Positions 1-64,000 of a stretch of 64,000 bases of DNA are shown one piece after another. Within the stretch, counting starts at the first letter, position 1; each line of letters starts with the position of its first letter. The DNA is taken from the IMG/VR virus record IMGVR_UViG_3300023196_003249, positions 1 through 64,000 of that record; one strand, written 5' to 3'. Made by a program: the position numbers and the translations under genes. The notes beneath the pieces are model-generated. The model did no database searches. It saw nothing but the letters and a program-made list of their open reading frames with translations, and was not told the origin of the DNA. This DNA comes from a virus.

Positions 1-262
1 TAGCTAATAATTTTGAGAATACTCTTCTCACGATTGGAAATACAACCGTTTCGAAAGAACCTGAGCTTGAAGCGTCAGTTGACTCGTTCAATAAGTGAGA
101 AGCTTCGTTCTCATATAATTGTGCGATGTTTTCTTTCACGTGACCTTTAAGACCCTCTAAGAATCCTAGGCTATCCCATTTAGAGATAGTGTTTTCACGT
201 ACTTGTTTCATATGGTTTAATCCGATGTTTCCGATTTTACCTGATGTTAAAAAATGTGACAT
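1..262 (-). CDS. major capsid protein, T4 gp23-like (N-terminal 87 codons; gene runs off left edge)
   Basis: ATG at 262-260. My translation MSHFLTSGKIGNIGLNHMKQVRENTISKWDSLGFLEGL..NIAQLYENEASHLL..FETVVFPIVRRVFSKLLA resembles the gp23-family N-terminus. Lies after the scaffold and gp21-like protease, as in T4. Confidence 0.75.
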   Translation of the reverse strand, partial: MSHFLTSGKIGNIGLNHMKQVRENTISKWDSLGFLEGLKGHVKENIAQLYENEASHLLNESTDASSSGSFETVVFPIVRRVFSKLLA

Positions 263-317
263 AATTTATTTTTGTTTTTGTTTTTATTAATTTTTATTGT
301 TTAGATTTATTAATAGA

Positions 318-2192
318 TTATCTTTTAGTTCTATTAATTAAATCCATTATTCTACTTTGTGCTGGGTCAACGTAAGTTCTAGTTTCATTCAGCTGAGCTG
401 ATTGGCTAGTACTTTGTTCACTCACAATTCTACTCTCAACTGATTCAACCATAGGTTTTTTATTACCTAATTCTGAAACGATTGATTTGTACAACCTTTT
501 TGATTCTCCAATCGTGTTAACTTCGTCATCGAATCTATTTAAGATTACTTTTTTCTCCTCACTAGTCGTAGAATGCTCTAAGAATAGTTTAGTAACGTAA
601 GTTAAGTTTGAATTGAATACAGCAGTTTCACCTAGCATTTTTCTAAATCCAACAAGAGATTCTTTTATTTTATCGCTCTCTTCTTTAATTTTGATTGCTT
701 CAGCTAACAGCTTATTATATTTATTTGCAGCTTCTTTTAATTTAACGCTTTCATTTGCATATGCTTTTCCTCCAGCTCCATCAGGTGCTCCGAACTTATC
801 AGCTCCTACCCCTTCTTGTCTGAATTTTTGTGCCATACCTACAGCAATTTGCTCTTCAACAGCATCTTCTTCAACAACTTCTTCAGTTATTTCAGCATCT
901 TCTACAATTTCAGTTTCTTCAACAGCTTCAACACTTTCTTCAACAACTTCTTCAGTTATTTCAGCATCGTCTTCATTAATTTCAGAATCATCTTCAACTA
1001 CTATAGGAGCCTTTTGACCTTCAATATCTCCACTTGGCATTGAGCCTCCTTTTGATAATTTGTCTTTAGTTGCTGCGTTTTTAATCACATCATCTTCCAT
1101 AATATGGTTAGCGTGATTATCTCCCGTACCGTTTTGAGCGTTATCATCAAATCCACCTTCAAGATTATCTCCTGAATCTGAATCTTCTGGCGCTGTTTGA
1201 CCGTCAATGTCACCTGTGTTAGGAGCTTTCGCTTCTTTACCCATAGTTACATCGCTAGTTGCGGTTCTTGGTTTACCATTTGCTGTTTTACCGATTAAGG
1301 TATCTTCAGTAATATCGTCACCATCTTCTGATAACTCTACTTCGTAAACTACACTTTCTCCTAATTCATCGTCATCATCATCTGAATCATCATCACCTAC
1401 TGGCGCTTCTGTTTCATCTGATTCTGCATCAAATTCTGCTTCTTCTGGTTCAGCAGCTGGTTCCCCAACTTCTTCTCCACCTGCATCAGCACCTAATTCA
1501 TCACCACTAATGTCAATATCAACTTCTGGCTCTGCACCAACTTCAGCACCTAATTCTGCGCCAAAATCATCAGCTGGCTCTTCACCACCTAATTCTCCTG
1601 CCATATCCATAGGACCTTGGTCTAGCATACTATCGCCTCCACCTAATTTAACATTGTACTCTGAACCGGATACCGGGTCTTTAATAATTACTTCACTTGG
1701 TGATACAACTTCTATTTCGTCTTCTCCGCTTAATTTTTTATAAACTGAGATAACATCCTCGTCTGATGCGCTAGTCATGTCCATTTCGTAGTCTACGCTA
1801 CCTTCATCTGCTCCGAGGTCTAAACCACCTTCCACAGAGTCCAAGCCCATGTCATCAATTCCAAGTTCTTCAGAACCACCTAATTCAGGTGAGTCTCCAA
1901 CTGGTAATGCGTCAACGTCATCTCCCATATCTAGAGCACCCATTTCTGAGTCTTCCATTCCTGGTTCAATACCGTCAACTGGTAATGCGTCAATGTCTCC
2001 ACCATCGCTATCGATATCCGAGATTTCATACTCGTCTTCGAAATCATCCTCTCTCAAGGATTCGTTTAGCGCATCTGTAATATCTTCTTTTGCTACTGCA
2101 CGAAGTATTTCTTTAGAATTGGAATTTAACGCCCCTTCAATCAGTTTGTATTCCTTTATCGCTTCTTCTATAATAGAATCTTTTCTATTCAT
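318..2192 (-). CDS. prohead scaffolding/core protein (gp22-like by position), extremely acidic
   Basis: 624-aa D/E/G-rich ORF between the prohead protease and the capsid gene. Contains an internal AEITEEVVEE duplication and a helical basic C-terminus. Confidence 0.6.
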   Translation of the reverse strand: MNRKDSIIEEAIKEYKLIEGALNSNSKEILRAVAKEDITDALNESLREDDFEDEYEISDIDSDGGDIDALPVDGIEPGMEDSEMGALDMGDDVDALPVGDSPELGGSEELGIDDMGLDSVEGGLDLGADEGSVDYEMDMTSASDEDVISVYKKLSGEDEIEVVSPSEVIIKDPVSGSEYNVKLGGGDSMLDQGPMDMAGELGGEEPADDFGAELGAEVGAEPEVDIDISGDELGADAGGEEVGEPAAEPEEAEFDAESDETEAPVGDDDSDDDDDELGESVVYEVELSEDGDDITEDTLIGKTANGKPRTATSDVTMGKEAKAPNTGDIDGQTAPEDSDSGDNLEGGFDDNAQNGTGDNHANHIMEDDVIKNAATKDKLSKGGSMPSGDIEGQKAPIVVEDDSEINEDDAEITEEVVEESVEAVEETEIVEDAEITEEVVEEDAVEEQIAVGMAQKFRQEGVGADKFGAPDGAGGKAYANESVKLKEAANKYNKLLAEAIKIKEESDKIKESLVGFRKMLGETAVFNSNLTYVTKLFLEHSTTSEEKKVILNRFDDEVNTIGESKRLYKSIVSELGNKKPMVESVESRIVSEQSTSQSAQLNETRTYVDPAQSRIMDLINRTKR

Positions 2193-2242
2193 TTTCTTTT
2201 GTATTTAATTTTTTCGTATTACTGTACAATATAATTCATACA

Positions 2243-2257
2243 TTTAGTAATAAATAT
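2243..2257 (-). promoter_or_regulatory. late-like promoter motif ATATTTATTACTAAA
   Basis: Member of the recurrent ATATTTAT(T/A)AATAAA family, upstream of the scaffold gene. Confidence 0.35.
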
Positions 2258-2325
2258 GAATCGCTTTATCAAAAAAACCTTTTTTCATAAAAAAAAGGTA
2301 TATTTCTTTGTTTTTTTTAATTTTT

Positions 2326-3018
2326 TTACAATAAAAACTTATTAAGATTGTCTATTAATAAATTACCACCTTTAATTTTTGACTCCATAAATGGTTGAGC
2401 CTCAGCCCTTTTATTAAACATATATGAGCCAGGAGTACTAGGACTAGTAACAATATCCCAACATATCAATTCAAAATCATCTTGAACAATTAATTTATCA
2501 CCCATTTCATCTAACGAACCAACACCTCTTGAAGATACACCTACTCTAATACCCTTTCTAAGCATATTAGCAATATTATCACCTTCACAAGATATAATAC
2601 CCATGTTAATAAATCCTGGAGACATTAAGATTTCAATCTCACCAACTAAGGTATGTCCTTCCCACCAAATCTTTTTAATTTCATGTGATACCCTACTGTT
2701 AGAAATAACAGATGTTTCCGGATGGTCACTCTCACCAATAGCAGACCTACTATCTATTAGTTTTTGATATTCGATTGCTTGTTGTCTAAGAACAGCTTCA
2801 GGATATATTCTACCATTTTTATTCTCAACTCCATATTTTTGTAGAATTACAAATAAAATTAATGGCTCAACCATAGCAGGTGTTCCAGTACCAACCTTAC
2901 TCATTTCAGTTATGAATGGTTTATTTCTTATATCTTTAGGCTCGATGTATCCTGCATCACCTTCTATAAGTATTCCAAATCCAGGCTTACCAGCTCTAAT
3001 AGTTTTATATTCTGACAT
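2326..3018 (-). CDS. prohead core protease, T4 gp21-like
   Basis: NKNGRIYPEAVL, GESDHPE, KIWWEG and VGVSSRGVGSL match the gp21 blocks NRNKRLYPKRIL, GELNHP, MWWKG and PGVSSRGLGSL. Confidence 0.85.
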   Translation of the reverse strand: MSEYKTIRAGKPGFGILIEGDAGYIEPKDIRNKPFITEMSKVGTGTPAMVEPLILFVILQKYGVENKNGRIYPEAVLRQQAIEYQKLIDSRSAIGESDHPETSVISNSRVSHEIKKIWWEGHTLVGEIEILMSPGFINMGIISCEGDNIANMLRKGIRVGVSSRGVGSLDEMGDKLIVQDDFELICWDIVTSPSTPGSYMFNKRAEAQPFMESKIKGGNLLIDNLNKFLL

Positions 3019-3026
3019 AAAATCGT

Positions 3027-3041
3027 TTTATTGATAAATAT
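3027..3041 (-). promoter_or_regulatory. late-like promoter motif ATATTTATCAATAAA
   Basis: 8 nt upstream of the protease ATG. Confidence 0.4.
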
Positions 3042-3061
3042 AACAGAAAACGAAAAAAAGC

Positions 3062-3541
3062 CTAATCTTTATGATTAAGCTTGTTTAAATATTTTTTTGC
3101 GTCTACCTTTTTTTTATAAAATGTGAAAAATTCATTTTCACTAAGTACATCATTTATTATGTTTTTACATATATCATTTAACTCTGTTAGTATAAATTCA
3201 GAATTTATTAAATGTTTTTCATATTGATATAATGTTATCTCACAACACATATAACTAGGTTTACCATATGTAATACCAGAATCCCTCATATCCATATCAA
3301 CCATCGTTTTATTTTGATTGAATTTATTGGTGTTGATTGTATTGTAAATTAAAGACTTAACCCTTTTATCGATTCGCCTAATTATCCTGATATAATTTTC
3401 ATCATTCTTTGATATTGGGTTACCCCAACCACTTATCTTTATGTATAAAGATTTAGGAGTTTTCTTATCAATAGCCCCTATAGATATGTTAAAATTATTA
3501 TAATTATTTAACTTTATCTCTGTTCCTCTACTATATTTCAT
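3062..3541 (-). CDS. hypothetical protein
   Basis: ORF in the head-module block. TTG-N20-TAtaTTTG promoter just upstream (about 3557-3590). Confidence 0.55.
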   Translation of the reverse strand: MKYSRGTEIKLNNYNNFNISIGAIDKKTPKSLYIKISGWGNPISKNDENYIRIIRRIDKRVKSLIYNTINTNKFNQNKTMVDMDMRDSGITYGKPSYMCCEITLYQYEKHLINSEFILTELNDICKNIINDVLSENEFFTFYKKKVDAKKYLNKLNHKD

Positions 3542-3636
3542 TTATTTTATTTTACGCAAATATACGTAAAAGAATAGTAAAAGTCAAGTGTTAGAAGCTC
3601 TGACTACCAGGTATTAAGTAAATAGTTAACCTGGTA

Positions 3637-4134
3637 TTATGCGATTTTAGGCTTATGAATATACTTTTCACCTAAAAAAGGTAAAACATAATCTTCATTG
3701 GTAGTTAATACATTATGAACTAAACACCCAGTACTAGAAGTTAAATAGTGAATTTCCTCTGGAGTGAAAAAGTATTCATCACCAACAGTGTACACAGCGC
3801 CATCTAACTTATTGGTTAATTCTCCTTTTATAATTCTACCTATTTCAAATTCTTTAGTATGTCTGTGAGGGGTTATGTACGAATTAGGTCTATAATCAGT
3901 TAATAAACTCTTAGCACCACCTTTATCTTTACCTAAAGCCATAATTCTAACCCCATGGGCAACAGAATTAGGTAACAACTCCCATTTATCTTTTATGAAA
4001 AGAATCTCATCCGGAGTTACATCTGGAAACGCAATTGCAAAACATTTTAGTTGTTTCTTAACCTTTTTAAGACCAACTTTAGCTTTGTTATAATTATCAT
4101 TATTACTTAGTAGAAAGTTATCGAATACACCCAT
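3637..4134 (-). CDS. cupin-fold protein (putative)
   Basis: PHRHTKEFEIGRIIKG fits the cupin motif HxH-x4-E-x6-G. A second beta-rich block VGDEYFFTPEEIHYL follows. Confidence 0.45.
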   Translation of the reverse strand: MGVFDNFLLSNNDNYNKAKVGLKKVKKQLKCFAIAFPDVTPDEILFIKDKWELLPNSVAHGVRIMALGKDKGGAKSLLTDYRPNSYITPHRHTKEFEIGRIIKGELTNKLDGAVYTVGDEYFFTPEEIHYLTSSTGCLVHNVLTTNEDYVLPFLGEKYIHKPKIA

Positions 4135-4422
4135 TTAATTATTTTTTTCTTCACTATTATTTTTTACCAACATCTTAATGTCCCGTAATAATTCAAGTAT
4201 CTGTTCTTTAGTTTTCTCACTCGCATCTCCAATCTTATCACTTTTTTCTTCCCATAACGTAGCCACCTTGATTACGTCTTTAGATAGTTCATCTTTTTCG
4301 GTTTCTGATTTGTTCAACCTATTAGCTAACCAATAAATAACCACACCCATCAATACAATTACTGGGGCTTGTTCGATTAACCATGCACCTATTTCAACTG
4401 CTAGTAAAATTGTCGTAATCAT
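4135..4422 (-). CDS. small membrane-anchored protein
   Basis: Two N-terminal hydrophobic helices followed by a charged helix. Abuts its neighbours. Confidence 0.5.
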   Translation of the reverse strand: MITTILLAVEIGAWLIEQAPVIVLMGVVIYWLANRLNKSETEKDELSKDVIKVATLWEEKSDKIGDASEKTKEQILELLRDIKMLVKNNSEEKNN

Positions 4423-4429
4423 ATCTTTT

Positions 4430-5206
4430 TTATAATAAGTCGCCTTTTAAAGCTATGATTTTTGTAATTTCAGACACGAAATTATCTTCAGAATAATTAT
4501 ATCTTAATAATCTATCCTTTACTTGTAGTAAAGTATCTTTCTCATCAATGGTACACTCACTAAGTTGTTCATTAACTAAATCAATACACTCACCAATAGT
4601 TTCAGTATAAACTTTTTGTTGACCTTCAACATCTTTAGCTATGATTAACTTAACAATATTAAACTCCCCTTCATTAATCTCAGAGAATTTATCATTAAAC
4701 TTATCTTGAGCTGCCTCAAGGACCATATCACTTTTAAAGATTTCAGGAGTTTCAGCTTTAACAACAACTTTATTGTTATTTATATAGTCCGATATGAAAT
4801 AAGTAGATTCTAACAATTTGTCGATATTACTACTAGTTTTATCTTTAGTTGCTAATGTATTAATGTTTTTGTGTAATTCTTTTTTATCATAATCTTCTTT
4901 AATAACTTCATAGCCATGTTTGGTTAAGTAGTTTACTAGCTTATTATTTTCAGATATGATATTATCCTTACCCAATCCTTTTAACACATCAATAGCCTCT
5001 TTCACATAGTTGTTGGACTTAAAACTGTCCACTTCAACCATACTCTCAAGTTTATTATATATGTGATACTGAGCTCTTAAAACATTACTTTCTTTAAGCG
5101 TTTTAAAGTATGCTTTAAATACCTTTTTACCTTTATTATCCTTATCCCTAACAGAGTCAGCGAAAATGTTTTTAAAGGTCTCGTTTATTATACCAAAATT
5201 TTGCAT
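4430..5206 (-). CDS. hypothetical protein
   Basis: ORF between the portal and protease genes (the position of T4 gp67/gp68-like genes). No motif recognised. Confidence 0.55.
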   Translation of the reverse strand: MQNFGIINETFKNIFADSVRDKDNKGKKVFKAYFKTLKESNVLRAQYHIYNKLESMVEVDSFKSNNYVKEAIDVLKGLGKDNIISENNKLVNYLTKHGYEVIKEDYDKKELHKNINTLATKDKTSSNIDKLLESTYFISDYINNNKVVVKAETPEIFKSDMVLEAAQDKFNDKFSEINEGEFNIVKLIIAKDVEGQQKVYTETIGECIDLVNEQLSECTIDEKDTLLQVKDRLLRYNYSEDNFVSEITKIIALKGDLL

Positions 5207-5213
5207 GTATTTC

Positions 5214-5228
5214 TTTTAATATAAATAT
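5214..5228 (-). promoter_or_regulatory. late-like promoter motif ATATTTATATTAAAA
   Basis: 7 nt upstream of the ATG at 5206. Confidence 0.35.
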
Positions 5229-5229
5229 A

Positions 5230-7284
5230 TTATTCTTTAGGTAAAGACGACTCATTAGATAAATTAGTATCAATTTCATTAATCATTGAGTTAATAGTAT
5301 TGTTAACTATTAAACTTTTATCATATATTTTAACACTCTCTTTAACGAATTCCTCTTCTATTTCTAACCCTTTAGCCAATTCATTTAAATAGTTAGAACG
5401 CTTAATCGGTCTTCTTCTTTTACTACCTTTAAGTTTTCTACTTTCTTTAATAATGTTACCTTTCTTTCTAGCAATTTCAGCCATTTCAGCGTCAACTCCG
5501 ACATCGGCAGTATCTTCATCATCTCCAAAATCAGTTTCACCACCTAAATCAGTTTCACCAAATGGGTCATCACCCTCAGTATCTAAAGATTCATCATCCA
5601 AATCTAAATCAGGAGCGTCAAATCCACCACCGAAACCGCCACCGCCTCCAGCACCGCCAGAACCGCCTCCACCTTCAGGGTCTTCTTCTTCAAGTTGTCC
5701 ACCTTTCTTAGCCATTTCCATATCACCATAAATTCTATCAACTTTATCGTACATACCAGTGTACTTAATAACGTTAGCAGTATTTTCAAGTTCTGAAGCC
5801 GCAGCTTTCTCCATACGTTGCTCAATAAGGTCTTGTTTGATTTCATCATCCGACCAACCTAAGATTTCACGCTTACCTCTTGTCATAGACATTGTACCAA
5901 ATCCATTACCAGCATCAGCAACAGCATCTTTATATAAACTAACTTTAGCCGCCATATGTTCAACCTTAAGCATTTCCGCTTGAGTTGATGGATTGTTAAG
6001 TGTAAGTGTGAAATTATCTAAATCATCTTCGAACCCTAATAAGTATAAGTGTATAATTGCAATCTTATTTAATTCATGAAGCATTGCTTGTTGAATTCTA
6101 TTAATTGTTCTTGAGAATCTAATATCTTGTAACGCTAAGTTTTTCCCTTCACCAGTTGGTTCTTCAAACCCTAAGAAAGGTTTAGGTACTCTTAACGCAG
6201 TAAATAATTTTCTTTGTAAATATTCAATATCTGCAATTTGGTCTAAGTTCTGAGCTCCAGGCAATGTATCAATTGGTGTTGGAGAATCCTCACTCCTAAC
6301 TGGTACAAATATATCTTGGTCTAAACCTAACTGATTATAACGCAAATCCATTTGACCTGTTTGAGGGTCCACCAATGGAGCACGTTTAAATCGATTAGCA
6401 ATCTCATTTACGTACTGTTCTACATCTTCGTTATCAATGTTACCCACAAATATCTTGTATACACGTCTTTCTGGCGCTCTGGTTACACGATATACTAGCA
6501 TTGCATCCTCAGACAGTATAAGTTGCTTCCAAATCCTTCTAGCCTTTTCTAAGAAGCTCGTACCGTATGGTAACTTCCTATCATCACCTAATAATCTAAA
6601 GTGGGCTACTTGCCAAGAATTGAAAGTAACGTCTTTACCTTTCCAAAAGAATTTAGTTTTATTTTTTGTATCATCCTTATTAACCCCTTCTAATTGAGCT
6701 GGAGAAATAATACCATGAATATCATTCTCTCTACGTTCAATCTCAAAGTTAGGTAATTGTCTAGCACCTATAACTCCACCTTTATCGTCAATATTTAGGT
6801 GAACGAAATTATCACCATACTTACAAGTGTTTCTAGTCCACATTGGTAAAGCGGTGTGAATATCTAATCTATTTACAAATAAATCTTCAAGAATTCTTTT
6901 TACACGTTTACTTCCAGAGTAAATGTTAATTATATCTCCTTTATCATTTGGAGTCGTAGACTCTTCCATCATAACATCTAAAGCTGCTGAAATCTCTGGA
7001 TAAAATTCCATTGTTTCGAAATCAGAATACGAACCAACTCTTGTAGTTTCATAATGAATAGCTTGTTGATACAACTCACCATCCACTTTAGTCCACATGT
7101 TAGCTAAGTACTTAGTTTGTTGTGCTTGTAATTTAGCCGTTTCAAACTCTTCTTTAGAAGTAGTTTTAAGTATCTCGGTGTTACCCATTGAATACCTATT
7201 ACTTCTCTTAGCATGAGGATTAAGACCTTCTTTTCCAAAAACATTATTAAGCTTTTGGTATACAGTCAATTTATTTTTTGCCAT
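5230..7284 (-). CDS. portal protein (gp20-like) with long Gly-rich/acidic/basic C-terminal extension
   Basis: 684-aa ORF immediately downstream of TerL, in T4 order. The size of the core fits a portal. The family call rests on synteny plus general resemblance. Confidence 0.7.
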   Translation of the reverse strand: MAKNKLTVYQKLNNVFGKEGLNPHAKRSNRYSMGNTEILKTTSKEEFETAKLQAQQTKYLANMWTKVDGELYQQAIHYETTRVGSYSDFETMEFYPEISAALDVMMEESTTPNDKGDIINIYSGSKRVKRILEDLFVNRLDIHTALPMWTRNTCKYGDNFVHLNIDDKGGVIGARQLPNFEIERRENDIHGIISPAQLEGVNKDDTKNKTKFFWKGKDVTFNSWQVAHFRLLGDDRKLPYGTSFLEKARRIWKQLILSEDAMLVYRVTRAPERRVYKIFVGNIDNEDVEQYVNEIANRFKRAPLVDPQTGQMDLRYNQLGLDQDIFVPVRSEDSPTPIDTLPGAQNLDQIADIEYLQRKLFTALRVPKPFLGFEEPTGEGKNLALQDIRFSRTINRIQQAMLHELNKIAIIHLYLLGFEDDLDNFTLTLNNPSTQAEMLKVEHMAAKVSLYKDAVADAGNGFGTMSMTRGKREILGWSDDEIKQDLIEQRMEKAAASELENTANVIKYTGMYDKVDRIYGDMEMAKKGGQLEEEDPEGGGGSGGAGGGGGFGGGFDAPDLDLDDESLDTEGDDPFGETDLGGETDFGDDEDTADVGVDAEMAEIARKKGNIIKESRKLKGSKRRRPIKRSNYLNELAKGLEIEEEFVKESVKIYDKSLIVNNTINSMINEIDTNLSNESSLPKE

Positions 7285-7311
7285 TATATATCTTTTTATT
7301 AATTATAATCA

Positions 7312-7326
7312 ATTTATTATAAATAT
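7312..7326 (-). promoter_or_regulatory. late-like promoter motif ATATTTATAATAAAT
   Basis: 27 nt upstream of the portal ATG. Confidence 0.3.
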
Positions 7327-7344
7327 CAAGGGTTTATCGTATAT

Positions 7345-9159
7345 TTACTTTGTACCACTGAATAACCACATATATTTACCAGTTGGGTCTTGCATATTTT
7401 TAGCAACAGTACTATGGAAATTAGGTTTTTTAGTTGATTTTTTACCTCTATCTTTTCTAGATACGAAGTTTTCACCTTGGTAGAAATCTTCTGAAGACTT
7501 ACCACCAGTCATAACCCAACCTTTAAGCATAGCTTTAGTCGCAGCTTTAGATTCTTTTAATTTCTTAAATGAACTCTCAGCAACCCACAAAGCATAACCT
7601 AATGCCATTAATAAATCATCATGATACCCATCCATATGGTCAGCACGACCACTTTTAAATACAAAGGTTCTCATTTCACTAACCAACCTTTTTGAACGAA
7701 CTATAACTCCATTGGTTCTAATCATCATCTCTAAGTGTCCAATCAAAGGTGTTCTTACACCAGCTGCACAGTTAAATCCAGGATACTTACCTTCATCAGT
7801 ATAAGTGGTTATCTTACTTGTAACCTTATCCAATGGTCTATTAGTTGCATCACCATAATACAAGTTAGGAGTTCCCAATGTTTTTAAAACATTAATACAT
7901 CCAACACCCCAACCACCAGTTATATCAACAACAACCATAGCGTCATAAATTCTAGCATACTCATCAACAAAATAACCTAATAAATCTGATTGAACTTTTC
8001 CTTTATATTCCATAACTTGAGTCATAGTTGTAAAATCTAATACAACTATGGTAGATGAATCCTCACCATCACCTCTAGCAACATCGGCCGATAATATATA
8101 TTGATGCCCATCAACAGGTTCTTCCCATATCCAAAATTCATCATCTTCACCAGAAGTAAATTTAGGAACTTCTACATTATGCTTCTCTTGATGTGAAATG
8201 AATTTATCATCGATAACGTTACCCCCAGAACCTAAGAAAGAAACATCTAACTCTTGAGCAATTCTACGTTTATCCCAGTTCATTGCTTCACACATCTCCA
8301 CATACCACTTAGCCGTAGGACTATAACCATCCTTAACTTTTCTAGCATATGACTCAAAAGTCCATTCTACCTCCTCAATAACATCATCAGTTTCATCATG
8401 AACCCATTTTAACCCAGGATTATATCTAGGGTCTTGATACCATTTCATTTCTATGATATTATACTTATTCTTACCAGCGATTGATTGCTCATAAGTTTTA
8501 TGGTATAACTCATCCATACCGTTAGGTGTGGAAATCAATATACATTTACCCCCAGTACCTAACGAGGTAATAGCTGCAGCATATAATTCTGCCCCCTTCT
8601 CAACGAAAGCTGCCTCATCAAATATTAAAAAGGTTGGTGTAAATCCCCTCAAGGCATCCGTAGATGTTGCAACCGCAATTACTGTACTACCATTTACCAA
8701 TTCTAATTCAGTTTGATTTTTAGCAATGAAAATATCTTTAGCTTCATTCTCCTTACTACCACAATACTCTTCACCCCATACCCATCTAGGATATTGAATC
8801 AAGTACTCTTTAATACCTTTAAGGAATTTTTGTGCTAATTTTAATTTATTAGCAATGACTAAAATAGTCTCAGGGTTTTTAGGGTCAGCAAATGCTATCT
8901 TAGTAGCCATATAAGCCTGTGTAACGGTTGATATCCCAGCCTGTCTTGGTTTGGTTACAATATTATATCTATGGGTCTCATAGTCTTGTATAATCTCACT
9001 CTGTTTTTTAAATAAATTAAAAGGTACGAAACCTTCTTGCGTTTTATCAAAAGTTGTCAAATAATTCTTAATAGCATATTCCGGGCTAATTAAGCAATTA
9101 GTGTACTCCATTAATATTTCTTCACCTGTTAACATATAGTTTTTAATAATAAATATCAT
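7345..9159 (-). CDS. terL: terminase large subunit (gp17-like)
   Basis: Walker A-like KPRQAGISTV and Walker B LIFDEAAF. RNase H-like nuclease block ADVARGDGEDSSTIVVLD. The start could instead be an internal Met at 9135 or 9111. Confidence 0.9.
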   Translation of the reverse strand: MIFIIKNYMLTGEEILMEYTNCLISPEYAIKNYLTTFDKTQEGFVPFNLFKKQSEIIQDYETHRYNIVTKPRQAGISTVTQAYMATKIAFADPKNPETILVIANKLKLAQKFLKGIKEYLIQYPRWVWGEEYCGSKENEAKDIFIAKNQTELELVNGSTVIAVATSTDALRGFTPTFLIFDEAAFVEKGAELYAAAITSLGTGGKCILISTPNGMDELYHKTYEQSIAGKNKYNIIEMKWYQDPRYNPGLKWVHDETDDVIEEVEWTFESYARKVKDGYSPTAKWYVEMCEAMNWDKRRIAQELDVSFLGSGGNVIDDKFISHQEKHNVEVPKFTSGEDDEFWIWEEPVDGHQYILSADVARGDGEDSSTIVVLDFTTMTQVMEYKGKVQSDLLGYFVDEYARIYDAMVVVDITGGWGVGCINVLKTLGTPNLYYGDATNRPLDKVTSKITTYTDEGKYPGFNCAAGVRTPLIGHLEMMIRTNGVIVRSKRLVSEMRTFVFKSGRADHMDGYHDDLLMALGYALWVAESSFKKLKESKAATKAMLKGWVMTGGKSSEDFYQGENFVSRKDRGKKSTKKPNFHSTVAKNMQDPTGKYMWLFSGTK

Positions 9160-9183
9160 AAAACTATCGTTTAGGTTATAAAA

Positions 9184-9214
9184 ACAGAAAAGGAGAGCGT
9201 TAGCCCTCCTTTTT
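9184..9214. terminator. hairpin AGGAGAG..CCCTCCT with flanking T/A runs
   Basis: Sits between the stop of 9235..10467 and the terL start. Confidence 0.45.
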
Positions 9215-9234
9215 ATATAATTTAAATTTGGTTA

Positions 9235-10467
9235 TTAGAACCAATCTTCATCGTCAATATTATCCAAATCTTCAGGTGTGAAGAAATCATCATCACTTAT
9301 GTGACTCATAGCATCATCAAATTCATCACTCTTAAGTTCATCAATAACCTCATCGATAATTTCTTGAACTTTAGCCTTACCACTTCTAGTACCCAACATG
9401 ATTTCTCTCATAACTTCATTAAACTCATCAACAGGTAGAGCTACTAACTCAATATACACGTGATGCTTAAGAGCAAAATGTTCTGGTGGGATAGATTCTA
9501 AGAACTTCTCCCAAATTGGTGGACCTAATCTCATATCCCAAGTTTCAGCGTTCATAAAGTCAGCCTTACCCATTGCATACTTAGCAACACCTGGCTCTTT
9601 AGGTAATCCATGAGCAGAAAGTATTTCCATAACACCTTTAACTAATTCATGAATCAAAACTGGAAACGTCATAGCCTCGGCAGTTATTTTAGGGATATCC
9701 CCTTCACCTTTAGGAAATTCAACACTCACACCACCACCAGCAATTTTAGGTGTATTACCATCCTCCATCATGTAAGCATAATCAGCTCCTGACATAATCT
9801 TAGAATAGTTATGTGGTAATTGAGGGTCCATATCTTGTAATTCTGTATCAACCATATGAAACATGTGGTTAACTTTTTTAGCCGACCCTTGAATCATAGC
9901 ATTGATAAACCTACGTTTATATACCTCACCATTTGCTTTAACAAGTTCTGCGTGACTATCAAATTTACTATCACCATCAGCATCCGGGGTTAATTTAGGT
10001 GGATTCTTATTAATCTCTAATTGAGAAAAATCTGTAGTTAAATTAGCAATGATTTCAACTTCACTTTCGTCAATATCATATTCATCTCTTACAAGATTAA
10101 TAGCTAATTGTTCTAATTCCTCTTTATGTCGTTTTTCAATTTGAACTGTACCCATTAACATTTGACCTTGTTCTTGGTAAAATGATTGTAAATCAGCAAC
10201 TTCAGTTCCGTGATGTCTTTTAAATGTTTTTAAAACATCAGCAAATCGTTTAGACATTAGCTTCTCTTCAAAATGAGATTCATCACTCTCTGGAAAGATA
10301 GGATGAGTACCAAGTGAATGCGCTCTGTCTCTTAATTGTTTAGCTAATCTAGGGTTTAATCTTTCAGCATGACTATCTTCATAAGTCATACGACTTTCGT
10401 TTAGATTGTTTTCCCCACTTTTTTTAGCTAATGCTCTAGCGGCAATATCTTTATACTTGTCAGACAT
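9235..10467 (-). CDS. hypothetical protein
   Basis: 410-aa ORF upstream of terL. No motif recognised. Confidence 0.6.
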   Translation of the reverse strand: MSDKYKDIAARALAKKSGENNLNESRMTYEDSHAERLNPRLAKQLRDRAHSLGTHPIFPESDESHFEEKLMSKRFADVLKTFKRHHGTEVADLQSFYQEQGQMLMGTVQIEKRHKEELEQLAINLVRDEYDIDESEVEIIANLTTDFSQLEINKNPPKLTPDADGDSKFDSHAELVKANGEVYKRRFINAMIQGSAKKVNHMFHMVDTELQDMDPQLPHNYSKIMSGADYAYMMEDGNTPKIAGGGVSVEFPKGEGDIPKITAEAMTFPVLIHELVKGVMEILSAHGLPKEPGVAKYAMGKADFMNAETWDMRLGPPIWEKFLESIPPEHFALKHHVYIELVALPVDEFNEVMREIMLGTRSGKAKVQEIIDEVIDELKSDEFDDAMSHISDDDFFTPEDLDNIDDEDWF

Positions 10468-10468
10468 A

Positions 10469-10810
10469 TTATTTGTTTTTAATGTAGTTAACTAAATCTT
10501 TCTTTTTGATTCTAGGTTTAACATCTTCCTTAATGGTAACTACGTGTTTATTTTTATCTTCTAATTCTTTCATAACTGCATCAAACCCTTCATATTGAAT
10601 TCCATGTTCAATTGAGTTATTAGCTTGGTCACCACCACTTAATTGGTCAATTTCAGCCTTATCTTTAGCATCATCTTCTTCTCCCTCAGTTTGAACAATA
10701 TTTATTTCAGCATCTGGTGTCACATCTACTAACTTCTTAACCTCATCTTTTTGGTCAATAGCAGTATCTATTGTCATATTGTAATCCTCTTCTTTAATTT
10801 TTTTAGCCAT
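10469..10810 (-). CDS. hypothetical acidic protein
   Basis: ORF abutting its neighbours. Confidence 0.5.
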   Translation of the reverse strand: MAKKIKEEDYNMTIDTAIDQKDEVKKLVDVTPDAEINIVQTEGEEDDAKDKAEIDQLSGGDQANNSIEHGIQYEGFDAVMKELEDKNKHVVTIKEDVKPRIKKKDLVNYIKNK

Positions 10811-11216
10811 CCTTTTGTGTTTTTTCGTATTTTATATTTATATCGTTAGCATATAATAAATCACTAACTTCCTTTATCGGCATACCAAAATGAAATACTA
10901 ATCTTTCATCTGGATAATCTTCTAATCCTTCAATATTTTGCCAAGCCAATGGCATTACTTTATCCATTGCATCCCACATTGAAAACTGTTCATTATGTTG
11001 TGCCAATGTTAATCGTATTCCAGTGCTAATATCACCAACTTGCTTTATAAGTTTTTTATACGGTGGGTGTGGATTACCCCCTGCTGGGTATGTATCCCAT
11101 TCCTCACCATCAATATCCTCAGTTGTATCAGAAAATATAAATTGATAGGTGTAATTACCTTTATAGTCTTGTGACCTATCATGTATATAAATTAGAAATA
11201 ACTTACTCATTACCAA
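10803..11216 (-). CDS. hypothetical protein
   Basis: ORF with 8-nt and 14-nt overlaps to its neighbours. Confidence 0.55.
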   Translation of the reverse strand: MVMSKLFLIYIHDRSQDYKGNYTYQFIFSDTTEDIDGEEWDTYPAGGNPHPPYKKLIKQVGDISTGIRLTLAQHNEQFSMWDAMDKVMPLAWQNIEGLEDYPDERLVFHFGMPIKEVSDLLYANDINIKYEKTQKDG

Positions 11217-12279
11217 GCTCTGTTATTGTAGGTTCAGATTCACTAAATCCTAATAATTCTAAATTCTGAAGAGGGTGACCATAAAAATCAACATCAACCG
11301 CATATCTTTTACCATCTACTATATCAGAAACAAATTGATAAACCCAAGGTTCATTATAATCTTCTGGCTTTTGAACTATCTCATTACTATTACTAAATAA
11401 AACTTCTTTAGCCTCTCCATTAACTCTAAACTTAATAACTACTTCTTCTTTTTCATCTTGACCACTAAATCTAGTGCTATCAATATACTCAAGTTCTTTA
11501 CCCTCAGCTTTAGGCTCTGGGTCTGGAATACCCTCTGGAACTATAGTCCAAGGTTTACTTCTCCTGCTAGGTTTAACCGCTGGTTTTGTAGTTGGTTTTG
11601 TAATTGGTTCAGCTGGTGAACTATCTAATCTTAAACTTTCTCTTACCATATCTTTAATATTTGAAGCAAAGATACGACTTTTATTTTGATTTTCCAAGTT
11701 TAAATACTTATTTTCTTCCATACCACCATCTTCAACACCTAAAGAAGGGTCCTCAAATACCGTCTTACCTAGATAATTAGGGTTATGACCCTCTTCCATA
11801 AATTCTTCTTCATCAGCAGGAACTGGAACTCCACCATCCATATTATCATTGCTACTATCAATAGCTTCTTCACCAGCCATATCACCAGCCATATCACCAG
11901 CACCTTCACCACCACCATTAGTACTTGATGATTTAACTTTATTAATAATATCGGTTTGGTCTTCTTGGTCCATAGAACCAGAATTAGTTGCGGATAAAAC
12001 AGAGTTTATTGCAAACTTCTCTAAATCATAATCAGGTTCACCTACAGTTTCAGTATATTTCCTAAGACTTTGACCTAATTTTCCAGATAATTGTTGTATG
12101 TATTTTTCAGGAGATTCTTCCTCACTAGCTTCTACACCAGCATCGAATGGCTCATCATCAAAAGGTTTATCACCACCCATATCTTCACCACTCATATCTT
12201 CACCACCAAATGGGTCATCTGACATCTCTGGTTCTGGGAACGGCTCTTCTTGAACCTCAGAACCCATCTCTGGAGCCAA
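11203..12279 (-). CDS. acidic Pro/Glu-rich protein; probable downstream part of a -1 fusion with 12327..13076
   Basis: The annotated start is TTG and the first ATG is at 12267. The frame stays open upstream to 12342, inside an A10 run. Confidence 0.55.
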   Translation of the reverse strand: MAPEMGSEVQEEPFPEPEMSDDPFGGEDMSGEDMGGDKPFDDEPFDAGVEASEEESPEKYIQQLSGKLGQSLRKYTETVGEPDYDLEKFAINSVLSATNSGSMDQEDQTDIINKVKSSSTNGGGEGAGDMAGDMAGEEAIDSSNDNMDGGVPVPADEEEFMEEGHNPNYLGKTVFEDPSLGVEDGGMEENKYLNLENQNKSRIFASNIKDMVRESLRLDSSPAEPITKPTTKPAVKPSRRSKPWTIVPEGIPDPEPKAEGKELEYIDSTRFSGQDEKEEVVIKFRVNGEAKEVLFSNSNEIVQKPEDYNEPWVYQFVSDIVDGKRYAVDVDFYGHPLQNLELLGFSESEPTITELGNE

Positions 12280-12326
12280 TGGTTCAGGAGATGGGTTATC
12301 TAATTTAAGTTTAAACTTGGTTTCAG

Positions 12327-13076
12327 TTATTTCTTTTTTTTTTCAGCGCTATGAACTCCTTTATCTATATTACCAAGGGCAGTACTAATACTTAACTTGT
12401 TTTCAATAGGAGTTTGCTTAACTTCAGTAAGTTTTCTAACCTCAAGAATCATTCTATCGATAGCTTTCTCAGTTTCAGTTAATTCAACATCATTTTCTTC
12501 TAATGTTTCTTCACCTTCAACAACATCTTCTTCTTCAACAACAGGTGGAGTATCCACATCCGGGTTACCAGTTTCACCAGTGTCAGTAATGATTTCCTCT
12601 TCATGACCTTCATTTTTACCTGGAGTTTTAACAGTACCCATTAATTTGTCTGGTTGACTTGGTTTGATAGGGTCACTATAAGACTCAAAAGATTCAGTCA
12701 TTAAATTATCATTCTTAAGAATGTTAATCATAGCATTAGCACCTAAAGCTTCATTAAGACTAATGAATTTAAGGTTAAGTTGTTTAGCAGCTTTAGCGTA
12801 ACTTTCGAATACAACTTCAGCTTTATTTTGTAGCCCACCAATATAGTTAAAATCTTCAGCAACTAAGTTTTCTTTTTTGCTTGAAATTTTAATAAAATAT
12901 TTATGATTTTCTCTAACGATACCGTAAACATTTCCGTCAGGTCCTAATTTAGTTAACTCAACTACTGAACGTTTTACGTTTTCATTGATAGGTGTGATAC
13001 CCATCAAACTTTTCATTCTATTTACTTGAGAATTACCTTTTAAACCAGTTGGTTTTACATTATTCGATTTTTCCAT
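12327..13076 (-). CDS. hypothetical protein (upstream partner of candidate -1 fusion)
   Basis: 249-aa ORF ending HSAEKKKK-stop, two codons after the slippery heptamer. Confidence 0.6.
   Translation of the reverse strand: MEKSNNVKPTGLKGNSQVNRMKSLMGITPINENVKRSVVELTKLGPDGNVYGIVRENHKYFIKISSKKENLVAEDFNYIGGLQNKAEVVFESYAKAAKQLNLKFISLNEALGANAMINILKNDNLMTESFESYSDPIKPSQPDKLMGTVKTPGKNEGHEEEIITDTGETGNPDVDTPPVVEEEDVVEGEETLEENDVELTETEKAIDRMILEVRKLTEVKQTPIENKLSISTALGNIDKGVHSAEKKKK
12333..12343 (-). promoter_or_regulatory. candidate -1 recoding site: A10 run containing in-frame A_AAA_AAG
   Basis: Minus strand reads GCT GAA AAA AAA AAG AAA TAA. The -1 frame is open from the run into ORF 11203..12279. Confidence 0.45.
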
Positions 13077-13087
13077 TTATATTCTTT

Positions 13088-13306
13088 TTATAGTATTTGT
13101 GATGGCAATTTGATTGTTTTGTTACCTAATAAATAAACACCAGCAGCTCCAGTAATTGAAGTTACTATAATCTCAATTGAAGCACTTTCAGCCATTACAA
13201 CTGAGATACCGTTAAGGGTTATAGTCCCTGCAGTACCACAATATACTTGAGTATATGTGTAGTTTTCTAAGTCAGCATCAGTTGATAAGTGTATTACTCT
13301 ATTCAT
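13088..13306 (-). CDS. hypothetical protein
   Basis: 72-aa ORF with a late-like motif 9 nt upstream. Confidence 0.45.
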   Translation of the reverse strand: MNRVIHLSTDADLENYTYTQVYCGTAGTITLNGISVVMAESASIEIIVTSITGAAGVYLLGNKTIKLPSQIL

Positions 13307-13315
13307 CTATTTAGT

Positions 13316-13330
13316 TTTCTTAATAAATAT
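13316..13330 (-). promoter_or_regulatory. late-like promoter motif ATATTTATTAAGAAA
   Basis: 9 nt upstream of the ATG at 13306. Confidence 0.4.
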
Positions 13331-13368
13331 AAGAAAAAAAGGTAAAAATCTTTATTTGTGTATAAAAC

Positions 13369-13821
13369 TTAAAATGATAGTATTGCCGACTTAACTTTAA
13401 AGGTTAACTTAACACCAGCCAAACTATCATCTTTAAAATCTAAAGTGCAAAAATCTATATTTTTTATTTTCCCAGTAAGAATCCATTTCTCAACACATAT
13501 ACCAGTCGGGTCTAACATTTCAACTTCAATATTCATTTCAGATGGCTTACCATCTCTCTTTTTACCTTTAAGAAGTTTTAACATCTCTAATTCTTGAATC
13601 CCATCCATTAGAACTTTACTAGTTGATGGAGAAATTCCATCATGTAATTCAAATACAATGTCAGACCACTTACCTTTTATGGCGTTATAAGTTGGGCGAC
13701 TCGCTTTATGTGTTAAACATCTACCATCTTCAAATTTAAAAACGTCAGGGTATTTTACAATAAATCTATTCTTTCTCTTGAATTCAATTTGGTTGGGTAC
13801 TTTATGTAATAATTCACTCAT
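13369..13821 (-). CDS. hypothetical protein
   Basis: Start moved to Met11 (MSELLHK), because the ATATTTATTAATAAA motif at 13831-13845 lies inside the longer ORF. Confidence 0.55.
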   Translation of the reverse strand: MSELLHKVPNQIEFKRKNRFIVKYPDVFKFEDGRCLTHKASRPTYNAIKGKWSDIVFELHDGISPSTSKVLMDGIQELEMLKLLKGKKRDGKPSEMNIEVEMLDPTGICVEKWILTGKIKNIDFCTLDFKDDSLAGVKLTFKVKSAILSF

Positions 13822-13830
13822 ATCTATTTG

Positions 13831-13845
13831 TTTATTAATAAATAT
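13831..13845 (-). promoter_or_regulatory. late-like promoter motif ATATTTATTAATAAA
   Basis: 9 nt upstream of the ATG at 13821. Confidence 0.4.
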
Positions 13846-13861
13846 GAGCAAATCAATTATT

Positions 13862-15193
13862 TTAGTTAGATAAAGGCGCTTTTATTGAATCATGAGATTT
13901 ATAACCTTCAATAATAAAATCGTCAATCTCTAAATTATCTATCCAATAATTAACTCCATCAAGTGTAGACGTATCTCTATCATGATTCCAAAACTCATCA
14001 TTAATAATCAATTCAGGTAATGTAAAAGGTTCTCTACTTTTTAATGGTAATGTAAGTTTAGATAATTCTACCTTTAGTACCTGTTCCCTATCCCTTATTT
14101 CGGCTGCAGCCTCATAACGTTGCTCTTTAATAAGTTCCAATTTTTTCTTTTGAACACTAACATACTCTCCATACGTCTCAGGAGACAACTCTTTTAATAT
14201 TATATTTAATTGATTATCAGATAATTCAGACCCTATTTGTTCCCTAGCTTGGTCTATATGATTTAAGTATAAATGAGTATCACCCAAATTACCAATCAAT
14301 TCTCCTGGAATCATATTTACTTCCTTGGCAAGTATCTCTAATAACAAACCGTATGACGCAATGTTAAATGGTAACCCTAAGAACGTATCTACTGAACGTT
14401 GATTCCAACTTAATGATAATTCTCGTTCTGGAACACTTGATAAATCTATATTATCCATACTATTCTCTGGACTTACTTGGTGTAAATACCTGCTATCCCA
14501 TATTTCTACTCGTTCTTCTAAACTTAACTCTCTAGTATAACATTGAAATCCGTAGTGGCATGGTGGTAACGTCATTTGATTTAACTCTCCAACGTTCCAT
14601 GCGTTAACCATCAACCTCCTTGAATCAGGATTGTTTTTAAGGTTATGAATTAATTCTGCAATTTGGTCAATATGTGGCTTTTTAAAGTCATATTTAAATT
14701 CACCACTAGAATATGTTTCACCAGTTTTAAATGATTTATAATCCCCATATTCCCAATGTCTCCATTGCTTACCATAGATAGGACCTAACTCACCCCACTC
14801 TTCAGCAAACTTATCATCAGTTTTAATCTTTTCAACAAACTCTTTCATCGATAAAATGTCAAATCTATTGGAATGTATTGTTGGATGATTATTATGATAA
14901 CGTGTATAAGCTTTATAAGCATCACCATTCCAAATGTTACACCCATTCTCTACAAGATACTTGATATTAGTATCGCCACGTAGAAACCATATTAATTCTG
15001 TTACTATAACTTTCCATGGCATTTTTTTAGTTGTAAGTAATGGAAAACCATCAGCCATGTTATGTCTTATAGTTCTACCGAAAACTGATTTAGTTCCAGT
15101 TCCGGTTCTATCTTTCTTCACCACCCCTACCTCTAATATGTCCTGCAGAAGGTCTACGTATTGTTTATCTAATTTATTTATTTTTTTCTCCAT
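13862..15193 (-). CDS. thyA: thymidylate synthase (ThyA type) with unusual in-frame insertions
   Basis: DRTGTGTKSVFG, LPPCHYGFQCY, NQRSVDTFLGLPFNIASY, DTHLY.NH and a C-terminal GY..H..IKAP. 443 aa, against about 264-320 for typical ThyA. Confidence 0.9.
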   Translation of the reverse strand: MEKKINKLDKQYVDLLQDILEVGVVKKDRTGTGTKSVFGRTIRHNMADGFPLLTTKKMPWKVIVTELIWFLRGDTNIKYLVENGCNIWNGDAYKAYTRYHNNHPTIHSNRFDILSMKEFVEKIKTDDKFAEEWGELGPIYGKQWRHWEYGDYKSFKTGETYSSGEFKYDFKKPHIDQIAELIHNLKNNPDSRRLMVNAWNVGELNQMTLPPCHYGFQCYTRELSLEERVEIWDSRYLHQVSPENSMDNIDLSSVPERELSLSWNQRSVDTFLGLPFNIASYGLLLEILAKEVNMIPGELIGNLGDTHLYLNHIDQAREQIGSELSDNQLNIILKELSPETYGEYVSVQKKKLELIKEQRYEAAAEIRDREQVLKVELSKLTLPLKSREPFTLPELIINDEFWNHDRDTSTLDGVNYWIDNLEIDDFIIEGYKSHDSIKAPLSN

Positions 15194-15503
15194 CTCTTTC
15201 TTTTGGTATTCCCATTGTTTTTTGTAATTCTTCAGCTAAAAGTCTAAGTAATTCAGTTTGTTCGACTATACCATGATACATAGTAACATCTTCTGCCAAT
15301 TCTCGTGTATATGTTATTGGACTATCTAGGTAAGTGAGCCAAGATTCGGCATCACTATAATACCAATACCAAACCCACATAGTTCTTACCTTACCCCAAA
15401 CACCAACATAGAACATGTTTCTAACTGTCATTCTGATTTTCCTAACCTCTGATTTTACGGTCACCTCATCTAATTTGAAACTTACCTCTGGAATATCTTC
15501 CAT
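15174..15503 (-). CDS. hypothetical protein
   Basis: ORF overlapping the thyA start by 20 nt. Confidence 0.5.
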   Translation of the reverse strand: MEDIPEVSFKLDEVTVKSEVRKIRMTVRNMFYVGVWGKVRTMWVWYWYYSDAESWLTYLDSPITYTRELAEDVTMYHGIVEQTELLRLLAEELQKTMGIPKERDGEKNK

Positions 15504-15506
15504 ATA

Positions 15507-15935
15507 TTATAGTAATGTTTTATAAACTTCGAATCTAGCGGTCAAATCATCTAACTTATAAAGGTCTATAGTATCTGTTGCACCAACATCATCAATTATC
15601 TTAGCCATGTCACTCATAATACTAGTTAAATATTCTACAGCTTCATTCTTAATCGCTTGATTAAGTTCCTCTTTAATTAACTTGGTATCAACTTTACCAT
15701 CATTGATAGTTTCATATACATCCTTTATATACTTGTTAAAAACCACACCTTGACTTGAATCGGTTTCAAACCTAGTATAATCTGTCATAGGTACGTTATT
15801 ATACGTATATTGCCCACCATAATTGAATGTGATTGTTAACGCCTGTGTTTTTAGGTTGTAATTTGACGCTAAAATGTTAGACGATTCATAAATTCCTCTG
15901 ATGTTTCCATCTTTTTGTACTCTTTTTTTTATCAT
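15507..15935 (-). CDS. hypothetical protein
   Basis: ORF with a TAtcTTTG promoter box upstream (about 15964-15971, minus strand). Confidence 0.55.
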   Translation of the reverse strand: MIKKRVQKDGNIRGIYESSNILASNYNLKTQALTITFNYGGQYTYNNVPMTDYTRFETDSSQGVVFNKYIKDVYETINDGKVDTKLIKEELNQAIKNEAVEYLTSIMSDMAKIIDDVGATDTIDLYKLDDLTARFEVYKTLL

Positions 15936-15993
15936 AATATCATTGTTTTTAATATGTTAAGCAAAGATACTGAAAAAAATTCACCTAAACAAC

Positions 15994-16023
15994 TTGTTTA
16001 TTAAATAATTTTGTGTATATTTG
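15994..16023 (+). promoter_or_regulatory. Bacteroidota-type promoter TTG-N19-TAtaTTTG for the clpC-like gene
   Basis: TTG at 15994-15996 and TATATTTG at 16016-16023. Confidence 0.55.
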
Positions 16024-16045
16024 CAGTATAATTAAATAATCGAGT

Positions 16046-18496
16046 ATGAAATGCGACATTGGTCCAAAGGTTAACGAAATAGTACAAAATGCAATAAACG
16101 AGGCACACTCTTATGATGATACCGAGTTATTGCCAGAACATATATTATTGGCTTTAATTTTAGATGATACTAATGAAGCTATTGAGGCATTACGTAAAAG
16201 ACATGTTGATGTTGATAAAATGTTTGAAACTTTATCGTTGTTTTTGAAAAGTAACACATATAGAAAACGTAACGCTTATTCAGTTTCAGATTTAAAACCT
16301 AGCGTTGGTGCAACATTCATCATCAATCAAATGGACCACGAATGTGATAGGTTAGGTGATAAGATTGTAGAACCTAATCATTTAATGTTAGGGATATTAA
16401 AAGGTAAATCACAAGCACAGAGATTATTAATGAAAAATAATATAAATTATATAACTTTTAAAAAGGAAATTATGGGAGAATATGAAAACGATGATATGGA
16501 AGAACAAAGTCCAATCAGACCTAGGAAAACTAGAAACGTTCAAGAACAAACAAGTAAAACACCAGGGTTAGATAAATTCTGCGTAGATATTTCAAAAGCC
16601 GCAGCCGATGGTAAATTAGACCCAGTTGTTGGTCGTGAAAAAGAAGTTCGTAGAGTTACTACGATACTAGCACGAAGAAAAAAGAACAACCCAGTACTTA
16701 TTGGAGAACCAGGAGTTGGTAAAACTGCAATAGTAGAAGGGTTAGCATCACTTATACACAGTGGTGATGCACCTCAACCACTTTTAAATAAAAGAATCTT
16801 CTCATTAGATTTAGCATCAGCAGTTGCTGGAACTAAATATAGAGGTCAGTTCGAGGAAAGAATGAAACACATTTTAACTGAATTAAAAGCGAATAAAGAT
16901 ATTATCTTATTCATTGATGAATTACATACAATCGTTGGTGCTGGTAACGCATCCGGTTCATTGGATGCATCTAACATCTTCAAACCTGCTTTAGGTAGAG
17001 GTGAAATACAAGTTATTGGTGCAACTACTCTAGATGAGTTTAGAGAAAATATAGAAAAAGATGGTGCTTTAAATAGAAGATTTCAACAAGTATTGGTGGA
17101 AGAACCAACATTTGAAGAAACAGTTGAAATCCTAGAGAACATTAAAGGAAATTATGAAAACCATCACAATGTTATTTATAGTTCTGATATTATAGCTGAA
17201 ATTACTAAGTTAGCTGACAGATATATTCCAGAAAGAGCCATGCCAGATAAAGCCATCGATGTTTTAGATGAGGTTGGTGCAGCTACAAAAATAGATATTA
17301 AAGCGCCAGATGATATTGTAGAACTTAAAGGTGAACTTGCTAAAAGTAGAGAAGAAAAGATGCAAATCGTTGCTGAACAACGTTACGAAGAAGCGGCCAC
17401 ATATTTGAAGAAAGAAGAAGAAATCATGGCTGAAATCGGTAAATGGGAAGATGGTATTAAAACTAATATTACCACTATTACTCATGACATGGTAACTAAA
17501 GTAGTGTCAACTACAACAGGAATTCCATTAGATAAACTTTCAACTACTGAAAATAACACACTTAAAAACTTAGATAAAGATATCAAAGCGACTGTTATCG
17601 GTCAAGATGAGGCTGTTGATAAAATCTCTAGAGCAATTAAGCGTAGTAGATTAGGTGTTAAGAGTCAACATAAACCAATTGGTTCATTTATGTTCTTAGG
17701 TTCAACTGGTGTAGGTAAAACTCACCTTGCTAAAGTATTGGCTGAACAAGTATTCGGTGATGCTGAAGCCTTAATTAGAGTTGATATGTCAGAATACATG
17801 GAGAAACATGCAATGTCTAAATTGATTGGAGCACCTCCAGGATACGTAGGATACGGTGAGGGTGGTAAATTAACTGAAGCGGTTCGTAGAAAACCTTATT
17901 CAGTAATATTATTTGATGAGATTGAAAAAGCTCATGATGATGTATTTAACTTATTATTACAAGTGTTAGATGAAGGTCATTTAACAGATTCAAATGGTAT
18001 AAAAGTGAATTTCAAAAACACTATGATTATCATGACATCTAATATTGGTGTGAAAGAATTATCACAATTTGGTGGTGGTATTGGATTTGAAACTGGTAAC
18101 TCAATAGTTAATGAGGAAAGCAGAGCTAAGAGTATAATCAAAAAAGCTCTTAAGAAAAAATTCAAACCAGAATTCTTGAATAGAATTGATGATACTATTA
18201 TCTTTAATGGCTTACAACCAGAACACATTGAAGTTATCATCAAGCATGAGTTAAATGAAGTTAAAAAGCGTATCGCTGAATTAGGTATTGCGTTAACGTT
18301 AACTAAAGATGCAATGACTTTCATAGCAAAAGAAGGTTACCATAAAGAGTATGGTGCAAGACCTCTTAATAGAGCAATACAGAAGTATGTAGAGGACCCT
18401 ATTGCTGATGCCCTTATCAACGGAGATTTAGTTGATGGTGGTAAAATTAAGTTAGGATATAGTGAGAAGAAAGGTGTCACTAGTACCATTTCGTAA
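16046..18496 (+). CDS. clpC: ClpC-type class I AAA+ unfoldase (Clp/Hsp100 family)
   Basis: Two Clp_N repeats ([16 protein letters not shown]). D1 has [15 protein letters not shown] and ILFIDELH. Short UVR-like middle segment [10 protein letters not shown]2 has [12 protein letters not shown] and [14 protein letters not shown] loop at the position of the ClpP-docking tripeptide. Confidence 0.9.
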
Positions 18497-18831
18497 TGGT
18501 AGAACTAATGGAAGAAGAACATGGTAAATGTCATAGTTGCAACGCTACCGCTGAAGGTCAGTGTGAGCGTTGCTACCAAGGCGTTTGTATCGATTGTATA
18601 GTTCCATTCACATATATGAATCAAATTGATTATACCGTATGTAATGATTGTAATGATGATTATGAATATATGCGTGGAGAGTTATTAGAAAAAGAGCAAG
18701 CTGAAAATATTAAAATGAATAGATTTATTGAAAAATATGGTAGCATCGAAAAAGGTATGGCGAGGTATTATAAACAAAAAAAAATAATTAGTTCTATTAA
18801 CAAATATGTGGATAATGATATAAAACCCTAA
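18496..18831 (+). CDS. Cys-rich zinc-finger protein, translationally coupled to clpC
   Basis: TAATG stop/start overlap. Four CxxC pairs (CHSC, CERC, CIDC, CNDC) followed by a charged helix. Confidence 0.6.
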   Translation: MVELMEEEHGKCHSCNATAEGQCERCYQGVCIDCIVPFTYMNQIDYTVCNDCNDDYEYMRGELLEKEQAENIKMNRFIEKYGSIEKGMARYYKQKKIISSINKYVDNDIKP

Positions 18832-18847
18832 ATTAGGGTTTTTTTTA
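18824..18847 (+). terminator. rho-independent terminator AACCCTA-aat-TAGGGTT + T8
   Basis: Stem-loop plus T run overlapping the stop codon. Confidence 0.75.
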
Positions 18848-18871
18848 TGTCTTTTTTTCATATTTATTAAC

Positions 18872-19282
18872 ATGGAAACACTTTCAGCAAAACAAAAAAT
18901 ATTACTTGAGGACTTAAAGGACGATATTCTTCTTTATAAAGAAGAGTTAGGTGGTCAAATTTACACTCACAAACTCGGCATAGTCATTGGCGCTATTGTT
19001 GCGGTTATATTTTGTGGTATATTAGTGTTTTACCCAGAGTTTATCACTAAATTACAAACAGTATCAGAACATATGGGATTAATAACTGGTTTTGTCGGAG
19101 AAGTTTTACCAGTGGCATATATAACAAAATCAGCCAACAGTTCAAAAGCCCAATCAAAAAAATTAAAAGGGTTACGTTTATTCGAAAAGAATATCCAAAG
19201 AATGGAATATTCAATAATACCAAATGATGAAGATGATATTATTGCTCTAGAAATGGACTTATCAATTTACGTAACCACTTAA
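18872..19282 (+). CDS. membrane protein
   Basis: Central hydrophobic helices (IVIGAIVAVIFCGILVF, LITGFVGEVLPVAYI). Confidence 0.5.
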   Translation: METLSAKQKILLEDLKDDILLYKEELGGQIYTHKLGIVIGAIVAVIFCGILVFYPEFITKLQTVSEHMGLITGFVGEVLPVAYITKSANSSKAQSKKLKGLRLFEKNIQRMEYSIIPNDEDDIIALEMDLSIYVTT

Positions 19283-19293
19283 GAAATAATATT

Positions 19294-20019
19294 ATGAGTG
19301 AAATAAGACAATTAATTAGCGAAACAATAAAAGCATCTAAAAGAAATAGGATGATTAATGGAATACTTTGGGTAGTAGTCTTTAGCTTACTAGGTGTCGC
19401 TCTATATACAACCTTTTTATCAATAGAATCTAAAGAAGAGGCTGTTAAAGAAAGAGATGCTAAGAAAGAATTACTAATAGTGTCAGATAGTTTACGTGTT
19501 AAAGCCGAAATGTTGGTACTTGATTTAGAAGTTTCAAAAGAAAATCTTAAAGGAGAGAAAGCTAAATTAGAGGAAATTAAAATTTTATACGATTCACTAA
19601 GACAAGTTCAACTAGAACAAATGGTACTATTGACACAAATTGATGATAGGGATGAATTATGGGATTACGCAGTGAAATTAAATACAGTCCAATCATATAC
19701 TGATTATATAAAAATTAAAGGTACTAATAATAAGGTGCATAACAAACTTAAAACATTACTTGATAAAACAGGGTATGTTCAGATTCAAGAATCAAATGGT
19801 AAAATGTTAATACAAGAAGTAGACGCTCAATTTGATTGGGGAGAATTCGGATTATGGACATCAAAATCAGCTCGTAGTATTAGAAATGGTGTAATGGGAT
19901 TAAAAGAATATCCAAACACCAACCGTAATGGTGATGTAATACTAGAAGGTCAACCATTTGTTATCATTCAAGATAGTATTATGAGTGGTAGAACTCGTTG
20001 GGCTAAAATAAAATATTAA
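19294..20019 (+). CDS. membrane-anchored coiled-coil protein
   Basis: N-terminal TM helix (ILWVVVFSLLGVALYTTFL), a heptad-rich middle and a beta-rich C-terminus. Confidence 0.5.
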   Translation: MSEIRQLISETIKASKRNRMINGILWVVVFSLLGVALYTTFLSIESKEEAVKERDAKKELLIVSDSLRVKAEMLVLDLEVSKENLKGEKAKLEEIKILYDSLRQVQLEQMVLLTQIDDRDELWDYAVKLNTVQSYTDYIKIKGTNNKVHNKLKTLLDKTGYVQIQESNGKMLIQEVDAQFDWGEFGLWTSKSARSIRNGVMGLKEYPNTNRNGDVILEGQPFVIIQDSIMSGRTRWAKIKY

Positions 20020-20023
20020 TAAT

Positions 20024-20623
20024 ATGAGTACAGAAAATTTTAAAGGTGGTTTAGCCGATGGTAAATCGATTAAAGATATTGTAGCACACCATGGAAAAGA
20101 ATCTTGGGCTTCAATTCAATTTGAATCACTAGAAAAGATAGTGAATAGAAACCTAGAAAACGGTATTAAGGTTGAAAAAGAGCATACAGATAATGAAAGT
20201 GAAGCTAGAGAAATAGCAATGGACCATTTATGGGAAGACCCTAAGTACTACGATAAATTAGAAAAGATTGAAGAGTCTAAGAAACTTATCGCTAAATTAA
20301 TCAAAGAAGAAATCGACTTACTAATTACCGATGAAAGTCCAGATACTATTGAAGTGTTGGTGAAATATAATCAAAGAAACGCCGGGGTCATTCGTGTTAC
20401 ACCAGCCAACTCTGAAAACACTATGGAAATAGTAGGAGTTCAATTTAGAGAAGATTATGATAATTTATTCATAATCAAAGAAGCTATCCAAGCCCTATGG
20501 TATGAATTCAAAGAAATCAATACATTTATTGTAGCACCAAAATTAGAAAGTGTTCAATATTGGAACAAATTAGGATTCTCAAGAATCTCTCCAAATTATT
20601 TAATTTCAAATAGAGGACATTAA
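20024..20623 (+). CDS. hypothetical protein
   Basis: Conserved-looking N-terminal block GGLADGKS..VEKEHTDN..A.EIAMDHL. The C-terminus ends YWNKLGF, which resembles a GNAT tail, but no Q/RxxGxG motif is present. Confidence 0.5.
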   Translation: MSTENFKGGLADGKSIKDIVAHHGKESWASIQFESLEKIVNRNLENGIKVEKEHTDNESEAREIAMDHLWEDPKYYDKLEKIEESKKLIAKLIKEEIDLLITDESPDTIEVLVKYNQRNAGVIRVTPANSENTMEIVGVQFREDYDNLFIIKEAIQALWYEFKEINTFIVAPKLESVQYWNKLGFSRISPNYLISNRGH

Positions 20624-20673
20624 ATTTGTCTAATTAAATTTTTATACGTATCTTTGCTCAAAGAAAATAAGAT

Positions 20674-21192
20674 ATGTTAAAAGAAGTTCAAATTGCCAAT
20701 TATTACGCTACTAAAGCGCACGCATCCGTAAATCATACGTATGACGGAAAACCTTATTCATTCCATTTAAATATGGTGTATAACTTTGGGGTTAAATTTC
20801 AACACTTATTACCTGAAGATAAAGTTATTATTACACTATCCGCTTGTTGGACACATGACCTTATTGAGGACTGTAGACTTAGTTATAATGATATATCTAA
20901 AAAATTCGGAGTAATCGTTGCTGACATTACTTATAATCTAAGTAATAACAAAGGTAAGACTAGGGCTGAAAGAGCCAACAATGAATACTATCAATACATA
21001 TCTTTTTGTAGATACTCCACATTCGTTAAAATTTGCGACAGATTAGCTAATGCGACTCATTCAAAGAATAGTGGTAGTAGAATGTTTGAAATGTACAAAA
21101 AAGAAAATGAAAACTTTAGAAATAATTTATATACCTCAGAACTTCAAGAAATGTGGGATGAGTTAGATGATATTTTTGGAATAGAAAGATAA
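20674..21192 (+). CDS. RelA/SpoT-type HD-domain hydrolase (small alarmone hydrolase-like)
   Basis: KAH..H.YDGKPY.FHL, THDLIEDC and VKICDRLAN align with the SpoT/Mesh1 blocks AH.GQ.R..GEPY..HP, LHDvvEDT and VKLADRLHN. Confidence 0.7.
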   Translation: MLKEVQIANYYATKAHASVNHTYDGKPYSFHLNMVYNFGVKFQHLLPEDKVIITLSACWTHDLIEDCRLSYNDISKKFGVIVADITYNLSNNKGKTRAERANNEYYQYISFCRYSTFVKICDRLANATHSKNSGSRMFEMYKKENENFRNNLYTSELQEMWDELDDIFGIER

Positions 21193-21206
21193 TAAAACTA
21201 TATATT

Positions 21207-21578
21207 ATGAGCGATTACGAACACCAAAGAGGTAGGATGATTAAAGTTGAGGCAGAGCCTGGAACTACATTAGAAGAACAATGTCTAACAATATTTAAAG
21301 AAGCCGGAATAGAACCAGCAGATTATTTTGATACCATTGCTGAAGCATTGGTTGATGAGTTTTATAAAACATATGTGCATTTAGATGGTGAATTATATAA
21401 ATTCATTGAACTAGTCAATGAGGACCCATACGGTTCATTCGTTAATCTTGATGAGGATGCTTTTGGGATTTACACATTCAGTACTAGATATTATAATGGT
21501 GGGTGTGGTTTAAGTGAAATGTTAGAAGATGGTATAAAACGATTAAAAAGGGAAAATGAAACCAAAGGAAATAGCTAG
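21207..21578 (+). CDS. hypothetical protein
   Basis: ORF in the plus-strand island. Confidence 0.5.
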   Translation: MSDYEHQRGRMIKVEAEPGTTLEEQCLTIFKEAGIEPADYFDTIAEALVDEFYKTYVHLDGELYKFIELVNEDPYGSFVNLDEDAFGIYTFSTRYYNGGCGLSEMLEDGIKRLKRENETKGNS

Positions 21579-21771
21579 GAGGATTTATCATAAAGATACT
21601 TGCTACGGCATGTATGATGATAAAGACCCAACAGATAAAGAGTTGATAGAATACTTCACCACATGGATTGAAGATTACGCTCGTGAATTTCATGAAGAAC
21701 AATCAATTAAAGATGTTGAAATTAAAAAAGAAGAGGATGAAAATAAATTAAGATGGTGGAATAATGCTTAG
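21556..21771 (+). CDS. hypothetical protein
   Basis: ORF overlapping the previous one by 23 nt. Confidence 0.4.
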   Translation: MKPKEIARRIYHKDTCYGMYDDKDPTDKELIEYFTTWIEDYAREFHEEQSIKDVEIKKEEDENKLRWWNNA

Positions 21772-21938
21772 AAATATTTTAAAATGTCTATTTGGGTTAG
21801 ACATAGATAAAAAAAGGTAAATAATTTACCACCAATAGTGTTAACTCAAGAACAAATAGAACGATACACTAAAGAATTAGCATCAGATAAGTGGAAAGAG
21901 TGGAAACCTTCTAATGATAGATTTGATTGTTTTCGATA

Positions 21939-22121
21939 ATGAAAATTTATACACATTATAATATAGAAACTGGTGTAACTGAATATGTGGATGTACCACA
22001 AAATAGGGTAGATGCGGTTAATTATTGGATGGAAAATGTTAAATCGGACAACTTACCTTTAGATAAGGTAATAGAAACATTTAATAAATGGTACGCAAGT
22101 GTTATGGGATTAAAGTCCTAG
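21939..22121 (+). CDS. hypothetical protein
   Basis: Start set to the ATG at 21939, because the TAgaTTTG box at 21918-21925 lies inside the TTG-started track ORF. Confidence 0.4.
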   Translation: MKIYTHYNIETGVTEYVDVPQNRVDAVNYWMENVKSDNLPLDKVIETFNKWYASVMGLKS

Positions 22122-22523
22122 ATACTCGTGACTAAAACATACTCGCTTACTATCAAAGTAATGATTCTTAAAGATATTGTCAATGGCAATATCTTTTCTT
22201 AGTCTACGATTCTTTGTAGTTGGCTTCCATAACTCTGAATGCTCTCTATGAAAACCCATTCTAGGATGTGCAGTTCTAGAATAATACCTATACCCATCAT
22301 CTACGTGCATTTGCGCTATCATATCTGAAAATGCAACACCTATACCCATTCCCTGGAAATCGGGCAGTACAACCGTCCTATGACCCCTCCACGCATTCTT
22401 TACTAATCCATTAGGCATAGCAATACTAGCCCCAAAACAAACTACTCGGTCATCCCATACACCAACCCAACATCTAGAACCTCTAGATATCTTGCCACTT
22501 AAATAGTGATGACTTTTAAACAT
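22110..22523 (-). CDS. GNAT-family N-acetyltransferase domain protein
   Basis: VVLPDFQGMGIGVAFSD is the acetyl-CoA-binding motif Q/RxxGxG/A. The frame is open 24 codons upstream of its ATG. Confidence 0.65.
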   Translation of the reverse strand: MFKSHHYLSGKISRGSRCWVGVWDDRVVCFGASIAMPNGLVKNAWRGHRTVVLPDFQGMGIGVAFSDMIAQMHVDDGYRYYSRTAHPRMGFHREHSELWKPTTKNRRLRKDIAIDNIFKNHYFDSKRVCFSHEYLGL

Positions 22524-23185
22524 TGACCAGATACTGTAGTTTGCTCGATATATTTCGAGATTGATATCTGGTCGTTTGTAAAATCCCCATCATAGACTTC
22601 ACCGTTATTGGTATTTACCACCCAATCAGGCTCAAGCCAATCCAAAACATCCTCATGACAAGTGGAAATTACAACATTCTTAATGTTATTCCTTTTTATA
22701 TACTTGGATAACGCCATTGAAGACGCTTTAGCGACATTCCTATCCACTACTGAACTAAATTCATCTACTACCGCCCCAGAATAAATAGAACGACTTAAAT
22801 CGGCTCTAAATCGTTCTCCATTGGATAATACATCATAAGACTTATACCAACTAGGTATAGAATTCAATCCAACGGCAGATAATTTATTAATTCCATCGTC
22901 AGGACTATCGAAATGTGATATGATTGATTTGTTATTATCCCAAACTTGGACACTTGGACACCCAAATTGTCCAAGCAAGGTAGTTTTACCACTCCCGGAA
23001 GTGCCATATATTACACCTATGTTGTAATCTTTAGGTATTTTGGTGGGTTTTTCCCATGGAAAGAAGGTTGAGGTGCCATTAAATGCACAATCGAATGCTT
23101 TTTCACTAGCTTTGATGTATTCATCGTGAACCACTGTAGAAGTTAGTGGAATGTCACTCTTTTTTAATTGTTCAATTATATTCAT
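22499..23185 (-). CDS. ABC-like P-loop ATPase
   Basis: Walker A GTSGSGKTT, signature-like LSNGERFR and Walker B AVVDEFS. Confidence 0.7.
   Translation of the reverse strand: MNIIEQLKKSDIPLTSTVVHDEYIKASEKAFDCAFNGTSTFFPWEKPTKIPKDYNIGVIYGTSGSGKTTLLGQFGCPSVQVWDNNKSIISHFDSPDDGINKLSAVGLNSIPSWYKSYDVLSNGERFRADLSRSIYSGAVVDEFSSVVDRNVAKASSMALSKYIKRNNIKNVVISTCHEDVLDWLEPDWVVNTNNGEVYDGDFTNDQISISKYIEQTTVSGQCLKVITI
22580..22588 (-). promoter_or_regulatory. possible -1 junction (GGGGATTTT) between the ATPase and GNAT frames
   Basis: The GNAT frame opens at a TGA just upstream of this point. One extra base here would fuse the two ORFs. Confidence 0.3.
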
Positions 23186-23219
23186 ACCAAAATATAAAGA
23201 TAATAAAAGAAATGTAAAT

Positions 23220-23245
23220 AAAAAAAGACTAACTTTCGTTAGTCT
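23220..23245 (-). terminator. hairpin AGACTAAC-tttc-GTTAGTCT with T7 on minus strand
   Basis: Immediately after the stop of 23260..23475. Confidence 0.65.
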
Positions 23246-23259
23246 TTATAATTTTATTA

Positions 23260-23475
23260 CTAATATATATCTTCCCATCCATCTACACCACCTGAAACGT
23301 TCCTACTATTTTGTGTACGCTGAATCTCACTATCAATATACTGTTTTATTAGTTTTGAATATATTTTATCATGCGCTTCTGGTCCATATTCATCATACCC
23401 ACTACCGTTATCACCCCTCCTATTAATCTTGACACCATTTGAAAATTCAAAATCATAATGAGGGTCTCCAGCCAT
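23260..23475 (-). CDS. hypothetical protein; frame open upstream to the A10 run of the preceding gene
   Basis: The 24 codons upstream of the ATG (KKKLIRENNGSEIVKIIKVTPRGG) contain no stop and end at 23547. Confidence 0.45.
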   Translation of the reverse strand: MAGDPHYDFEFSNGVKINRRGDNGSGYDEYGPEAHDKIYSKLIKQYIDSEIQRTQNSRNVSGGVDGWEDIY

Positions 23476-23534
23476 ACCACCTCTGGGGGTAACTTTTATA
23501 ATTTTAACAATTTCTGAGCCATTATTTTCTCTAA

Positions 23535-23753
23535 TTAGCTTTTTTTTTTAACGTTAAGTACTCTTCCAGTTTTAACCAATTCAGCCAATTGACTTTCAGT
23601 GACAGTCACCTTTTTAGTTTTTTTAACCGCTGGTTTCTTTGTTAATTCACCCGCTTCTACTCTTTCTGCGATAGTTTTTTCAACTATGCTATGTATTAAG
23701 TCAACTAACTTCCCTTCAGCAATTGTAACTTTTTTGATTTTTTTATCTGCCAT
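23535..23753 (-). CDS. small basic protein with two KK.KKVT(I/V).E..L..L repeats
   Basis: Internal duplication KKIKKVTIAEGKLVDLI / KKTKKVTVTESQLAELV. Confidence 0.5.
   Translation of the reverse strand: MADKKIKKVTIAEGKLVDLIHSIVEKTIAERVEAGELTKKPAVKKTKKVTVTESQLAELVKTGRVLNVKKKS
23540..23549 (-). promoter_or_regulatory. candidate -1 recoding site: A10 run containing in-frame A_AAA_AAA
   Basis: Minus strand reads GTT AAA AAA AAA AGC TAA. The -1 frame runs into ORF 23260..23475. Confidence 0.4.
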
Positions 23754-23783
23754 TTTATTGTTATTTAAGAATATATTTTTATT

Positions 23784-23798
23784 TATATTAATAAATAT
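23784..23798 (-). promoter_or_regulatory. late-like promoter motif ATATTTATTAATATA
   Basis: 30 nt upstream of the ATG at 23753. Confidence 0.3.
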
Positions 23799-23825
23799 GT
23801 CAAAATAGAGTAAAAAACTTTAAAA

Positions 23826-24620
23826 TTACCCACCATTACATAATTTATCCGCTCCAGATGAAGCAGCGTAAGCGTCTTTTCCTTTACAATTATCAAAATG
23901 CCATCGCTTACCATTACCCTTATCAACCATTTTATTACAATGAGGGCACTCAGTTTTTTCCATCTTAACTCCTTTATTCCAACTTGGTGGTAAATCAGAT
24001 TTACCTTTATTCCAAGGTGTACAACCTTTACTATGGTGTTCTTGATTTTTAAATCGTTCTTTTAACGTGTTAGATATATCTTTTTTTTGTTCCTCTGACA
24101 TAGGGCCTGTCGATAAACCTTTATTCCAAGCTTCTTGTACGCCTACCTTACCTTTATTCCAAGGCTCAACATTTTTTAAGTGGTGTTCTTGATTCTTATA
24201 TAGTTCCTTTAAAGTCTTTGATATTTGTTTCTTCTGTTTATCGGTAGCAATATAAGGGGCGGTATATCTAGATATTATTTCACCACTTACATATTTCTCT
24301 TTTAAAGTATTGGAAATTTTAACCTTTGATTCATCTGATAAAAGACCTGAAGATTGTCCACCAGTTTTTAAATTATAATTGGACCTATCTTTAACCCATT
24401 CTTCATTAACCAACCCCTTCTCAACTTCTAGTAGTTCGTCAAATGAATCATGATAACTTAATATTTCTCTTGTGAAATTTTCTTTACCATATTTCTTAAT
24501 CGCCCTCTTTAAAGCAACCCCACTACCAAGATACCCATCATCTATATTATTAGTGTGGTGGATACCAATGTAAGTTTTATTGTTAATTGTGTTTGTTGTT
24601 TTATATACAAAATATGTCAT
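23826..24620 (-). mobile_element. free-standing GIY-YIG homing endonuclease gene (Seg/I-TevI-like) with NUMOD3-like repeats and C-terminal zinc finger
   Basis: YFVYKTTN..NKTYIGIH and YLGSGVALKRAIKKYGKENF. Repeats ISNTLKE..KNQEHH.K...PWNKGK occur three times. CPHCNK..RWHFDNC. The last 15 aa duplicate the tail of the neighbouring gene. Confidence 0.85.
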
Positions 24621-24627
24621 AATATTA

Positions 24628-24642
24628 TTTATATATAAATAT
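24628..24642 (-). promoter_or_regulatory. late-like promoter motif ATATTTATATATAAA
   Basis: 7 nt upstream of the endonuclease ATG. Confidence 0.35.
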
Positions 24643-24676
24643 GCGGTAACCTGTGTAGAAGATAGATTATTTAAAT

Positions 24677-24702
24677 AAAAAACACCCTAATAGGGTGTTT
24701 TT
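24677..24702. terminator. bidirectional terminator A5-ACACCCT-aat-AGGGTGT-T5
   Basis: Perfect 7-bp stem flanked by A and T runs, between the DUF458-like gene and the endonuclease gene. Confidence 0.75.
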
Positions 24703-24711
24703 ATAATGTAA

Positions 24712-25242
24712 CTAACCGTTACACAGTCTGTCAGCTCCTGAACTTGCGGCATACGCAAACGGTTTTATTTTACAAGTGAATCCCATCGCTTTAATGTACC
24801 CAACACTTTGTTCTAAAGCAACGTTAGAACCCGCTTTAGGGTCTGGATTAACATCGGCATGAATTTCAAATTCAATCTCGTATAATTCAAGTAATGGTAA
24901 AATGTTATAACCAACATCAATAGATAATTGTACCTCTTTAAGCATTCTAGCTTGAATCTTCATAGGAGTTCTATCTAAGAATACTCCTGAGATTACTTTA
25001 GCACCTCTACCAATATAAGTCATTTTACCATATACCATACCCATAGGCTCTTTAACCTCACATAAAATTGCAGTTGCAAATTTGTAAGCTTTACCTTTCT
25101 TTTGTGAATCGGTACCAATACAGATTTTTACTTTGTTTCCTTTTTCTTGCTCGATTTCGATTAATTTTTCTAAATAATCGATTAATGGTTCGTTAATCAC
25201 TCCGTGGTCAACCCTCCTCCAAGTCATTTCATTTGCTTTCAT
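24712..25242 (-). CDS. DUF458/YkuK-like (RNase H-fold) protein
   Basis: ICIGTDSQ block, FEIHADVN and the C-terminal IKPFAYAASSGADR tail resemble the YkuK family (recalled from memory, not searched). Confidence 0.55.
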   Translation of the reverse strand: MKANEMTWRRVDHGVINEPLIDYLEKLIEIEQEKGNKVKICIGTDSQKKGKAYKFATAILCEVKEPMGMVYGKMTYIGRGAKVISGVFLDRTPMKIQARMLKEVQLSIDVGYNILPLLELYEIEFEIHADVNPDPKAGSNVALEQSVGYIKAMGFTCKIKPFAYAASSGADRLCNG

Positions 25243-25301
25243 TTTATTTTATTTTTATTTGTTAAAAACGTAAGCATAAAGAGGGTCTATGATTACATTT
25301 A

Positions 25302-26765
25302 TTATTCCGCAGTGTATTCCACTACGTCTACTCTAGGTAATAGGGTTTTAAGTTTTTTAATTGTTTCATCACTCACTAACCCCTTACTTACTGATAGTCT
25401 ACTTAACGAGCCTCCATTTGACATATCTAAATTTTTAATCTCATCTGGAATACTCTCTATTGCATTACCAACCAAATTTAACATAATCAATTTTTTAGAA
25501 AAACATAGACTTCTAGGTATTTCTTTTAATTTATTATGTGGAACGGCTAATAAACAAAGTTCTTTTAACTCTCCTACTGATTCATGCCATTCAGTTAACC
25601 CAACATCTTTTAAATATAAAGAAGTTAAATTTTTAAAATTACTAATATCTGGTAACTTAGCAATTTTTTCGTTAGACAAATTAATAGTACTAACTTCCGG
25701 GTCAATAACTTCGAATAAAATATCTCCAAATCCAAAGTTAACTAAATGCTTTACATACTTGTTATCAGTACTAACATTCTTACTAGCCCTGGCAAGTTTT
25801 ATTAATAAATCATAAAAGTATTCTTCAATACCCTCACTCTTATCTAATATCTTACCTCTTATGTCTTGTTCAGTACCATTACCCTTATGCATGGTTTGGT
25901 TACTCTCAAAATGAAACTGCCATAAACCATCTTCATACTCAGGGTGACCTTCACCATGAAAGAAGTTATTATTAACTATAATGTATAGTTGAGAACCAGT
26001 ACCGTATGAAGTCTCCTGCTTTCGGTAACTCTCAAAATAACTCCCAGAACTAGTCGTACACCAACTAGCAAATGGATTGAATATTTTACTAGAATCCAAA
26101 CTTAATGGAGTGAAAACTGTAAAATGCCTATCATGAAAAGGAATTGCAGCTTCACCAATAGAAACAAACCTCTTCATTTCCAACTCTAACGTTGACATAT
26201 CTTTCTCAATATAAGGGTCAACAGCATCAAATAACTGTGACAAATTCTTATACTGATTGATATCCGATGGGTCTTTAATTCTATTAACCGCAAAATTACT
26301 TTTACATAATTTTTTAAATACCTTCTTATACTTATTCTCTTCAAATAAAGTTAAGTATTGATTGGCTTGACCTAAATCTTCAGTAGCAAACCTTAATGCA
26401 TGCTCATTATCTCCATCACGCACATAACGATTAAAAACATTCAACATCCATTGAACGTGAATCTTATTATGTGTCGGGTCCGCATCTACCATTTCAGTAA
26501 ATACCTTCTCACTAACACCAATCCAACTGATAACACATCGATTACCACGATAAATAGGTAAACCCTTTTCATCAACTTGTACGGTGTACAAAGCAATTAC
26601 ATTTTCATGCGTTTTTTCAGGTAAACCATTCGCACTCGGTGTAGAGATTGCAATGTATTTATTATTCATTGCACCGCTAGTCATTAACGTAAAGTCTTCT
26701 TCAGTGAAAACGTTAAATTTTTGAGCTAAAAATGCTATTCTTTCTAGTGATTTCTTCTGTTCCAT
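25302..26765 (-). CDS. leucine-rich-repeat (LRR) protein with unknown N-terminal domain
   Basis: The C-terminal ~130 aa shows LxxLxLxxNxLxxIP periodicity (NLTSLYLKDVGLTEW, LKELCLLAVPHNKLKEIPRSL, LIMLNLVGNAIESIPDEIKNL). Confidence 0.7.
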   Translation of the reverse strand: MEQKKSLERIAFLAQKFNVFTEEDFTLMTSGAMNNKYIAISTPSANGLPEKTHENVIALYTVQVDEKGLPIYRGNRCVISWIGVSEKVFTEMVDADPTHNKIHVQWMLNVFNRYVRDGDNEHALRFATEDLGQANQYLTLFEENKYKKVFKKLCKSNFAVNRIKDPSDINQYKNLSQLFDAVDPYIEKDMSTLELEMKRFVSIGEAAIPFHDRHFTVFTPLSLDSSKIFNPFASWCTTSSGSYFESYRKQETSYGTGSQLYIIVNNNFFHGEGHPEYEDGLWQFHFESNQTMHKGNGTEQDIRGKILDKSEGIEEYFYDLLIKLARASKNVSTDNKYVKHLVNFGFGDILFEVIDPEVSTINLSNEKIAKLPDISNFKNLTSLYLKDVGLTEWHESVGELKELCLLAVPHNKLKEIPRSLCFSKKLIMLNLVGNAIESIPDEIKNLDMSNGGSLSRLSVSKGLVSDETIKKLKTLLPRVDVVEYTAE

Positions 26766-26833
26766 ATATCTTAAAATTATTTATAGAGCAAATATATAGA
26801 TAATAATTGAATTAAACAACTAAAAATATGAAT

Positions 26834-27163
26834 TTATTTGAATAAATTCATTATGTCTTGGTCTAAGTAGTGTTGGATAGTACTTTTGTGATAACCTAGG
26901 GTTGATAGAGTTTCCGAATTTCTAGTAATAATATCCATCAGAATTTCATTTACCATTCCATCTGAATTAAAACTATCCTGAACTTCCTGATAGTAATCTA
27001 AATATTCTAAATCTATTAAATCTTCAATTATAGCGTTGTACGTTATAATGCGTTCAATCTCCGTGTCATCCCAAAATGTTAAAGAACTCTTGTTGAAGTT
27101 ACGGGCCGCTTTAGTTAAGAACTTCGTTCCCGTTAAAGCTGTGTCGTTGTTTCTTACTCTCAC
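26834..27163 (-). CDS. hypothetical protein
   Basis: ORF with a GTG start in the track. Confidence 0.4.
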   Translation of the reverse strand: MRVRNNDTALTGTKFLTKAARNFNKSSLTFWDDTEIERIITYNAIIEDLIDLEYLDYYQEVQDSFNSDGMVNEILMDIITRNSETLSTLGYHKSTIQHYLDQDIMNLFK

Positions 27164-27299
27164 AATTATTAATGTTTATTAGTATTAATGTACTTACTAT
27201 AAATATCAATAACATCACGTTACATCTACCATACAAACAAAAAAAATCCTATAAGCTTGAATTTAGGCCAATAGGATTGATTATTCTTTGAAAATAAAA

Positions 27300-27623
27300 T
27301 TATTTCTTTTTCCTCATACCTATTTCTTCATCAAAATCATCCATAAACCACCCCTCAATCGAATCATTTATCTCAGTCTTACTAATACCATCATACTTGT
27401 TCGTCATATACTCAGCTAACGCCCTGGGTGTGATGAATGTACCATCTACTTTCTTCTTAACCAACGGAGTTTTGTAAAATTCATTACTAATCTCTTTAAC
27501 ACCACTAGCTGGCTCATAATCATCCTTTAAAAAACGATGCATCTGACCTCTTAACCTAACGTTAGCTTCGGTCTCACTTATCATGGTGGTAATCAATCTT
27601 AATTGATTCTCTGTTATTTTCAT
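27300..27623 (-). CDS. hypothetical protein with N-terminal ITENQL motif
   Basis: Start set to MKITENQL, 9 nt after the late-like motif. The track start is 27635. Confidence 0.5.
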   Translation of the reverse strand: MKITENQLRLITTMISETEANVRLRGQMHRFLKDDYEPASGVKEISNEFYKTPLVKKKVDGTFITPRALAEYMTNKYDGISKTEINDSIEGWFMDDFDEEIGMRKKK

Positions 27624-27632
27624 TATTTGACT

Positions 27633-27647
27633 CATACTAATAAATAT
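27633..27647 (-). promoter_or_regulatory. late-like promoter motif ATATTTATTAGTATG
   Basis: Overlaps the track ATG at 27635. Confidence 0.3.
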
Positions 27648-27659
27648 ACTCTTTAATTG

Positions 27660-27682
27660 AAAAAAGCCCCTAATTAGGAGCT
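27660..27682 (-). terminator. rho-independent terminator after thioredoxin
   Basis: Minus strand reads AGCTCCT-aatt-AGGGGCT + T6. Confidence 0.7.
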
Positions 27683-27688
27683 TTTAGT

Positions 27689-28000
27689 TTACTTTAAAGA
27701 ATTAATCTTATTCTGTAGCATAACCTCGGATTGTACTCCAATGGCTTTGTCTACTACTTGCCCATTCTTGAAAAATAATAAAGTCGGTATGTTTCTAATA
27801 CCATACTTAGTCGCTAAACTACTAACATCATCAATGTTAACCTTACCAATTGATACATCATTATTCTTCTCTGACAGATTATCAATAATAGGGATTAGCA
27901 TCTTACATGGTCCACACCAATCTGCCCAAAAATCCACAACTGTAATCTCATTCTCATTTAATACGCTACTAAAATTAGCGTCCGTAATCGTTTTTACCAT
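27689..28000 (-). CDS. trxA: thioredoxin
   Basis: FWADWCGPCKM active site. 103 aa, with IPTLLFFKNG. Confidence 0.9.
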   Translation of the reverse strand: MVKTITDANFSSVLNENEITVVDFWADWCGPCKMLIPIIDNLSEKNNDVSIGKVNIDDVSSLATKYGIRNIPTLLFFKNGQVVDKAIGVQSEVMLQNKINSLK

Positions 28001-28023
28001 AATTTAATTTAATTTATAATTTG

Positions 28024-28374
28024 TTAAGTGTTGTCCATATGAAAATGGTCACCAAAATATTCAGCATTAGCCCTAACCGCAGGGAAAGTTCTATGCCATA
28101 AACGGTTCTTGAAAAATATAAGTAGATATGACGTAGCTTCATCAATACTTAATGCGTAAAGGTTCTCTAACCTAACATAAACAGAATCAAGCTCAAATAT
28201 GATTTTCTCAATTGAACTCTTATTCCCTGATATTATGAAATTACGTATATACTCACACCATACGATTTCCGTGTCAAATTTACCGACTTTAGCAGCCGAA
28301 AGACACTTCTCGCTTATGGTTATGTGGATATGCATTTCCAAATCAGTTTCAATTATGTATTTACTTTCTTTCAT
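28024..28374 (-). CDS. hypothetical protein
   Basis: ORF with a TAtaTTTG box upstream on the minus strand. Confidence 0.5.
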   Translation of the reverse strand: MKESKYIIETDLEMHIHITISEKCLSAAKVGKFDTEIVWCEYIRNFIISGNKSSIEKIIFELDSVYVRLENLYALSIDEATSYLLIFFKNRLWHRTFPAVRANAEYFGDHFHMDNT

Positions 28375-28452
28375 CGTTATTTACATTTAATGCAAATATA
28401 CTATTTTTTTCATTATGAAACAAATATTTATATAATATAATTATCAAAAACT

Positions 28453-28716
28453 ATGGCACAAAGTCTAAATAATATGCTCGAAAAATTCTTATCAAACGAA
28501 TTCCCAGTGAAAAGGGTGAAAAATAATTTGGGTAAGTGGTCAAGGGTCATGATTATAACCGGAGGGTATATTCGAAATACTAAAAAAATCTATAACTATA
28601 ATAAAAATTTAGATAGAAATTTGATTGCCGCAGACCTTACTTTAGTACTAGTATATGTGTTCGCTTGTAGAAAGAGTGAAGCACTAAATGCAGTGCTAGA
28701 ACATATAGATGGTTAA
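28453..28716 (+). CDS. hypothetical protein
   Basis: Lone plus-strand ORF in a minus-strand block. Confidence 0.4.
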   Translation: MAQSLNNMLEKFLSNEFPVKRVKNNLGKWSRVMIITGGYIRNTKKIYNYNKNLDRNLIAADLTLVLVYVFACRKSEALNAVLEHIDG

Positions 28717-28994
28717 TCACAACAATCACACCCATCAACACATTCCTTACAAGCCAACCTGTCATTCAAAAACTCAGTCAATGTGAAGTCAACATTATGA
28801 GCCTTACTAGCCGTCTTACCTAAAATGTAATACCTAAATAATAAGTATAATAACATTATACCATGAGTGATAGTCCCAAATATAAAAAAAGGGTCGAATA
28901 TGATACAATATACTTGACTTAATATCATCAGAACTAAAAATATCTTATAAGCCGATACAGCTTTATCTACTTTTCTTTTTTTTACTTTACACAT
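28713..28994 (-). CDS. membrane protein with Cys-rich C-terminal tail
   Basis: Two TM helices and a CKECVDGCDCCD tail. Late-like motif 11 nt upstream. Confidence 0.45.
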   Translation of the reverse strand: MCKVKKRKVDKAVSAYKIFLVLMILSQVYCIIFDPFFIFGTITHGIMLLYLLFRYYILGKTASKAHNVDFTLTEFLNDRLACKECVDGCDCCD

Positions 28995-29005
28995 TATATT
29001 CAGGA

Positions 29006-29020
29006 TTTATTAATAAATAT
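29006..29020 (-). promoter_or_regulatory. late-like promoter motif ATATTTATTAATAAA
   Basis: Consensus copy. Confidence 0.4.
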
Positions 29021-29056
29021 CTTGCCATTCTGGTAAATTTTAAGTATCTTTACATT

Positions 29057-29521
29057 ATGATAATAAATACTTTTGAAAAATTTAATATAGACCTAATCAC
29101 TGGTGAAGCTGGTGAAGACGTAGTAAGAAAATTACTTGAAGATAACCAATACTCATTCATATCAAATAATAAAGATTATAGATACGATATTATTATGGAA
29201 CGTAATGGTAGACAAAAAAAATTTGAAATTAAAACCGATACCTTCTGTAAACCTAATGATGATTCAGGTAACCTATTCGTTGAAAATGAATGTAGAGGTA
29301 AAGAGTCTGGAATCATGGTTACCGAAGCAGATTGGTTCGTAACATATTATCAATACCTAAACGAAATATGGTTCATACCACCAAAAAAACTTATAAACAT
29401 TTGTTGTTATAATCTAGGGATAAGAGATATAGCAAGTGGTGGTGATTTTGGCTCTAATACCAAAGGTAAACTAGTGCCAAGAGAAAGATTTAGAAATCAG
29501 TTTATCGTAGTTAATCTTTAA
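29057..29521 (+). CDS. PD-(D/E)XK nuclease-fold protein (Hjc/restriction-endonuclease-like)
   Basis: GEAGEDVVRKLLEDN..YDII..KKFEIKTD fits the G..GE..V..L, D and ExK core. Confidence 0.55.
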   Translation: MIINTFEKFNIDLITGEAGEDVVRKLLEDNQYSFISNNKDYRYDIIMERNGRQKKFEIKTDTFCKPNDDSGNLFVENECRGKESGIMVTEADWFVTYYQYLNEIWFIPPKKLINICCYNLGIRDIASGGDFGSNTKGKLVPRERFRNQFIVVNL

Positions 29522-29976
29522 ACTTCAATAGGACCCGAATCACCGAAATAATCACTGTAATTCTCATCATAACCCTCATGAGCTGGCTCTTTAAGGTTAT
29601 TTAACCTATATAATAAACTCTCAATAGCCATACGCTTATCATCAATCTTATTCTTCATAGTGTCAACGTCTGACTCATATTCATGATAATTTAACCTATC
29701 ATAATCCTCTTGACTAACAGATTGTAATTCATTAACTATTTGCTTATACGCCTTGTAAATGTAATCATTTATACTTTCAGAATTGTCCTCAAAGGTGTTA
29801 AGACTAACTTCACCACTTAATACTTGTTGAATAGAATATGATGTCAAATCATTCCAAAGCCCATTCAGTTTACTCTTAGCACTATTAACTTCCCTATAGA
29901 ATATAGATATCCTATCCGTTACCGACCCCTCGGTGATTAATTTATTTAATTGAGATTCAGTTAATTTTAATTTCAT
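29518..29976 (-). CDS. hypothetical protein with N-terminal LTESQL motif
   Basis: Starts MKLKLTESQLNKLITEG. Confidence 0.5.
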   Translation of the reverse strand: MKLKLTESQLNKLITEGSVTDRISIFYREVNSAKSKLNGLWNDLTSYSIQQVLSGEVSLNTFEDNSESINDYIYKAYKQIVNELQSVSQEDYDRLNYHEYESDVDTMKNKIDDKRMAIESLLYRLNNLKEPAHEGYDENYSDYFGDSGPIEV

Positions 29977-29984
29977 CCTTTTTG

Positions 29985-29999
29985 TTTTTATATAAATAT
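29985..29999 (-). promoter_or_regulatory. late-like promoter motif ATATTTATATAAAAA
   Basis: 8 nt upstream of the ATG at 29976. Confidence 0.35.
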
Positions 30000-30009
30000 T
30001 TATTAATAT

Positions 30010-30594
30010 ATGAAAAAACCAAAATTAACAATAGAATTAATACCTAAGACCACTCATTATACCAACGTTAGAAGTATATTGTCCCAATCAATATGGGATA
30101 AGTTAAGAAAAACGTCCTACAAAAAAGCAAACTTTAAATGTGAAATATGTAAAGAAAAAGGAACTAATCAAGGATATAAACACGACCTAGAATGTCACGA
30201 AGTATGGCAGTACACCACAAACGGTGTCCAAAAATTAAAAAAATTAGTGAGCCTATGCCCTAGATGTCACCAAGCTAAACACATAGGTAGAGCTCTAGCA
30301 ATGAAAAGAAAAACAGAAATATTTAACCATATGATGAGAATCAATAAATGGACCAAGGAAACTATAGAACTATACGTAGGCTCATGCTTTCAAGACCATA
30401 AAGAACGCTCTAAAATAAAATGGATAATCGATATCCGAATCCTAGGTGAGAAATATGGTGTCGATAAAACACTTATCAAAGAAAATATAACTCCTGATAA
30501 AAACCTTAAACCTGCCTGGAAAGCTAAACGTAAAAAAAAGAAAGCAACCAAAAAAAGAAAAGTAGCCGCAAAAAGACCTACTAAAAAGAAATAA
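30010..30594 (+). CDS. HNH-like zinc-ribbon nuclease (putative) with Lys-rich tail
   Basis: CEIC..LECHEVW..LCPRCHQAKH pattern. The C-terminus is KRKKKKATKKRK. Confidence 0.4.
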   Translation: MKKPKLTIELIPKTTHYTNVRSILSQSIWDKLRKTSYKKANFKCEICKEKGTNQGYKHDLECHEVWQYTTNGVQKLKKLVSLCPRCHQAKHIGRALAMKRKTEIFNHMMRINKWTKETIELYVGSCFQDHKERSKIKWIIDIRILGEKYGVDKTLIKENITPDKNLKPAWKAKRKKKKATKKRKVAAKRPTKKK

Positions 30595-30828
30595 TTATAA
30601 CCACTTTGGTGGCTCATTATTAGTGGTAAACCTTATAACCGCATCAGTTATTAAAAAAAGAAGTAAAACAGGTAAAGCTAATGGCCAAAGAAGACCTACT
30701 AGAAATTTAACACCAATCATAGACCAACCCTCTAACAGGTCATCCTCATCACTATCCATTCTTTTTAAAAACCATGGTAATGAATAGTAAACCGCTAATA
30801 ATATTAATATGTAAATTAATGCTCCCAT
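30595..30828 (-). CDS. small membrane protein
   Basis: Two to three hydrophobic helices. Confidence 0.45.
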   Translation of the reverse strand: MGALIYILILLAVYYSLPWFLKRMDSDEDDLLEGWSMIGVKFLVGLLWPLALPVLLLFLITDAVIRFTTNNEPPKWL

Positions 30829-30835
30829 AATTTTA

Positions 30836-31033
30836 TTATATATAATGTTTTACCCAAAATAATAGTGGAACCACTACTCCTATAAATGCAACTAACCTAA
30901 CCAAAAGAGCCGCCAATTTGTGACTTACCGTTATCTCAGCCACTAAAAAAAATAGTGAATACAAAAAGCATATCACCATCGCTATGTTTACCAATACCAT
31001 CATATGTATATCATTTATAATGCAAATATACAA
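30836..31033 (-). CDS. small membrane protein
   Basis: Hydrophobic throughout. The start is uncertain. Confidence 0.4.
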   Translation of the reverse strand: MYICIINDIHMMVLVNIAMVICFLYSLFFLVAEITVSHKLAALLVRLVAFIGVVVPLLFWVKHYI

Positions 31034-31060
31034 TTAATAATTTAATTAAACAAGTTTATC

Positions 31061-31339
31061 TTAAATAATTTTTCTGTAATCTAATATGATGTCGTAATCG
31101 GATGCCAAATGTAGTAAGGTATCATATAATCTAGGGGCTGAACCATTTATGTAAACTCCACCATTATAGCGAACCAAAGGAAATAACTCCTTATCCAAGC
31201 AAATTGAATATACATAAATAAATAAATCGTCAGTTAAGTCGGTGTAAGAATCATTACCATAATTTAAAACATAAATATCCTTCTCAATACACCTGGTTAA
31301 CGCTTTCATACGATTCTTAGCAATTAAATGATTCTCCAT
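31061..31339 (-). CDS. hypothetical protein
   Basis: The late-like motif abuts the ATG at 31339. An alternative start is Met11 at 31309. Confidence 0.45.
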   Translation of the reverse strand: MENHLIAKNRMKALTRCIEKDIYVLNYGNDSYTDLTDDLFIYVYSICLDKELFPLVRYNGGVYINGSAPRLYDTLLHLASDYDIILDYRKII

Positions 31340-31351
31340 ATTAATAAATAT
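31340..31351 (-). promoter_or_regulatory. late-like promoter motif ATATTTATTAAT
   Basis: Directly adjacent to the ATG. Confidence 0.3.
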
Positions 31352-31512
31352 CCAATAATTGTCAATTCTCTAAAAAAAATCATCCATTTTTATGTCAAAT
31401 TCAATACTTTACCAAATATATAACCTTTAACACCATTCATATATTAAACCATACCGTTTACAATCTAATTTAAATTTAAAGAAATTTTTTTTTATAATCT
31501 ATTGCAAATCAG

Positions 31513-31836
31513 TTAATTATCTTTTCGGCACTTTTCTAACTCATTTCGAATGTTATTACTGATTAAATTAGCATAAGCCTCAAACGTCATAAACATCCTT
31601 TGACCAGTACCATCCTTAGACTCGTCATTCTGTACGCAATGTAATGTCCAATCAGCAACTCGTATGTTATTAATCAATTTACGGTTTAAATAAAACATAA
31701 AAACATCTTGGAACTTCTCGTGAACCCTAATACCAAGCTCATAGGCAAGTGAGTCAGTAGATATCTCATACGTAACCTCACCACCAAGACTAGCAGTTAA
31801 ACTAGCACAAAATTCATCAATCCTGCTTAAGCCCAT
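31513..31836 (-). CDS. hypothetical protein (distant member of the ELCYLL paralog family?)
   Basis: The N-terminus IDEFCASLTASLGGEVTY resembles IELCYLLSIDLGVRVKY. Confidence 0.5.
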   Translation of the reverse strand: MGLSRIDEFCASLTASLGGEVTYEISTDSLAYELGIRVHEKFQDVFMFYLNRKLINNIRVADWTLHCVQNDESKDGTGQRMFMTFEAYANLISNNIRNELEKCRKDN

Positions 31837-32188
31837 CTAAATAATCTTTTTTGTTGGAAGTCCTAGCTCCACCAATATATTGACTCATAGCCGCATCCCA
31901 AGCTTTCTCAATGTCATCAATCGTATATAACTTCTTCTTAGGGTAAAAATCAGATAACAAATCCGGATAACAACCATCCCTATTTAATATGTTACGTTGA
32001 AAGTCATAATCCTCACCATCACCAACCCACCTTAAGTCAACATCATCAATGTCAAAACCTAACTCCTTAGATAACCTTAATAAATATAAATAAGAATCAC
32101 CCTCACCTAACTCATGGTCTTGATTGAGAATCTTACCATCAATGTAAATCCCATCCCAATCATCACTGCGTACTATTACTACTTTCAT
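31817..32188 (-). CDS. hypothetical protein
   Basis: ORF in a chain of overlapping genes. Confidence 0.5.
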   Translation of the reverse strand: MKVVIVRSDDWDGIYIDGKILNQDHELGEGDSYLYLLRLSKELGFDIDDVDLRWVGDGEDYDFQRNILNRDGCYPDLLSDFYPKKKLYTIDDIEKAWDAAMSQYIGGARTSNKKDYLDGLKQD

Positions 32189-32517
32189 ATATCCCTATTT
32201 TTAATAAACATTTCATCAAATGCCTCAACCGCCAAATCAGCGCCAGCTTTAACATCCTTTATGTTGCTATAATTACCGCTACCAGCAACATAACTGTCAA
32301 TCCATAACTTCTTCATAATCTTCTCATTCTCCCTCTCAAGCTCCCTAATCTGAGTCAATGACTCAGAACGAATATCCGTACTGTAAAAATCCAATACCCA
32401 CTCAACTACAGCCTCAACACCAGTACCATTAACCCTGTCGCTATTCTGATACTCTTCAGCCTTTTTCTTTATGTGACTAGTCAATAACTCTTTGCGTCTC
32501 TCTCTATCCATTGTCAA
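32185..32517 (-). CDS. hypothetical protein
   Basis: ORF whose C-terminus KAGADLAVEAFDEMF is similar to that of the small ORF upstream. Confidence 0.5.
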   Translation of the reverse strand: MTMDRERRKELLTSHIKKKAEEYQNSDRVNGTGVEAVVEWVLDFYSTDIRSESLTQIRELERENEKIMKKLWIDSYVAGSGNYSNIKDVKAGADLAVEAFDEMFIKNRDI

Positions 32518-32674
32518 TCATTTGAAATGATGAATAAAATGCTTCTACTGCCGCATCAGCCTTAACAGCCGATTGTACAACGTTGTAAGCCTCCTGTTTC
32601 ATTACAAAGGTAGTCCTCCATAATTTCATTGCGTTTTCCCTTTTGGCTAATGCCAATCTTTCATTGTATTCCAT
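32504..32674 (-). CDS. small hypothetical protein (56 aa), paralogous to the C-terminal half of 32185..32517
   Basis: My translation: MEYNERLALAKRENAMKLWRTTF..KADAAVEAFYSSFQMIDNG. Below the track cutoff. Confidence 0.3.
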   Translation of the reverse strand: MEYNERLALAKRENAMKLWRTTFVMKQEAYNVVQSAVKADAAVEAFYSSFQMIDNG

Positions 32675-32726
32675 ATTATTTATCTTTTATTATTATTAAT
32701 TCTTCCTTAAAATTACGAAGAAACAT

Positions 32727-32903
32727 TTATAAAACCTCACCCCAATCCGTCACCAAGTGTTCAGAAATTTCCACACATAAATTAGTAGTATTACCATTTA
32801 TTATTAAATGAGCAATATCATTATTATCTATTTTATAACTTACCTTAACTCCTAACTCATAAGTCAGAATGTAACATAACTCTATCAATGTCTCTTTAGT
32901 CAT
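32727..32903 (-). CDS. small protein, fourth member of the tandem ELCY(I/L)L paralog family (58 aa)
   Basis: My translation: MTKETLIELCYILTYELGVKVSYKID... Below the track cutoff. Confidence 0.45.
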   Translation of the reverse strand: MTKETLIELCYILTYELGVKVSYKIDNNDIAHLIINGNTTNLCVEISEHLVTDWGEVL

Positions 32904-32907
32904 AAAC

Positions 32908-33159
32908 CTATTTTATCATTACTCTTCTGGTACTTACCATATCTCTCCTAAAACTTATAAGTAACCTCTTCAATACATCATTCCAATTATAACCCAATAT
33001 ATGTACCCCATTCCTATCGTTTATTGTAGCGTAACTCCTACTATTAAATCCATCTATCGTGAAACGAACACGGTCATTAGAATACTTAACGTAATCAACC
33101 TTAACCCCTAACTCATAAGTTAATATATAACATATCTCTTTTACTGTCTCTATTGTCAT
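32908..33159 (-). CDS. ELCY(I/L)L-family small protein
   Basis: Starts MTIETVKEICYILTYELGVKVDYV. Confidence 0.55.
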   Translation of the reverse strand: MTIETVKEICYILTYELGVKVDYVKYSNDRVRFTIDGFNSRSYATINDRNGVHILGYNWNDVLKRLLISFRRDMVSTRRVMIK

Positions 33160-33419
33160 AAATAATATTCTCTTATATGGTCACCAATGAAACGAATAAG
33201 ACTCCTGAACATCTCACCCATAACAATCTCATCATCCTTCACTTCATCCGAAAGAAACCAATATACCTCACTCAACTTAGAACCAAAAATCAATGTCCCA
33301 ACATCATTAATTTCATCGTTATTATCCTTCTTAAGCCCAGTAACGTAAGTTACATTAATCCCTGTGTCTATGGTCAATAAATAACATAACTCATGTATCG
33401 TTGATATATGCATTAACAC
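33156..33419 (-). CDS. ELCY(I/L)L-family small protein
   Basis: Contains ISTIHELCYLLTIDTGINVTYV. Confidence 0.55.
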   Translation of the reverse strand: MLMHISTIHELCYLLTIDTGINVTYVTGLKKDNNDEINDVGTLIFGSKLSEVYWFLSDEVKDDEIVMGEMFRSLIRFIGDHIREYYL

Positions 33420-33700
33420 TCCTCTTTTAAATGTTCACGTATCTCTGCCATCATAGCATAAAATCTATCTGAACAAACAACCAACTCACCACTTTCAGTG
33501 TTATCATCAATAGCCCAACACTCTTTCAACCCTTCACCATCATATATCAATTGCCCAACCAATTCCTCACCATCAATATCAATGTCAGCACTAGGGTCCA
33601 ATGTAATAACTTCACATCGCTTTACCCTATGATATTTAACCCTAACCCCTAAATCAATAGATAATAAATAACATAACTCTATTATTGTACTCTCATGCAT
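33413..33700 (-). CDS. ELCY(I/L)L-family small protein
   Basis: Starts MHESTIIELCYLLSIDLGVRVKY. Confidence 0.55.
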   Translation of the reverse strand: MHESTIIELCYLLSIDLGVRVKYHRVKRCEVITLDPSADIDIDGEELVGQLIYDGEGLKECWAIDDNTESGELVVCSDRFYAMMAEIREHLKEEC

Positions 33701-33704
33701 AAAA

Positions 33705-34058
33705 TTATAAATTACTTATTACTTCCCTAATGATTCCATCAAACTTTACTCGCTCACCATCCGTTAACTCAGAATCAATAGCACTCATACTTCGTAAATC
33801 ATAAACACTTATCATTTTACTATTATCCTTGCTCTTCTTCACAGGGACGCTCTGTACGCCACTCTTTTTCTCTTTTGATGTGTCACCACCTAAATATTCA
33901 TAAAGCTCCAACAAAGGTATCTTAAGCGTTCCTCCGCTTCTATCTCCTTTTAATTTTAACTCTATACTCTGGTCTGCACAAATACTAACCATAAGATTCT
34001 TATCATTTACCTTATCAGTACTCTCCCTAACTAAATTCTTATTTAATATTGTAGCCAT
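33705..34058 (-). CDS. hypothetical protein
   Basis: ORF in the operon-like chain. Confidence 0.5.
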   Translation of the reverse strand: MATILNKNLVRESTDKVNDKNLMVSICADQSIELKLKGDRSGGTLKIPLLELYEYLGGDTSKEKKSGVQSVPVKKSKDNSKMISVYDLRSMSAIDSELTDGERVKFDGIIREVISNL

Positions 34059-34060
34059 AT

Positions 34061-34243
34061 CTATCCTTTTAATATTTTTTCTAAATCCTCTTTTAACTTC
34101 CTATTGGTAGAAACAACTTCGAATGTATTGGTTAATAGAAATGTCTTACCATCTATAGTAACTTCCTCATTTAATTTAATATTACCAAATTCCTTTCTAA
34201 TCCTCTTGGCTAATAAACTTACCTTTGGTTCCATATTAAGCAA
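34061..34243 (-). CDS. hypothetical protein
   Basis: Short ORF in the chain. Confidence 0.4.
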   Translation of the reverse strand: MLNMEPKVSLLAKRIRKEFGNIKLNEEVTIDGKTFLLTNTFEVVSTNRKLKEDLEKILKG

Positions 34244-34547
34244 TAAGCGTTAAATCTTCTATTGTTCGTAAACTTTCAGAACCATCATACTCCTCAACTT
34301 CAAAGGCAGTACCAACAGGTAACCAAAGAATTATTAAATCTTCCGCACCACCACAGTAAACACCTTCTATACCTAAATTCTCTTCTAACCATTCTTCAGT
34401 TATATCACCACCTTTATCTTGAGATACCATCTCAACTAATTTAGGACTAAATAATAATTCTTCATTACTATTCCAACTATACCAACCAGCTCCAAAACCT
34501 GGAGATATTAATACCGCCACATTACCATCCCTAATCACTTTATCCAT
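34236..34547 (-). CDS. hypothetical protein
   Basis: ORF in the chain. Confidence 0.5.
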   Translation of the reverse strand: MDKVIRDGNVAVLISPGFGAGWYSWNSNEELLFSPKLVEMVSQDKGGDITEEWLEENLGIEGVYCGGAEDLIILWLPVGTAFEVEEYDGSESLRTIEDLTLIA

Positions 34548-34549
34548 AC

Positions 34550-35038
34550 CTATATCTTTTTATTATTTAAACTTACAAACAACTTTGCATGCCTACTCCT
34601 ATCTATAGCAATACTCTCTAAAATATGGTCACTACCACCAGCACCATCATCAACATGAAGAATATTGCATAAACTAATACTATACCCATCATCAACATAG
34701 ATAGCATCACTACCATAAATCCGTAAGATAGACATAATAAAACTATCATAATCAAACATTAAATCTAAACAATAACGCTCCCAAATAGCCATGTAACCAT
34801 CAATGCAATCTTTTATTATTATATGAGTGCCATTTATTGAAGGATGCTCTATGATATAAGCCTCCAACTTATCATCCATAACATCTAATAACATATCATT
34901 TAACTCCATAGCAATAATCTTAGGATTATCCCCAATAATCTCATAGGTAATATCACTTAAATCATCAACAAAACTAATTGTGAAATTAGCCTTGGAATTA
35001 TCTTTAATGTTTCGCTGATAATGCCTAATAGTTTCCAT
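34550..35038 (-). CDS. hypothetical protein
   Basis: ORF in the chain. Confidence 0.5.
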   Translation of the reverse strand: METIRHYQRNIKDNSKANFTISFVDDLSDITYEIIGDNPKIIAMELNDMLLDVMDDKLEAYIIEHPSINGTHIIIKDCIDGYMAIWERYCLDLMFDYDSFIMSILRIYGSDAIYVDDGYSISLCNILHVDDGAGGSDHILESIAIDRSRHAKLFVSLNNKKI

Positions 35039-35272
35039 CTATATAAACATTATAAATAATAAACCTACAATCAAAGCCACCAACACAAAACGTTTACTCC
35101 TAAACTTATAATAACCTATCTCTCCACCATTACCCAAAGCAGACCTACCATATGTACCAAAACTACCCTTACCAAAGGATATCCACTTATACCAAAAATC
35201 CCTCCATCCAGTTTTAACCCCTACGAAAAATCCTGTAGGTTCTTTATCATCATAATAATCTCGGTGTGCCAT
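35039..35272 (-). CDS. small protein with C-terminal TM helix
   Basis: Start moved to MAHRDYY, because the TAtcTTTG box (35294-35301, minus strand) lies inside the longer ORF. Confidence 0.5.
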   Translation of the reverse strand: MAHRDYYDDKEPTGFFVGVKTGWRDFWYKWISFGKGSFGTYGRSALGNGGEIGYYKFRSKRFVLVALIVGLLFIMFI

Positions 35273-35404
35273 ATAATTCAGTTTTATTTTAAGCAAAGAT
35301 AGTCATAATAATCCATATAGACAAACTATTAACAAAAAAATTATAAAAAAATATTTTTAACCATAGACACATAACCCTTTTTTTGCTCGAAAAATTAGAA
35401 AAAA

Positions 35405-35510
35405 ATTTGTCACACAGGTCCGACCGCCACCTGTGGGCAGCGCCAGGGGGCCTATATAAGAGGGGTAACGGGGCCAGGGGTACAGAGGGGAGCCCTATGG
35501 GAGGGGTGCT
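35405..35510 (+). other. G-rich island: 7-bp hairpin plus seven G3-5 tracts (G-quadruplex-type motif)
   Basis: CACAGGT(35413-19)/ACCTGTG(35429-35). G tracts at 35446-50, 35462-65, 35470-73, 35477-80, 35487-90, 35499-501 and 35503-06. Confidence 0.5.
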
Positions 35511-35643
35511 CTTAGAAACGCTTATATGGATTATGGATTTTCTCTATATTGTAATGGTCGTACTATAAGAAAATTCGATAATAACTTTTTACTATGTTAT
35601 AAATTTATACTATCGATAAATACAATAGGCTAAAATTGAGCAC

Positions 35644-35676
35644 AAAAAAAGGTATAAACTTTTACATTTATACCTT
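35644..35676 (-). terminator. rho-independent terminator AAGGTATAAA..TTTATACCTT + T7 (minus)
   Basis: 10-bp stem after the stop of 35696..36457. Confidence 0.7.
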
Positions 35677-35695
35677 TGCTTTTTATCCGATATTT

Positions 35696-36457
35696 TTAAA
35701 TATCGATAGCCAATTCAGAACCATCAAATTTTCGTTTGTAAGCACTTATTAAGTCAGCACGACCAATTATATAGTTTCTGTATTTAGTACTCTTAAAACC
35801 TAATTTAAAGAAGTCTTGAGCGATAACCAAAGCACCATTTTTAGTTTCTTTTACTTTTCCTTTCGTAATTACTTTTTTACTTTCAGTTTTAGCATAAATG
35901 TAAATAGTTTCGTTTGCCTTATGAAATTTTATCGTATTGTTAATTGGCTCGTATGTTTCAGTTTGTGCTTTTGAATATACACTTGCAACTTTAATACTTC
36001 TATCTAACTGCTTTTCGCCAATTCTAACAACTGAATTATACGCTTTCTCGTATGCTTGATACATCAAGTCCTCTGTAAATTTATCACTGCTTAAAATAGC
36101 CTTAAAATGATTAATAGTACTTTCTTTAGCATTATTTTCTATTAAGTAGTTTATTTTAGATTTGATAAAACTTTTAATTGAAATTGTAAAGGTATTAAAA
36201 TAAGTATGAATATTTAAGTCTTTCAATCCTTTCAAGTCTTTATCCATTGCATTGGCATATCTAAAGTTTAAATTTACTTTATGGTTTGCAACTTCGCCAC
36301 TTGTTTTAGCCGTATAACTGTTTACGTATGCAAATGCGTTACCGTTTTCGTTTTCCGTAGTTACCATAAGGAAATTTAATAAGTCTACTGAAAGTCCTGT
36401 TTTCTTTGATGTTTTGTTTACGTCATTCATAATATTGAGATATTTTAAGGTTTGCAT
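35696..36457 (-). CDS. hypothetical protein
   Basis: 253-aa ORF, the last gene of the leftward block before the divergent switch. Confidence 0.6.
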   Translation of the reverse strand: MQTLKYLNIMNDVNKTSKKTGLSVDLLNFLMVTTENENGNAFAYVNSYTAKTSGEVANHKVNLNFRYANAMDKDLKGLKDLNIHTYFNTFTISIKSFIKSKINYLIENNAKESTINHFKAILSSDKFTEDLMYQAYEKAYNSVVRIGEKQLDRSIKVASVYSKAQTETYEPINNTIKFHKANETIYIYAKTESKKVITKGKVKETKNGALVIAQDFFKLGFKSTKYRNYIIGRADLISAYKRKFDGSELAIDI

Positions 36458-36535
36458 AGTTGCTTACCGAGTGCAATATACAATGCATTATTAGATAAAC
36501 AATACTTTTTTTCGTTTTTTTTTAATTTATTTTTG

Positions 36536-36557
36536 CATTGAGCGGATCCGCTCAATG
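36536..36557. repeat. perfect 22-bp palindrome CATTGAGCGGATCCGCTCAATG
   Basis: Self-complementary. Centred in the divergent intergenic region 36458-36666. Confidence 0.9.
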
Positions 36558-36666
36558 GTAGCAAGGGTTTCAGCCGATAATTATTTTTGTTATTTTATTA
36601 ATTTTAAAAAAGTCTTGTTTATATCAATTATTTTATATAGTATTGCAAATGTAAGCACGTCACTAT

Positions 36667-36888
36667 ATGGCGTACATAAAATATCACAATATGAAAAACA
36701 TTATTCGAGAATTGCAAGTATGGGAATTTTTCACTGAAACAGAAAATGGTGAAGTTTCAATAGTTACTGAAAAAGAATGTAAATCACCTAAACGTACTAA
36801 GATATGGAAAGAATTACAACAAGGTTTAAATTCTGAAGTATATCATAGTGTAGGTTATCAAGTTAAAGATTTTGACCCATTAGATTAA
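36667..36888 (+). CDS. hypothetical protein
   Basis: First ORF of the rightward block. Confidence 0.45.
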   Translation: MAYIKYHNMKNIIRELQVWEFFTETENGEVSIVTEKECKSPKRTKIWKELQQGLNSEVYHSVGYQVKDFDPLD

Positions 36889-36918
36889 TCATTAAATTAA
36901 CAATAAAATAATAATATT

Positions 36919-37128
36919 ATGACAACTAAATTTTTAGAGTTACTAATGGAATTGGGTGACACGGCAAATGCTGATGAGTCACACGGTGAAGGTGTGGACA
37001 CTATCGACAGAGCACAAGACCACATAGAGTATTATGATGAGCGGCTGAAGTTGGTAATGGATGAGCAGAAAAGGATTAAGGCAGAACTGAAGAAGCAGTT
37101 TCCAGAGCTAGAGATGGATACGCCTTAG
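36919..37128 (+). CDS. hypothetical protein
   Basis: ORF. Confidence 0.45.
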   Translation: MTTKFLELLMELGDTANADESHGEGVDTIDRAQDHIEYYDERLKLVMDEQKRIKAELKKQFPELEMDTP

Positions 37129-37150
37129 TGGTGAGTCCAGGAAGCCGATG

Positions 37151-37164
37151 TACACAAATGTGTA
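37151..37164 (+). promoter_or_regulatory. ACACAAATGTGT box (TACACAAATGTGTA)
   Basis: Copy 1 of 11. Confidence 0.5.
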
Positions 37165-37222
37165 GTGTGGATTAGGATATGTCATCTATAAGCACTACAT
37201 TCACCACCTAAAGTTTATCCCT

Positions 37223-37408
37223 ATGAAGATACATACATTATTCGAGTTACAGAGTTACCAAGGTTATCACATCTTGAAGCACATATTGAATGAGGCAGAG
37301 TTACAGATATATTATAATACGCCATCTTGCAAGCGTGCTGAGATGTTAGCGAATAAGAGCGTGGTTAAAGTTGCTGAGAGGGTTGTGGTCGAGGCAGACA
37401 AGGAATAA
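37223..37408 (+). CDS. hypothetical protein
   Basis: ORF flanked by two ACACAAATGTGT boxes. Confidence 0.4.
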   Translation: MKIHTLFELQSYQGYHILKHILNEAELQIYYNTPSCKRAEMLANKSVVKVAERVVVEADKE

Positions 37409-37417
37409 AAATCAATG

Positions 37418-37431
37418 TACACAAATGTGTA
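37418..37431 (+). promoter_or_regulatory. ACACAAATGTGT box
   Basis: Copy 2. Confidence 0.5.
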
Positions 37432-37447
37432 GTTAAAAACAGATAAG

Positions 37448-37663
37448 ATGGATTTAAGAGTTACAACAGACCAAGAGAGAGAAGTATTAGAATGGTTGAA
37501 TGATTTAAGAGAGAAAGGAACAGTTGATATGTTCTTAGTAATCATGACCATTCAATATAAGTTTACCGTTTCTAAAGATGAGGCTAAGAGATTATTGGCG
37601 TTATGGGTTAGGAATTTCAATGATTCAGGGGCTTATGAGGATGTTATAAAAGATTGTAAGTAA
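37448..37663 (+). CDS. hypothetical protein
   Basis: ORF. Confidence 0.45.
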   Translation: MDLRVTTDQEREVLEWLNDLREKGTVDMFLVIMTIQYKFTVSKDEAKRLLALWVRNFNDSGAYEDVIKDCK

Positions 37664-37667
37664 AATA

Positions 37668-37699
37668 TTAGGTTATGTCAAATATATGTCATAAGTTTG
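37668..37699 (+). promoter_or_regulatory. TTAGGTTA-N16-TAagTTTG promoter subclass
   Basis: 32-nt architecture shared with five minus-strand copies. Confidence 0.45.
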
Positions 37700-37900
37700 C
37701 AGAGTGAAAGATATAAAGGATAGTATCTAAGTAAGAGGAAAGGATTTAAATCGATTCCTATTTCGCAAATAGTCGTAAAGTGTATTGGTATTACACCATT
37801 AGCTTGAATTACAAGTGTACATGACACCAAACGAAGTGTAAGAGCTTTATAAGCGATATAAATAAAAGCTATTCTTTTTAAAATATATTGTTGTTGTTGT
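37700..37900 (+). ncRNA. candidate small RNA (promoter to AGCTTT..AAAGCT hairpin and T run)
   Basis: 320-bp stretch with no credible ORF, a promoter at 37668-37699 and a terminator-like end near 37850-37880. Confidence 0.2.
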
Positions 37901-37917
37901 TGTTTTTTTAAGATTGG

Positions 37918-37981
37918 AAAGAGTGGGTTGTGAGATATCCCACTCTTTTTTTGTTTATATGAATTATTATGTTTACCTTTG
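37918..37981 (+). promoter_or_regulatory. terminator-promoter cassette family 2 (AGAGTGGG..CCCACTCT-T7-GTTTAT..TAccTTTG)
   Basis: Copy 1 of 3. An ATG follows 4 nt after the -7 box. Confidence 0.6.
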
Positions 37982-37985
37982 ACGT

Positions 37986-38174
37986 ATGAAAGATAATATA
38001 AAGAACCACATCGTAGTATTAGAGGGAGAACCAACTGAATGGTTAGTACTAGAAGATAACGGAGATAGAGTACTTGTTAAGGCTATCAACACTAAGTTAT
38101 CAATCCCACCAACAGAAACTTGTAACAAGAAGTTTATTATAAAAGTATCAGAAGAACCTATAAATATCAAATAA
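37986..38174 (+). CDS. hypothetical protein (leaderless-type start)
   Basis: ATG 4 nt after TAccTTTG. Confidence 0.5.
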   Translation: MKDNIKNHIVVLEGEPTEWLVLEDNGDRVLVKAINTKLSIPPTETCNKKFIIKVSEEPINIK

Positions 38175-38725
38175 TGAATATCACAGCAACAGAAACAAGA
38201 GTAGACATCGATTCACTAAGGGACATGGCATTAGATTTAATTGACACATCATATAGATATGGTAGTGATGATTATAAACTAACTGATATGGGTTGGAAGT
38301 TTAAATTCAACGATAGAAAGAGAGCGTTTGGTGTATGTAATCCGAGTAACAGAACAATTTACTTATCAACTTATTTACTAGAAACTACCGAAAGGGAAAT
38401 GAGTGGTTGGAAGAATACAATGATTCATGAAATTGCTCATGCAATCAATCATCATTTAGGTGGTAGAGGTCATGACTATCAATGGAGAAATATATTCTTA
38501 CATTTAGGTGGTAGTGGTGAAAGATGTTCGAGGGATGCAAAGAAGATTATTTCACTTGAGAATCCTACATCTAAATACACATTATCATGTGAAGAGGGTC
38601 ATTTATTCGCTAAACATAAGATGTCAAGAGGTAGTAATACTTGGTCTTGTCCTAAGTGTACCAAAGCACATGGATTAAGAGGTTATCAAGCACAATTCCC
38701 TTTAACTGTAACTAAAAACTATTAA
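38174..38725 (+). CDS. SprT-like zinc metalloprotease
   Basis: KFKFNDRKRAFGVC..IYLS, HEIAH (HExxH) and a C-terminal zinc ribbon C..GH..WSCPKC. Confidence 0.7.
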   Translation: MNITATETRVDIDSLRDMALDLIDTSYRYGSDDYKLTDMGWKFKFNDRKRAFGVCNPSNRTIYLSTYLLETTEREMSGWKNTMIHEIAHAINHHLGGRGHDYQWRNIFLHLGGSGERCSRDAKKIISLENPTSKYTLSCEEGHLFAKHKMSRGSNTWSCPKCTKAHGLRGYQAQFPLTVTKNY

Positions 38726-38726
38726 G

Positions 38727-39077
38727 ATGAAAGTAATTGTAAAGCAAATGTATCCAATATTAGAGGACTACTTTAGTTTAGGGGAAGAGATAACAATAAC
38801 CACTCATTTATATGAGGAGGATACTATAATAGTTCATCCAACTTATGTTACAACTTGCGATAGAGCATACAGAATTTCATATTCCACATACAAACTACAA
38901 GAAAGAATTGATAAAGGTGAGGTTGTAATGTTAGACCCACCCACCATAGCAAAAAAGGGTAGTTATAAAGACGCATCATTCACCAATGCAAAAGGAAATA
39001 CCTATGAAATTGATAGGTTGGTTGGGTTATTGGGTTATAATCGTGGCTCATTATCACATTTATTTGAAAAGTGTTAG
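38727..39077 (+). CDS. hypothetical protein
   Basis: ORF. Confidence 0.5.
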   Translation: MKVIVKQMYPILEDYFSLGEEITITTHLYEEDTIIVHPTYVTTCDRAYRISYSTYKLQERIDKGEVVMLDPPTIAKKGSYKDASFTNAKGNTYEIDRLVGLLGYNRGSLSHLFEKC

Positions 39078-39081
39078 GACA

Positions 39082-39318
39082 ATGGTAAAGGAATTACATT
39101 ATATGGAGGCTGTACATTTTCACCCAATGGATGATAATGGTAATGTAAGATGTCTTAATGGTTCGGCTCATATTAGGGCTACTAGAGACATCGAGGCTGT
39201 TACTTGTACCAAGTGCAAGGATAAGAACCACGCCAAGAACTTTTGGGCTGAGAAAGAGGCTGAGAAGCGAATGGGTAAGGTTGAATGGGCTAGACAAAAG
39301 AAACTATTGAATATATGA
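39082..39318 (+). CDS. hypothetical protein
   Basis: Start set to MVKELHY (Met33 of the track ORF) to avoid overlap with 38727..39077. Confidence 0.45.
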   Translation: MVKELHYMEAVHFHPMDDNGNVRCLNGSAHIRATRDIEAVTCTKCKDKNHAKNFWAEKEAEKRMGKVEWARQKKLLNI

Positions 39319-39431
39319 AAACCTTTAAGGAATTACTAGTAGAGGCTCAAAGTGATGATGAGGCTACTAGATTAGAAGCCCAAGCTGAAATAACAAAACG
39401 CCTCGATAAAATAGAGGCATTTGATAAATAA
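39315..39431 (+). CDS. small hypothetical protein (38 aa)
   Basis: ATGA overlap with the previous stop. Ends at the family-1 hairpin. Confidence 0.3.
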   Translation: MKTFKELLVEAQSDDEATRLEAQAEITKRLDKIEAFDK

Positions 39432-39474
39432 GACTATCATTTATTTGGTAGTCTTATTTTTTGTTGTATATTTG
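39431..39474 (+). promoter_or_regulatory. terminator-promoter cassette family 1 (AGACTATCA-tttatt-TGGTAGTCT, T run, TAtaTTTG)
   Basis: Copy 1 of 9. Confidence 0.65.
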
Positions 39475-39501
39475 CCTATCATTAACCGTTAAACCATTAT
39501 T

Positions 39502-39732
39502 ATGAGTATTACAAATTTCACACCACTTGAAAATGAATTATTTGAATTAGCTTCTGAATCAGATGTTATTCAAGATTATGATGAGAACTATTTAGCTCCA
39601 TTGAAAACCGTTGTTATCATTGACATCTGTAAAATCATTGCATCAGATAACACTGACAAATGGGGAATGATTGACTATGGAGATATCGAGAGAGTCGCCA
39701 AGGAAGTTACAATGATTGCCATTCATTCATAA
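39502..39732 (+). CDS. hypothetical protein
   Basis: ORF between two family-1 cassettes. Confidence 0.5.
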   Translation: MSITNFTPLENELFELASESDVIQDYDENYLAPLKTVVIIDICKIIASDNTDKWGMIDYGDIERVAKEVTMIAIHS

Positions 39733-39748
39733 CTTAATATTAATATAT

Positions 39749-39800
39749 TTGAAATAACTCTATCATTTATTTGGTAGGGTTATTTTTTTGTTTATATTTG
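39749..39800 (+). promoter_or_regulatory. terminator-promoter cassette family 1 (TTGAAATAACTCTATCA-tttatt-TGGTAGGGTT)
   Basis: Copy 2. Confidence 0.65.
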
Positions 39801-39829
39801 CCTATCATTAATCATTAAAATATCATATT

Positions 39830-40096
39830 ATGACCACAGAGTACACATATTGGGAAACAGAAACACATCAGGAAAAACAAGACAGATTAAGATTACTACC
39901 TTTTAGGGGTTCAACCATTAACTTAATTGATAAGAGTGGTAAAACCTCAGATGATGAGTACAGCCTTTTACACACCTTACCTTATTCAATTGGTGACTAC
40001 ATTACAAGCCACGACCAAACTTATAAAATAGTAGAGATAGATTGGTGTTTAGACAACCAACGCCAATACGTAACAGCCCACAAAGTAAAACGTTAA
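39830..40096 (+). CDS. hypothetical protein
   Basis: ORF followed by a terminator. Confidence 0.5.
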   Translation: MTTEYTYWETETHQEKQDRLRLLPFRGSTINLIDKSGKTSDDEYSLLHTLPYSIGDYITSHDQTYKIVEIDWCLDNQRQYVTAHKVKR

Positions 40097-40113
40097 CCTC
40101 AACACACTTAACA

Positions 40114-40138
40114 AGCCTCCTTTCTGGGGGCTTTTTTT
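40114..40138 (+). terminator. rho-independent terminator AGCCTCC-tttct-GGGGGCT + T7
   Basis: 7-bp stem with one G-U pair, then a T run. Confidence 0.7.
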
Positions 40139-40139
40139 A

Positions 40140-40640
40140 TGCCCGATAGTTACATAGCCTGGGGAAGAAAATTCCCTGATGATATATTGCCGGATGTTAC
40201 CAGATAAGGTTCCTTCCCGGAGGCTTCCCCCAATCAGGTTGACCTGGTAATCGGGGTCCTTCCAGTGCGGGAACCTTCAGCATTTGCAGGTCCTGCAGCA
40301 GGTTTCCCTGATGGTCCCAGCTCCAGAATTCCCGGCACCGCTTCCCTGATGAGGGTCCTGATGATATGCCAGATATTGCCGGATGTTGCTGCTTCCCGGT
40401 GCCTGACCAGCTCCAGCGGCAACCAGGTTAAGGTCCTGATGGTTCCTGCTCCGGGTATTAGGCTTCCCGGTGGTCCTTTGCCGGGCTTCCTAGCTCCAGG
40501 TCCTTCGTCCTGATGTGGGTCCTGATTCCCGGGTGGTCCTGACCAGAGTGGTTCCTTCCGGCGGACCTGATTCCTGACCAGAATAACCTGATAATCAGGT
40601 TGGCCGCCCCTGATGAGGGTCCTGAAAGAAATATACGATT
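40140..40640 (+). repeat. GC-rich ORF-free island dense in same-strand GGTCCT, CCTGA(T/C) and CCGG words
   Basis: About 9 GGTCCT, about 14 CCTGA and about 12 CCGG in 500 bp, all in plus orientation. Two of the three plus frames carry several stops; the third is open for ~102 low-complexity Pro/Gly-rich codons with no ATG at its 5' end. Confidence 0.8.
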
Positions 40641-40698
40641 TTCCTTGTGGGTTAATTAGGAACCACTTATATTTGTAATATCTTAAAACAACGATATT

Positions 40699-41028
40699 AT
40701 GACAGTAGCAACAATTATCAAAGAAGACGAAGACAACGGAAGTTTAATTTTCAATTATGGATTAATGCATAATTTAGCACAATTCGGAGCCGTTAGTGCT
40801 TATGCGGGAATATGTGGAGGCGGTTATGAGGCTGCATTTCAATGGGCAGACCATAACGTGGCAGACATTAACGAAGTAGAAAACAGCAAGTACAAAGGTT
40901 GGATTATTACAGATTTAATGGGAGTCGAAAGAAAGGTTTATATCAAAAAATCAATTTTAAATATCAAAACAAATAATTGGAAATATGCATTTAATCTTTT
41001 CAAAAAATATCTAACAGTAAAACAATAA
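40699..41028 (+). CDS. hypothetical protein
   Basis: ORF. Confidence 0.5.
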   Translation: MTVATIIKEDEDNGSLIFNYGLMHNLAQFGAVSAYAGICGGGYEAAFQWADHNVADINEVENSKYKGWIITDLMGVERKVYIKKSILNIKTNNWKYAFNLFKKYLTVKQ

Positions 41029-41064
41029 TTATCATTACATTTACAATATCTTAAAACAAACATT

Positions 41065-41442
41065 ATGAACATTGAAACACTTATCGACAAATTAGTAGAG
41101 AACGGAAACAAAGCAACCTTGAAAGGTATCGAGCAGACACTTGAACAAGCAACCTATGAGGCATCATGTGGTAATGAGGTCGAGGCTATAACCCGCTTAA
41201 TTAATCGTATGTATCCAAGTAAACTTTTGGTAATAGCAAAAGAGATTGGGGCATTTTATGGAGCAGTAACCAAAGATGGTTATGAGGCATATTATTCGGC
41301 TGAGGATGCTATTAACGAAGAGTTTATGGAGTTTGTTGACCTTAAAACTAATAAGCCTCATCTGTTTCTTGAGAAAGAGGCTGATGATATCAGAGCAATC
41401 TATCCACAGTTCTTCGAGGCTGAGGAGGTCGAGGCTGAATAG
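41065..41442 (+). CDS. hypothetical protein
   Basis: ORF. Confidence 0.5.
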   Translation: MNIETLIDKLVENGNKATLKGIEQTLEQATYEASCGNEVEAITRLINRMYPSKLLVIAKEIGAFYGAVTKDGYEAYYSAEDAINEEFMEFVDLKTNKPHLFLEKEADDIRAIYPQFFEAEEVEAE

Positions 41443-41529
41443 TTAGAGAGAATAGGTATAAGGTAACCCCTAATCATTTAAAAGTGGTTAGGGGTTGTTT
41501 ATTTAACGAAATAGTAGTATATTTGCATT

Positions 41530-41742
41530 ATGAGAGAAATTATAGATTATAAGATAGTAACAAACAAGTCACCTTCAGAATTAACTACGAAGGTATTAGA
41601 CTTGATGAAGGAAGGTTGGAGTCCAGTAGGCTCACATCAAGCACTAACCACAGAGAGTTATGACCAGTACTCAGGTAACCAGCACCGTGCAATCAAATAC
41701 ACAAATGTGTATAGCCAGACGGTAGTAATGTACGCAGAGTAA
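41530..41742 (+). CDS. small protein, possibly DUF1737-like
   Basis: IDYKIV...L...EGWSPVG pattern (from memory). Contains an ACACAAATGTGT box. Confidence 0.4.
   Translation: MREIIDYKIVTNKSPSELTTKVLDLMKEGWSPVGSHQALTTESYDQYSGNQHRAIKYTNVYSQTVVMYAE
41698..41711 (+). promoter_or_regulatory. ACACAAATGTGT box (intragenic)
   Basis: Copy 3. Confidence 0.35.
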
Positions 41743-42623
41743 TGAATGTACTATCAACCTTTAATGGAATGGGATGTATCTGGTTAGCGTTAGACCAGCT
41801 GGGGATTACAGTTGATACCCGGTACTCAAGTGAGATAGATAAGTATGCCAACCTGATAAACGATAAGAACTATCCGGATACTATCCAGCTGGGAGACATC
41901 CGGGACATCAGGGCGAAGGACCTGAACCCGGTAGACTTGCTGGTAGGCGGTTCCCCGTGTCAGAACCTGAGTCTGGCTGTAATAAACAACCTGATGCATA
42001 ATCAAGGCCTTGCCGGGGAGAAGTCTAAACTATTCTATGAGTTCTTACGCCTGAAGGAAGAAACTAACCCGACCTATTTCCTTCTGGAGAACGTGGGAAG
42101 TATGAAGAAGGGTGATATGGATGCTATTAGTTACGCTCTGGGTGTGGAACCTGTCCGGATTAACAGCAACCTGGTATCAGCGCAGGACCGTGACCGGCTG
42201 TACTGGACTAATATAGATGTGCCGGAAGGACCTGATGACCGGGGCATAAACCTAGGAGATATAGTTATGGCACCAGATCTGGTGCCAGGTAAGTATTGGT
42301 ACAATAAGCCCTTCGAATATAAAGGTCCTGATGCGAAGGTCCAAGCTATTCTGGGGATAAATGGCCATGATATACTCAAGAGGGTATATAACCAGTCCGG
42401 GAAGTGTGGTACCCTGACGAAGGTATCCGGTGGCTCCCAGCAAAAGAAGGTTTATCAGGACGGAAGGTGTAGGAAGTTGATGCCGGAAGAGTATGAAGCC
42501 CTTCAAACGGTACCATCAGGTTATACTGAAGGAGTATCAGACACCCAACGCTGGAATATGTTGGGGAATGGTTGGACGGTGGATGTCATCTCACATATAC
42601 TTTCTGGGATGTTAGGTTATTAA
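41742..42623 (+). CDS. dcm: DNA (cytosine-5)-methyltransferase
   Basis: Motif I FNGMGC, motif IV GGSPCQNLS, motif VI LLENV and C-terminal LGNGWTVDVI. GC-richer than its surroundings. Confidence 0.9.
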   Translation: MNVLSTFNGMGCIWLALDQLGITVDTRYSSEIDKYANLINDKNYPDTIQLGDIRDIRAKDLNPVDLLVGGSPCQNLSLAVINNLMHNQGLAGEKSKLFYEFLRLKEETNPTYFLLENVGSMKKGDMDAISYALGVEPVRINSNLVSAQDRDRLYWTNIDVPEGPDDRGINLGDIVMAPDLVPGKYWYNKPFEYKGPDAKVQAILGINGHDILKRVYNQSGKCGTLTKVSGGSQQKKVYQDGRCRKLMPEEYEALQTVPSGYTEGVSDTQRWNMLGNGWTVDVISHILSGMLGY

Positions 42624-42667
42624 ATATATTATACTTATCTTTGTTGCTTAATCATAAAACAATAAAG

Positions 42668-43204
42668 ATGAAATTATCAGAAAAAGCAAAAGAATGGGTT
42701 ATTACTATTGGAATAGTACTAGGCGTTATGTTAGTTTTCGCAGTAGGAGGAATTTGGATTATTAGAGCTGACAACATTAAAGATTCAGAGTTAAGAGTGT
42801 GTAGCTTTGAAGAAGATGGTAAGACCTATTACATTTACTTAGATGAGATTAGTGAATATCAGAATTATGTTCACCTTGGTTCTGTAATCGTATATCCAAA
42901 CGATAGTCTAACTAAGGATGAATATCAACTTTTACTTGCAGAAGAAAGAACAAAACGCTATGAGGAAGCAAAGACTACTAAACTATATCACTTTACGTTA
43001 AAAGAGGGCATATTACTTGACCATGTTGATTCGGAAACGATAATGAAACGTAAGGACGATACATTTAATCCAACTAATGACGCAAGAATTAACTTTATAG
43101 CAAATATATCTATTAGAGCGAATGAGAAGATATTTAGAGAAGCAGAAGCAAAGAAAAAGGAATTAGAACGTTTAAGAGAGGTTGAAGCGTTACAATGTGA
43201 TTAG
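42668..43204 (+). CDS. membrane-anchored protein
   Basis: Start set to MKLSEKAKEW after the TAtcTTTG box. N-terminal TM helix. Confidence 0.5.
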   Translation: MKLSEKAKEWVITIGIVLGVMLVFAVGGIWIIRADNIKDSELRVCSFEEDGKTYYIYLDEISEYQNYVHLGSVIVYPNDSLTKDEYQLLLAEERTKRYEEAKTTKLYHFTLKEGILLDHVDSETIMKRKDDTFNPTNDARINFIANISIRANEKIFREAEAKKKELERLREVEALQCD

Positions 43205-43220
43205 ATAATACCACATTAAT

Positions 43221-43273
43221 TTGAAATAACTCTATCATTTATTTGGTAGGGTTATTTTTTTGTTATAGATTTG
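43221..43273 (+). promoter_or_regulatory. terminator-promoter cassette family 1
   Basis: Copy 3. The -7 box is TAgaTTTG. Confidence 0.65.
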
Positions 43274-43277
43274 AGGT

Positions 43278-43370
43278 ATGGAAATTATATGCGAAATTAT
43301 ATTATGGACATTAGTGATAGGTTTGTTGATAACAGGTATCGTTGGTGTTGTAGGTAACGAAATGAATTAA
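43278..43370 (+). CDS. 30-aa hydrophobic peptide (leaderless-type start)
   Basis: ATG 4 nt after the -7 box. Translation MEIICEIILWTLVIGLLITGIVGVVGNEMN. Confidence 0.3.
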   Translation: MEIICEIILWTLVIGLLITGIVGVVGNEMN

Positions 43371-43384
43371 CTAAATAGATAAAC

Positions 43385-43603
43385 ATGAAAATTAAAGGAT
43401 TAAGCATTAAATTGCTAACATGGAGTAAAGTAAGAGATGAGTTCAACTATCCAAAAGAGGATGATAACGGTGGCTTCGAGCATGGTTTCGAGTTTATCGT
43501 TGAAGAGGATGAGTATAAACCAGATACTCAATGGTTTAAACTTGAAAGCGACATGTACACCTTTATAAATAGGAATGAATTAAAAGTTATAGTTGTTGTG
43601 TGA
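43385..43603 (+). CDS. hypothetical protein
   Basis: ORF. Confidence 0.45.
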   Translation: MKIKGLSIKLLTWSKVRDEFNYPKEDDNGGFEHGFEFIVEEDEYKPDTQWFKLESDMYTFINRNELKVIVVV

Positions 43604-43623
43604 TTATATATTGTAGATGTTTT

Positions 43624-43686
43624 GAGAGTGGGTCGTGAGATAGCCCACTCTTTTTTTGTTTATATGAATTATTATTTATATCTTTG
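43624..43686 (+). promoter_or_regulatory. terminator-promoter cassette family 2
   Basis: Copy 2. The -7 box is TAtcTTTG. Confidence 0.6.
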
Positions 43687-43690
43687 CTGT

Positions 43691-43975
43691 ATGGAAAACA
43701 CAATAAGAGAAATACTCGAAGACCAATTAAAGGATTTTACCGTTAGACAAATGGAACGCAGAGGCGTATGGTATAATAACCATATTGATAGATGCGTTAC
43801 TACCTACGATTACATTCAAATAGGTGCAAAGGTTAGGCTAAACATTAATAATGTATTAGAGATGCATACGGTTAAGGCTGTTGAGATGATACCACCAAGT
43901 TTTAGTGGTGATAGTATTCACGTTATCTTATCTAATGGGTATAGATGTCATTATTACGAATTATTACCAAACTAA
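43691..43975 (+). CDS. hypothetical protein (leaderless-type start)
   Basis: Start set to MENTIREIL, 4 nt after the -7 box. Confidence 0.5.
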   Translation: MENTIREILEDQLKDFTVRQMERRGVWYNNHIDRCVTTYDYIQIGAKVRLNINNVLEMHTVKAVEMIPPSFSGDSIHVILSNGYRCHYYELLPN

Positions 43976-43981
43976 CATATT

Positions 43982-44224
43982 ATGAAACAATTAGCATTAT
44001 TTTTAGTAACAAGTGGATTATCATTTCAATACTTTAGTACCACACATAGTTTTATATGGACTAAATATGACGGTGATAAGATTCCAAGAGGTGAATATTT
44101 CTTCGAGTTCAGAGAAGACGGTACTATTTACTATGTAATAAACAATAACGATTTACATACCTTTATCAAAATGGATGATGTAGGGGCTGTACAAGAGTTT
44201 ATCAAGGCGATAAATAACAATTAA
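43982..44224 (+). CDS. hypothetical protein
   Basis: ORF. Confidence 0.45.
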   Translation: MKQLALFLVTSGLSFQYFSTTHSFIWTKYDGDKIPRGEYFFEFREDGTIYYVINNNDLHTFIKMDDVGAVQEFIKAINNN

Positions 44225-44225
44225 G

Positions 44226-44384
44226 ATGAAAAAGAAAATAGGGACGGTAACAGTAGAACAGCAAATGAAAGCCATTAAGAAAGGCAATAGAGAGGCTGAA
44301 CTCGAACAAAGTCCAGGATGGGTGGCTAAACATAAGGTTCACGCCTCAGATAAGACATATACACGTAAAAAAAAACATAAATAA
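44226..44384 (+). CDS. small basic protein (52 aa)
   Basis: My translation: MKKKIGTVTVEQQMKAIKKGNREAELEQSPGWVAKHKVH.. Below the track cutoff. Confidence 0.35.
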   Translation: MKKKIGTVTVEQQMKAIKKGNREAELEQSPGWVAKHKVHASDKTYTRKKKHK

Positions 44385-44420
44385 TTAGGTTGGTAATTAA
44401 ATATAGTTTACATTTGATGT

Positions 44421-44957
44421 ATGGAAACAACAATATCACCTTCAGTTTTAACTCACTCATTCAATTATAACGGTTTTATCACCAACCACATTAGCACTAT
44501 GTACGGCAATACGCCTTATGGTGACTACCTACGAATGAAAGATGAGTTTGCAACCATCGAATCAGAATGGTTAAAGAAATTCAGCCTACCACCTTTAAGT
44601 AAGAACCCTGCTAAACGCCTTAAACAGATACCTAAACGTGAGCAGTTGCTATTCAACACTCAACACGTACACGGTGAATTAGATAGATGTGGTTCATTGA
44701 GATGTGTATTCTGTGGGAAGCAGAACTTAGTTATATACAGATGGGATGATAAGAATAAGAACCTCAACAACATGGCGACCACTGACCATTTCAACCCTAA
44801 AAGCAACGGTGGTGCAGCAAAAGATTTAAAGAACTGTGTTGTGGCGTGTTATAGATGTAACCGTAAGAAACTATCAAACAAGTGGAGTATAAGAACATTA
44901 AGGTATTTAAGTCACTATGGAGATTTTAAAACATTAGCAAAACAATTAATTTATTAA
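44421..44957 (+). CDS. HNH endonuclease
   Basis: CVFCGK..TTDHFNPKSNGGA..NCVVACYRCNRKK. ATG 4 nt after TAcaTTTG. Confidence 0.75.
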   Translation: METTISPSVLTHSFNYNGFITNHISTMYGNTPYGDYLRMKDEFATIESEWLKKFSLPPLSKNPAKRLKQIPKREQLLFNTQHVHGELDRCGSLRCVFCGKQNLVIYRWDDKNKNLNNMATTDHFNPKSNGGAAKDLKNCVVACYRCNRKKLSNKWSIRTLRYLSHYGDFKTLAKQLIY

Positions 44958-44960
44958 GAT

Positions 44961-45122
44961 ATGAGTAGTAACTTAACAATAGACCAAATACGATTAAAGG
45001 GTAAGTTTGCAGAATATAGGTTAAAGCAAATAAAACACGTAGACCCTGAAGTTAAACAAAAGGCTATAAGTCTTATCGATGATTTTTTAGATGAGATGGA
45101 TTTAGAAACAAAAAACGGATAA
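44961..45122 (+). CDS. small hypothetical protein (53 aa)
   Basis: My translation: MSSNLTIDQIRLKGKFAEYRLKQIKH.. Fills the gap. Confidence 0.35.
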   Translation: MSSNLTIDQIRLKGKFAEYRLKQIKHVDPEVKQKAISLIDDFLDEMDLETKNG

Positions 45123-45146
45123 CATTAACCATTTAAACCAAATATC

Positions 45147-45341
45147 ATGACAAGAGAAGAAGAAATTATTTTAGTATTAAAAGACTTATTACGTAATACC
45201 GATGACTCTATCGATAATAACTACATGGCACATGCTGATACTAAAGACGCAATTAAATCATGTGAAAAGATTATTGAAATCTCAAAGGAGATAGGAATGT
45301 ATTTAAATGAATTAGAAAGATTAATCGAATTAAGCCAATAG
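45147..45341 (+). CDS. hypothetical protein
   Basis: The 24-nt leader AACCATTTAAACCAAATATC-ATG is identical to that of 47398. Confidence 0.45.
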   Translation: MTREEEIILVLKDLLRNTDDSIDNNYMAHADTKDAIKSCEKIIEISKEIGMYLNELERLIELSQ

Positions 45342-45343
45342 AT

Positions 45344-45739
45344 ATGGGAACTGTATGGATATTAGTAGCATTATTAGCATTGTGGGTAATCTTTTATAAT
45401 AGAGATTCGTTTATCAAAGAAGAAGTTAAGGTAGAGCCAAAGGTTTACGAACCTACATTCATACTTAAAGTCGAGGGTGATAGTAAGTTATGTAAGTTAA
45501 TCGACCATAGCGTTGATTGGACTATTAACCATCTTAAGCAAACTTGGTTTCATTGTGATAAGACTAATATTTGGACTAATCAGATTCATACCTTTCAATT
45601 ACAATGCAAAATGGAACGTATGGTTAAGTTGAACTATACTCACATGACCGAAGAGAAAGGTAAAGAGATGGTAAGACAGATAATAAAGATGTATCATTTA
45701 AGAACTGTTGAAAAATATCCAGAATTAAAGGAGTATTAA
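45344..45739 (+). CDS. membrane-anchored protein
   Basis: N-terminal TM helix VWILVALLALWVIFY. Confidence 0.5.
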   Translation: MGTVWILVALLALWVIFYNRDSFIKEEVKVEPKVYEPTFILKVEGDSKLCKLIDHSVDWTINHLKQTWFHCDKTNIWTNQIHTFQLQCKMERMVKLNYTHMTEEKGKEMVRQIIKMYHLRTVEKYPELKEY

Positions 45740-45782
45740 AAATAAAAGTTGTATCTTTGTATTGAACTTAAAATTATATATT

Positions 45783-45875
45783 ATGAAGAAAGTATTTAAA
45801 TTTATTGTAAAACAAGTAAAAGCATTTTTTTCTAATTGGGAAGTAGGAACGGCTTTAGGAGCATTAAATCATTAG
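45783..45875 (+). CDS. 30-aa peptide
   Basis: Follows a TAtcTTTG box. Weak call. Confidence 0.2.
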   Translation: MKKVFKFIVKQVKAFFSNWEVGTALGALNH

Positions 45876-45932
45876 GTAAAACGTATATGGTTCGCTACAC
45901 CTAAACAAAAGTAGCATCTGTGTTTTATGGTT

Positions 45933-46011
45933 GAGAGTGGGGTTTTGTGATATTTTCCCCACTCTTTTTTTGTTTATTATTTTGTAGTTACAATTATTAT
46001 GTTTACCTTTG
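45933..46011 (+). promoter_or_regulatory. terminator-promoter cassette family 2
   Basis: Copy 3. ATTATTATGTTTACCTTTGA is shared with copy 1. Confidence 0.6.
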
Positions 46012-46034
46012 ATGTAACCTAAAACAAATATATT

Positions 46035-46280
46035 ATGGCAACGAAAGTAAAATTATGTAAAAGAGACCAAGATTTAATCGATTCATTAGAGGTTGGCACT
46101 AAAAGCGAGACAGTAGTAAACCCTTGGTCGAAAGACTCTTGTGAATTAGAGGCACAAGCGGTGGCGTTGTATGACTACATACAAGGAGCTGAAAGGCTGA
46201 ATTGGCAAAAGGAGTTGAGAACAGGCTTAACCCTCTTCAGAAAGCTTTATCCGAATGAATACATGGTGCTATTAGATTAG
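46035..46280 (+). CDS. hypothetical protein
   Basis: ORF. Confidence 0.5.
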   Translation: MATKVKLCKRDQDLIDSLEVGTKSETVVNPWSKDSCELEAQAVALYDYIQGAERLNWQKELRTGLTLFRKLYPNEYMVLLD

Positions 46281-46306
46281 CATTAAACCCAAAGCAATTT
46301 ATAATA

Positions 46307-46352
46307 AGGCTATCATTAATTTGGTAGTCTTATTTTTTTTGTTATATATTTG
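46307..46352 (+). promoter_or_regulatory. terminator-promoter cassette family 1
   Basis: Copy 4 (AGGCTATCA-ttaatt-TGGTAGTCT). Confidence 0.65.
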
Positions 46353-46377
46353 CAGACATAACTTTAAAACCATAGAG

Positions 46378-46761
46378 ATGAAAGCAAAAGATTTAGCAGC
46401 TATCCTGCTGCAGCACCCGGAGAGAGATGTAATATTCTGGAACGGGACCGACAACGTTGACATAGACAGCGCAACCCCGGATGAATGTAATGATGTTGAA
46501 GTGGTCCTGTGTAATGTGCACCAGACCAATAACCCGGAGCCTGATGTAACCATTGCCACCCTGATGGCCAATTCAATACTGGAGAATGAGGATTATCGTC
46601 AGGTAGAACTGGAGCCTCAGGAAGCGAAGGACCTACTATACCTGTGTAATATGTGGGAGGACCGAGACAGCATAGAGATAGAAATCAACCAGTTCCTGAA
46701 CAGGAATGGCTATTGCTTCGATGATGAAGAGTGTAGCTGGTATAACCCTTTAAAACAATAG
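46378..46761 (+). CDS. hypothetical protein (GC-rich codon usage)
   Basis: Start set to MKAKDLAAIL after the cassette promoter. Confidence 0.55.
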   Translation: MKAKDLAAILLQHPERDVIFWNGTDNVDIDSATPDECNDVEVVLCNVHQTNNPEPDVTIATLMANSILENEDYRQVELEPQEAKDLLYLCNMWEDRDSIEIEINQFLNRNGYCFDDEECSWYNPLKQ

Positions 46762-46763
46762 AT

Positions 46764-47111
46764 ATGGGACGAGAAGTAAGCGTAGAGTTTAGACACTGGG
46801 AGTTTGATACTGGGAAGGACCTGGAGCCTCAGCTGGTGCAATTCCCGTTCGATGAGGACTGGAGGACCAATGAAGATTACTTTCAGGGAGACACTCTGGA
46901 GCTGGGGTTCGAGAATGAGGCCCAGAGACTGGCTAGTGAATGGCTCCAGGACCATCAGGTCAGGAACCAGAAGGACCTAGAAGCCTGGATAAAACATCTG
47001 GAAGCCCAGGTATATGAATCTGATACATATTATTCAAGCTGGGAGTTTTCCCTGATAGCTATAGGCTCCGGGAAGTTTGCTGTGGCCTGCTGCATTACGA
47101 CCCGATGGTAA
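46764..47111 (+). CDS. hypothetical protein (GC-rich codon usage)
   Basis: ORF with the same k-mer flavour as dcm and the 40.1-40.6 kb island. Confidence 0.55.
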   Translation: MGREVSVEFRHWEFDTGKDLEPQLVQFPFDEDWRTNEDYFQGDTLELGFENEAQRLASEWLQDHQVRNQKDLEAWIKHLEAQVYESDTYYSSWEFSLIAIGSGKFAVACCITTRW

Positions 47112-47143
47112 GGACCTGATGAGGTTCCACCCGGATAAATAAC

Positions 47144-47172
47144 CCCGGCTATTAATTTAGTCGGGCTTTTTT
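47144..47172 (+). terminator. rho-independent terminator CCCGGCT..AGTCGGG + T6
   Basis: 7-bp stem followed by a T run. Confidence 0.65.
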
Positions 47173-47199
47173 ATGTCCTAAAAGTTTTTTAAAAAATAG

Positions 47200-47242
47200 T
47201 TCACAATTTATTTGGTATTGTGAAGAATTTGTTTTACCTTTG
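47200..47242 (+). promoter_or_regulatory. hairpin-promoter TTCACAAT-ttatttggt-ATTGTGAA .. TAccTTTG
   Basis: An inverted copy lies at 62026-62068. Confidence 0.55.
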
Positions 47243-47260
47243 ACTTGGCGCACTGAGGTG

Positions 47261-47295
47261 GGAAGAGTAGACTCCACGGTACGCCATGTTTTCCT
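47261..47295 (+). repeat. conserved 35-nt core GGAAGAGTAGACTCCACGGTACGCCATGTTTTCCT
   Basis: 32/35 identical to 61965-61999. Both lie about 20-50 nt downstream of a TAccTTTG box. Confidence 0.8.
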
Positions 47296-47397
47296 GATGA
47301 ATTAAATGTGAAAAGTTTTATTGTTTTATTTGGTGGTGTTGTTTATTATATGTAAATTTGCCTATATCATTATTATAAACCATTTAAACCAAATATC

Positions 47398-48111
47398 ATG
47401 AATACCTTACCATTTGAACAAGTACAAATTTTTCAATCAAACGATTATTCCAGATTCTCATTTTTCGATTTCAATCGTAAAGTTGATAAATCACACGTTA
47501 ATAAGTTAAAAGACTCAATGACCATTAGAGGGTTTTTAGGGTGTATTATTGTAGTTAAATTTGAAGACACTTATAAGATATTAGAGGGTCAACACAGGTT
47601 CACTGCCGCCATGGAATTAGACATTCCATTTAAATTTGAAATACATGAGATTGATAATAAGAGAGAGTTAGCATTATTCATTGCGACTGTTAATAATAGC
47701 GCAAAAGCTTGGGGTACTAATCAATTCTTAAACGTATGGTCCAAAATGGAGATTAAAGAGTATATTAAACTTTTGAAAATCCAGACTGAGACTAAAATAC
47801 AAATTACACCATTAGTAAGTGCATACACTGGGAAAAGTAATATGAAGGATTTTAGAGGTGGTGTGATTAAATTTAATGATGAAGCAGCTTCAGATATTAT
47901 TATTGAACAAATAATGGATTTAAAAGATATATTACCTAATAAAGCTTTTTGTAGAAGAGCCATTATTAAAGTTATGCGTAATAAAGCTTACAACCATACT
48001 AACATTAAACCTTATATTGATAGACGTTTCAGGCAAGTTGGGTTTTCAGAGAATGAAAATGAGTTGTTAAAAGAATTAGAAATGTTAATGAAAATATCTA
48101 ATAAAAAATAA
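47398..48111 (+). CDS. ParB N-terminal-domain (ParB/Srx-fold) protein
   Basis: NRKVDKSHVNKLKDSM..G....IIV...YKILEGQHRFTAAMEL fits the ParBc motif. Confidence 0.65.
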   Translation: MNTLPFEQVQIFQSNDYSRFSFFDFNRKVDKSHVNKLKDSMTIRGFLGCIIVVKFEDTYKILEGQHRFTAAMELDIPFKFEIHEIDNKRELALFIATVNNSAKAWGTNQFLNVWSKMEIKEYIKLLKIQTETKIQITPLVSAYTGKSNMKDFRGGVIKFNDEAASDIIIEQIMDLKDILPNKAFCRRAIIKVMRNKAYNHTNIKPYIDRRFRQVGFSENENELLKELEMLMKISNKK

Positions 48112-48123
48112 ACACAAATGTGT
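48112..48123 (+). promoter_or_regulatory. ACACAAATGTGT box 8 nt upstream of a -33 element
   Basis: Copy 4. Confidence 0.55.
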
Positions 48124-48130
48124 ACAGATA

Positions 48131-48162
48131 TTTGCACAGTAAATAAATAAGTTATAAATTTG
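48131..48162 (+). promoter_or_regulatory. promoter TTTGCACAGTAAATAAATAAGTTATAAATTTG
   Basis: TTTG-N20-TAaaTTTG. The core TTGCACAGTAAATAAATAAGT recurs five times. Confidence 0.6.
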
Positions 48163-48197
48163 ACTATTATTAATTATAACCATTAAACCACAATACC

Positions 48198-49166
48198 ATG
48201 AAAGTATTAAAAAGTAAACTTAGATTAAAATTAATTGAAACACCTAAGTTATTAAAGGGTAATTTTGCAGGATTATCAACGGCAGACTTTGCTTCTACTA
48301 AATCAAGTGTAAATATACAACGACAAAAGTTAGGTCGTTTGGTTGCATCTAAAAATGTTACTAGAACTGAATTAGCTAAACAATTAGGGGTTAAAACTAC
48401 TATCTTAAATAACTTTATTAATAGTACAAGCATTAAAACTATCAATGCAAAAATAATTGCAAATAATGTTATTAAGGTTATTGATAGTAACGATATACCT
48501 AAAAAAGAAAAAGCACCTAAAAAAGAAGTTACTATCAATGCAACTAACTTTACAGGTAGTGAAAAAGGTAGGATTAGAGATTTGTACATTTCAAGGTTGG
48601 ATAAGACTACTATGAAGAAAAGTGGTAAATTCTTCTCACTACCAAGTGCTGAATGTTTATTTGAAATTCAATTAAATAGTGAAATCGATAATAGTTTCAA
48701 ATATGATGTAGTTGAATTTAATCGTAAAAAACCTAATATTTACAATGAAATGTTAAATAATATTGTTAGTAACAATATTAAAACGAGTTCAATATCAAAT
48801 TGTTTATCAAGTGAGGTTATTTTAAATAAAACATCTGACACGTATTCACATATCTTTGCTGATTGGTGTGCAACGTATTCAACTCTTGAAAAAGAAGTTA
48901 GACATATAATTTATAATAATTTAGTTGAAGTTGGTGGACTTGTAGGCTTCACATTTTCATTAAGAGATGAAAAAGGTATGGGGTTTCATAAATCAGTCTT
49001 AAATGATGATAAGATTGCTTCTAAGTATGGTATTAAAGCAAATGTTAAAGACGGTATCTACCTTAAATTTGTGAATATGTGTTATAATGATTATGATATA
49101 ATTGAGTTTGAACCTTATCATGACTCTAGCGCAATGTTATTTGTATTGCTTAAAAGAATTAGATAA
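48198..49166 (+). CDS. helix-turn-helix DNA-binding protein with unknown C-terminal domain
   Basis: VTRTELAKQLGVKTTILNNFIN is a classic HTH. Confidence 0.5.
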   Translation: MKVLKSKLRLKLIETPKLLKGNFAGLSTADFASTKSSVNIQRQKLGRLVASKNVTRTELAKQLGVKTTILNNFINSTSIKTINAKIIANNVIKVIDSNDIPKKEKAPKKEVTINATNFTGSEKGRIRDLYISRLDKTTMKKSGKFFSLPSAECLFEIQLNSEIDNSFKYDVVEFNRKKPNIYNEMLNNIVSNNIKTSSISNCLSSEVILNKTSDTYSHIFADWCATYSTLEKEVRHIIYNNLVEVGGLVGFTFSLRDEKGMGFHKSVLNDDKIASKYGIKANVKDGIYLKFVNMCYNDYDIIEFEPYHDSSAMLFVLLKRIR

Positions 49167-49174
49167 TTAAAAGA

Positions 49175-49220
49175 AACCCTATCATTAGTTTGGTAGGGTT
49201 ATTTTTTTACCGTATATTCG
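49175..49220 (+). promoter_or_regulatory. terminator-promoter cassette family 1
   Basis: Copy 5 (AACCCTATCA-ttagtt-TGGTAGGGTT). The -7 box is the variant TAtaTTCG. Confidence 0.6.
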
Positions 49221-49224
49221 CATC

Positions 49225-49410
49225 ATGGATAGATTTAGAATACAACACAGAGAGATGTCAGCAGACGTAATTGAAGAGAACATTGGTACAGAAGCGAAGC
49301 CTAAATGGGCTGTACGTGTGTGCCCTACATTTGGTAGGTTCGATACAATGGCACATGACCTTTGCGACTTCTTGAACCAACGAGAGAATGAAGTAAACCA
49401 AAACTGTTAA
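49225..49410 (+). CDS. hypothetical protein (leaderless-type start)
   Basis: ATG 4 nt after the -7 box. Confidence 0.45.
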   Translation: MDRFRIQHREMSADVIEENIGTEAKPKWAVRVCPTFGRFDTMAHDLCDFLNQRENEVNQNC

Positions 49411-49412
49411 TC

Positions 49413-49643
49413 ATGACTGAAGTAAAAAGTAAAGCAGACATTATAGTTGACAAATGTCTAACCATTAGCAAGTGGGCTTTTAGTTGTAAGACATTAGAAC
49501 AACTAACTACCGTTGAGAATAACTTAGAGAAACTCTCAACTAGTTGTTATGGTACTAGCAATGCTAGAATAACATATAACCTAGGAATAGCTCAGGGCTA
49601 TATCTTCTGTATTAAAAAGCAATTAACCAACGAAAACGAATAG
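49413..49643 (+). CDS. hypothetical protein
   Basis: ORF. Confidence 0.45.
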   Translation: MTEVKSKADIIVDKCLTISKWAFSCKTLEQLTTVENNLEKLSTSCYGTSNARITYNLGIAQGYIFCIKKQLTNENE

Positions 49644-49649
49644 AACTTA

Positions 49650-49793
49650 TGACATTTAATGAATGGCTAGTAGATGAAGGACACGTATCTGACGCATCTT
49701 GTATCGAATTTGAACTTAGTGCTAGTGAAGTTTATGTACTGTACCAGGAGTGGACAGATGAGACAGGAGGCACCGGGAGTGGTCTATTTTAAT
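49650..49793 (+). CDS. small hypothetical protein (47 aa)
   Basis: My translation: MTFNEWLVDEGHVSDASCIEFELSASEVYVLYQEW.. Fills the gap. Confidence 0.3.
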
Positions 49794-49800
49794 TAATTAA

Positions 49801-49812
49801 CACAAATGTGTA
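49801..49812 (+). promoter_or_regulatory. ACACAAATGTGT box 8 nt upstream of a -33 element
   Basis: Copy 5. Confidence 0.55.
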
Positions 49813-49820
49813 CAAAGACT

Positions 49821-49851
49821 TGCACAGTAAAAATAAAAGTTGTATATTTGC
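49821..49851 (+). promoter_or_regulatory. promoter TTGCACAGTAAAAATAAAAGTTGTATATTTG
   Basis: TTG-N20-TAtaTTTG. Confidence 0.6.
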
Positions 49852-49887
49852 AACTCAATTTAAATTTAATCTTTAAAACCAATCATT

Positions 49888-50403
49888 ATGAGAAAAAATG
49901 TATTTATGAAATTAGTAATGTTGTTTATGTTAGCAAATGTACTGATGGCTTCCAGTTGTCTTACTGAAACACAAACGGCCGACAAACAACAAGCGGCTAA
50001 AAGTCGAGCTGTATTGAATGAAGCTGCCGCAGAAGTAGGCTTCCCTGCAATTCAAAACTTTACTGAACTAAAACAGTTCAAACAAATTCTAGAGCTTCGA
50101 GACCAAGCTAATTTAGTTACTTATACTTATATGGAGAATGCTATGGATGGTTCCATTGGACAATTCTTAGGTAAGAGTATAGGCTTCGGTATTCCAGCGG
50201 CTACTCAATTTACAAATCCACAACGAAGAGATTGGTCTAGCAGTCAAGGTGGCGTAGGTTATCTACCCCAAGCAGACCCCAATGGTTTGTTCATGCCTAC
50301 CTCTACCGATGCAACGTGGGTTATACTAATCGACCCAGAAGGAAATTTAGCCCCTTCATATATCGAATCAAAGATATTGGTCTTCACCTTTAAAATTAAA
50401 TAA
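49888..50403 (+). CDS. putative lipoprotein
   Basis: Signal peptide MRKNVFMKLVMLFMLANVLMASSC with Cys at the lipobox position. Confidence 0.55.
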   Translation: MRKNVFMKLVMLFMLANVLMASSCLTETQTADKQQAAKSRAVLNEAAAEVGFPAIQNFTELKQFKQILELRDQANLVTYTYMENAMDGSIGQFLGKSIGFGIPAATQFTNPQRRDWSSSQGGVGYLPQADPNGLFMPTSTDATWVILIDPEGNLAPSYIESKILVFTFKIK

Positions 50404-50404
50404 C

Positions 50405-50779
50405 ATGAAAGCACATGGTAAATTATTTGGCTATATAGCCTTAGTTATTATCGCAATAAGTCTATTGGGCTTCGTTGGGAATGGAATGGGGTTGATATCC
50501 TATAAGATATTCGGTCCAGCGTGGGAAGATGCTCGAAGAGATGTGTATGAGAATACCAACAGCTTCACTAAAGCTAAAGTCCAGGAAGCAACCAAACTAC
50601 GGTTGGAATACTTGAAGAGCGATGACCCGGCAGTTAAAAACGCTTTACAATCAACCATTCAAATGTCCTTTGCTGACTTTGATGTAGACAAGTATGTCAA
50701 GAATGATGAATTAAAGAGATGGGTGAAAGCTATGCTTAATAAACCTCCAATAAAAATAGATGTCCAGCATACTGAATAG
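50405..50779 (+). CDS. membrane-anchored protein
   Basis: N-terminal TM helix YIALVIIAISLLGFVG. Abuts the lipoprotein gene. Confidence 0.5.
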   Translation: MKAHGKLFGYIALVIIAISLLGFVGNGMGLISYKIFGPAWEDARRDVYENTNSFTKAKVQEATKLRLEYLKSDDPAVKNALQSTIQMSFADFDVDKYVKNDELKRWVKAMLNKPPIKIDVQHTE

Positions 50780-50801
50780 GATAACTAAAATATACTAGGA
50801 A

Positions 50802-50829
50802 AGCCCATGTCATTTGATGTGGGCTTTTT
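50802..50829 (+). terminator. rho-independent terminator AGCCCAT..GTGGGCT + T5
   Basis: Stem followed by a T run. Confidence 0.6.
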
Positions 50830-50833
50830 GTTA

Positions 50834-50847
50834 TACACAAATGTGTA
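50834..50847 (+). promoter_or_regulatory. ACACAAATGTGT box upstream of a -33 element
   Basis: Copy 6. Confidence 0.55.
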
Positions 50848-50854
50848 CAGATAC

Positions 50855-50885
50855 TTGCACAGTTAATATATTATACTTACATTTG
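50855..50885 (+). promoter_or_regulatory. promoter TTGCACAGTTAATATATTATACTTACATTTG
   Basis: TTG-N20-TAcaTTTG. Confidence 0.6.
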
Positions 50886-50912
50886 TCTCATATTAATCAT
50901 AAAACCAATATT

Positions 50913-51245
50913 ATGTCAAAAGAAAAACTAACAGAAGTAAAACCATTTAAGACCCATAACGATGACATCGACCAAGACGGTGGACATTACCAAGGGCGTA
51001 TTCAAACAGACTATCAAAACTTATGTAGAGTGTTCGGGGAACCTCAGGAATCTGGTTATAAAAGTGATGCTGAATGGTATGTGAAATTTGATATTGGAGT
51101 TGAAGGTTATATCTATAATTGGAAGAATGGTAAGAACTATTTAGGTTGTGATGGTATGTCAGTAGAGGATATATACACTTGGAATGTAGGTGGTATGGAA
51201 AGTGGTATTGTTAGACTAATCAAAGATGCACTTAAAAGGTTTTAA
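50913..51245 (+). CDS. hypothetical protein
   Basis: Start set to MSKEKLTEV, downstream of the promoter. Confidence 0.5.
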   Translation: MSKEKLTEVKPFKTHNDDIDQDGGHYQGRIQTDYQNLCRVFGEPQESGYKSDAEWYVKFDIGVEGYIYNWKNGKNYLGCDGMSVEDIYTWNVGGMESGIVRLIKDALKRF

Positions 51246-51247
51246 TC

Positions 51248-51640
51248 ATGGAAATATCAAGAAAAACTAGATTTAAAGCATTAGGTTATACTCTTATGGC
51301 TTGTGGGGTAGTTAACCTTATTAGATACTGGGACACACCCGGCGAACCTATGACAATATTTATTATATGTCTTATGGCTGCAGGACTAGTAATGTTATAC
51401 TTCGCTTATGATATGGATAAGGAAAGTACTAGTAGTTATAAACCACCCCAACGTGGTAGTGAAACTCATAAGGCGTTTCTATTGGTTACTTATAATGAAT
51501 GTATAAAGAATGAAGTTACCACAACCTACGAGAAAGAAATATTCAAAAGAGGTATTAGGATGGCCGAGAATGATATGTGCCCTATTAAAGTTGAAGATTG
51601 GGTTGAAGCCACTATTAAACAATGGCGTAAACTTATATAA
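51248..51640 (+). CDS. membrane protein
   Basis: Two TM helices. Confidence 0.5.
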   Translation: MEISRKTRFKALGYTLMACGVVNLIRYWDTPGEPMTIFIICLMAAGLVMLYFAYDMDKESTSSYKPPQRGSETHKAFLLVTYNECIKNEVTTTYEKEIFKRGIRMAENDMCPIKVEDWVEATIKQWRKLI

Positions 51641-51645
51641 TCAAC

Positions 51646-51657
51646 GCACAAATGTGT
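51646..51657 (+). promoter_or_regulatory. ACACAAATGTGT box (GCACAAATGTGT) abutting a family-1 cassette
   Basis: Copy 7. Confidence 0.45.
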
Positions 51658-51660
51658 ACA

Positions 51661-51706
51661 AAGACTATCATTAATTTGGTAGTCTTATTTTTTTATTATA
51701 CATTTG
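51661..51706 (+). promoter_or_regulatory. terminator-promoter cassette family 1
   Basis: Copy 6 (AAGACTATCA-ttaatt-TGGTAGTCTT; TAcaTTTG). Confidence 0.65.
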
Positions 51707-51735
51707 CCTCATATTAATCATTTAAAACCAATATT

Positions 51736-52299
51736 ATGTTAAAATTAGGAAATCTATTAGACAGTAAAAAAGGAAGAGACTTCATCTCTCAATTCAACCT
51801 TAAAAGGGTTGTAGCAGGGCGTGGACATGACACTATGGGCTTAATCGCTGACCTATACATCAAAGGTCGTAAGATAGCTCAATTCAATGATGATGGTTGG
51901 GGCGGTGAACCTATTATTGAATTTGAGTCAAGTGCTAAAGAGGCTGAACTTAAATCCATGGTAGAGAAAGCTGACTTCGGACAGCAATTATTCGATGATG
52001 GTTGGGACTTTATGGGAACAGTTGATAAAATTGACTTCCACACTCAAGTATCTCAAATAGTTGAATTAGCTTTTGCTTTACATGAAGAGGCTAAGATAAT
52101 GAAGAAAACTAAAGGTAAGTTAATAATTACCGATGGTAACTCTTATAGAGAACTATCTTGGAAAGGTGTTAGAGACCTAGCACAACTACCAACCCATTCT
52201 CTTCAAATCGTGCATGATAAGTATAAGAAAGAGTTTAAAGATGGTGAAAGCTACTTGAATACCGATGAACAATTACTTGGACTAGGAATTAAACTCTAA
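51736..52299 (+). CDS. hypothetical protein
   Basis: Last ORF of the rightward block. Confidence 0.55.
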   Translation: MLKLGNLLDSKKGRDFISQFNLKRVVAGRGHDTMGLIADLYIKGRKIAQFNDDGWGGEPIIEFESSAKEAELKSMVEKADFGQQLFDDGWDFMGTVDKIDFHTQVSQIVELAFALHEEAKIMKKTKGKLIITDGNSYRELSWKGVRDLAQLPTHSLQIVHDKYKKEFKDGESYLNTDEQLLGLGIKL

Positions 52300-52321
52300 T
52301 TCTTACCCTCGACCTCGTATA

Positions 52322-52344
52322 AGCCCTTTTAAGGGCTTTTTTTT
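52322..52344 (+). terminator. rho-independent terminator AGCCCT-ttta-AGGGCT + T8
   Basis: At the convergence point of the plus and minus blocks. Confidence 0.75.
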
Positions 52345-52371
52345 ATGTCTTAATGTTAGGAGACCACCCTA

Positions 52372-52385
52372 TACACAAATGTGTA
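52372..52385 (+). promoter_or_regulatory. ACACAAATGTGT box in the convergent intergenic region
   Basis: Copy 8. Confidence 0.4.
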
Positions 52386-52471
52386 TCAGACAGCCTCCTG
52401 GTAACTCCTGGACATAAGAAAGCCCTAAAGATTATTACATCTCTAGGGCTTATGTTATTAAAGCTTGGTAC

Positions 52472-52924
52472 CTATGACCAATAACCTATAGCTATGTAGT
52501 CTATTTTAATAGGTCCATATTTATTCTCGTAATACTCAATATATTTTTTATATTTAATCTTGAACACAAGAAGTACAGCTGGAATATTCAGCTTGGATAT
52601 TGATTGCCATCCACCACCATCATCACTATCAATATTATAAGACCCACTATTACATAGGAATATATTAGTATTCTTATCTCCACAATATTCTGGAGACCAG
52701 AATTCATCCTCATTTAACTCACTATCCTCATCAATCCAAGCATCCGGCTCTTGAGTTATTACTTCTGTTTTAGTTATTATTTTATTCTCTCTACCTGTAC
52801 TAGGGTCAAACTTATTGTTTGTTTCCTTCCCAGTCTCATCTACCCGGACATCCCTGTCTATTGGTCCTGTTCTTTTCGGTACCATTAATGCAGGTCCTAT
52901 GTATACGCTGTGACTCACTCCCAT
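52472..52924 (-). CDS. hypothetical protein
   Basis: ORF. Confidence 0.5.
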   Translation of the reverse strand: MGVSHSVYIGPALMVPKRTGPIDRDVRVDETGKETNNKFDPSTGRENKIITKTEVITQEPDAWIDEDSELNEDEFWSPEYCGDKNTNIFLCNSGSYNIDSDDGGGWQSISKLNIPAVLLVFKIKYKKYIEYYENKYGPIKIDYIAIGYWS

Positions 52925-52926
52925 AA

Positions 52927-53130
52927 TTATGCTATTTTAAATAAGTTAATATATTCTGGATACATCTCTTCGTACATCCCTATGTTTTCACCTTTCAGCC
53001 GTGCGAACTTCCTATTCAATTCTTCAGAAGCCTCTAGTTTGGTTACTTTTTTAGTTTTCACCTTCTTCATTAGTCTTTTAATGTGTTGAATATTGTATTC
53101 ACTTGCTGTTCTGGGTCTCCCGTAGTTCAT
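52927..53130 (-). CDS. hypothetical protein
   Basis: ORF. Confidence 0.45.
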   Translation of the reverse strand: MNYGRPRTASEYNIQHIKRLMKKVKTKKVTKLEASEELNRKFARLKGENIGMYEEMYPEYINLFKIA

Positions 53131-53151
53131 AATTTATAGTTTTAAGGTTAG

Positions 53152-53349
53152 TTAATCAATTATATTAGCTGGATAGGTCCATGTATTGGCGCTATGCTTG
53201 CTAATTAGTTTCTCCTGACTCATCAATAACAGCCAAGCCCTCCACAATTCGCTTCTAGCCTCTAGATTCAGGTCACTATAGCCGTCATCCAGAACTGTAA
53301 GTTTAAATTTGCATGCTGCGGTCTCTTTATTGAAGTACTTCTTACTCAT
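53152..53349 (-). CDS. hypothetical protein
   Basis: ORF. Confidence 0.45.
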   Translation of the reverse strand: MSKKYFNKETAACKFKLTVLDDGYSDLNLEARSELWRAWLLLMSQEKLISKHSANTWTYPANIID

Positions 53350-53942
53350 AATGCTAATGCTAGCTGGATGTTAACTGGTGGCACCGGAAGCGGCATTAAT
53401 TTAATGTGGTTCCTGCTTACGCCATACCTAACTCTCTTCAGTTTATATACGTAGATGTCCACAGTGTGGGTATAAGTGGCCACAATGGTGCCAACCTTCC
53501 CTGTAACGTAACAATTTCTAGTATTAAGACTCATATCCAGTTTGTATTTCTTATATCTAAATAAATAATCCAGCGTACTCTTACGCCTCCATCCTTGAGG
53601 ACCACCATTCCATATTCGAACAATGTCTTCTTCAGTTGCTTCTCTGGCTTCTCGCTTCTCCAGCTTACCTGTCCAGTGCTTAATGTATAATTCAAATATT
53701 TCTTCAGAACATTCAATGTCAAATGCATCTGCGTGCACATAACTCGTCCCATATATTCGATTAACATCAGTTATCGCTCCTTGCTGTATCTGTAGTATAC
53801 CATATGAATCACCTCCATCTCCAATTATCGAAGGTCTATGGTCGGTCTCCACATGTTTCAGTATATCTCGAATCTCATGCAAGTTATTCGAACCCATCAT
53901 AAGGTTCGTAAATAATAAAAGTAGTATAAATAGCTTTCTCAT
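53346..53942 (-). CDS. secreted lysozyme-like / lytic transglycosylase-like protein (putative endolysin)
   Basis: N-terminal signal-like helix LFILLLLFTNLMMG. VETDHRPS..GDGGDSYGILQIQ resembles an SLT/lysozyme catalytic Glu block. TAtaTTTG box 4 nt before the ATG. Confidence 0.45.
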   Translation of the reverse strand: MRKLFILLLLFTNLMMGSNNLHEIRDILKHVETDHRPSIIGDGGDSYGILQIQQGAITDVNRIYGTSYVHADAFDIECSEEIFELYIKHWTGKLEKREAREATEEDIVRIWNGGPQGWRRKSTLDYLFRYKKYKLDMSLNTRNCYVTGKVGTIVATYTHTVDIYVYKLKRVRYGVSRNHIKLMPLPVPPVNIQLALAL

Positions 53943-53978
53943 TCGCCAAATATACTACTTTTATCTCATATAAACAAA

Positions 53979-54656
53979 TTAAACTTTGTCTATGATGTAA
54001 TACAACCCCTCATAATCACCACGAGTTACCTCTGTACCCTCTACAATTTCACTTCTCCAAGCTCCTTTATCAAGGTATAAATACGCTTTATACCCTACAA
54101 GTTTGATTACAACGTAATCAGCGAAGAATTCAATATTACCATTAAGTAAAAGGGTAAAGATATTACCTCTAACATCACCATTTAGAAACACTTGGTCCAT
54201 TACGGCTTTAGGTATTTGATTGTAAACTGGCTCATTAGGTTCAGTAGCTTTACGAATAATGTTTCTAACCTCATCATTACCACGCTCAAAAGTTTCTGAA
54301 TTGTTTACAACGTCCAAATCAATGTCCGTACCATCAACATTGAATACTTTAGCAGTGCTATCCGCTGATTGAACCATTTCCAATGCTAATTTAGCAGCTT
54401 CTTCTGGGGTATTGGCAGATAAATCAATTTCCCATTTGATTTTGTACTCCTTTTCAACCTCCTCTACATTTACAAGTGTAGTTTGGTCATTTTGCAATTT
54501 GAAACTTTCAAATAACTGGTCAAGAGCTTGTGACCCATCATAACGCTCAATAAGGTACTCTCTTACCTCTTGGTTCGTTAAGTTGCTTGGCACTTCAACT
54601 GTAGCCGTAGCTTCTTTAACAAACGTTCTTTGTACTAATACTTCTACTTTTTTCAT
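53979..54656 (-). CDS. hypothetical protein
   Basis: ORF downstream of a family-1 cassette. Confidence 0.55.
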   Translation of the reverse strand: MKKVEVLVQRTFVKEATATVEVPSNLTNQEVREYLIERYDGSQALDQLFESFKLQNDQTTLVNVEEVEKEYKIKWEIDLSANTPEEAAKLALEMVQSADSTAKVFNVDGTDIDLDVVNNSETFERGNDEVRNIIRKATEPNEPVYNQIPKAVMDQVFLNGDVRGNIFTLLLNGNIEFFADYVVIKLVGYKAYLYLDKGAWRSEIVEGTEVTRGDYEGLYYIIDKV

Positions 54657-54685
54657 CTATATTGTTTTAAATGATTAATAATATT

Positions 54686-54738
54686 CAAATTTACAACAAA
54701 AAAATAACCCTACCAAATAAATGATAGAGTTATTTCAA
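54686..54738 (-). promoter_or_regulatory. terminator-promoter cassette family 1 (minus orientation)
   Basis: Copy 7. The reverse complement reads TTGAAATAACTCTATCATTTATTTGGTAGGGTTATTTTTTT..TAaaTTTG. Confidence 0.65.
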
Positions 54739-54752
54739 AATCGGGGGTAATT

Positions 54753-55295
54753 TTATTCTGAAAGGTCAAATACTAATGATTTATACCCTTTAGGTTTTAC
54801 TTTTTCAATTGAAATCTCATCTCTTGCCCAAGTACCAACGATACCTCTCTCATTCCCTCGGAAGTCTCCACCACCGCCACCGTTACCCTCACAGGTTAAC
54901 AATGGTAAAGGATGGATTCTCATTGGCCAATCCTCATCATCAGGGTCGATTAAATCAACCGTTGTTTTATCAACATATAATTTCTTTGAATGGTTTACAA
55001 CAAACTTGTAAATCTCCGAATCAATCATTTCAGCGTTAGGTGTAACTTTGTTTTTCTCATTACATCTGTCATATACAATTGATGACATGCCATTACATTG
55101 ATTTGCGTAATCACCAGCCCAGACTAGTCTTTGAGGGTTTTCTACTAATAAACTTTCCATGGCATTAACGTAAGCATTCCCTATGTAGGAATGTTCCATC
55201 AATTTAAGCCCATTGCCATAATCCCAACTGTAAACCCATTCTTTAACAGTTTTTTTGTTTTTCTTTAAAATTGCCGCATTATAATACTGACCCAT
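54753..55295 (-). CDS. hypothetical protein
   Basis: ORF. Confidence 0.55.
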   Translation of the reverse strand: MGQYYNAAILKKNKKTVKEWVYSWDYGNGLKLMEHSYIGNAYVNAMESLLVENPQRLVWAGDYANQCNGMSSIVYDRCNEKNKVTPNAEMIDSEIYKFVVNHSKKLYVDKTTVDLIDPDDEDWPMRIHPLPLLTCEGNGGGGGDFRGNERGIVGTWARDEISIEKVKPKGYKSLVFDLSE

Positions 55296-55324
55296 AATAA
55301 TATAGTTTAATGATTAATAATAGT

Positions 55325-55356
55325 CAAATTTACAACTTATTTATTTACTGTGCAAG
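55325..55356 (-). promoter_or_regulatory. promoter TTGCACAGTAAATAAATAAGTTGTAAATTTG (minus)
   Basis: Same core as 48131-48162, without the upstream box. Confidence 0.55.
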
Positions 55357-55548
55357 TTTTTTTAATCGTTTTTTAAACACTTGAAAAAGTTTACATGACA
55401 ACGCCATGGCCCTTTCTTCAACCCCTCTTTCACTAACTGGACAATCTACCCAATAGTCATTTATTTTATCCTCACAAAACTCTAAGGCCTCCGCATTAGT
55501 CTCACCAGTAAAGCCTAACTCTTTTAATTCTTTTATTATTTCTTCCAT
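55345..55548 (-). CDS. hypothetical protein
   Basis: Start moved to MEEIIKEL, because the -7 box at 55552-55559 lies inside the track ORF. Confidence 0.45.
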   Translation of the reverse strand: MEEIIKELKELGFTGETNAEALEFCEDKINDYWVDCPVSERGVEERAMALSCKLFQVFKKRLKKLAQ

Positions 55549-55551
55549 GCT

Positions 55552-55583
55552 CAAATGTACCACTTATTTATTTACTGTGCAAG
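55552..55583 (-). promoter_or_regulatory. promoter TTGCACAGTAAATAAATAAGTGGTACATTTG (minus)
   Basis: ATG 3 nt after the box. Confidence 0.55.
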
Positions 55584-55591
55584 TTTTTAAC

Positions 55592-55622
55592 AAAAAAAGA
55601 TGTCCCGAACCACCAGGACATC
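55592..55622 (-). terminator. rho-independent terminator GATGTCC..GGACATC + T7 (minus)
   Basis: 7-bp stem followed by a T run. Confidence 0.7.
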
Positions 55623-55672
55623 CACCATCATTATTAACCATGGTCATTTTAGTTGGCTGACCAAACCGTGTA

Positions 55673-55954
55673 TTATAATGGAGCACCTACATTGGTTAAT
55701 GTAATATCTCCATGTTTTTCTTCAAAGAATTCAATTGTCGCTTCTCCACCATTCTCCTCAACCGTCATCTGGTGTTCAACCTCATAAAGGGTCTCACAGC
55801 CGTGACTGCTTCCTACCTCTTCAATCAAATCACTACCATTGGTAATGATACCTTCTTTAATCTTGCGCTTGATTTCTGCTATATCTTCTTCACTGAGTTC
55901 ATCAGTATCCAATGTATGTCGCTCCCAAGTGGTAACCTTAAAATCTACGTGCAT
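55673..55954 (-). CDS. hypothetical protein
   Basis: ORF. Confidence 0.5.
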   Translation of the reverse strand: MHVDFKVTTWERHTLDTDELSEEDIAEIKRKIKEGIITNGSDLIEEVGSSHGCETLYEVEHQMTVEENGGEATIEFFEEKHGDITLTNVGAPL

Positions 55955-55957
55955 AAC

Positions 55958-56335
55958 TTATATTTTAGTTTGAGTTATAGTTCTTTTTTGCTTCCAGTAC
56001 CATGGTGAAATGTAAACCTCTTCACCTGCACGACCTTCATAACATGGGTATTGTTCAAATCCTTCACCAATACCATCGGACCATTGGCCACTAGTATAGT
56101 CTTCAACAATTGCTAACTCTTCTTTAGTTAACTCTCTAGATGACTCATAAGTCGTTACCGACCATAATTTACCGTCTTCAAATATAAATTGAAGATGACC
56201 TCCTGTTACGGCACCATCACAATTCTCAATTATATCCATATAATCAGAAAAACAATCATGACAATCAATACCGTCCAACTCTTCTTTGAATTTATATGAT
56301 GTTTCCGCTTTACCTCTTACTACTACGTTATACAT
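55958..56335 (-). CDS. hypothetical protein
   Basis: ORF. Confidence 0.5.
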   Translation of the reverse strand: MYNVVVRGKAETSYKFKEELDGIDCHDCFSDYMDIIENCDGAVTGGHLQFIFEDGKLWSVTTYESSRELTKEELAIVEDYTSGQWSDGIGEGFEQYPCYEGRAGEEVYISPWYWKQKRTITQTKI

Positions 56336-56357
56336 ATCTTTAGTTTTTATAGTTAAG

Positions 56358-56389
56358 CAAATTTATAACAAATAATCTAGACTACCTAA
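56358..56389 (-). promoter_or_regulatory. TTAGGTAG-N16-TAaaTTTG promoter subclass
   Basis: 32-nt architecture. Confidence 0.45.
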
Positions 56390-56415
56390 CATAATCTAGA
56401 TTATTTTAATTTATT

Positions 56416-57228
56416 TTAAACTAATTCTAATTCTTTGCTAACATCGATTAAAAAATCGTTATTATCAATGTTATCTTTGTTTTGGCCTTTAGTACCTTTG
56501 CCAGTCACTAACTTGTACTTAAGCCCTACAATAACATTCTCTTCATCTAAAAACCTTAAATCACTTTCGTCACCATTGATAACTTTAAATCCTTTATAAG
56601 TCTTAGGTAGCTCTTGTACGTTCTTTACGCCAAATACATAAGCAACATTAAAACCTCTATTCAACATATCAATGCTTTCAACATCGTTAGTCTCACTTCT
56701 AGAAAAAGTTAAGTGATAGTTTCTAGGTAATACCTTATCAAATCTTTTAGGATTTTTAGTATAGTCATAGAATTGAACAGTAGGAAAGTGTTCAAATAAA
56801 TTCTTACCGTTAACCTTAATCTTTTCAAATGGTATATCAGCTGTACCGTTTAATCTAATAGCAAAATTCTTATAACGTACTACTTTACCTGTACGTCCTA
56901 TTTGCTTTTCACCTACAACTTTTTCATGTAGATAAACAATTTTAGATATCTCATTGAATAACTGTAGCATAAATCCTTTCCTATCAGCTAAATAGTATTC
57001 AGTCTTATTCATTTTACCTAACTGAACATTGCTAAATCTAGCCGCTCCAGAATTAAATAAACAAGCTTTAGCACACCCTACAGAAGCATGGCTACATAGG
57101 TTTATACCTTTAGAGTTTTGCTTATGTGGTGCCAAATACATAATGTAAGTTGTATACCCTAACTTTTCACCTTTAATAGTCTTGCTATTGGTAGTTGATA
57201 ATAAATTGTTTGGTACTTTGTAATTCAT
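56416..57228 (-). CDS. conserved Cys-cluster phage protein (possibly GP88-like; function unknown)
   Basis: KTIKGEKLGY.T.I.YLAP....GINLC..AS.GC..ACL pattern. The family name is recalled from memory only. Confidence 0.45.
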   Translation of the reverse strand: MNYKVPNNLLSTTNSKTIKGEKLGYTTYIMYLAPHKQNSKGINLCSHASVGCAKACLFNSGAARFSNVQLGKMNKTEYYLADRKGFMLQLFNEISKIVYLHEKVVGEKQIGRTGKVVRYKNFAIRLNGTADIPFEKIKVNGKNLFEHFPTVQFYDYTKNPKRFDKVLPRNYHLTFSRSETNDVESIDMLNRGFNVAYVFGVKNVQELPKTYKGFKVINGDESDLRFLDEENVIVGLKYKLVTGKGTKGQNKDNIDNNDFLIDVSKELELV

Positions 57229-57258
57229 TGGTTTATAGTTTTAATGATTAATAACACT

Positions 57259-57303
57259 GCAAAGATAACTAAAAAAATAAGACTACCAAATTAATGATAG
57301 TCT
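57259..57303 (-). promoter_or_regulatory. terminator-promoter cassette family 1 (minus)
   Basis: Copy 8. Confidence 0.65.
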
Positions 57304-57318
57304 TTTTGTAAATTATTT

Positions 57319-57654
57319 TTAATCTCTAATTGAATTACCTAATGATATTAACTCATCAAGACTTAACTCATCCAACTCAAATTCCTCTTTATCATGATAA
57401 CCAATATCACTTATACCATAACCAACAATTAAACCGTCTTTAAGACTAGCAATAGCAAATACCATTTCTTCACCATGTCTAGAGTTACATTTTACCGTTG
57501 GTCCTTCAAGGATAATATCCATATCTTCTGGACCTATCTCATCTTCCATCCAGGCTACAACATCACCGTCAGTGATAAATGTCTGCTCTCTAGTTGATAA
57601 CTCTTCTTTAAGCGTTTTAATAGCCTTTTCAATACCCTCAATTAAATCCTTCAT
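57319..57654 (-). CDS. hypothetical protein
   Basis: ORF. Confidence 0.5.
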   Translation of the reverse strand: MKDLIEGIEKAIKTLKEELSTREQTFITDGDVVAWMEDEIGPEDMDIILEGPTVKCNSRHGEEMVFAIASLKDGLIVGYGISDIGYHDKEEFELDELSLDELISLGNSIRD

Positions 57655-57657
57655 ATC

Positions 57658-57876
57658 TTATAATTTTTCAGTGAAAACTTCTTCTATCCATGCTCTCTTA
57701 ATTTGATATTCCTCTTCAAGTAAATCATCAACTTCACTTAATTCAGCATCCTCATTATCCTCAAATACTTTATCAAAACATTCATTGAAACATTCTTGAG
57801 CATTAAGCCCATTCGGTACTCTATATAATCCTTGGTTAGCATCTAACCCTACTAATTGAACTAAATTTGTATTCAT
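57658..57876 (-). CDS. hypothetical protein
   Basis: ORF. Confidence 0.45.
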   Translation of the reverse strand: MNTNLVQLVGLDANQGLYRVPNGLNAQECFNECFDKVFEDNEDAELSEVDDLLEEEYQIKRAWIEEVFTEKL

Positions 57877-57879
57877 CTC

Positions 57880-58092
57880 TTATAATGTTTTATATGTTAA
57901 TGCCTTATCATCTACATCGAAAATAGCGATACTTGTCATACTAGCGTCTGAAACTTGTGGTGAAATACCATAATTCTCTGCCTCGGTAATTATAGCTGTT
58001 GCTATGTTCTCTGAAATTTCGTTAATCTCCTGGTCGTCATAGATTGAATCCGAAAACTCAATATCTAATTTAAAACTTATTGTTCTTCTCAT
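57880..58092 (-). CDS. hypothetical protein
   Basis: Start moved to MRRTISFK, because the -7 box at 58114-58121 overlaps the track start. Confidence 0.45.
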   Translation of the reverse strand: MRRTISFKLDIEFSDSIYDDQEINEISENIATAIITEAENYGISPQVSDASMTSIAIFDVDDKALTYKTL

Positions 58093-58113
58093 AATATATG
58101 GTTTAATAATATT

Positions 58114-58180
58114 CAAATTTACAACAAAAAAATAACCCCACCAAATAAATGATAGAGTTATTTCAAATTATTTCAAATTA
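58114..58180 (-). promoter_or_regulatory. terminator-promoter cassette family 1 (minus) with duplicated TATTTCAAAT
   Basis: Copy 9. The 3' arm variant is TGGTGGGGTT. Confidence 0.6.
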
Positions 58181-58183
58181 TTT

Positions 58184-59038
58184 TTAGATATGACAATCTA
58201 CCACTGTAAGGATTTCATCATCATCACATTCAGCAATCAATCTATCAAGCTCATCGGACCAAACTTTTTCATCCTTATCATTAGAGCTCATGCCCCACCA
58301 ACCCATTTGACCTTGCTCATGCCACTCATAGTCCTTGACCATAGCATAAGTCCTTAGACCAGTTAAATAAGCTACCGCAGCATACTCATCCTCTGTACAT
58401 TGATAATCACTTAAATCAAAGAAGAAGCCTAATTTACCCCCATTCTCTTTTCTCACTTCTTTAAGCCTAAGCATTGACGGTTGATTATGATAATACTCTC
58501 GCTTATCATCAGTAGTGCCAAGTTTTTCATCAGCTAAGCAATCTTCCCAACTTCTTTCAATCTGTGGTATCTCTCCACCAAACATTTCTTTTACATCTCG
58601 ATACGATTTAATGGCGGCAGCTTTATTAGCTTCTCGCATACCAATAAAATCAATATCAGATTTCATGGCACTGTCAACCTTATCACCGTTCTTTAATAAT
58701 AACATATTACTCCAACGACCACCAGCTACATACCAATCCCATTTTGATTCTGGGTTATATGTTGAAAACTCGGCCAACTCATCGTTATCATTCTTACGCC
58801 ATGAACTTCCATTCCATTCATCACCATAAATGGCATACAATCTTTCAAATGGTAATTTAACATGGGCTGGGTCTTTTAACTCATTTACCTTGTTTTTGGT
58901 ATAATACTCCATGAATTGTTTGATTTCATCTTCGGTAACTAAATCGTTCTCATACGATTCTACTTCAATGTTTTCATCAAATCCTTCTAATTGGTGGTCA
59001 ATACTGTCTCCTACTACTAATACTACAAAATGGCTCAT
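58184..59038 (-). CDS. hypothetical protein
   Basis: 284-aa ORF. No motif assigned. Confidence 0.55.
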   Translation of the reverse strand: MSHFVVLVVGDSIDHQLEGFDENIEVESYENDLVTEDEIKQFMEYYTKNKVNELKDPAHVKLPFERLYAIYGDEWNGSSWRKNDNDELAEFSTYNPESKWDWYVAGGRWSNMLLLKNGDKVDSAMKSDIDFIGMREANKAAAIKSYRDVKEMFGGEIPQIERSWEDCLADEKLGTTDDKREYYHNQPSMLRLKEVRKENGGKLGFFFDLSDYQCTEDEYAAVAYLTGLRTYAMVKDYEWHEQGQMGWWGMSSNDKDEKVWSDELDRLIAECDDDEILTVVDCHI

Positions 59039-59049
59039 AATTTTTATTT

Positions 59050-59280
59050 TTAATGGTTATCTAATAATTCTTCTTCTGAATGTATTCCTAATGTATTCTG
59101 TAAAATACCCTCTATGGTATCATATGTCTCATTGAACAGGTCCTGTGCCTCTTCAGTGTAACCACCAGTGTCTCCGTCAAAAACGACTGCAGCCTCACCA
59201 AAACGTTCATGAACTATCTTCTCAGCTATATCACATATAGCCTCCAAATATCTACTGTTATCTACGTATGTCTTTTCCAT
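59050..59280 (-). CDS. hypothetical protein
   Basis: ORF. Confidence 0.45.
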   Translation of the reverse strand: MEKTYVDNSRYLEAICDIAEKIVHERFGEAAVVFDGDTGGYTEEAQDLFNETYDTIEGILQNTLGIHSEEELLDNH

Positions 59281-59576
59281 TATCTATTAAGGTTTTGGAA
59301 ACTGTCAATGGTAGCATCTTTAAGCTCCGATTCCAGTTTAGTTATAGTACTCTCATACCCGATAATCAAAGACAAAGTATCTAACCTTGCATCTTCAGCT
59401 CTAAGCTGCTCTTCAAGTCCAACTAATTCCTTAGCTCTCTCGATAATCTCATGGGCTGTCAACTCCCCACCTTTTGCCAAGTCCTCAATGTACTCAACCA
59501 AATAGTTCTTACGGTCGGTGGCGTACTTAATCCTCCCTTGGATTTGTTCTAATTCTTCTTTAGTGTTTCTACTCAT
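59280..59576 (-). CDS. hypothetical coiled-coil protein
   Basis: ORF. Confidence 0.5.
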   Translation of the reverse strand: MSRNTKEELEQIQGRIKYATDRKNYLVEYIEDLAKGGELTAHEIIERAKELVGLEEQLRAEDARLDTLSLIIGYESTITKLESELKDATIDSFQNLNR

Positions 59577-59603
59577 AATATAGGTTTAACGATTAATAAT
59601 ATG

Positions 59604-59635
59604 CAAATGTAAACATAATATATTTAATAACCTAA
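59604..59635 (-). promoter_or_regulatory. TTAGGTTA-N16-TAcaTTTG promoter subclass
   Basis: 32-nt architecture. Confidence 0.45.
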
Positions 59636-59636
59636 T

Positions 59637-59846
59637 TTAAAATACATTTTCCCAAACAAGTTCATCGTATAACTCTTCACCTGAAATCTCTTCACCTAAT
59701 ACTTCATCTTCCAATACTAGAAAAGCTACAGCCTCACATAATTCAGTCATCGGGTTATCAGCATCCCAGCCTGAACCCATCGGGGCTCCTGCTTCCCATA
59801 ACTCATTAGCCCTAGCTATTATCTTATTTTTTTTAGTCTGCTCCAT
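59637..59846 (-). CDS. hypothetical protein
   Basis: ORF. Confidence 0.45.
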   Translation of the reverse strand: MEQTKKNKIIARANELWEAGAPMGSGWDADNPMTELCEAVAFLVLEDEVLGEEISGEELYDELVWENVF

Positions 59847-59849
59847 ATC

Positions 59850-60122
59850 TTAATCGTTTACGGCTTCCCAAATATCAAAATTATCCTCCTGTAACAACTC
59901 ACAAACTACACCATCAATCATGGCCGTCTCAACCTCATTCCAAAATCCATACTCACCAGTACCTTTGAAAAATAAGTAATCACTAATACCAAATCTCTTC
60001 TCAATTTCGGTATGCTCTTTTAACTCAAATCCTATTTCTAGGAATGCTTCCTTTTGTTTATCAGTGTAATTCTCAATCCAATAATTCTTTCCCGAAGCTG
60101 GGTTCTTACTAACACATTCCAT
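59850..60122 (-). CDS. hypothetical protein
   Basis: ORF. Confidence 0.5.
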   Translation of the reverse strand: MECVSKNPASGKNYWIENYTDKQKEAFLEIGFELKEHTEIEKRFGISDYLFFKGTGEYGFWNEVETAMIDGVVCELLQEDNFDIWEAVND

Positions 60123-60143
60123 ATCTTATAGTTTTTGTTTCAA

Positions 60144-60175
60144 CAAATATAAACATAATATATTTACTAACCTAA
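60144..60175 (-). promoter_or_regulatory. TTAGGTTA-N16-TAtaTTTG promoter subclass
   Basis: 32-nt architecture. Confidence 0.45.
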
Positions 60176-60180
60176 CTTTA

Positions 60181-61020
60181 TTAGACATATATCCTAGCTT
60201 TATCTTTTACTAACTCAACTCCATACTTAGGGTCCTTATACTTGGATATACGCTTCTTTGCCTCGGCCTTACTCCTGTATTTCAAATAAGGATACCCAGC
60301 ATATTGATAACCATACTTTAACTTCTTTACAAAATAAACATCGGCCACCGTTACCGTCCAATATTGGTCCACCTCAATTAAATTCTTAACTGCTTTTCTA
60401 GTCTTAGGAAAATACTTCTTACGTAACCATTTAGGCGTTCTCTCATACATACCACTTAAATTAATATGTAATGATACCTTGGTACCTTCATAATATCTTT
60501 GTAGGTCCTCATACTTCTCAATGAACTGCTCACCTGTATAAGGCGTAACAACCTCCTTACGCTTACCAATCTCTTCAAACGTATCATTGTATAAATAAGC
60601 ACTAATAGTAACCTCAATATTCTCCTCTTTCAATTGCTCAATAGTTAAGGCCTTAGCACATCCAGTAGTAAACATACCCTTAAACATCCCAAAGGTACTA
60701 CCTCTAGTCCCAGCACTACCAAAACTAATCGAACTCCAATATCCAAAATTAGAATCAATACCCTTAATATCATTATCATCCTTATAACGGTCAATAATCT
60801 CCTGTTTGTAATTATTGCAATACTTAACAAAATGGTCCTTGGTAGCCCATATCTTATTAGGTCCACAAGGGTAACCCCATACACTCCAACTCCTAGCACG
60901 TCTCTCACCACCTCCAGGTCCAAACTCCGTACAGTTATTACTACCCCAGTATAACATTGGTACATACCTATCTCCAGGCAACTTGATAAACTGTTTATCG
61001 TAAACTATTTCGTAACTCAT
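60181..61020 (-). CDS. hypothetical protein
   Basis: 279-aa ORF. Confidence 0.55.
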   Translation of the reverse strand: MSYEIVYDKQFIKLPGDRYVPMLYWGSNNCTEFGPGGGERRARSWSVWGYPCGPNKIWATKDHFVKYCNNYKQEIIDRYKDDNDIKGIDSNFGYWSSISFGSAGTRGSTFGMFKGMFTTGCAKALTIEQLKEENIEVTISAYLYNDTFEEIGKRKEVVTPYTGEQFIEKYEDLQRYYEGTKVSLHINLSGMYERTPKWLRKKYFPKTRKAVKNLIEVDQYWTVTVADVYFVKKLKYGYQYAGYPYLKYRSKAEAKKRISKYKDPKYGVELVKDKARIYV

Positions 61021-61048
61021 ATCTTTTAATTTAATGGTTAATGATACG

Positions 61049-61080
61049 CAAATATATAACTATATTATTTAATATCCTAA
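61049..61080 (-). promoter_or_regulatory. TTAGGATA-N16-TAtaTTTG promoter subclass
   Basis: 32-nt architecture. Confidence 0.45.
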
Positions 61081-61125
61081 TAAACACCAGTTATTTCAAA
61101 TAAAATAGTATTAATTCTTCCATAA

Positions 61126-61542
61126 CTAATCGAAATTTCTCATTGCTGCTTCATAACCTGACCTATTCAAACTAACCAGCTTAAACGTATCTGGGTTAAC
61201 TTCTAAATTAGAACTATACGCATACTCCGCAATAGCTCTTTCAATAGCCGTCTCCATATCTCCAGCCATCATAGTATTCCACCCACCTGACTTGAAGTTA
61301 AACATCCACTCCTTATTCTGACGTAAAAATAACCATTCCTCATTAAGCCCCTGATACATCTCATCCAAATGCTTACGGCTTAATTCGATTGCTTCCATAT
61401 CTGCACCCATGGACATATCGAAATTGTTCCATGCTCTATTAAGGACCGCCATCTTTGCTTGAATGTCATTCTCCTTTGCTTCCTTGATTTCTCTAGTCTT
61501 TAAAAACTCTAATAAATGTCTCATATCTAGTTTTCTTCCCAT
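61126..61542 (-). CDS. hypothetical protein
   Basis: ORF. Confidence 0.5.
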   Translation of the reverse strand: MGRKLDMRHLLEFLKTREIKEAKENDIQAKMAVLNRAWNNFDMSMGADMEAIELSRKHLDEMYQGLNEEWLFLRQNKEWMFNFKSGGWNTMMAGDMETAIERAIAEYAYSSNLEVNPDTFKLVSLNRSGYEAAMRNFD

Positions 61543-61730
61543 TCAAATTCTACTCCACCATAATCTGCCTCTAGAGAAGCATCTCCTAGCGCATCACTTA
61601 ATAAGAAGTCCTCATCTTCTAACTTCTCTAAATAAGAGTATACATCGTCCTCATGTATATCATCGGATACCTCCAACTCTACAACGGTAGACTTATAATA
61701 GGTTTTGGTAACTTGTACTGAAATTTTCAT
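61527..61730 (-). CDS. hypothetical acidic protein
   Basis: ORF. First gene after the long ORF-free region. Confidence 0.45.
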   Translation of the reverse strand: MKISVQVTKTYYKSTVVELEVSDDIHEDDVYSYLEKLEDEDFLLSDALGDASLEADYGGVEFEWEEN

Positions 61731-61756
61731 AATATTGGTTTTAAATTAATAACACG

Positions 61757-61788
61757 GCAAACATATAACTAATATTCCATATAACCTA
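61757..61788 (-). promoter_or_regulatory. TTAGGTTA-N16-TAtgTTTG promoter subclass
   Basis: 32-nt architecture. Confidence 0.45.
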
Positions 61789-61917
61789 ATCTTTTTTAAT
61801 AATCTTTTTTGACTTACTTTTTACCCTATAGAAAACCACGAATTTAATACTAAAATCAAAGTTTTTGAAAATAAATCAAAATATATTTGCAGGGGTCCTT
61901 TTTATTAGTTACCTTTG

Positions 61918-62010
61918 ACTTGTCATAGGGAAACTGCGACAGGGCGGCCAGATACACCAACTGGGGAAGAGTAGACTCCACCCTACGCAATGTTTTCCTC
62001 TTTTTTTTTT
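61918..62010 (+). ncRNA. candidate ~90-nt small RNA containing the conserved 35-nt core, ending in T10
   Basis: TAccTTTG box at 61910-61917, core at 61965-61999, GGAAGA/TTTTCC pairing, T10 at 62001-62010. No ORF. Confidence 0.3.
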
Positions 62011-62025
62011 AAAAGTGTGTCAACG

Positions 62026-62068
62026 CAAAGTTATAACAAATTCTTCACAATACCTAATATATTGTGAA
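62026..62068 (-). promoter_or_regulatory. hairpin-promoter (inverted copy of 47200-47242): TTCACAAT..ATTGTGAA .. TAacTTTG on minus strand
   Basis: Fires leftward, antisense to the candidate sRNA. Confidence 0.5.
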
Positions 62069-62130
62069 CTATTTTTTTTTAATTATTTTCACTTTTTATT
62101 TGGTGGTCTCGATAATTAGCCCTACCTTTG

Positions 62131-62220
62131 TAATACGATTCGGGGTGAACGCACCTCGGACATATCGCTGTGCCCGAAATTTCGAGGCCATACAGTGTAC
62201 ACCCGCTTGTCCTTGTTTTT
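62131..62220 (+). ncRNA. candidate structured RNA downstream of TTTG-N21-TAccTTTG (62098-62130)
   Basis: GC-rich segment with GGGTG/CACCC and CCTCG/CGAGG pairings and a T5 end. No ORF. Confidence 0.2.
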
Positions 62221-62630
62221 AATTAAACAAATTGGGCATCGGGATAAAACTGCCTAATTTTGAAAATAGGGTAGCGTATACGTGTGTCCAAAATTTTGAA
62301 GCACCCAGAAATTCACATGCCTAAATTCACCTGGCACCGTGATAGATGAATAGTACCTGGTAGTAACGAATCGAGCCGCTCGAAGGGTCCTAAAAAATCG
62401 GCCGAAAATTTTAGATTTTTAGTGAATGGGTCGCTCCGAAATAATCTGTGACGGAATTTCCTATGGGTCAAATGTGGGTCAAAGTGGCTTTTTGTGGTAA
62501 AACGTGGGATTTGCCCTATACATCGAAATAACCAAAGCGTGTCGTTCCCTGTGAGAAAAGATACATCAGATACCCTTTAGGACTCATTTTAAGCCTCTTT
62601 AGCACCATTTCAGAGGCTATTATATGTCCA

Positions 62631-62644
62631 TACACAAATGTGTA
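62631..62644 (+). promoter_or_regulatory. ACACAAATGTGT box
   Basis: Copy 9. First of three boxes spaced 62-63 bp apart. Confidence 0.5.
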
Positions 62645-62692
62645 TAGAAAGTGTCTTAGAGGGGGTGTGTGTGGGTTGTTTGTTTATGTCGG

Positions 62693-62706
62693 TACACAAA
62701 AGTGTA
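62693..62706 (+). promoter_or_regulatory. ACACAAAAGTGT variant box
   Basis: Copy 10. Confidence 0.4.
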
Positions 62707-62707
62707 T

Positions 62708-63370
62708 CTATGGTATGTATGTGTTGTGCATTACCATGCGTCTATCAGAATCAAGACACAAATGTGTACTGTATCTATATGTTAATAATTTTGTATATGG
62801 GAAAGGAATGTTCATTGATTTATTCCAATAGTTACCATCAGAGTCTTCGTATTGTATTCCTGGAATATATTTAAAAAAATTATTATCTGAGTCTATGTAA
62901 TTTGTATATTGTTTTATATTTTCGTCATAGGTATATTTGAAATGTATACCATTAGAGTCATTGTATTCTAGCGCATCTATTTTGTTAATCATATTAATAT
63001 TTTCTCCCCACGGATTATGTTCATTGATATCTCTTGAATGATGTTTGATATTGAACCATGGACCTTTATTGGATTTATATGTTTGTATTGTTTTAGCTGT
63101 TACGAATCCTTTGTTGTGATGAATTTGGTGAGTCATATCAATAATAGAGTTGTTATTGTCTATATATCTAGTGCATAGGTTATCTTCATCTCTTGTGAAT
63201 ACTTTCCATTGACCGTTAGAGTCTTCGGTTCTCATTTGATATCCATCGCTATTATATACGTTTCTTAGCCAATAGTCATTTTTGGTTTGATATACTATAT
63301 TACCACGTTCATCTCTAACGGTATATTCGTCATTTGATATAAATTCGTTATCTGCTACTATTCTTGCCAT
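62708..63370 (-). CDS. Y-[DN]-x-x-G repeat protein (YD/RHS-like or MORN-like short beta-hairpin repeats)
   Basis: YNSDGY, EDSNGQW, YNDSNG, YEDSDGNYWNKSMNIPFPY. The C-terminal ~30 codons run through the box cluster and may be fortuitous. Confidence 0.5.
   Translation of the reverse strand: MARIVADNEFISNDEYTVRDERGNIVYQTKNDYWLRNVYNSDGYQMRTEDSNGQWKVFTRDEDNLCTRYIDNNNSIIDMTHQIHHNKGFVTAKTIQTYKSNKGPWFNIKHHSRDINEHNPWGENINMINKIDALEYNDSNGIHFKYTYDENIKQYTNYIDSDNNFFKYIPGIQYEDSDGNYWNKSMNIPFPYTKLLTYRYSTHLCLDSDRRMVMHNTYIP
62756..62767 (+). promoter_or_regulatory. ACACAAATGTGT box
   Basis: Copy 11. Confidence 0.5.
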
Positions 63371-63615
63371 TTGTGTTGATTAGATACCATTCCCATTGTT
63401 TTTACGTAAGGTATTGGTATGTTCATATCTTTAGTCCAATAGTTACCATCAGAGTCTTCGTATTTCATTACTTTATTATTTTTATCATATTTTACTTTAA
63501 CCCACATTTCCATGTCTTGATAGAAAGTTACATTATTATCATTGTATGTTCTTTCTCTCCAAGTTCCATCCATGAATGTTGTTGTGGTTATATTGCCTAT
63601 GCGTGTATGAGTCAT
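63358..63615 (-). CDS. Y-[DN]-x-x-G repeat protein (paralog)
   Basis: Ends YEDSDGNYWTKDMNIPIPY.. Confidence 0.5.
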   Translation of the reverse strand: MTHTRIGNITTTTFMDGTWRERTYNDNNVTFYQDMEMWVKVKYDKNNKVMKYEDSDGNYWTKDMNIPIPYVKTMGMVSNQHKWQE

Positions 63616-63619
63616 GTTT

Positions 63620-64000
63620 TTATATGTTTAGTTTGAATACGTTGTACATGATATCAATATAGGGGTTTGTTATGTTCATTGATTGATTCCAGAAGTTACC
63701 ATCTATATCTTCATATGCTATAATATTTCCATATTTATCGTAATCTACTTTAATCCATCCGTTATTATTTTTATAGTATATTATATTATCATATTCACCA
63801 TATTTAATTTCAGATACTATCCCTTCATAGTTTTCGACAATGGTTCTATATCCTTTGTCATTGAATGATGTTTTTTCCCAGTTACCGTTATGGTCAATTG
63901 AGTGAATTATTTGTCCTTGTTTGTTATAGGTAAATTCTTGCCATCCACCGCTATCGTATTCGACTCTTGTTTTATTTCCTTTACGTGTTATAGTTTGTCC
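63620..64000 (-). CDS. Y-[DN]-x-x-G repeat protein (paralog; 5' end beyond window)
   Basis: My translation is open across 127 codons: ..VEYDSGGWQEFTYNKQGQIIHSIDHNGNWEKTSFNDKGY..YEDIDGNFWNQSMNITNPY.. Stop at 63622-63620. Confidence 0.5.
   Translation of the reverse strand, partial: GQTITRKGNKTRVEYDSGGWQEFTYNKQGQIIHSIDHNGNWEKTSFNDKGYRTIVENYEGIVSEIKYGEYDNIIYYKNNNGWIKVDYDKYGNIIAYEDIDGNFWNQSMNITNPYIDIMYNVFKLNI

What the first reader, a model, noticed from the sequence alone, without database searches (positions are those of the whole stretch)
40140..40640. 500-bp GC-rich, ORF-free island saturated with same-strand GGTCCT / CCTGA(T/C) / CCGG words
A segment whose composition is foreign to the genome begins immediately after a terminator (40114-40138). 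GGTCCT occurs about 9 times (for example 40254, 40289, 40347, 40431, 40471, 40498, 40517, 40536, 40616). CCTGA(T/C) occurs about 14 times and CCGG about 12 times, all on the plus strand. There are longer repeats: CCCTGATGAGGGTCCTGA at about 40344 and about 40608, and CCTGATGATAT..ATTGCCGGATGTT at about 40176 and about 40357. Short palindromes are also present (CAGGTtgACCTG at 40235, AACCTGAtaaTCAGGTT at 40585). I translated all three plus frames. Two carry several stops. The third is open for 102 codons but is Pro/Gly low-complexity with no ATG at its 5' end. Three hypotheses follow. (a) An iteron-like protein-binding array: replication origin, packaging site, or centromere for the ParB-like protein. 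(b) A structured ncRNA. (c) A decayed gene from the same GC-richer donor as dcm (41742..42623) and 46378..47111, which share the k-mers. The density of GGWCC and CCGG sites next to a C5-methyltransferase is also notable.
Basis: partly seen in the sequence, partly recalled or inferred. Interest (0 to 1): 0.65.

Follow-up and report, generated by a model that had tools for sequence, protein, structure and literature searches.

The report
Lineage-specific GC-rich non-coding insert
A 540-base GC-rich stretch made of a few short words repeated on one strand is a real but dispensable insertion in one jumbo phage of Bacteroidota; its closest relatives lack it, and nothing shows that it encodes a protein, a known RNA or a regular protein-binding array.

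Summary
Window 40140-40640 is 55-59% GC in a 33.5% GC genome. GGTCCT occurs 9 times (0.3 expected) and CCTGAY 13 times (0.65 expected). 64% of the island lies in same-strand repeated 8-mers (9% in shuffles), and inverted repeats are at chance.

It is not a recognisable gene. There is no period-3 signal, no usable ORF and no Pfam hit, and no significant homologue for any of the six frames among 5.8 billion proteins. It is not a recognisable RNA either. There is no Rfam hit, no host-type promoter on either strand, and the core folds no better than shuffles. It is not a periodic iteron array.

The decisive result comes from relatives. Three relatives of the upstream gene (one 91.5% identical in DNA up to base 40104) and three relatives of the downstream gene all lack the island. 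At that position they carry the phage's ordinary 80-140-nt AT-rich intergenic spacer.

The island is therefore a lineage-specific block of about 540 bp (40105 to about 40645) that brings its own terminator. The best reading is a recently acquired, dispensable, slippage-built non-coding insert. It shares vocabulary with two GC-richer resident genes. A functional binding platform cannot be excluded, because only one copy exists.

The parts
40105..40645 (.). Lineage-specific inserted block: GC-rich terminator plus word-rich body. The right boundary is approximate (+/-15 nt).
   Evidence: L316 is identical to the window through ...GTTAACCTCAAC (window 40104) and then diverges into the standard AT-rich cassette. 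On the right, similarity to the promoter regions of L121, L122 and L124 starts at about 40646.
40113..40140 (+). Intrinsic terminator (8-bp stem, 5 G-C pairs, T7 run) that ends the upstream gene's transcript. It lies inside the inserted block.
   Evidence: terminator scan.: -13.1 kcal/mol, z -2.9. On the minus strand the stem carries a C-A mismatch and no U run follows.
40172..40627 (+). GC-rich core built of same-strand words (GGTCCTGA, CCTGATG, TTCCCKG, AGCTCCAG, TGCCRGAT) in scrambled order, with irregular spacing.
   Evidence: 64% in repeated 8-mers. (no tandem period). (z of about 0 or higher in the core 40250-40520).
40344..40361 (+). First exact copy of the 18-mer CCCTGATGAGGGTCCTGA.
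   Evidence: family D1.
40608..40625 (+). Second exact copy of the 18-mer CCCTGATGAGGGTCCTGA, 264 nt from the first.
   Evidence: family D1.
40546..40668 (.). The only significantly self-complementary part. An 11-bp closing stem (40546-40556 with 40657-40667) encloses the hairpin 40559-40606, the palindrome 40585-40601 and a CCCT/AGGG hairpin. It abuts the -7 promoter box.
   Evidence: 141-nt segment: z -3.9 plus, -4.4 minus. (window 40550-40669: z -3.2 and -3.6). (I5, I6).
40668..40675 (+). TATATTTG, a Bacteroidota-type -7 promoter box (TAnnTTTG) for the downstream gene. This is the only such box within the 40100-40760 region on either strand.
   Evidence: The consensus is taken from PMC6847099 and PMC7366714.
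39830..40096 (+). Upstream 88-aa gene. It is conserved in relatives that lack the island.
   Evidence: P0005 90%, P0006 77%, P0007 73% identity.
40699..41028 (+). Downstream 109-aa gene. It is conserved in relatives that lack the island.
   Evidence: P0002 78%, P0003 72%, P0004 66% identity.

Best explanation
The island is a recent, lineage-specific and dispensable insertion of about 540 bp (40105 to about 40645). It sits between two small early-type genes of a roughly 360-kb jumbo phage whose host is a member of the Bacteroidota. It occupies the place where relatives carry the phage's ordinary 80-140-nt AT-rich terminator-promoter spacer.

Shown:
- The block brings its own strong plus-strand intrinsic terminator at its left end.
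- Its body lies in the gap between that terminator and the next gene's promoter.
- It has no coding signal.
- It has no host-type promoter.
- It has no match to a known RNA family.
- It has no regular site spacing.
- It is built almost entirely of a few short words repeated in direct orientation.

Inferred:
- The body is non-coding passenger DNA that grew by repeated short duplications (slippage or template switching).
- The starting sequence probably belonged to the same GC-richer gene pool as the resident dcm and 46378-47111 genes, because the island's minus strand shares their sense-strand vocabulary.
- Its only present roles are transcription termination for the upstream gene and spacing.
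- It has been in the genome too short a time for its GC content to drift down to the genome's level.
For: Absence in relatives:
- L316 is 91.5% identical in DNA over window 39788-40103 and identical up to base 40104. It then carries the standard cassette and the next gene after 90 nt.
- L317, L318 and L319 also have intergenic gaps of only 80-100 nt. L318 keeps the synteny 89-aa gene ... DUF1737 - dcm.
- L121, L122 and L124 carry the downstream gene with 100-140-nt AT-rich upstream regions. In L123 an ORF abuts it. None has GC above 0.40.

The standard cassette hairpin occurs 9 times in the window, so the normal architecture is known.

Not coding:
- No period-3 signal.
- Flat codon-position composition in the open minus frame.
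- No Pfam hit.
- No hit for any of the six frames among 5.8 billion proteins.
- The single HMMER hit arises from 12 repeats of a 34-aa unit that each match one short query segment at about 29 bits.

Not a known or visibly transcribed RNA.

Built from direct repeats: 64% against 8.7% coverage by repeated 8-mers, with inverted repeats at chance.

Shared vocabulary with resident GC-rich genes, on the opposite strand:
- 26-38 shared 8-mers per 500 nt, against 7-12 on the same strand.
- The best local alignments beat 200 of 200 shuffles but are only 14-25 nt long.
- Tetranucleotide correlation of 0.36-0.37, at about the 99th percentile of 385 control chunks.

No other copy:
- INPHARED and PLSDB gave nothing above chance.
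- IMG/VR holds no copy of the 18-mer and only unrelated matches to the other island words.
- 185,579 GTDB genomes give 15 single chance hits inside ordinary genes.
Against: - The word enrichment and strand asymmetry are extreme (9:0, 13:2). The GC content has not drifted down, and the core is no more self-complementary than chance. A selected single-strand binding platform would look the same.
- Only host sigma-A-type promoters were searched. Phage-specific promoters are unknown, so transcription is not excluded.
- Absence from relatives shows that the island is dispensable for that lineage. It does not show that it has no function here.
- Only 64 kb of the 360-kb genome could be inspected for further copies.
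- Origin by slippage is an inference from the repeat structure. No intermediate forms were seen.
Confidence: 0.5

Rival explanations
1. The island is a double-stranded DNA protein-binding array, for example octamer iterons of an accessory origin as in phage P4 ori/crr, or a packaging or partition site. In this reading a phage protein recognises GGTCCTGA- or CCTGATG-type words in direct orientation.
For: Several word families are highly over-represented, all in one orientation. A composite of about 18 nt, TTCCCKGRTG(AG)GGTCCT, recurs about 6 times (read directly). Unrelated phage contigs hold true non-coding arrays that contain the word GGTCCTGA: L130 and L160 (about 30-nt period, about 12 copies, after a terminator) and L148 (11-nt period, 7 copies). 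A weak ParB_N-like gene lies 7 kb away.
Against: There is no regular or helical-phase spacing and no tandem period. The DNA between the words is also GC-rich, which binding sites do not explain. Both flanking genes occur without the island in relatives, so no cognate binder is linked to it. The island is absent from every relative found. The terminase genes are 31 kb away.
Confidence: 0.13
2. The island is a functional non-coding RNA that works as an unstructured, motif-dense platform or sponge. Read on the minus strand it carries 33 GGA and 17 AGGA motifs (UCAGGAC, CAUCAGG), which resembles Csr/Rsm sponges. In a Bacteroidota host the partner would have to be another RNA-binding protein, for example an RRM-type Rbp.
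For: The words are strand-specific, and the core is no more structured than shuffles despite 57% GC. B. thetaiotaomicron RbpB binds GUAGGAUA repeats in vitro and does not bind UCCUGUGC (bioRxiv 10.1101/2021.04.27.441718). The right-end domain is significantly structured.
Against: - No TAnnTTTG promoter lies on either strand apart from the one that serves the downstream gene.
- The terminator is oriented for the plus strand and sits at the 5' side of the island. On the minus strand it has a mismatch and no U run.
- GGA motifs are not preferentially unpaired (0.42-0.53, against a mean of 0.42).
- There is no Rfam hit at E<=10.
- The host phylum lacks CsrA and Hfq (PMC13370968, PMC7366714), and the window holds no csrA or hfq.
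- Relatives lack the island.
Confidence: 0.1
3. The island is a non-autonomous mobile element, such as a MITE or an IS200/IS605-type palindrome-associated element. It would have inserted just after ...TCAAC, with a terminator-like hairpin near its left end and a structured right end.
For: The left junction is sharp. A hairpin lies 9-29 nt from the left end and a structured 120-nt domain at the right end. The composition is foreign to the genome. Several homing endonuclease genes in the window show that the genome is invaded by mobile DNA.
Against: There is no second copy in the window. No copy turned up in IMG/VR, JGI metagenomes or GTDB genomes. There is no terminal inverted repeat and no target-site duplication; the only 17-nt imperfect inverted repeat (I1) has one arm inside the conserved upstream gene. 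No transposase remnant appears in any frame. There is no HEARO or IS605-type Rfam hit.
Confidence: 0.1
4. The island is a frame-scrambled remnant of a Gly/Pro-rich (collagen-like) or other GC-rich protein gene, that is, a pseudogene.
For: GGT CCT GAx (Gly-Pro-Asp/Glu) is the dominant word of collagen-like genes in more than 100 phage and giant-virus contigs, and these genes form GC-rich islands in AT-rich genomes. GG pairs show a weak excess at distances that are multiples of 9 (27 against about 17 per class). The minus strand is depleted in stop codons (8 against 15 expected, P = 0.0045). The vocabulary is shared with the sense strands of resident GC-rich genes.
Against: No run of 4 or more Gly-X-Y triplets occurs in any frame. 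GGTCCT words fall in all three phases (worked by hand from the positions), whereas true collagen-like genes keep one phase, e.g. 15 of 15 or 31 of 31. There is no period-3 signal. No translated homologue exists. blastn finds no DNA similarity to any of the 119 collagen-type loci. The open minus frame is not significant against shuffles (P of about 0.08-0.10).
Confidence: 0.12
5. The island is an assembly artefact, a chimeric segment in a metagenome-assembled contig.
For: The source is a metagenomic contig of 360,451 bp. The segment has foreign composition and no relatives.
Against: Both flanks return to the same phage in the correct order and orientation. The block supplies a well-formed terminator exactly where one is needed. 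Its tetranucleotide signature resembles that of resident genes.
Confidence: 0.05

Closest known systems
Morons and lineage-specific intergenic insertions in mosaic phage genomes
   Same: The island is present in one lineage and absent at the same locus in close relatives. It lies between two conserved genes, has a base composition distinct from the surrounding genome, and carries its own intrinsic terminator.
   Different: A moron is a transcription unit with a promoter and an expressed ORF. Here no promoter and no credible ORF were found, and the body is made of repeated short words.
Cryptically simple DNA (scrambled short-motif repeats generated by slippage; Tautz-type cryptic simplicity)
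   Same: A few short motifs are strongly over-represented in irregular order, with no tandem period. The repeats are direct, not inverted.
   Different: This kind of DNA was described mainly in eukaryotes. In a compact phage genome, a 500-bp block 24 percentage points richer in GC than the genome is unusual.
Iteron arrays of phage and plasmid origins (for example P4 ori/crr octamers, lambda ori, and the L130/L148-type arrays seen here)
   Same: There are multiple same-orientation copies of an 8-nt word, in a non-coding position after a terminator.
   Different: The spacing is irregular, several unrelated word families are involved, the inter-site DNA is GC-rich, no linked initiator gene exists, and relatives lack the array.
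Csr/Rsm-type sponge RNAs (CsrB, RsmY/Z)
   Same: The minus strand carries about 17 AGGA and 33 GGA motifs in 500 nt, with words such as CAUCAGGAC that look like CsrB repeats.
   Different: The motifs are not in hairpin loops. The minus strand has no promoter or terminator, and there is no Rfam match. The inferred host phylum lacks CsrA.
Collagen-like repeat genes of phages
   Same: They share the words GGTCCTGA(T/A), and they also appear as local GC-rich islands in AT-rich phage genomes.
   Different: The island has no Gly-X-Y run, only a weak hint of 9-nt spacing, words in mixed phases, and stops in every plus-strand frame.

Membership tests
Iteron-type replication origin / protein-binding array | Three or more copies of one repeat in the same orientation | tested here: met
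   GGTCCT x9, CCTGAY x13 and GGTCCTGA x5, all on the plus strand. The composite unit of about 18 nt occurs about 6 times (read).
Iteron-type replication origin / protein-binding array | Regular spacing of the repeats (fixed period or helical phasing) | tested here: not met
   Gaps between CCTGAY words range from 7 to 132 nt. The top autocorrelation lag has z of only 2.6. TRF finds only a 10-nt x2.8 repeat.
Iteron-type replication origin / protein-binding array | Linked gene for the binding protein or initiator, and conservation of the array with it | tested here: not met
   Both flanking genes occur in relatives without the island. Neither has any family hit.
Iteron-type replication origin / protein-binding array | Demonstrated protein binding | not testable with these tools
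   This needs EMSA, DAP-seq or ChIP.
Structured non-coding RNA (any Rfam family) | Match to a curated covariance model | tested here: not met
   There are no matches at gathering score in the whole window. At E<=10 the only hits are terminator-driven or chance hits.
Structured non-coding RNA (any Rfam family) | Folding energy below that of shuffled sequence | tested here: not met
   Whole island: z -0.03 (plus) and -0.46 (minus). Core windows: z of about 0 to +1.8. Only 40546-40668 is structured, with z from -3.2 to -4.4.
Structured non-coding RNA (any Rfam family) | Own promoter and terminator on the transcribed strand | tested here: not met
   The only TAnnTTTG box, at 40668, serves gene 40699. 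The terminator lies at the 5' side on the plus strand and is defective on the minus strand. Phage-specific promoters could not be tested.
Structured non-coding RNA (any Rfam family) | Covariation among homologues | not testable with these tools
   No homologue of the island was found in any collection.
Csr/Rsm sponge RNA | Many GGA motifs presented in hairpin loops | tested here: not met
   The minus strand has 33 GGA and 17 AGGA motifs. Their unpaired probability is 0.42-0.53, against a mean of 0.42 for all positions.
Csr/Rsm sponge RNA | Host or phage encodes CsrA/RsmA | tested here: not met
   The window has no csrA. The host is inferred to be Bacteroidota. Papers on the genus Bacteroides report that it lacks CsrA and Hfq (PMC13370968, PMC7366714).
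Pseudogene (decayed protein-coding gene) | Translated similarity to a protein family, possibly with frameshifts | tested here: not met
   Pfam has no hit for the four longest open stretches of the island, two on each strand. The six-frame query has no hit among 5.8 billion proteins. Exhaustive HMMER of the open minus frame gives only a repeat-inflated hit. tblastn of the dcm and 46-kb gene products against the island finds no collinear match.
Pseudogene (decayed protein-coding gene) | Residual codon periodicity or position-specific composition | tested here: not met
   Autocorrelation by lag mod 3 is 0.255, 0.264 and 0.250. Composition is flat at codon positions 1-3 of the open minus frame, unlike dcm.
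Pseudogene (decayed protein-coding gene) | Oligonucleotide usage like that of candidate source genes | tested here: met
   The minus strand shares 8-mers and 9-14-mers with the sense strands of dcm and 46378-47111. Local alignments beat all shuffles. The tetranucleotide correlation is at about the 99th percentile.
Collagen-like repeat coding sequence | Uninterrupted Gly-X-Y runs with 9-nt periodicity and words in a single phase | tested here: not met
   No run of 4 or more triplets occurs in the island. GG distance classes mod 9 show only a weak excess (27 against about 17), compared with 84 of 98 in a true gene (L143). GGTCCT phases are mixed, whereas coding arrays keep a uniform phase.
Moron / lineage-specific insertion | Present in one lineage, absent at the same locus in close relatives | tested here: met
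   L316 (91.5% nt identity) and L317-L319 for the upstream gene, and L121-L124 for the downstream gene.
Moron / lineage-specific insertion | Base composition distinct from the genome, and its own terminator | tested here: met
   0.51-0.59 GC against 0.335. The terminator at 40113-40140 lies inside the block.
Moron / lineage-specific insertion | Own promoter and an expressed ORF | tested here: not met
   No promoter box. No ORF with an ATG start; the 82-aa GTG ORF and the 62-aa TTG ORF have no homologues.
MITE / IS200-IS605-type non-autonomous element | Multiple copies with the same ends, and terminal inverted repeats or subterminal hairpins | tested here: inconclusive
   Hairpins are present near both ends, but no second copy was found in the window or in the collections. 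The remaining 300 kb of the genome is not available.

The most novel reading that the evidence does not exclude
The island may be an accessory, horizontally acquired binding platform. In this reading it is a GC-rich yet deliberately unstructured single strand, RNA or DNA, that displays about 30-40 copies of four or five short words in one orientation. It would titrate or recruit a host or phage nucleic-acid-binding protein. In a Bacteroidota host, which lacks CsrA and Hfq, that protein could be an RRM-type RNA-binding protein. This would be the first phage-borne sponge of that kind.
Probability: 0.08. Interest if true: 0.75.

Novelty: new member of a known kind. Interest (0 to 1): 0.3.

Why it matters
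If the best reading is right, the island is an ordinary by-product of mosaic phage evolution. It still has practical value. It marks a recombination junction in a poorly known group of Bacteroidota jumbo phages, and it shows the modular terminator-promoter cassettes at which these genomes exchange genes. It is also a clear case of repeat-built DNA in a phage.

The island would matter more if it proved to be transcribed or bound. Word-dense, strand-specific, unstructured GC-rich platforms are how sponge RNAs work, and no such element is known for phages of a phylum that lacks the classical RNA chaperones.

Tried and rejected
1. Known RNA families. Rfam at gathering score for the whole window and at E<=10 for 39900-40900 gave nothing relevant. 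ARAGORN found no tRNA or tmRNA. A manual check for hammerhead (CUGAUGA...GAAA) and C/D-box readings of CCUGAUGA...CUGA found that stem II is impossible and the guide spacing too short.

2. CsrB-like sponge on the minus strand. This was attractive by eye. I rejected it because the motifs are not in loops, the window has no csrA, the host is Bacteroidota and the minus strand has no promoter or terminator.

3. dcm pseudogene. A 19/20-nt match and the peptide 'IRTKDL...GSP' looked like MTase motif IV, but tblastn shows no collinear similarity.

4. Collagen-like relic. The words fit but nothing else does.

5. Recoded stop codons (TGA as a sense codon). This would open one plus frame but still without a start, and the rest of the phage uses the standard code.

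6. Methylation-site cluster for the neighbouring C5-methyltransferase. GGWCC and CCGG are enriched, but 10 of the 11 GGWCC sites are GGTCC on one strand. The asymmetric word, not the palindromic site, is what is enriched. CpG observed/expected is low, at 0.49.

7. Searches for other copies.
- INPHARED and PLSDB blastn found nothing above chance.
- IMG/VR scans with four different word patterns returned no copy or only unrelated hits.
- The JGI metagenome scan returned single hits in unrelated high-GC contigs that show no word clustering like the island's, apart from the unrelated L069 array noted separately.
- The GTDB genome scan returned 15 single hits inside ordinary genes such as ABC ATPases ('TLMRVL') and GltX.

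8. The P0008 hit (E = 1.3e-11). I rejected it as an artefact of a 12-fold repeated target. Each alignment scores only about 29 bits.
Full report
**Observation**

The region was read directly. In 300-nt windows the GC content rises from about 0.30 to 0.51-0.59 between 40050 and 40649 and then falls back. The window mean is 0.335, and this is the only stretch above 0.50. It is also the only GC-rich gap among the ORF-free gaps of 250 nt or more.

I tested the word counts against 2000 dinucleotide-preserving shuffles of the island itself.
- GGTCCT occurs 9 times (0.32 expected), and its complement occurs 0 times.
- CCTGA[TC] occurs 13 times (0.65 expected), and its complement occurs twice.
- GGTCCTGA occurs 5 times (0.02 expected).
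- CCGG occurs 10 times (3.0 expected).
- GGWCC occurs 11 times (1.9 expected).

The two exact 18-mers, the split repeat at 40175/40357, the palindromes and the terminator are all present.

A global measure gives the same picture. 64% of the island lies in 8-mers that recur on the same strand, against 8.7% (sd 4.9) in shuffles. Inverted repeats are at chance, 10% against 7.8%. There is no tandem period: TRF reports only a 10-nt x2.8 repeat, and no autocorrelation lag stands out.

**Is it a gene?**

The plus frames carry 28 stops (19.8 expected), mostly TGA from the words. The minus strand carries 8 (15 expected). One minus frame is open from beyond 40698 down to 40237, but this is not significant against shuffles (P of about 0.08-0.10). 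That frame also has no start codon before a TTG at 40422, and its composition is flat across codon positions. There is no period-3 signal.

Pfam finds nothing in the four longest open stretches of the island, two on each strand. A concatenated six-frame query found nothing at E<=0.01 among 5.8 billion proteins. An exhaustive HMMER search of the open minus frame against 1.84 billion representatives returned one protein. That protein holds twelve copies of a 34-aa repeat, and each copy matches the same 30-44 residues at about 29 bits. This is an artefact of score summation.

The suggestive similarity to the neighbouring methyltransferase, 'IRTKDL...GSP', is not collinear and is not significant.

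The collagen-like reading also fails. GGT CCT GAx is the signature word of more than 100 collagen-like genes in IMG/VR. The island, however, has no Gly-X-Y run. Its word phases are mixed. It shows only a weak mod-9 excess. It has no DNA similarity to those loci.

**Is it an RNA?**

There is no Rfam hit at gathering score or at E<=10, and no tRNA. The whole island folds no better than shuffles on either strand, with z of -0.03 and -0.46. Sliding windows give z of about 0 to +1.8 through the core. Only 40546-40668 is significantly structured, with z from -3.2 to -4.4 on both strands. This domain is built from inverted repeats and abuts the next promoter.

Read on the minus strand, the words look like CsrB repeats (UCAGGAC, CAUCAGG; 17 AGGA). 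These motifs are not preferentially unpaired, and the window has no csrA.

**Host and transcription signals**

None of 67 genes has a 5-mer Shine-Dalgarno sequence. 21 of the 67 have TAnnTTTG within 60 nt upstream. That motif occurs about once per kb of sequence in the window, so roughly 4 would be expected by chance. This is the signature of Bacteroidota, the phylum's -7 box and its lack of SD sequences (PMC6847099, PMC7366714). Papers on the genus Bacteroides report that it lacks CsrA and Hfq (PMC13370968).

Around the island, the only such box is at 40668-40675 on the plus strand, 24 nt upstream of the ATG of gene 40699. There is none on the minus strand.

The hairpin at 40113-40133 is a good plus-strand terminator (-13.1 kcal/mol, followed by a T7 run). 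On the minus strand it has a C-A mismatch and no U run.

The island body therefore lies between a terminator and the next promoter. By host-type signals it should be transcribed only by read-through.

**Relatives: the decisive evidence**

The window belongs to a contig of 360,451 bp. It encodes a T4-like portal and terminase, a ClpB-like ATPase and thymidylate synthase, so it is a jumbo phage. INPHARED and IMG/VR hold no close relative.

The large protein collection has three relatives of the downstream gene, at 78%, 72% and 66% identity. It also has three relatives of the upstream gene, at 90%, 77% and 73% identity. None of their contigs has a GC-rich island.

L316 is 91.5% identical in DNA to window 39788-40103 and identical through the stop codon to ...GTTAACCTCAAC (window 40104). 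It then continues with the phage's standard AT-rich cassette. That cassette is the hairpin AAGACTATCATTTATTTGGTAGTCTT, a T run and a TAnnTTTG box, and the next gene follows after 90 nt. The cassette hairpin occurs nine times in the window.

L318 keeps the synteny 89-aa gene ... DUF1737 - dcm, without the island. On the right side, similarity to the promoter regions of L121 and L124 begins at about 40646.

The island is therefore a lineage-specific block, 40105 to about 40645, and it includes the GC-rich terminator.

**Where might it come from?**

No other copy or donor was found in phages, plasmids, IMG/VR, JGI metagenomes or 185,579 GTDB genomes.

Within the window, the island's minus strand shares vocabulary with the sense strands of the two GC-richer resident segments.
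- It shares 26-38 8-mers per 500 nt on the opposite strand, against 7-12 on the same strand.
- Exact matches reach 14 nt (GAAGGACCTGGAGC).
- The best local alignments beat 200 of 200 shuffles, but only over 14-25 nt.
- The tetranucleotide correlation is 0.36-0.37, at about the 99th percentile of 385 controls.

The dcm gene is also GC-rich in the relative L318, so this GC-richer dialect is an old resident of the phage group. I infer that the island arose from sequence of that pool and was reshaped by repeated short duplications. This inference is not shown.

**Weighing the explanations**

The data fit best a recent, dispensable, repeat-built non-coding insert whose present role is termination and spacing (confidence 0.5).

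The alternatives are:
- a DNA-binding array (0.13);
- a frame-scrambled pseudogene (0.12);
- a motif-platform RNA (0.10);
- a non-autonomous mobile element (0.10);
- an assembly chimera (0.05).

None of these is excluded. The extreme word enrichment, the strict strand asymmetry and the unstructured GC-rich core are what keep the functional readings alive.

**Limits**

- Only one copy exists, so covariation and conservation tests are impossible.
- Only host sigma-A-type promoters could be searched.
- 300 kb of the genome was not available.

Noticed in passing
window 39434, 39760, 43232, 46310, 49179, 51665 (+); 54710, 57283, 58138 (-): A standard intergenic cassette recurs 9 times (0.28 expected). 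It consists of an AT-rich 15-bp hairpin (CTATCATTTATTTGGTAG core), a T run and a TAnnTTTG promoter box. It separates small early-type genes. It appears to be the module boundary at which related phages exchange genes, because the same cassette follows the 88-aa gene in L316.
   Followed up: partly
window 37149, 37416, 41696, 48109, 49797, 50832, 52370, 62629, 62691: The palindromic motif TACACAAATGTGTA recurs about 9-10 times (0.1 expected), mostly just upstream of plus-strand genes, dcm included. It is possibly a second promoter class or an operator of a phage regulator. None lies in the island.
   Followed up: no
window 41742-42623; L318 1129-2004: The 293-aa C5-methyltransferase matches eukaryotic DNMT3A/3B/3C catalytic domains (E about 1e-20) better than M.HhaI (1e-14) in the PDB sequence search. 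It is GC-rich (0.45-0.54) in the relative L318 as well, so its composition is ancestral in this phage group, not recent.
   Followed up: partly
window 46378-47111: Two adjacent GC-richer genes (127 and 115 aa) have no family hit. They reuse the word AAGGACCTG (Lys-Asp-Leu) five or six times and have raised direct-repeat coverage (24% against 8%). These are the same words as in the island, on the opposite strand.
   Followed up: partly
L069 about 4690-5050 (minus strand), contig Ga0210401_10022065: An unrelated 59% GC metagenomic contig holds an intergenic array of about 330 nt with about 17-20 CCTGAT words at a spacing of about 12-13 nt. The array lies next to a lipoyl-domain E2 acyltransferase gene. 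Read on the other strand it is an AUCAGGR array, possibly a binding array for an RNA- or DNA-binding protein.
   Followed up: no
L130 4130-4530 (and L160); L148 about 9290-9205 (minus strand): These are true non-coding tandem arrays that contain GGTCCTGA. L130 and L160 have a unit of about 30 nt (AACCAGGTATTTAGGTCCTGAATGCATTT) about 12 times, after a terminator and near a DnaA-C-like gene. L148 has an 11-nt unit (CTTGGTCCTGA) 7 times. They are likely replication origins of unrelated phages. L130 also shares a GP88-family protein with window 56416-57228.
   Followed up: partly
window 61731-62637: This is a 907-nt stretch without an ATG-started ORF of 55 or more codons, at 0.37 GC. It is the longest such gap in the window. 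Two copies of the TACACAAATGTGTA-type motif lie at its right end.
   Followed up: no
window 16046-18496; L124 434-655: The phage encodes an 816-aa ClpB/ClpC-type double-AAA+ chaperone, and a relative's contig encodes ClpS. This suggests that the phage group manipulates host proteolysis or disaggregation.
   Followed up: no
window 40117-40126: The left arm and loop of the island's terminator read CCTCCTTTCT. From memory, this equals the 3' end (anti-Shine-Dalgarno region) of bacterial 16S rRNA. It is probably coincidence.
   Followed up: no
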